From: Tubulanus polymorphus
Lineage: Eukaryota > Animalia > Nemertea
Length of the DNA: 64,000 nt
Reading direction: 5' to 3'
Assembly: GCF_964204645.1 (NCBI RefSeq)
Contig: NC_134031.1
Coordinates: 3,534,001-3,598,000, forward strand
In this document: one piece after another, positions 1 to 64,000 of the stretch
Position numbering within the stretch: the first letter of the stretch is position 1
Layout: each line of letters begins with the position of its first letter
Made by a program: the position numbers and the translations under genes
Notes under the pieces: generated by a model
What the model saw: the letters and a program-made list of their open reading frames with translations, nothing else
Database searches by the model: none
Told to the model about the DNA's origin: nothing

Positions 1-833
1 CCGCGTGGATCCTCGTGCTCGTCACCTTCGAGCGCCTCGTCTCGGTGATCTACCCGATCAAGTCGAAGTTGCTGTGCACCGCCGAGCGGATGGCGTTCGC
101 GTTGGTCATCGTGGTGATCGCGCTGTTCGTCGCGAACTGCCATATTTTGTTCGCGCACGGGATTATCGCGCGTAACGGCGTCGACGTCTGCGCAGCGGTG
201 GAATTCGCGTCCGGTCGCGATTACGTCTATTTCTGGCGCAACATCTGGACGTGGATCGACATGGCGCTTTTATCCGGTTTGCCGTTTCTGATCATGTTGC
301 CGTGTAACGTAACGATTTTACTGAAGGTGAAATACTCGCGTAACGCGCGGATCAGAATCTGGAAGAAGAACACGCTGCCGCAAGCCGGCGGCCGCGTCAC
401 TAGCATGACGATCATGTTGCTAGTCGTTAATTTAGTATTTCTGTTGTGTACGATGCCGTTGGCTTTGTTTATGATCGCCGCCGAACCGGTTTATAGTCCG
501 CACGAGCGCGCCGTCCGTAAACTAGTGTTCGCCGTGTTGGTGTTATTGACGTACGCGAATAACGCGGCTAATTTCTGGCTGTATTGTTTCAGCGGTCCGA
601 AGTTTCGTCAGTTCTGTTTGAACATGTTGAAGCGCGATCGTCGCGTGCACCCGACGGGTGGCGCGGGCAGTTCGAGAAGCGCGAGTCGACGCAGCGTCGC
701 GAGTCGCGCTAGTCGAGCCGGTAGTATCGCGTCGATGTTGGCCGTGCCGAAAATACCGCGGTTGCTGCCGCGTCCTCCGTCTGTCGTCGTGAACGATATC
801 CCGCCCTGGGAGAGAAACTCATCGGTCGCTTGA
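1..833 (+). CDS. Rhodopsin-class (family A) GPCR, FMRFamide/peptide-receptor-like; intronless over the visible part (TM3-TM7 and C-tail), 5' end upstream of the window
   Basis: The frame is open to the window edge: AWILVLVTFERLVSV (TM3 with an ERL variant of DRY), ECL2 Cys, TM5 WIDMALLSGLPFLIMLPCN, TM6 FLLCTMP, TM7 NNAANFWLYCFSGPKFR (NPxxY and helix 8 equivalent). The Ser/Arg-rich tail ends at TGA 831-833. Confidence 0.9.
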   Translation, partial: AWILVLVTFERLVSVIYPIKSKLLCTAERMAFALVIVVIALFVANCHILFAHGIIARNGVDVCAAVEFASGRDYVYFWRNIWTWIDMALLSGLPFLIMLPCNVTILLKVKYSRNARIRIWKKNTLPQAGGRVTSMTIMLLVVNLVFLLCTMPLALFMIAAEPVYSPHERAVRKLVFAVLVLLTYANNAANFWLYCFSGPKFRQFCLNMLKRDRRVHPTGGAGSSRSASRRSVASRASRAGSIASMLAVPKIPRLLPRPPSVVVNDIPPWERNSSVA

Positions 834-1634
834 ACTATGGATAATTTAAATGTGATTTAATGACTTCTCGAAAATTTTGCATCTGACCAGAGATTTCGAT
901 TAATTGGGCATTGGCTTTGCTACTTAGGCAAACAAGGATCTGCTGAGTTCCTCAGTTTCAGCGCTTCATTTTATTTTATATTTCAATTAAATTCGAATCA
1001 ATTTTTCTAATAAGTAAATCAGTTTGTCAATGAGAAGAAATCTATACCATACCACTGATCGAGAAAGTCAATCTTATATCTATTCAATACTTGATTGATA
1101 TTATTCGGATTATTCGGAGGCCTGAAAATTCTAATTTCGTTGAAATAAACCTAAATTTCTATATATGATATATGGTACGACAAGTGACTTAATTTGTCCT
1201 TACGAATAACCTCAGTGTATTGTTGCGCCATCTGGTGTGTGCCAATAATCCATTAACAATTGTGATTGGTCTTAAATCTATAATTTGTCGTTATAATCGT
1301 TACAGAACCACAATAGAGATGTTAGAATTCCGTCAGACTATTGAACCAAAAATAGGCTTCGACTGGTTCAAGGCCCGGCTAAATTTCGTTCAAATAAATG
1401 TTTTAGCTGCCTTTGGCTACCGGTATTTCATATTTTCAATCATAATGCTGATATTTTGTTAAATTTAAAAATTATATTTATAAAGATTTAATGTTTGTTG
1501 TTAGATAGAATATTCGGTTGTTTCTGTTAGGGCTGTAAACCTATTCTCATTTAGTAAAAGTATATCTTTAAAAATTCTGGAAAAATTCTTCTTGTCTTGT
1601 CATTTTGTATTTGAAAGGATAGGTAAAAAGTTGA

Positions 1635-2626
<992 letters not shown>

Positions 2627-3000
2627 GTATACAATCATTGTAGACCGTGAAATAAATTATTCTGTGATGGAATTTATCAGTTCCTCGTCTGTGTATATAA
2701 TGGTGTTCGGGAATATTATCACTCCTCAAACTCTGGCTACTCCTCAATTTTACGAAATAGGCTACAGGGTGAACTTTAGCACGGTCGAACTATGCATGAA
2801 AACTTCCAAATCTATTGGTGAACTCAATTCAAACTAAGATTGAATGATTTTATTTTCATTTTATATCAACAATTTCGTAATAATTTATCCACGTATTTAC
2901 AATATTCTTCAACAAATATTTACATTCACCACTTCAATATTTTACGCGTATTGATCGGTGGTACATTGTAAGCCGTCTGCTGTGGCTGGATTCACAGCTA

Positions 3001-5737
3001 TCACTTCTTTCCCTGACCTTCAGGCACTGAAATGACAAAGATCGCTTTAATTGAAAAACACAGTGAACTAGATTCCGAGTGCTGGGATTAGATTTCGGGT
3101 TACAGTCAAATGATGACTCTTGAACCCGATACAGTCAGTAGTTTTCTAAACCACTTAAAAACCTGTACTGAAAAACGGTGTATTGTGCATTGTGCTTAAT
3201 ACTTCGATATTAAGGTTTGGATTAAACAGTTTGTTTTACTGCATTCGATCCATTGTTAAGTTAAACATTGCCAGATTTGAGAGAATCCTGTGTTGTGCAA
3301 AAGAGACTTTTCTATAAAAGATGGCCGCCAACAGAAACTCTCTCAACAAGTTTATTTTTAGTGAGAGAGGCGGCCATTTTTTCAGAAGGTCTATAACAAC
3401 AAATAATACAAGAAATCAATAATATTGATCCGTTTCGGAGTTAAGTAGGATTTTTGTGAATATTGTTAGATCATTGCATCCTTTAGTGCTGCCATTACCC
3501 AACAATTTCACAAACCTAGTTATTTGCCATTAATCTCTCCGTGCCCTTTTGCAATAACGCTTCGACTGAAATGAAATAGATATTTCAACACAACATATCA
3601 AAATGAAAGCACGCGACACGGTCAGTATCCTGGGGTGAGCCACGCTGTTGTTGGCACTGAATCTTTCCAATAACTTTCCGACTGATATAGTTTCATCATG
3701 TTGGATCCCACCAACTCTGAGTTAACCATCCAGTTCGGATATTTGTACGCTTGCTGACACTACGCGTGAACCATCCTACTAGGACGAGCCCGGAAATCTT
3801 TCACGCTCCAAGATAGCCCGCTCTATTTGTAACCAACATTTCTCTGTTCGCATTCGAAAAGAATTAGGAAAATAAAATCAAAATACCGGATAGTCGTCAT
3901 TTCAACTGACCTGGTTCAGAAAGTTTGATCCATATCGGTTCAGTAAGGTCATCGAGTTCCCGCTTCTGCGTAATGAAATCTTGAGTGGTTGCGTCTGGTG
4001 TGTTTTCTAACCAATCATGTTTTTCGTTGCACGCATTTACACTCAAATTCTGAATAAATGAGAGTAGATAGTAACATAGCAAGATTTTAATGCCAAACTG
4101 GCTAAAGTTTCCATAGCTAGGAAGATCTTTATATTGATGACTTACACTTCATAAATTGTTACACAAATTAGCTTTCAGAATACTGACTGAGTTTAACTGT
4201 ATTTATACAGTAGAACTTTGAAAAACAGATTTAACGGGTAGAATCAAATCAGGCATTGTTCATCCAAAAAATAATCTTGAGTTCGGACTCTACCTTATCA
4301 TCTTTAGTGAGACGACCTTGTACTTTTTCCGGGTCAGCTACAGTTTCTCGTAGATTTTTAATCGTATCTTGAAGCGCGATTTTAGCTTCTGAATATAAAG
4401 AAGACATTAATTGGAAGAACAACTAACATGAACAATGAAAACATGTGTCTATAATAATATCTAGTGTTTGTAGACGAGTTGATGGTGATGAAGTATGGAT
4501 GACAACCACCAGATATCTTATATCAATGAACAACATTGGTGAATATCTGAAAGTCTGTTTCGAAGCACTCTACCGCGGTTCCAGGGACAACATTTCAAAT
4601 GTCTTAACAAACTTTTAGGGCTAATTGATAAGAAAGGCGACTTTCCAGAATTTCCAAAAATTGTGCCTTTGTTTTACAGAAAACTGCCTTTCTTGAAGAA
4701 AAAATCCCTAAATAAATGGGTACTCAACATTCTGTGGGACTTATGGAATACTGGTAAAGCCCCCTGGATCCACCCTGGAATCAATCTAGGATCAGGAATC
4801 AGGAATACGTACCAGCCCAGTCGAGATAGTCGACGCATTCAGTTTGATTATATCGAACGGCTATTTCGCGAGGTCGTTCCTTGTTTTCCGTTCTCAGCTG
4901 TAAATCGGCACCGTTTTCCACTAAACATTTGACGACGTCGATTTTACCCCACAACGCAGCGCGATGTAACGCTGTGTAACCTGTGAAATCACGATTGAAA
5001 CGTGGATGTATATCTTCAGAGATTAGATGCCCAGGGACCAGTTGTGTAGCCGAGGCAAAGATTTAAGTCGATTTAAAATAAACTGAATTAATGAAGAAAT
5101 TAAATTGATTTTATTGGTGAACCTTGTACTGTGTATTTGGCCTATAGACAGTGGATTCTATTCAACTAAAAAAACTACTCAATACAGTGATTTTCAAAGG
5201 GGATTGTTTTTAGTTTTAGACATAGGATCAACTCCACTGATTTGGTGATTTGGTTTGATGAAATAATTATGTACTCCGAACTGAGACACAGGGCGGGTGA
5301 GAGGGGTATGTCCCAGTTGTTAATTTAACATTCATACATCATGAAAAAGAAGCAGCCTGTTTTATGGTTCAAATGACAATGTTTCACTTTTTACAGAACA
5401 GAAGGAACCAATCTGGCTGATGATGAGCACAAGAAAATGGCCAACAAACCAAACCTTTTTGATTGGCTGCATTAATTTCAACTTCGTGATTTACTAATTC
5501 CCTGGCGACTTCTATTTTTCCCAGAATGGCCACGATATCCAGGGGACTGTTGCCGTTTTCCACTCGTTTGTTCACCAGTGCATCGACCTCTCCGCGATAA
5601 ATATTGTCTTCGTTATCTTCGAAACATTCCGCAAGTCGTTGCGAATCGCCTTTAAACGCGCATTCCATCACTATATTCTTAGATTTTTCCGCGACTACTT
5701 CTGCTTCGGTATCTTTCGGACTCGGACTGTTCGTCAT
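3001..5737 (-). CDS. ANKRD45: Ankyrin repeat domain-containing protein 45-like; exons 5455-5737, 4813-4980, 4294-4388, 3911-4049, terminal exon 3001-3026 (or 3516-3565)
   Basis: All junctions are GT-AG and phase-consistent. Product includes GNSPLDIVAILGKIEVARELV..GYTALHRAALWGKIDVVKCLVENGADL..ERPREIAVRYNQTECVDYLDWAEAK..DPEKVQGRLTKDDKNLSVNACNEKHDWLE, which matches the ANKRD45 pattern (two ankyrin repeats plus RYxQTECVxxLDWA and ACxxKxxWLE). Confidence 0.88.
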
Positions 5738-6073
5738 TGTGAATATATTCGATTGTAATCGGCTGAAAGTAGGTAAAATTTAGGGCGAAACCCCGAGAAA
5801 AGCAAGAAATTGTGAACGCGGAAGCAAAAGTAGCGTCCTTAACAACAATTCAATTTTGTTTTATTGACGCATATTTTCAAAAATTCATCAAATTGTACGG
5901 AATGATAAAATTGGGTTGAAATTTACAAGTTAAACGTAGAAAGGATTAGCATTTAAGACCGAGGATATCAAAACAACGTGAAGTGATGTATGATATAATA
6001 TTTTAGAAGGTGGAGCATGCAAAGGGTGACTCCGTTGGACTGATAGTACAAGGTTCGCGATCGAGTCGAAAAC
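5738..6073. promoter_or_regulatory. Putative bidirectional promoter/5'UTR region shared by ANKRD45 and FUOM
   Basis: The two start codons diverge 336 bp apart. An ETS-like CGGAAG lies at ~5819-5824. No transcription start can be fixed from sequence alone. Confidence 0.55.
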
Positions 6074-7477
6074 ATGCCTTTGAAAGGAATACCGATGTTA
6101 TTATCGCCAGAATTGCTATATACATTGGCAAGAATGGGTCACGGTGATGAAATGGGTAAGAATGATAGATTATTATATTGCGTCAGAATAATGACAGCTC
6201 GGTCCGAAAAAGGCTCCGGCTTTGAGCAAATGGTGGCAGCACCAGCTAGTTCACGAGAGTTTGTCCCATCTTTGCGGCCTGTAACAGCGGGCACTTACAT
6301 TTTATAGGACAAATAATTCTAAACATGATTCTTATGCTTGAAATGAAACGTTTTCGAAATATTTAGTTTTAGCAGATGCCCATTTTCCAACGTCAAATGT
6401 TTGCAAAGAGGGAGGTGCTGTGGAAATCCGTGCTGATGGTAATTGTTTCTACCTGGGAGTGAGACTATGAATCAAGTTTAAACGGAACGATGACCACACT
6501 CAAACGTGGTGAACGGATAATAAGATAAAATCCCACTATTTACAGATTAAAATAATTTAAAAACAAGAATTTATTTATTAAATCTAAAATATTTAAAAGA
6601 CACGACGTTTCGATCTCACCCTAGAGATCATCGATGATCTCTAGGGTGAGATTGAAACGTCCTGTCTTTTAAATATTTTAGATTTAATAAATAAATTCTT
6701 GTTTTTAAATTATTTTAATCTGTAAATAGTGGGATTTTATCTTAAGTTTAAACGGGTTTTGAGTATTTCTTGTTCTTTTCTTATAGGTTTGTGTATCCCT
6801 GAACTACTGACTGCGATATTGAAACTATTTCCTCTTGATACTTACGATGAGAATCCGGTAAGTTTATTGGTGTTAATTGCTGCTCATGTTATCGTCGCTT
6901 CATAAGTGTTGTCGTTAAATTTGGTTTTAAAATCTTTTCTACAGGTAATTTTGATGGAATTGTGTGGATCAGATAAGGCGAAGGGATTACCAGTGCCGAT
7001 ATGGGACAAATACAAGCAGATAGTGAATGCATCTGAAAATCGAGAGGTAGCCTGTATATTAATCATCTCGATAACTATATTTGTAATTGTAAGATTGTAT
7101 TGATAAGTCAAAAACATTGGTCTCGTTTTTGTTGATTTTCAGGTCCAAACTCTCTCAATTGATCGTTTTGATTTCTATGATAGGGCTAAGAAATCATTTG
7201 CTATTGTCCATACAGGGTGAGTTTTACTGTTTGCTTCTCTTGTTAGTAGTACTGCTAAATGCCTTTTTCTCGTTTATCGAGAGCGATAATGTCTTACTGA
7301 GTTTGGGTGCACTAATGTCTTTTGTCACCCTAGGGTTCCTGTGAATTTGAATCTCTCTGTTTAGATTCCGGTTGTTTCGTCCGTTTGTGATTTTTCTTAT
7401 GGTATTTACTTTTATATTACAGGGAAACAGCGCAATATGGGAACATCATACTGAAGAAAGGTCTCGTCTTGTCTTAG
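6074..7477 (+). CDS. FUOM: Fucose mutarotase (RbsD/FucU family); exons 6074-6155, 6367-6438, 6787-6857, 6945-7046, 7143-7216, 7423-7477
   Basis: GT-AG introns, phase-consistent. Product [94 protein letters not shown] contains the RbsD/FucU motifs MGHGD, ADAHFP, FYxRA and [15 protein letters not shown]. Confidence 0.95.
6486..6743. mobile_element. Palindromic Penelope-like (pLTR-derived) insertion in FUOM intron 2, with truncated hammerhead motifs
   Basis: Near-perfect 224-bp palindrome 6521-6744 plus a 35-nt unpaired tail 6486-6520. 12-bp TSD AAGTTTAAACGG (6474-6485, 6744-6755). Each arm carries CGA-T-GATCTC-loop-GAGAT(C/T)-GAAACGTC and a downstream AATAAA. The tandem copies show the empty site. 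Confidence 0.75.
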
Positions 7478-7696
7478 TGGTCTTATTCAAGTCATTTGAG
7501 TGGTAATTTGAAGAGAACAAACTTTAGGGCTATGGAATATAATACATGTGAAATTATGTCTGTAAATGTGATTAAAAAGAAATTATTTCTGTAAATAAAC
7601 AATAAAGAATTGATACTTTAATCGCTATTTTGACATTCCTATTTATCTGTTTGGCATTTTGGTACACCTCTGTTCAGCATCCCACCTCTTTATGAA

Positions 7697-7928
7697 CGAT
7701 TGCCATCTATTGGAATTTCAATGAACTGACTATTTGTTCATCTTCCTAGTTTCTACAAAACGTTGAAATATCACTCGCCATCTAATGGGTATAATCGGAA
7801 CTAAAGTATAGTACCAAATATATTAACCAGATGGCATATGTTATTTCTACATATCGAAGACGAGAGACATTGACAAATGAACTTACTACACGTAGTCAGT
7901 TCAGCGAAATTCCAATAGATGGCGATCG
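7697..7928. promoter_or_regulatory. Cluster of four CTCF-like bipartite motifs in divergent orientation, repeated in every array unit
   Basis: Minus: AGTTCA-N8-CCAATAGATGGCAA (core 7700-7713) and AGTTCC-N8-CCATTAGATGGCGA (7775-7788). Plus: AGTACC-N8-TAACCAGATGGCAT (7824-7837) and AGTTCA-N8-CCAATAGATGGCGA (7912-7925). Confidence 0.55.
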
Positions 7929-8536
7929 AATCGGAATTGCGATCAACGGCATACGTAGGATACGCCGTTTTATCTTATATTCAACATCCAGTCCGTACAG
8001 AATCAGTATCATTACATCGGATTGGAACCTAGGACACATCTGTTCCGCAAAACCTCTATTTAGCATCCAGCTCACTCCTCAGAGGCAGCATCATCAATAT
8101 ACCGGGTTCGAACCCAGGACATCTGGCAGTTGAGTTCACGATAAACATAATAAAGAATCAAAGCAAATCGCTGCGATGAAAATACTTTTTGATGATTTAT
8201 TTCTTCAGGCATGTACAAGTACATAATCACATTTCTTTTAAATACATTTCTTTTAACAATTACCATCACGATGCATCACAAGTTAACAGTATTAATATTA
8301 ATTCACTTCTACCCACATGCACTAGACAGCACCAAACTTTCTAGATAATGATATTTCTATTCATCTATGCATGAAAAAACTTCTGGTGGTATTTTCCCAG
8401 GTAAAATGTTCATGACTAGTTAATCTGAATGAATGGCTGGCCCGAATATGAACTGTAGCTTAATGAAACCTTACCCCGAGATACAACACACTTGATTGTA
8501 AATTATAGGAATAGATATATCAATTATAATTATTAG

Positions 8537-11500
8537 GAATCAAGTTTAAACGGGTTTTGAGTATTTCTTGTTCTTTTCTTATATGTTTGTGTATCCCTGA
8601 ACTACTGACTGCGATATTGAAACTATTTCCTCTTGATACTTACGATGAGAATCCGGTAAGTTTATTGGTGTTAATTGCTGCTCATGTTATCGTCGCCTCA
8701 TTAGTGTTGTCGTTAAATTTGGTCTTAAAATCTTTTCTACAGGAAATCTTGATGGATTTGTGTGGATCAGTTAAGGCGGAAGGGATTACCAGTGCCGATA
8801 TGGGACAAATACAAGCAGATAGTGAATTCATCTGAAAATCGAGAGGTAGCCTGTATATTAATCGACTCGATAATTATACTTGTAATTGTAAGATTGTATT
8901 GATAAGTCAAAAACATTGGTCTCGTTTTTGTTGATTTTCAGGTCCAAACTCTCTCAATTGATCGTTTTGATTTCTATGATAGGGCTAAGAAATCATTTGC
9001 TATTGTCCATACAGGGTGAGTTTTACTGTTTGCTTCTCTTGTTAGTAGTACTGCTAAATGCCTTTTTATGAGTTAATATGGAGCAATAATGTCTTACTGA
9101 GTTTGGGGGCACTAATGTCTTATGTCACCCTAGGATTCCTGTGAATTTGAATCTCTCTGTTTAGATTGCGGTTGTTTCGTCCGTTTGTGATTTTTCTTAT
9201 GGTATTTACTTTTATATTACAGGGAAACAGCGCAATATGGGTACATCATACTGAAGAAAGGTCTCGTCTTGTCTTAGTGGTCTTATTTAAGTCTTTTGAA
9301 TGGTAATTTGAAGAGAACAAACTTTAGGGCTATAAAATATAATACATGTGAAATTATGTCTGTAAATGTGATTAACAAGAAATTATTTCTGTAAATAAAC
9401 AATAATGAATTGATACTTAAATCGCTATTTTGACATTCCTATTTATCTGTTTGGCATTTTGGTACACCTCTGTTCAGCATCCCACTTCTTTATGAACGAT
9501 TGCCATCTATTGGAATTTCAATGAACTGACTATTTATTCATCTTTCTAGTTTCTTCAATCGTTGAAATATCACTCGCCATCTAATGGGTATAATCGGAAC
9601 TTAAGTATAGTACCACATATATTAACCAGATGGCATATGTTATTTCTACATATCGAAGACGAGAGACATTGACAAATGAACTTACTACACGTAGTCAGTT
9701 CAGCGAAATTCCAATAGATGGCGATCGAATCGGAATTGCGATCAACGGCATACGTAGGATACGCCGTTTTATCTTATATTCAACATCCAGTCCGTACAGA
9801 ATCAGTATCATTACATCGGATTGGAACCTAGGACACATCTGTTCCGCAAAACCTCTATTTAGCATCCAGCTCACTCCTCAGAGGCAGCATCATCAATATA
9901 CCGGGTTCGAACCCAGGACATCTGGCAGTTGAGTTCACGATAAACATAATAAAGAATCAAAGCAAATCGCTGCGATGAAAATACTTTTTGATGATTTATT
10001 TCTTCAGGCATGTACAAGTACATAATCACATTTCTTTTAAATACATTTCTTTTAACAATTACCATCACGATGCATCACAAGTTAACAGTACTAATATTAA
10101 TTCACTTCTACCCACATGCACTAGACAGCACCAAACTTTCTAGATAATGATATTTCTATTCATCTATGCATGAAAAAACTTCTGGTGGTATTTTCCCAGG
10201 TAAAATGTTCATGACTAGTTAATCTGAATGAATGGCTGGCCCGAATATGAACTGTAGCTTAATGAAACCTTACCCCGAGATACAACACACTTGATTGTAA
10301 ATTATAGGAATAGATATATCAATTATAATTATTAGGAATCAAGTTTAAACGGGTTTTGAGTATTTCTTGTTCTTTTCTTATATGTTTGTGTATCCCTGAA
10401 CTACTGACTGCGATATTGAAACTATTTCCTCTTGATACTTACGATGAGAATCCGGTAAGTTTATTGGTGTTAATTGCTGCTCATGTTATCGTCGCCTCAT
10501 TAGTGTTGTCGTTAAATTTGGTCTTAAAATCTTTTCTACAGGAAATTTTGATGGATTTGTGTGGATCAGTTAAGGCGGAAGGGATTACCAGTGCCGATAT
10601 GGGACAAATACAAGCAGATAGTGAATTCATCTGAAAATCGAGAGGTAGCCTGTATATTAATCGACTCGATAATTATACTTGTAATCGTAAGATTGTATTG
10701 ATAATTCAAAAACATTGGTTTTGTTTTTGTTGATTTTCAGGTCCAAACTCTCTCAATTGATCGTTTTGATTTCTATGATAGGGCTAAGAAATCATTTGCT
10801 ATTGTCCATACAGGGTGAGTTTTACTGTTTGCTTCTCTTGTTAGTAGTACTGCTAAATGCCTTTTTATGAGTTAATATGGAGCAATAATGTCTTACTGAG
10901 TTTGGGGGCACTAATGTCTTATGTCACCCTAGGATTCCTGTGAATTTGAATCTCTCTGTTTAGATTCCGGTTGTTTCGTCCGTTTGTGATTTTTCTTATG
11001 GTATTTGCTTTTATATTACAGGGAAACAGCGCAATAAGGGAACATCATACTGAAGAAAGGTCTCGGCTTGTCTTAGTGGTCTAATTTAAGTCTCTGAATG
11101 GTAATTTGAAGAGAACAAACTCTAAGGCTATAAAATATAATACATGTGAAATTATGACTGTAAATGTGATTAACAAGAAATTATTTCTGTAAATAAACAA
11201 TAATGAATTGATACTTAAATCGCTATTTTGACATTCCTATTTATCTGTTTGGCATTTTGGTACACCTCTGTTCAGCATCCCACTTCTTTATGAACGATTG
11301 CCATCTATTGGAATTTCAATGAACTGACTATTTTTGTTCATCTTCCTAGTTTCTTCAAAACGTTGAAATATCACTCGCCATCTTATGGGTATAATCGGAA
11401 CTAAAGTATAGTACCAAATATATTTACCAGATGGCATATGTTATTTCTACATATCGAAGACGAGAGACATTGACAAATGAACTTACTACACGTAGTCAGT

Positions 11501-14500
11501 TCAGCGAAATTCCAATAGATGGCGATCGAATCGGAATTGCGATCAACGGCATACGTAGAATACGCCGTTTTATCTTATATTCAACATCCAGTCCGCACAG
11601 AATCAGTATAATTACATCGGATTGGAACCTAGGACACATCTGTTCTGCAAAACCTCTATTTAGCATCCAGCTCACTCCTCAGAGGCTGCATCATCAATAT
11701 ACCGGGTTCGAACCCAGGACATCTGGCAGTTGAGTTCACGATAAACATAATAAAGAATCAAAGTAAATCGCTGCGATGAAAATACTTTTTGATGATTTAT
11801 TTCTTCAGGCATGTACAAGTACATAATCACATTTCTTTTAAATACATTTCTTTTAACAATTACCATCACGATGCATCACAAGTTAACAGTATTAATATTA
11901 ATTCACTTCTACCCACATGCACTAGACAGCACCAGACAAACTTTCTAGATAATGATACTTTTATTCATCTAAGCATGAAAAAACATCTGGTGGCATTTTC
12001 CAAGGTAAGATGTTCATGACTAGTTAATCTGAATAAATGGCTGGCCCGAATATGAACTGTAGCTTAATGAAACCTTACCCCGAGATACAACACACTTGAT
12101 GGTAAATCATAGGAATAAATATATCAATTATAATTATTAGGAATCAAGTTTAAACGGGTTTTGGGTATTTCTTGTTCTTTTCTTATAGGTTTGTGTATCC
12201 CTGAACTACTGACTGCGATATTGAAACTATTTCCTCTTGATACTTACGATGAGAATCCGGTAAGTTTATTGGTGTTAATTGCTGCTCATGTTATCGTCGC
12301 CTCATTAGTGTTGTCTTTAAATTTGGTCTTAAAATCTTTTCTACAGGTAATTTTGATGGATTTATGTGGATCAGATAAGGCGAAGGGATTACCAGTGCCG
12401 ATATGGGAAAAATACAAGCAGATATAGTGAATTGATCTGAAAATCGAGAGGTAGCCTGGTAAATCAATCATCTCGATAACTAACTATATTTGTAATTGTA
12501 AGATTGTATTGATAATTCAAAAACATTGGTTTTGTTTTTGTTGATATTCAGGTCCAAACACTCTCAATCGATCGTTTTGATTTCTATGATAGGGCTAAGA
12601 AATCATTTGCTATTGTCCATACAGGGTGAGTTTTACTGTTTGCTTCTCTTGTTAGTAGTACTGCTAAATGCCTTTTTATTCGTTAATATGGAGCAATAAT
12701 GTCTTACTGAGTTTGGGGGCACTAATGTCTTATGTCACCCTAGGATTCCTGTGAATTTGAATCTCTCTGTTTAGATTCCGGTTTTTTCGTCCGTTTGTGA
12801 TTTTTCTTATGGTATTTACTTTTATATTACAGGGAAACAGCGCAATATGGGAACATCATACTGAAGAAAGGTCTCGTCTTGTCTTAGTGGTCTTATTTAA
12901 GTCTTTTGAATGGTAATTTGAAGAGAACAAACTATAGGGCTATTAGATATAATAATACATGTGAAATCATGTCTGTAAATGTGATTAGCGAGAAATTATT
13001 TCTGTAAATAGACAATAAAGAATTGATACAATCGCTATTTTGACATTCCTATGTATCTGTTTGCACTTTTGTTACACCTCTGTTCAGCATCCCACTTCTT
13101 TATGAACGATTGCCATCTATTGGAATTTCAATGAACTGACTATTTGTTCATCTTCCTAGTTTCTACAAAACGTTGAAATATCACTCGCCATCTTATGGGT
13201 ATAATCGGAACTAAAGTATAGTACCAAATATATTAACCAGATGGCATATGTTATTTCTACATATCGAAGACGAGAGACATTGACAAAATGAACTTACTTC
13301 ACGTAGTCAGTTCAGCGAAATTCCAATAGATGGCGATCGAATCGGAATTGCGATCGACGGCATACGTAGGATACGCCGCTTTATCTTATATTCAACATCC
13401 AGTCCGCACAGAATCAGTATCATTACATCGGATTGGAACCTAGGACACATCTGTTCCGCAAAACTTCTATTTAGCATCCATCTCACTTCTCAGAGGCAGC
13501 ATCATCAATATACCGGGTTCGAACCCAGGACATCTGGCAGTTGAGTTCACTATAAACATAATAAAGAATCAAAGCAAATCGCTGCAATGAAAATACTTTT
13601 TGATGATTTATTTCTTCAGGCATGTACAAGTACATAATAATCACATGTCTTTTAAATACATTTCTTTTAACAATTACCATCACGATGCATCACAAGTTAA
13701 CAGTACTAATATTAATTCACTTCTACCCACATGCACTAGACAGCACCAAACTTTCTAGATAATGATATTTCTATTCATCTATTCATGAAAAAACTTCTGG
13801 TGGTATTTTCCTAGGTAAAATGTTCATGACTAGTTAATCTGAATGAATGGCTGGCCCGAATATGAACTGTAACTTAATAAAACCTTACCCCGAGATACAA
13901 CACACTGGATTGTAAATTATAGGAATAAATATATCAATTATAATTATTAGGAATCAAGTTTAAACGGGTTTTGAGTATTTCTTGTTCTTTTCTTATAGGT
14001 TTGTGTATCCCTGAACTACTGACTGCGATATTGAAACTATTTCCTCTTGATACTTGCGATGAGAATCCGGTAAGTTTATTGGTGTTAATTGCTGCTCATG
14101 TTATCGTCGCCTCATTAGTGTTGTCGTTAAATTTGGTCTTAAAATCTTTTCTACAGGAAATTTTGATGGATTTGTGTGGATCAGTTATGGCGAAGGGATT
14201 ACCAGTGCCGATATGGGAAAAATACAAGCAGATATAGTGAATTGATCTGAAAATCGAGAGGTAGCCTGGTAAATCAATCATCTCGATAACTAACTATATT
14301 TGTAATTGTAAGATTGTATTGATAATTCAAAAACATTGGTTTTGTTTTTGTTGATATTCAGGTCCAAACACTCTCAATCGATCGTTTTGATTTCTATGAT
14401 AGGGCTAAGAAATCATTTGCTATTGTCCATACAGGGTGAGTTTTACTGTTTGCTTCTCTTGTTAGTAGTACTGCTAAATGCCTTTTTATTCGTTAATATG

Positions 14501-17500
14501 GAGCAATAATGTCTTACTGAGTTTGGGGGCACTAATGTCTTATGTCACCCTAGGATTCCTGTGAATTTGAATCTCTCTGTTTAGATTCCGGTTTTTTCGT
14601 CCGTTTGTGATTTTTCTTATGGTATTTACTTTTATATTACAGGGAAACAGCGCAATATGGGAACATCATACTGAAGAAAGGTCTCGTCTTGTCTTAGTGG
14701 TCTTATTTAAGTCTTTTGAATGGTAATTTGAAGAGAACAAACTATAGGGCTATTAGATATAATAATACATGTGAAATCATGTCTGTAAATGTGATTAGCG
14801 AGAAATTATTTCTGTAAATAGACAATAAAGAATTGATACAATCGCTATTTTGACATTCCTATGTATCTGTTTGCACTTTTGTTACACCTCTGTTCAGCAT
14901 CCCACTTCTTTATGAACGATTGCCATCTATTGGAATTTCAATGAACTGACTATTTGTTCATCTTCCTAGTTTCTACAAAACGTTGAAATATCACTCGCCA
15001 TCTTATGGGTATAATCGGAACTAAAGTATAGTACCAAATATATTAACCAGATGGCATATGTTATTTCTACATATCGAAGACGAGAGACATTGACAAAATG
15101 AACTTACTTCACGTAGTCAGTTCAGCGAAATTCCAATAGATGGCGATCGAATCGGAATTGCGATCGACGGCATACGTAGGATACGCCGCTTTATCTTATA
15201 TTCAACATCCAGTCCGCACAGAATCAGTATCATTACATCGGATTGGAACCTAGGACACATCTGTTCCGCAAAACTTCTATTTAGCATCCATCTCACTTCT
15301 CAGAGGCAGCATCATCAATATACCGGGTTCGAACCCAGGACATCTGGCAGTTGAGTTCACTATAAACATAATAAAGAATCAAAGCAAATCGCTGCAATGA
15401 AAATACTTTTTGATGATTTATTTCTTCAGGCATGTACAAGTACATAATAATCACATGTCTTTTAAATACATTTCTTTTAACAATTACCATCACGATGCAT
15501 CACAAGTTAACAGTACTAATATTAATTCACTTCTACCCACATGCACTAGACAGCACCAAACTTTCTAGATAATGATATTTCTATTCATCTATTCATGAAA
15601 AAACTTCTGGTGGTATTTTCCTAGGTAAAATGTTCATGACTAGTTAATCTGAATGAATGGCTGGCCCGAATATGAACTGTAACTTAATAAAACCTTACCC
15701 CGAGATACAACACACTGGATTGTAAATTATAGGAATAAATATATCAATTATAATTATTAGGAATCAAGTTTAAACGGGTTTTGAGTATTTCTTGTTCTTT
15801 TCTTATAGGTTTGTGTATCCCTGAACTACTGACTGCGATATTGAAACTATTTCCTCTTGATACTTGCGATGAGAATCCGGTAAGTTTATTGGTGTTAATT
15901 GCTGCTCATGTTATCGTCGCCTCATTAGTGTTGTCGTTAAATTTGGTCTTAAAATCTTTTCTACAGGAAATTTTGATGGATTTGTGTGGATCAGTTATGG
16001 CGAAGGGATTACCAGTGCCGATATGGGACAAATACAAGCAGATAGTGAATTCATCTGAAAATCGAGAGGTAGCCTGTATATTAATCATCTCGATAATTAT
16101 ACTTGTAATCGTAAGATTGTATTGATAATTCAAAAACATTGGTCTCGTTTTTGTTGATTTTCAGGTCCAAACTCTCTCAATCGATCGTTTTGATTTCTAT
16201 GATAGGGCTAAGAAATCATTTGCTATTGTCCATACAGGGTGAGTTTTACTGTTTGCTTCTCTTGTTAGTAGTACTGCTAAATGCCTTTTTATGAGTTAAT
16301 ATGGAGCAATAATGTCTTACTGAGTTTATTGGGTGCACTAATGTCTTATGTCACCCTAGGATTCCTGTGAATTTGAATCTCTCTGTTTAGATTCCGGTTG
16401 TTTCGTCCGTTTGTGATTTTTCTTATGGTATTTACTTTTATATTACAGGGAAACAGCGCAATATGGGAACATCATACTGAAGAAAGGTCTCGTCTTGTCT
16501 TAGTGGTCTTATTTAAGTCTTTTGAATGGTAATTTGAAGAGAACAAACTCTAAGGCTATAAAATATAATACATGTGAAATTATGACTGTAAATGTGATTA
16601 ACAAGAAATTATTTCTGTAAATAAACAATAATGAATTGATACTTAAATCGCTATTTTGACATTCCTATTTATCTGTTTGGCATTTTGGTACACCTCTGTT
16701 CAGCATCCCACTTCTTTATGAACGATTGCCATCTATTGGAATTTCAATGAACTGACTATTTTTGTTCATCTTCCTAGTTTCTTCAAAACGTTGAAATATC
16801 ACTCGCCATCTTATGGGTATAATCGGAACTAAAGTATAGTACCAAATATATTTACCAGATGGCATATGTTATTTCTACATATCGAAGACGAGAGACATTG
16901 ACAAATGAACTTACTACACGTAGTCAGTTCAGCGAAATTCCAATAGATGGCGATCGAATCGGAATTGCGATCAACGGCATACGTAGAATACGCCGTTTTA
17001 TCTTATATTCAACATCCAGTCCGCACAGAATCAGTATAATTACATCGGATTGGAACCTAGGACACATCTGTTCTGCAAAACCTCTATTTAGCATCCAGCT
17101 CACTCCTCAGAGGCTGCATCATCAATATACTGGGTTCGAACCCAGGACACCTGGCAGTTGAGTTCACAATAAATATAATAAAGAATCAAAGCAAATCGCT
17201 GCAATGAAAATACTTTTTGATGATTTTTTTTCTTCAGGCATGTACAAGTACATAATAATCACATTTCTTTTAAATACATTTCTTTTAACAATTACCATCA
17301 CGATGCATCATAAGTTAACAGTATTAATATTAATTCACTTCTATCCACATGCACTAGACAACACCAGACAAACTTTCTAGATAATGATACTTTTATTCAT
17401 CTATGCATGAAAAAACATCTGGTGGCATTTTCCCAGGTAAGATGTTCATGACTAGTTAATCTGAATAAATGGCTGGCCCGAATATGAACTGTAGCTTAAT

Positions 17501-18320
17501 GAAACCTTACCCCAAGATACAACACACTTGATGGTAAATCATAGGAATAAATATATCAATTATAATTATTAGGAATCAAGTTTAAACGGGTTTTGGGTAT
17601 TTCTTGTTCTTTTCTTATAGGTTTGTGTATCCCTGAACTACTGACTGCGATATTGAAACTATTTCCTCTTGATACTTACGATGAGAACCCGGTAAGTTTA
17701 TTGCTGTTAATTGCTGCTCATGTTATCGTCGCCTCATTAGTGTTGTCGTTAAATTTGGTCTTAAAATCTTTTCTACAGGTAATTTTGATGGAATTGTGTG
17801 GATCAGATAAGGCGAAGGGATTACCAGTGCCGATGGGACAAATACAAGCAGATATAGTGAATTAATCTGAAAATCGAGAGGTAGCCTGGTAAATCAATCA
17901 TGTCGATAACTAACTATATTTGTAATTGTAAGATTGTATTGATAATTCAAAAACATTGCTTTTGTTTTTGTTGATTTTCAGGTCCAAACTCTCTCAATCG
18001 ATCGTTTTGATTTCTATGATAGGGCTAAGAAATCATTTGCTATTGTCCATACAGGGTGAGTTTTACTGTTTGCTTCTCTTGTTAGTAGTACTGCTAAATG
18101 CCTTTTTATTCGTTAATATGGAGCAATAATGTCTTACTGAGTTTATTGGGTGCACTAATGTCTTATGTCACCCTCGGATTCCTGTGAATTTGAATCTCTC
18201 TGTTTAGATTCCGGTTGTTTCGTTCGTTTGTGATTTTTCTTATGGTATTTACTTTTATATTACAGGGAAACAGCGCAATATGGGAACATCATACTGAAGA
18301 AAGGTCTCGTCTTGTCTTAG
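8537..18320 (+). pseudogene. FUOM: Six 5'-truncated FUOM copies (exons 3-6 only); five disabled, one (15809-16503) intact
   Basis: Copies 2 and 3: exon-3 acceptor AG>AT and a +1 frameshift in exon 4, and copy 3 also has TAT>TAA in exon 6. Copies 4 and 5: +2 frameshift (CAGATATAGTG). Copy 7: -2/+2 indels and an in-frame TAA. Copy 6 keeps its frame and all splice sites. Confidence 0.88.
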
Positions 18321-20474
18321 TGGTCTTATTTAAGTCTTTTGAATGGTAATTTGAAGAGAACAAACTCTAGGGCTATAAAATATAATACATGTGAAATTAT
18401 GTCTGTAAATGTGATTAACAAGAAATCATTTCTGTAAATAAACAATAAAGAATTGATACTTAAATCGCTATTTTCACATTCCTATTTATCTGTTTGGCAT
18501 TTTGGTTCACCTCTGTTCAGCATCCCACCTCTGTATGAACGATTGCCATCTATTGGAATTTCAATGAACTGACTATTTGTTCATCTTCCTAGTTTCTTCA
18601 AAACGTTGAAATATCTCTCGCCATCTAATGGGTATAATCGGAACTAAAGTATAGTTAGTACCAAATATATTAACCAGATGGCATATGTTATTTCTACATA
18701 TCGAAGACGAGAGACATTGACAAATGAACTTACTACACGTAGTCAGTTCAGCGAAATTCCAATAGATGGCGATCGAATCGGTATTGCGATCAAAGGCATA
18801 CGTAGGATACGCCGTTTTATCTTATATTCAACATCCAGTCCGTACAGAATCAGTATCATTACATCGGATTGGAACCTAGGACACATCTGTTCTGCAAAAC
18901 CTCTATTTAGCATCCAGCTCACTCCTTAGAAGCAGCATCAATATACTGGGTTCGAACCCAGGACACCTGGCAGTTGAGTTCATGATAAACATAATAAAGA
19001 ATCAAAGCAAATCGCTGCAATGAAAATACTTTTTGATGATTTATTTCTTCAGGCATGTACAAGTACATAATAATCACATTTCTTTTAAATACATTTCTTT
19101 TAACAATAACCATCACGATGCATCACAAGTTAACAGTATTAATATTAATTCACTTCTACCCACATGCACTAGACAGCACCAGACAAACTTTCTAGATAAT
19201 GATATTTCTATTCATCTATGCATGAAAAAACTTCTGGTGGTATTTTCCCATGTAAAATGTTCATGACTAGTTAATCTGAATGAATGGCTGGCCCGAATAT
19301 GAACTGTAACTTAATAAAACCTTACCCCGAGATACAACACACTGGATTGTAAATTATAGGAATAAATGTATCTCGTCATTATACAGGTATCAATTTGCAG
19401 CGAGTAGCCACTCCCTTCTGACATTCACCATTGTTGTGTGAAGCCTTGATGATAAGAACGGTGATTAGATAGAGCTTCGCACATCTTATGGGGTGGTTAC
19501 GGCTCAAGATTGATGGTCGCATTTCATGACATTTTCAGTTTTTGCAACAGGGTTCAATTGGCAGAGAATTGCCATAGTTTTCATTTAGATTTTGACTGAA
19601 GAAATGAGAAGCAAACTGTGGATGTTTAACATAACCTACGGGTGGATTGGATCCTGCACGTTATAACATCTTAGCAGCTGCTGTTGTTTTCTCAATGTGA
19701 CATTCTACGGCATCCAGTAAGTCATTGAAACGAAATCAGGCAGATGGACTGAGAATACGAGTTATAAGACCTCGGTCTTCGCGTGAACTTTCAGTCTCTG
19801 CTCTAATTAAAATATTCAGCCTGGACAAACGCAACTCGACCGTCGAGAGAATAAACACAATTTCAATTTACTGCAGCAGCGTTTGAGTTAATAAACCGGA
19901 CAATATTGACAAATTGCATCCACAATGTTTACAATATGTGTAGTAGTGAACTCTCAGACGACAAGAGTTTAATGATTACTAGTCAAGATACATTTCTACC
20001 CATTTCCCCAACTGAAAATAGCCACAGTTTCACTATAAAACAGGCTCCCGGATCGGACCTGCCCATCTTCTGTAATCTACTAACATTATAAGACATACAT
20101 CTTATCCAAGTATCCCTCCTATTTTTTTTCGACTGGTTTTGAAAATTGGTATAAAATATAAATCCTCGTTTTTCCTGTATACATGTATATACATAAGAGC
20201 GAATTTACACAATGATCTTCAGTTTGTACAATAACATTATTTACAACTTCATCAATTACATACATATGATATATATATATATATTACATTATATCCAAGC
20301 TCCGCGACGGAATACAAAACATCAACCTTGCACAATTTACCCACGAGTTCAATGCAGTCTTTCATTCTGCGATCAATCATTGATTTATCGATTTTTTTAA
20401 CCTCAAGCGATCATTAGATTTTCCACTGGGGGGTCTTGTAACGTATCCCGGTTAGTGAATTCATTGAGGAATGG

Positions 20475-20500
<26 letters not shown>
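20475..20500 (+). repeat. (CT)n microsatellite; a poly-G run follows at ~20577-20590
   Basis: Read directly from the sequence. Confidence 0.95.
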
Positions 20501-20507
<7 letters not shown>

Positions 20508-21271
20508 GTAAGTCATTTTAACGAGGAAGGCAGATTGAGGTGATTGAGATTTTGCCGAATGAGAAAATGAAATGGAGGGGGGGGGGGGGGTGGCTTCAAG
20601 TGCCCTTCAAAACATATTGTCAAAAATACGTCATATTTGGATCAAGAATACGTAGAATACAATCGATCAATCAAATTATCTTTTTTTAACCCAAAACAGT
20701 CCGGATTTAAGCCGATTTTCCTGAATTTACTTTTGATCTAAAATATCACGATTAGTGCATCTCTTGGGGTGTGTACAAGATGATGATAAATGGTGAATCA
20801 TCATATTTCAGCTCGGTTGAAACGAGGGATAAAAACTAGACAATCAATAGAAACCCTGAAGGTGTAATCATAACTAACCAGATATTGAGGTACGTGTATA
20901 TCGACGACAAATACTCGTCGTCGAGTCGATGCTTCCCGGCTAAATGTACTCATTGAGTTACGCCGTAATTACTATTCAATATTTACGGGTATTAAAAGCG
21001 ATGTACAAGCAACATGTATGATGCAGCTGAGGCAAAGATGGAAGATTTTAGTTTTTGATTATTCAGCAAAATGAAGAATAGATATTCTTTCGTCGCACCC
21101 GCATGATTCGCATTATTTTGGAGACAGCAAATGAATCCAGTTTATGAGAAGTTCGGATTAAACATCGTACTTGATAAACGTTTATGATTAGATAAGATCA
21201 TAATCCGAATCTAAACAGGTTTGAATGGGTAAAACAGGTATTCATTAAATTAATGATGAAGCCATCATCTG

Positions 21272-21585
21272 AAGAACTCAGAGATAACCGTTCAACTCGG
21301 AGATGACCATTTAACTCAAGAGATAACCGTTCAACTAAGAGATAACAGTTCAACTCAGAGATAACTTTTCAACTCAGAGATAACTGTTCAACTCGGAGAT
21401 ATCCGTTTAACTCAAGAGATAACAGTTCAACTAAGAGAAAACAGTTCAATTCAGAGATAACTAATCACCTCAGAGATAACAGGTCAACTCAGAGATAACT
21501 GTTCAACTCAGAGATAACCGTTCACTCGGAGATCACTATTCAACTTGGATGTAATTGTTTTTAATGCAAGAGATAACAGTTCGTT
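21272..21585 (+). repeat. Degenerate 19-20 bp minisatellite (AACTCAGAGATAACCGTTC-like)
   Basis: About 15 imperfect tandem units. Confidence 0.85.
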
Positions 21586-22872
21586 CAAGGTCCATACAAT
21601 TTTTGACTCGAGCAGTCTACTGTAGTGCAGAATGGTAGTGGCTCAATGTTCTAGGCATTGCTACCACCTGCCCTTCCTCACTTTACAGAATTTGCCTGTT
21701 CTAAGGACCATTGTTCCCGAAACGGGTACATGATCACATCATCGGCTTTCTAGTCTTGGCTTTTGCCCAGCTTCTGTCATTTCGGGCCCAGAGATATATA
21801 ATCTCATCAAAGAATAAATGTGGTCCCTATCCACTGAATATGAATTCGTTATCTATTACCCTGGTTTCCGCCAATCACTCATTAACAGTTTTTTTTTATA
21901 CATAAACACATATACATATATATATACACACACACGCACATCCGCGCCACCTATAGTTAATAAACAGTTCAACTCGCGACTTTAAAACCGGCCAGAAACG
22001 AATGCACTTAAATATCGCAAGTTGTACAACAGATCGCACCAGATCATGTATACGAACACAACCCGCGAAGAAAGAGGGAACCCATACTTACGCTAGTCCG
22101 TTCAGTGGTTCCCTCAAGATTATTTACTTTTTTCTCCAGTGCAAAGATGCTACTGATATGGAGAGTTGCTTCGACGAGGCATAAAAAGTGCAGTTGATCC
22201 GAATGGTTTCGGTCATCTGTCTTTCATGGTTTGTCGGTTTGAATGAAGGTCGTCGTACGTAGCTTCTCGGCGGTCGACGGTGATTCTCCTACCACGGAAT
22301 ATATCTTGAATAAACCCCCCCCTGAGCGGAGCTCAGTTCTTTGAGGAATAAAAAACGCCACAAATTTCATTACCAATCGCGTTTTGTCGCCGATTCTGTC
22401 TTCTGAAAATAGGTCGAGATCAGTTGCCCCGCTGATGAAGGAAACGAATTGAACCGGAGCGAGACACACACCCGTCGTACACACTCGCGGTGCACACTCG
22501 CGGCGCACACTCGCGGCGAACACTTACGAAGTATACTGTAACTCGATTCACAGAAGAATCGGCGATTCAGACGTGGATCGAGGGAGTTGCACGAGGCACA
22601 CGCAATCGCCTAGAAATAAAGAGCCCTTGAAAAATGTCAACTGGTTAGGCCTCGGAAGACCTCACCCATTCTGGGTTCATTCCCTAAAGCCCTTTTAGCC
22701 CATCTTACTCTTTATGACATTACATCTGACTCCACCCCTGTCTACTGGTCGGGCCACGTATGACGTACCCCTCGTCTCCGTAAATCCGCCCTAGTTGTTT
22801 TCGTTTATCTCATATATAGTTTTATTTATGCTGCCGGATATAATAAACTCCGCGAAGTTAAACAAGTATTCG

Positions 22873-62656
<39,784 letters not shown>

Positions 62657-63632
62657 CTGAAACGACAACAAATTAGAAATCGAACATGAATATGAAACTT
62701 CACAATTTCGAAACTAAATCCATAAGGCTGTGAGGCTCCTTTATTACTTGTGTAACAAGGCAAGTTACAACAGTTTCAAAATCAAGGCTTGCCTCGAATT
62801 GCGGGGATCCAACTAAAAGACAAAGGTAACTGAAATACAATATAGCATAAGAATAACCACAATATGATATGGAGAATATGTAATAAAAATCCGATATTCA
62901 GAATTTACAGAAAATATTTTCTTTAGTTCGTAGTTTTCTAAATGAATATGAGGTAAGACCTAGCACTTGAGTCAAAGTTCATTTTTGAATATTAAATAAA
63001 CCGATCATCATTTTCTGTTTAACTTAGTCCAAAGAAACTCTATTCATTAGAATGACATGAAATATCTGTTAAATCTTGCGCAGTCCCTTCGTTCGAAAAA
63101 CAGTATGAAAATCCACGGAAATAGAAATATTCAGAATAATTGAAAGGATACGTAAAAACCGATCACAAGTTTGTGATATAAAGCCTAACTAAAAAAACAG
63201 TTGAAAATTACTTTAAAGATCCTGAAGTCGCCGTGAAGTGATCGCCGAGAACGAATCAGAACGCATCTAATCGCAGAGTCGTTTCATGAATGAATATCAT
63301 TTCCTGAACGATCACAGTAATAGTAGTTTTATAGTATATACTGACAATAACGCAGCGAGAGATACATTTACAGCTGCTCTATATACATCTCCGGCTGAAT
63401 TTATAGTCAGTCTCGCGATCCCATTCAGTTCATCCGTTCATTTTCGCGGTATCCAGTTTTTGCCGGTGGATATTTTTCTCATGCAACGCAAACGCGGCAG
63501 CAGTTCGGGAAACGCGCAGGAAGGCCAAGAGGAGTCGAGAATAACACGAATAAAACATTCGACAGTGTTTACTGCGAAACATTTCTCGTTCTTTTTCTCA
63601 CCCTACCCCTCAGTCATTCAAAAATCGTGTAC

Positions 63633-63819
<187 letters not shown>

Positions 63820-64000
63820 CCACACCTGGGACAAAAAAGTAAATTTTCAGGCGCACAATAAGGAAAAATGAAGAATTAAAACAATCTTCAGAGGGACAGC
63901 AGAAATTGTTTCAGGGATAGCAATAGATTTTCATTAGCATAAAAAAAAAACCTACCAGGGACAGTGAGGCATTTTCAGGGACAATCCATGACAATTGGCA

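Follow-up and report, generated by a model that had tools for sequence, protein, structure and literature searches.

A cluster of CTCF-like motifs in a sevenfold tandem array is probably cargo of a duplicated FUOM gene tail

Mammalian transposon-borne CTCF sites, e.g. those of the rodent SINE B2, belong to repeat families that scatter CTCF-consensus motifs genome-wide, and as individual copies decay only some of them are expected to be bound. The locus described here, in a window of 64,000 nucleotides from the nemertean Tubulanus polymorphus, resembles them in both respects, but its carrier is a MITE-like DNA hairpin in a composite with a minisatellite rather than a retroposed SINE. Moreover, the host is an animal of the protostome type, and according to two preprints of 2026, CTCF sites in protostomes show neither insulation nor looping on average, with averages remaining at baseline. 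In bivalves, satellite-like arrays are carried by non-autonomous mobile elements, as Helentron- and MITE-associated tandem repeats (PMC7492417). The hairpin family studied here likewise forms short dispersed arrays on a mobile-element backbone, at variable periods and beside a 76-bp minisatellite, while the 1.8-kb array in the window differs from the bivalve ones in that it repeats a host segment with gene exons and a private junction and not an element's own repeat.

Like the CTCF clusters at vertebrate boundaries, the array has core-like motifs in divergent orientation, accompanied by a hexamer that resembles the AGTNCC part of the upstream motif about 8 nt from CCA. Unlike in those clusters, its divergence is the by-product of a palindrome and its cores are sub-consensus. 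Segmental tandem duplication by unequal crossing-over is matched in the shared filler junction, the whole unit number, the graded identity and the decaying exon sets, and as nothing essential sets the locus apart from such duplications with pseudogenised partial gene copies, this is the mechanism that we assign. The main value of the analysis is that a candidate insulator, as the original prediction had it, probably reduces to a passenger repeat in an ordinary segmental duplication. All features are collected in Table 1.

Table 1. Features of the array locus, its neighbouring genes and the CTCF ortholog. Positions are those of the window, except for the ortholog.
Feature	Position	Strand	Remarks
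Ankyrin-repeat gene exon	5387..5737	-	ANKRD45 of the original prediction; weak Pfam Ank match, below curated cut-offs
FUOM transcript	6032..7546	+	fucose mutarotase, RbsD_FucU family
FUOM exons 1-3	~6032-6154, 6366-6437, 6787-6856		
FUOM exons 4-6	~6945-7043, 7143-7216, 7422-7546+		
Tandem array	6744..19372	.	exactly 7.0 units, ~1.8 kb each; BLAST of one unit against 5000-22000
Array unit U1	6744-8540		
Array unit U2	8541-10340		
Array unit U3	10341-12138		
Array unit U4	12139-13950		
Array unit U5	13951-15760		
Array unit U6	15761-17566		
Array unit U7	17567-19372		
Hairpin (foldback, MITE-like) element, unit 1	7697..7928	.	232 bp, four CTCF-like modules
Core site 1, unit 1	7700-7713	-	
Hexamer of site 1, unit 1	7722-7727		TGAACT
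Core site 2, unit 1	7775-7788	-	
Hexamer of site 2, unit 1	7797-7802		GGAACT
Hexamer of site 3, unit 1	7810-7815		AGTACC
Core site 3, unit 1	7824-7837	+	
Hexamer of site 4, unit 1	7898-7903		AGTTCA
Core site 4, unit 1	7912-7925	+	
Hairpin copies, units 2-4	9497-9727, 11295-11528, 13107-13339		
Hairpin copies, units 5-7	14917-15149, 16723-16956, 18540-18775		
Minisatellite, two decayed units	7958..8125	+	~76-bp unit, B-box-like, contains GGTTCGAACCC
Junction filler	8522..8541	+	20 bp, AATTATAATTATTAGGAATC; junction sequences compared side by side
PDE9 catalytic-domain exons	23587-23739, 24679-24843, 26888-27013	-	PF00233 hits on C7
PDE9 catalytic-domain exons, continued	27686-27829, 29309-29479, 31065-31199	-	PF00233; span 23587..31199
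CTCF ortholog	G000:C3:3429173-3432199		three exons collinear with human CTCF; 11 fingers

The array was delimited with a repeat search and BLAST, its 1.8-kb period being invisible to Tandem Repeats Finder. BLAST confirmed the seven predicted units of about 1.8 kb; the start of the array, however, had been placed at 7697 and lies in fact at 6744. Pairwise identity between units is graded from 95.9 to 99.6% (99.6% for U4/U5, 98.5% for U3/U6), the copies having diverged by only about 3.5%, and a contig from another sample, which 'goes back 1803', bridges a unit junction. The 20-bp filler is identical at all six internal junctions and is missing from the outer edges of the array, 6743/6744 and 19372/19373, when the junction sequences are compared. 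A single filler common to the six internal junctions points to one ordinary segmental duplication that was later expanded, and the same junction in every unit together with a whole number of units is the hallmark of this class of event. The breakpoints of the duplication, 6743/6744 and 8521/8522, both fall outside the hairpin, about 950 bp to its left and 590-600 bp to its right, for which reason the hairpin was rejected as the cause of the duplication at this locus. With the single shared filler, they further imply that exons and repeat are both cargo. This speaks against the proposal that the motif cluster was the amplified target and the FUOM exons its passengers, as neither breakpoints nor filler are related to the cluster.

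FUOM exons 3-6 are contained in unit 1 and, as evidenced by the exon alignment across units, recur in units 2-7. Pfam matches to RbsD_FucU were obtained on exons 1 and 5, and the exons of unit 1 are used by a 567-nt transcript contig of run X5, which is spliced at GT..AG joints. The exon sets are intact in units 1 and 6, and those of units 2, 3, 4, 5 and 7 show a lost splice acceptor, frameshifts or stop codons, so that five of the six duplicated sets are indeed disabled, as had been stated before.

Of 34 occurrences of the motif AGATGGCR in the window, where 2.75 are expected, 28 are inside the array; every unit has four, in the strand order minus, minus, plus, plus. The predicted four cores per unit, two on each strand, are thus kept in seven of seven units, and the hexamer AGT(T/A)C(C/A) was found as described, 8 nt upstream of the 14-bp core at all four sites and exact in unit 1. 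Sites 1 and 4 are held by a terminal inverted repeat, which had been estimated at about 35 bp and has arms of 41 nt with 88% complementarity. The DNA of the element folds into a hairpin over its whole length (-48.3 kcal/mol, z -9.5), a young family copy even into a near-perfect one (-92.7 kcal/mol), and no open reading frame of at least 60 amino acids is present within 7697-7928. Terminal inverted repeats, small size and the absence of coding capacity place the element among the MITE or foldback elements; a target-site duplication was not recognisable by eye around 7697/7928 or at the inspected family copies. Because the element is a palindrome, the layout of its sites is divergent, and as all four belong to one long hairpin they are not independent but represent only two module types, inner and outer. 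The seven units, in turn, are copies of one event. Palindromes also account for the result of an Rfam search on the unit, which returned sub-threshold hairpin (miRNA-like) matches only; no tRNA gene was detected in the unit by ARAGORN.

Relatives of the hairpin were found at no fewer than 33 other genomic places, with 67-70% identity and on both strands, on contigs C1, C2, C4, C5, C7, C8, C10 and C11, and the dispersed family comprises roughly 70-150 copies. The left end of family homology coincides with the end of the repeat, in line with dispersed copies that share their ends, and the MITE origin that had been raised as a caveat is borne out: the element at 7697-7928 is MITE-like, a hairpin belonging to a dispersed repeat family. 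An 18-mer from the outer module has 286 matches in the genome at one mismatch or fewer and a 20-mer from the inner module has 132, with 0 for the control in either case. Many family copies are arrayed, with periods of 370-1635 bp, many are near chromosome ends, and a denser array on C5 holds 17 hairpins in about 6.4 kb. The 76-bp B-box-like minisatellite adjoins the hairpin in most copies, and homology to family loci runs from 7698 to 8121-8166, with staggered matches of about 76 bp. On this alignment, hairpin and minisatellite are one composite repeat insertion, extending from 7698 to about 8166. The minisatellite piece has dispersed copies of its own (~70% identity, in pairs offset by 76 bp). 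Instead of clean insertion ends, most family copies have longer composite flanks in common. The copy in the window is a decayed family member, with about 70% identity, a weaker fold and degraded inner cores, and since identity is 96-99.6% among the units but only 67-70% between the hairpin and its relatives, the insertion must long predate the duplication.

The resemblance to a CTCF site is most obvious in the inner cores of young family copies, which read CCACCAGATGGCG and match the CTCF consensus at 13 of 13 positions. In the window these cores have degraded to CCAT(T/A)AGATGGCG and T(A/T)ACCAGATGGCA, and the outer core, CCAATAG, departs from the consensus at a strongly preferred position in every copy seen. 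An exact match to the core consensus CCASYAGRKGGCR is found nowhere in the window, each of the 28 array sites having one or two mismatches at informative positions. The earlier description of the motifs as CTCF-like consequently holds for the family, with its perfect young inner cores, but not as exact consensus for any of the 28 sites in the array. Scored with a manually entered vertebrate CTCF matrix, the outer sites reach 10.3 bits (site 1, p 2.6e-5) and 11.4 bits (site 4, p 1.7e-5), and the inner ones 7.0 bits (site 2, p 1e-4) and less than 3 bits (site 3); stronger single sites for this matrix exist elsewhere in the window. In vertebrates, the AGTNCC part of the upstream motif is located about 8 nt from CCA, across a linker of about 5 bp plus TGG, and both the 8-nt spacing and the hexamer observed here fit this arrangement. 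Note that the upstream motif was not found at fly CTCF sites and may be restricted to vertebrates, and that the inner hexamer is not conserved in the family, whose consensus at the two inner-site hexamers is AGTAGC and AATGAT. Genome-wide, the exact CTCF consensus occurs 3915 times compared to 35 for a control, an excess of about 100-fold that apparently resides almost entirely in repeats. Likeness to the CTCF site is best regarded as a property of the repeat family and not of the array locus.

A clear 11-finger CTCF ortholog, the presence of which was among the checks originally proposed, is encoded in the genome. It was searched exon by exon and not as a joined model, scoring 165 bits against human CTCF for fingers 1-4 and 138 bits for fingers 5-9, with fingers 10-11 in the third exon. 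Its recognition helices are near-identical to the human ones in fingers 3, 4 and 5, and a YDF motif precedes finger 1, while fingers 9 and 11, of the three (ZF9-11) assigned to the upstream motif, differ from human. The peptide pattern SKLKRHIR had hit a chance site only and a looser pattern located the real gene; as a search profile, the generic zinc-finger family PF00096 lacked specificity. The wider pattern is that the excess of exact consensus matches and an intact CTCF gene coexist in one genome. Binding of the motif modules, by the host CTCF or by another sequence-specific protein, is quite plausible, and occupancy of repeat-borne motif arrays in a protostome would bear on the origin of CTCF's architectural role.

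Substitutions across the array units were compared for the motif modules, each consisting of hexamer, 8-nt spacer and core and together making up 112 columns. Only 3/112 module columns were substituted, as opposed to 114/1362 in the non-coding background (Fisher P = 0.028, permutation P = 0.018), so that the motif-versus-spacer comparison suggested at the outset did show less variable modules. The hairpin outside the modules varies like the background, and FUOM exons show 16/294 substituted columns against the same background. Other family arrays gave 0.036 changes per column for cores and 0.104 for the rest, with the caveat that some copies are oriented oppositely, and the window copy is 79% identical to the family consensus in modules and 55% elsewhere. 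A family-wide test for core conservation (P = 0.001) was discounted because a search by similarity to the window copy had supplied its copies, and such a search is biased towards conserved modules. CpG hypermutability was rejected as a cause of the rate differences, with 10% substituted among CpG columns, 7.4% elsewhere and a CpG observed/expected ratio of 1.14. Together with the CTCF ortholog, module conservation fits selection for the binding of a protein, something not expected if the repeat were purely a passenger.

We consider it probable that a 1.8-kb segment of the FUOM tail was duplicated and expanded and that a decayed repeat was carried along as cargo. An old composite repeat, in which the 76-bp B-box-like minisatellite is joined to a hairpin of about 235 bp bearing CTCF-like modules, two outer and two inner, would have inserted some 100-150 bp beyond the 3' end of FUOM. 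A single non-homologous duplication, much later, would have copied 1.8 kb, beginning in FUOM intron 2 and ending about 590 bp past the hairpin, and the 20-bp filler would be the trace of its junction. The copies would then have expanded to seven units by unequal crossing-over, co-amplifying gene exons and repeat, and the extra exon sets are now decaying. The 28 motifs, in turn, would persist mainly because the copies are only some 3.5% diverged. They are real, but most likely hitch-hikers rather than a purpose-built chromatin insulator, and we infer that the locus has no dedicated insulator role.

The modules might alternatively be terminal and subterminal transposase sites of the hairpin MITE, bound by the protein that mobilises it, or sites of a host zinc-finger protein other than CTCF, the likeness to CTCF being coincidence or mimicry. 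The terminal inverted repeats are the best-conserved parts of the element, outer and inner modules share a two-part pattern of about 30 bp, AGT..AA.TCCA..AGATGGCGA, as repeated transposase sites would, and the outer core is off the CTCF consensus in every copy. We nevertheless hold this to be rather unlikely, since selection for transposition cannot explain low module variation after a local tandem duplication, neither a recognisable target-site duplication nor clean insertion ends were seen, and both the perfect young inner core and the genomic abundance of the consensus speak against it. A somewhat less probable alternative is that the hairpin and other repeats spread CTCF modules which, kept intact in arrays by the host or by CTCF, form multi-site CTCF platforms, some perhaps acting as boundaries. 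If true, this would be a protostome counterpart of the mammalian SINE-borne sites, and the low module substitution here and in other family arrays would be a first trace of selection.

That the array itself is such a platform, insulating ABCF1, the ankyrin gene and FUOM from PDE9 and with its copy number kept by cooperative CTCF binding to 28 sites, seems very unlikely to us. An ortholog is available to bind, two outer sites per unit score at p ~2e-5, AGTNCM is found at the vertebrate-like 8-nt offset at all four sites, the modules have a substitution deficit (P ~0.02-0.03), and the array occupies an intergenic 3'-3' interval beside a large gene. Set against this are duplication breakpoints and a filler unconnected to the cluster, a copy decayed with respect to its family whose inner cores fail the matrix scan, the inner-site hexamer that the family does not conserve and the upstream motif that has not been found at fly CTCF sites, the baseline averages at protostome CTCF sites, and the denser arrays of the same family elsewhere, as on C5. 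Hardly any probability attaches to a role of the array for FUOM itself, by which additional 3' cassettes of exons, the intact one of unit 6 for instance, would serve as alternative C-terminal halves or add dosage. The exons do vary less than the non-coding background, but units 2-7 are devoid of exons 1-2 and the promoter, all other extra exon sets are broken, and unit 1 is the one used by the sole transcript contig observed.

PDE9 was assigned by its exon 29309-29479, with 78 bits for human PDE9A compared to no more than 54 bits for any other PDE. The gene runs on the minus strand and turns its 3' end towards the array, which is therefore located in a convergent 3'-3' interval. The ankyrin-repeat gene exon lies upstream of FUOM.

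The window contains 34 matches to the motif AGATGGCR, as opposed to 2.75 expected from shuffles, and 28 of them lie within 7701-18771 in seven groups of four, each in the order minus, minus, plus, plus, as the original prediction of about 28 CTCF-like sites had it. In the first of the seven repeat units (U1 to U7), all four 14-bp cores indeed carry the hexamer AGT(T/A)C(C/A) exactly 8 nt upstream; hexamer, spacer and core are referred to as a module, and the cores along the repeat as sites 1 to 4, with 1 and 4 the outer and 2 and 3 the inner ones. As evidenced by direct-repeat analysis and by BLAST of one unit against 5000-22000, the array does not start at 7697 as assumed, but at a left edge ~950 bp further left. 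With unit phase 842 at its first position and 821 at its last, the array comprises exactly 7.0 units of ~1.8 kb, with pairwise identities of 95.9-99.6% (U4/U5 99.6%, U3/U6 98.5%). A contig from another sample within the same study bridges the tandem junction: it 'goes back 1803' bases and confirms the arrangement independently of the assembly.

Features of the array and its surroundings (window positions, or contigs C3 to C11 of the same genome; site scores from an approximate vertebrate CTCF matrix)
Feature	Position	Strand	Observation
FUOM exons	~6032-6154, 6366-6437, 6787-6856, 6945-7043, 7143-7216, 7422-7546		spliced transcript contig, run X5
Tandem array	6744-19372		
Hairpin in U1	7697-7928		41-nt terminal inverted repeats
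Site 1			10.3 bits, p 2.6e-5
Site 2			7.0 bits, p 1e-4
Site 3			below 3 bits
Site 4			11.4 bits, p 1.7e-5
Filler in U1	8522-8541		20 bp
U2, U3			exon-3 acceptor lost; +1 frameshift in exon 4 (exon alignment across units)
U3			additional stop, exon 6
U4, U5			+2 frameshift
U6	15761-17566		FUOM exons 3-6 intact
U7			-2/+2 indel pair running into stop
PDE9 catalytic exons	23587-31199	minus	
CTCF ortholog	C3:3429173-3432199		found via degenerate pattern
Hairpin array	C5:24.226-24.232 Mb		17 hairpins
Hairpin array	C11:13.384-13.390 Mb		8 hairpins
Hairpin array	C7:0.1966-0.1983 Mb		same hairpin family
Hairpin arrays (three)	C10		same hairpin family

The left edge falls into intron 2 of the fucose mutarotase gene FUOM, so that each unit spans exons 3-6 and the gene's 3' end, plus ~1 kb of DNA beyond it. 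Genes were searched one exon at a time; all FUOM introns of the run X5 contig are GT..AG, with Pfam RbsD_FucU matches in exons 1 and 5. Five of the six additional exon sets are broken (U2, U3, U4, U5 and U7), in agreement with the prediction. U6, the sole extra unit with all four exons in frame, shows amino-acid differences from U1 that include Y to C (exon 3), V to E (exon 4) and DK to VM (exon 4), and it could supply an alternative 3' cassette should read-through transcripts be spliced to its exons. Note that intron 2 also contains a very high-copy repeat (6485-6711; summed contig word depth ~178,000 versus ~40 in the flanks) with many loose ends at two positions, 6485 and 6633. A hairpin at 6594-6671 gives a miRNA-like Rfam match below the threshold, and on the right the repeat ends within ~30 bp of the duplication's left breakpoint.

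All six internal junctions share one 20-bp filler, AATTATAATTATTAGGAATC, which sits between the sequences of the right (...AATATATC) and left (AAGTTTAAAC...) breakpoints, and the filler was not found at the two outer edges of the array. This argues for a single non-homologous duplication that would have left the filler at its junction, followed by expansion, presumably via unequal crossing-over. The breakpoints lie ~950 bp to the left and ~590 bp to the right of the motif cluster, and no sign of the cluster as target or cause of the duplication was seen. The proposal that the cluster was the amplified element and the FUOM exons its passengers is thus not borne out: exons and repeat were amplified together.

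The cluster itself folds along its whole length as a hairpin (-48.3 kcal/mol, z -9.5), and because this hairpin is palindromic, its sites are divergent. Relatives with 67-70% identity occupy at least 33 further positions, spread over many chromosomes of the 268-Mb genome, in which the window spans C7:3534001-3598000. They lie about equally on both strands, and on the left their homology stops at the repeat end. An outer-module 18-mer gave 286 matches with at most one mismatch and an inner-module 20-mer 132, with none for reversed controls, which suggests roughly 70-150 hairpins, these counts being lower bounds. A young copy is a near-perfect 235-nt hairpin of -92.7 kcal/mol; the one in the window is an old, decayed family member. 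Many copies are arrayed, with periods of ~370 to 1635 bp, those of the arrays on C5, C7, C10 and C11 being about 370/445, 600-750, 590-720, 1635, 1580 and 1486 bp, and many lie near chromosome ends; the family seems prone to capture in, or seeding of, tandem arrays of mixed content. A MITE origin had been considered, and the inverted repeats and dispersed copies fit it. The homology, however, runs on to ~8125-8166 through two decayed ~76-bp minisatellite units with a B-box-like GGTTCGAACCC, dispersed and in tandem elsewhere in the genome, so that the insertion is a composite repeat rather than a clean MITE, and no target-site duplication was recognised by eye.

The family consensus of the inner sites, CCACCAGATGGCGAG, matches the CTCF consensus CCASYAGRKGGCR perfectly, and that of the outer sites, CCAATAGATGGCGATC, has one mismatch. 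The inner sites of the window copy have diverged to CCAT(T/A)AGATGGCG and T(A/T)ACCAGATGGCA, and the exact consensus has zero matches in the whole window. With the approximate vertebrate matrix, six single sites outside the array score 12-18 bits; those at 1223 (-, 15.6), 47775 (-, 18.0) and 50981 (+, 13.7) each exceed any array site. Two of these three share the 12-mer ACACCAGATGGC followed by GCA, and they are candidates for genuine CTCF sites or for members of another repeat. Genome-wide, CCASYAGRKGGCR has 3915 matches versus 35 for a reversed control, and as the hairpin family contributes only ~3%, they stem mostly from other repeats. Many occur in fixed-spacing pairs, such as CCACCAGGGGGCG 154 bp apart on contig C1.

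A CTCF ortholog, whose presence the prediction presupposed, was found. It has three exons, collinear with fingers 1-4 (165 bits, one stretch), 5-9 (138 bits) and 10-11 of the human protein, and CTCF chains rank first in comparison with solved structures. In fingers 3-5 the recognition helices are almost the same as in human, in contrast to those of fingers 6, 9 and 11. A cohesin-contact YDF motif ~40 residues before finger 1 agrees with its reported retention across bilaterians (2026 preprint). When substituted columns across the seven units were counted, the four 28-bp modules showed 3/112 (2.7%) versus 114/1362 (8.4%) in the non-coding background (Fisher P = 0.028, permutation P = 0.018) and 16/294 (5.4%) in exons; outside the modules the hairpin varies like background. 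CpG effects do not account for the difference. In other family arrays the cores show 0.036 versus 0.104 changes per column, a contrast inflated by flipped copies, and the family-wide test (P = 0.001) is biased by the way copies were found. The window copy is 79% identical to the family consensus in modules and 55% elsewhere. We regard the constraint as a modest, nominal signal that is no proof and is silent on insulation; some protein may read the modules.

The array combines two known phenomena, CTCF-like motifs carried by repeats and tandem segmental duplication, and it is probably best explained by a segmental tandem duplication that co-amplified FUOM exons and an old repeat, with the motifs as passengers that may still bind protein. 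That it is an insulator between the FUOM cluster and PDE9, as originally proposed, is very doubtful. The 8-nt hexamer offset is consistent with the vertebrate arrangement, in which the upstream motif is followed by a linker of ~5 bp and then by TGG and CCA; the hexamer at the inner sites is not kept in the family consensus, and the upstream motif is not known from fly CTCF sites. Two 2026 preprints place insulation and looping at CTCF sites of protostomes and echinoderms at baseline, and assign the role of loop-extrusion barrier to the vertebrate protein or the lineage leading there, which makes a vertebrate-style boundary less likely a priori. The predicted PDE9 locus is real (exon 29309-29479, 78 bits versus human PDE9A); given its minus orientation the array is flanked by the 3' ends of both FUOM and PDE9, and the upstream landscape of PDE9 extends away from the array.

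The modules could alternatively be sites for a transposase or another factor, which appears rather unlikely. A reading centred on FUOM, whose exons 3-6 recur in every unit and are mostly disabled in the copies, is scarcely credible.

Within PDE9, separate exon-like matches at 24679-24843 (-) and 26888-27013 (-) align with one and the same segment of the PDEase_I profile (~144-204) and may represent a duplicated or alternative exon. The PDE9 region further contains 66-bp tandem repeats at 48737-49295 (8.6 copies) and 61972-62387 (5 copies) with a B-box-like GGTTCATGTGTTTGAATCC, which look like another tRNA-like minisatellite family. At 39791-41183 we observed a GC-rich 17-bp minisatellite, GAGAGGACACGAGAGCC, whose 82 copies are 93% identical and show a strong strand bias of purines.
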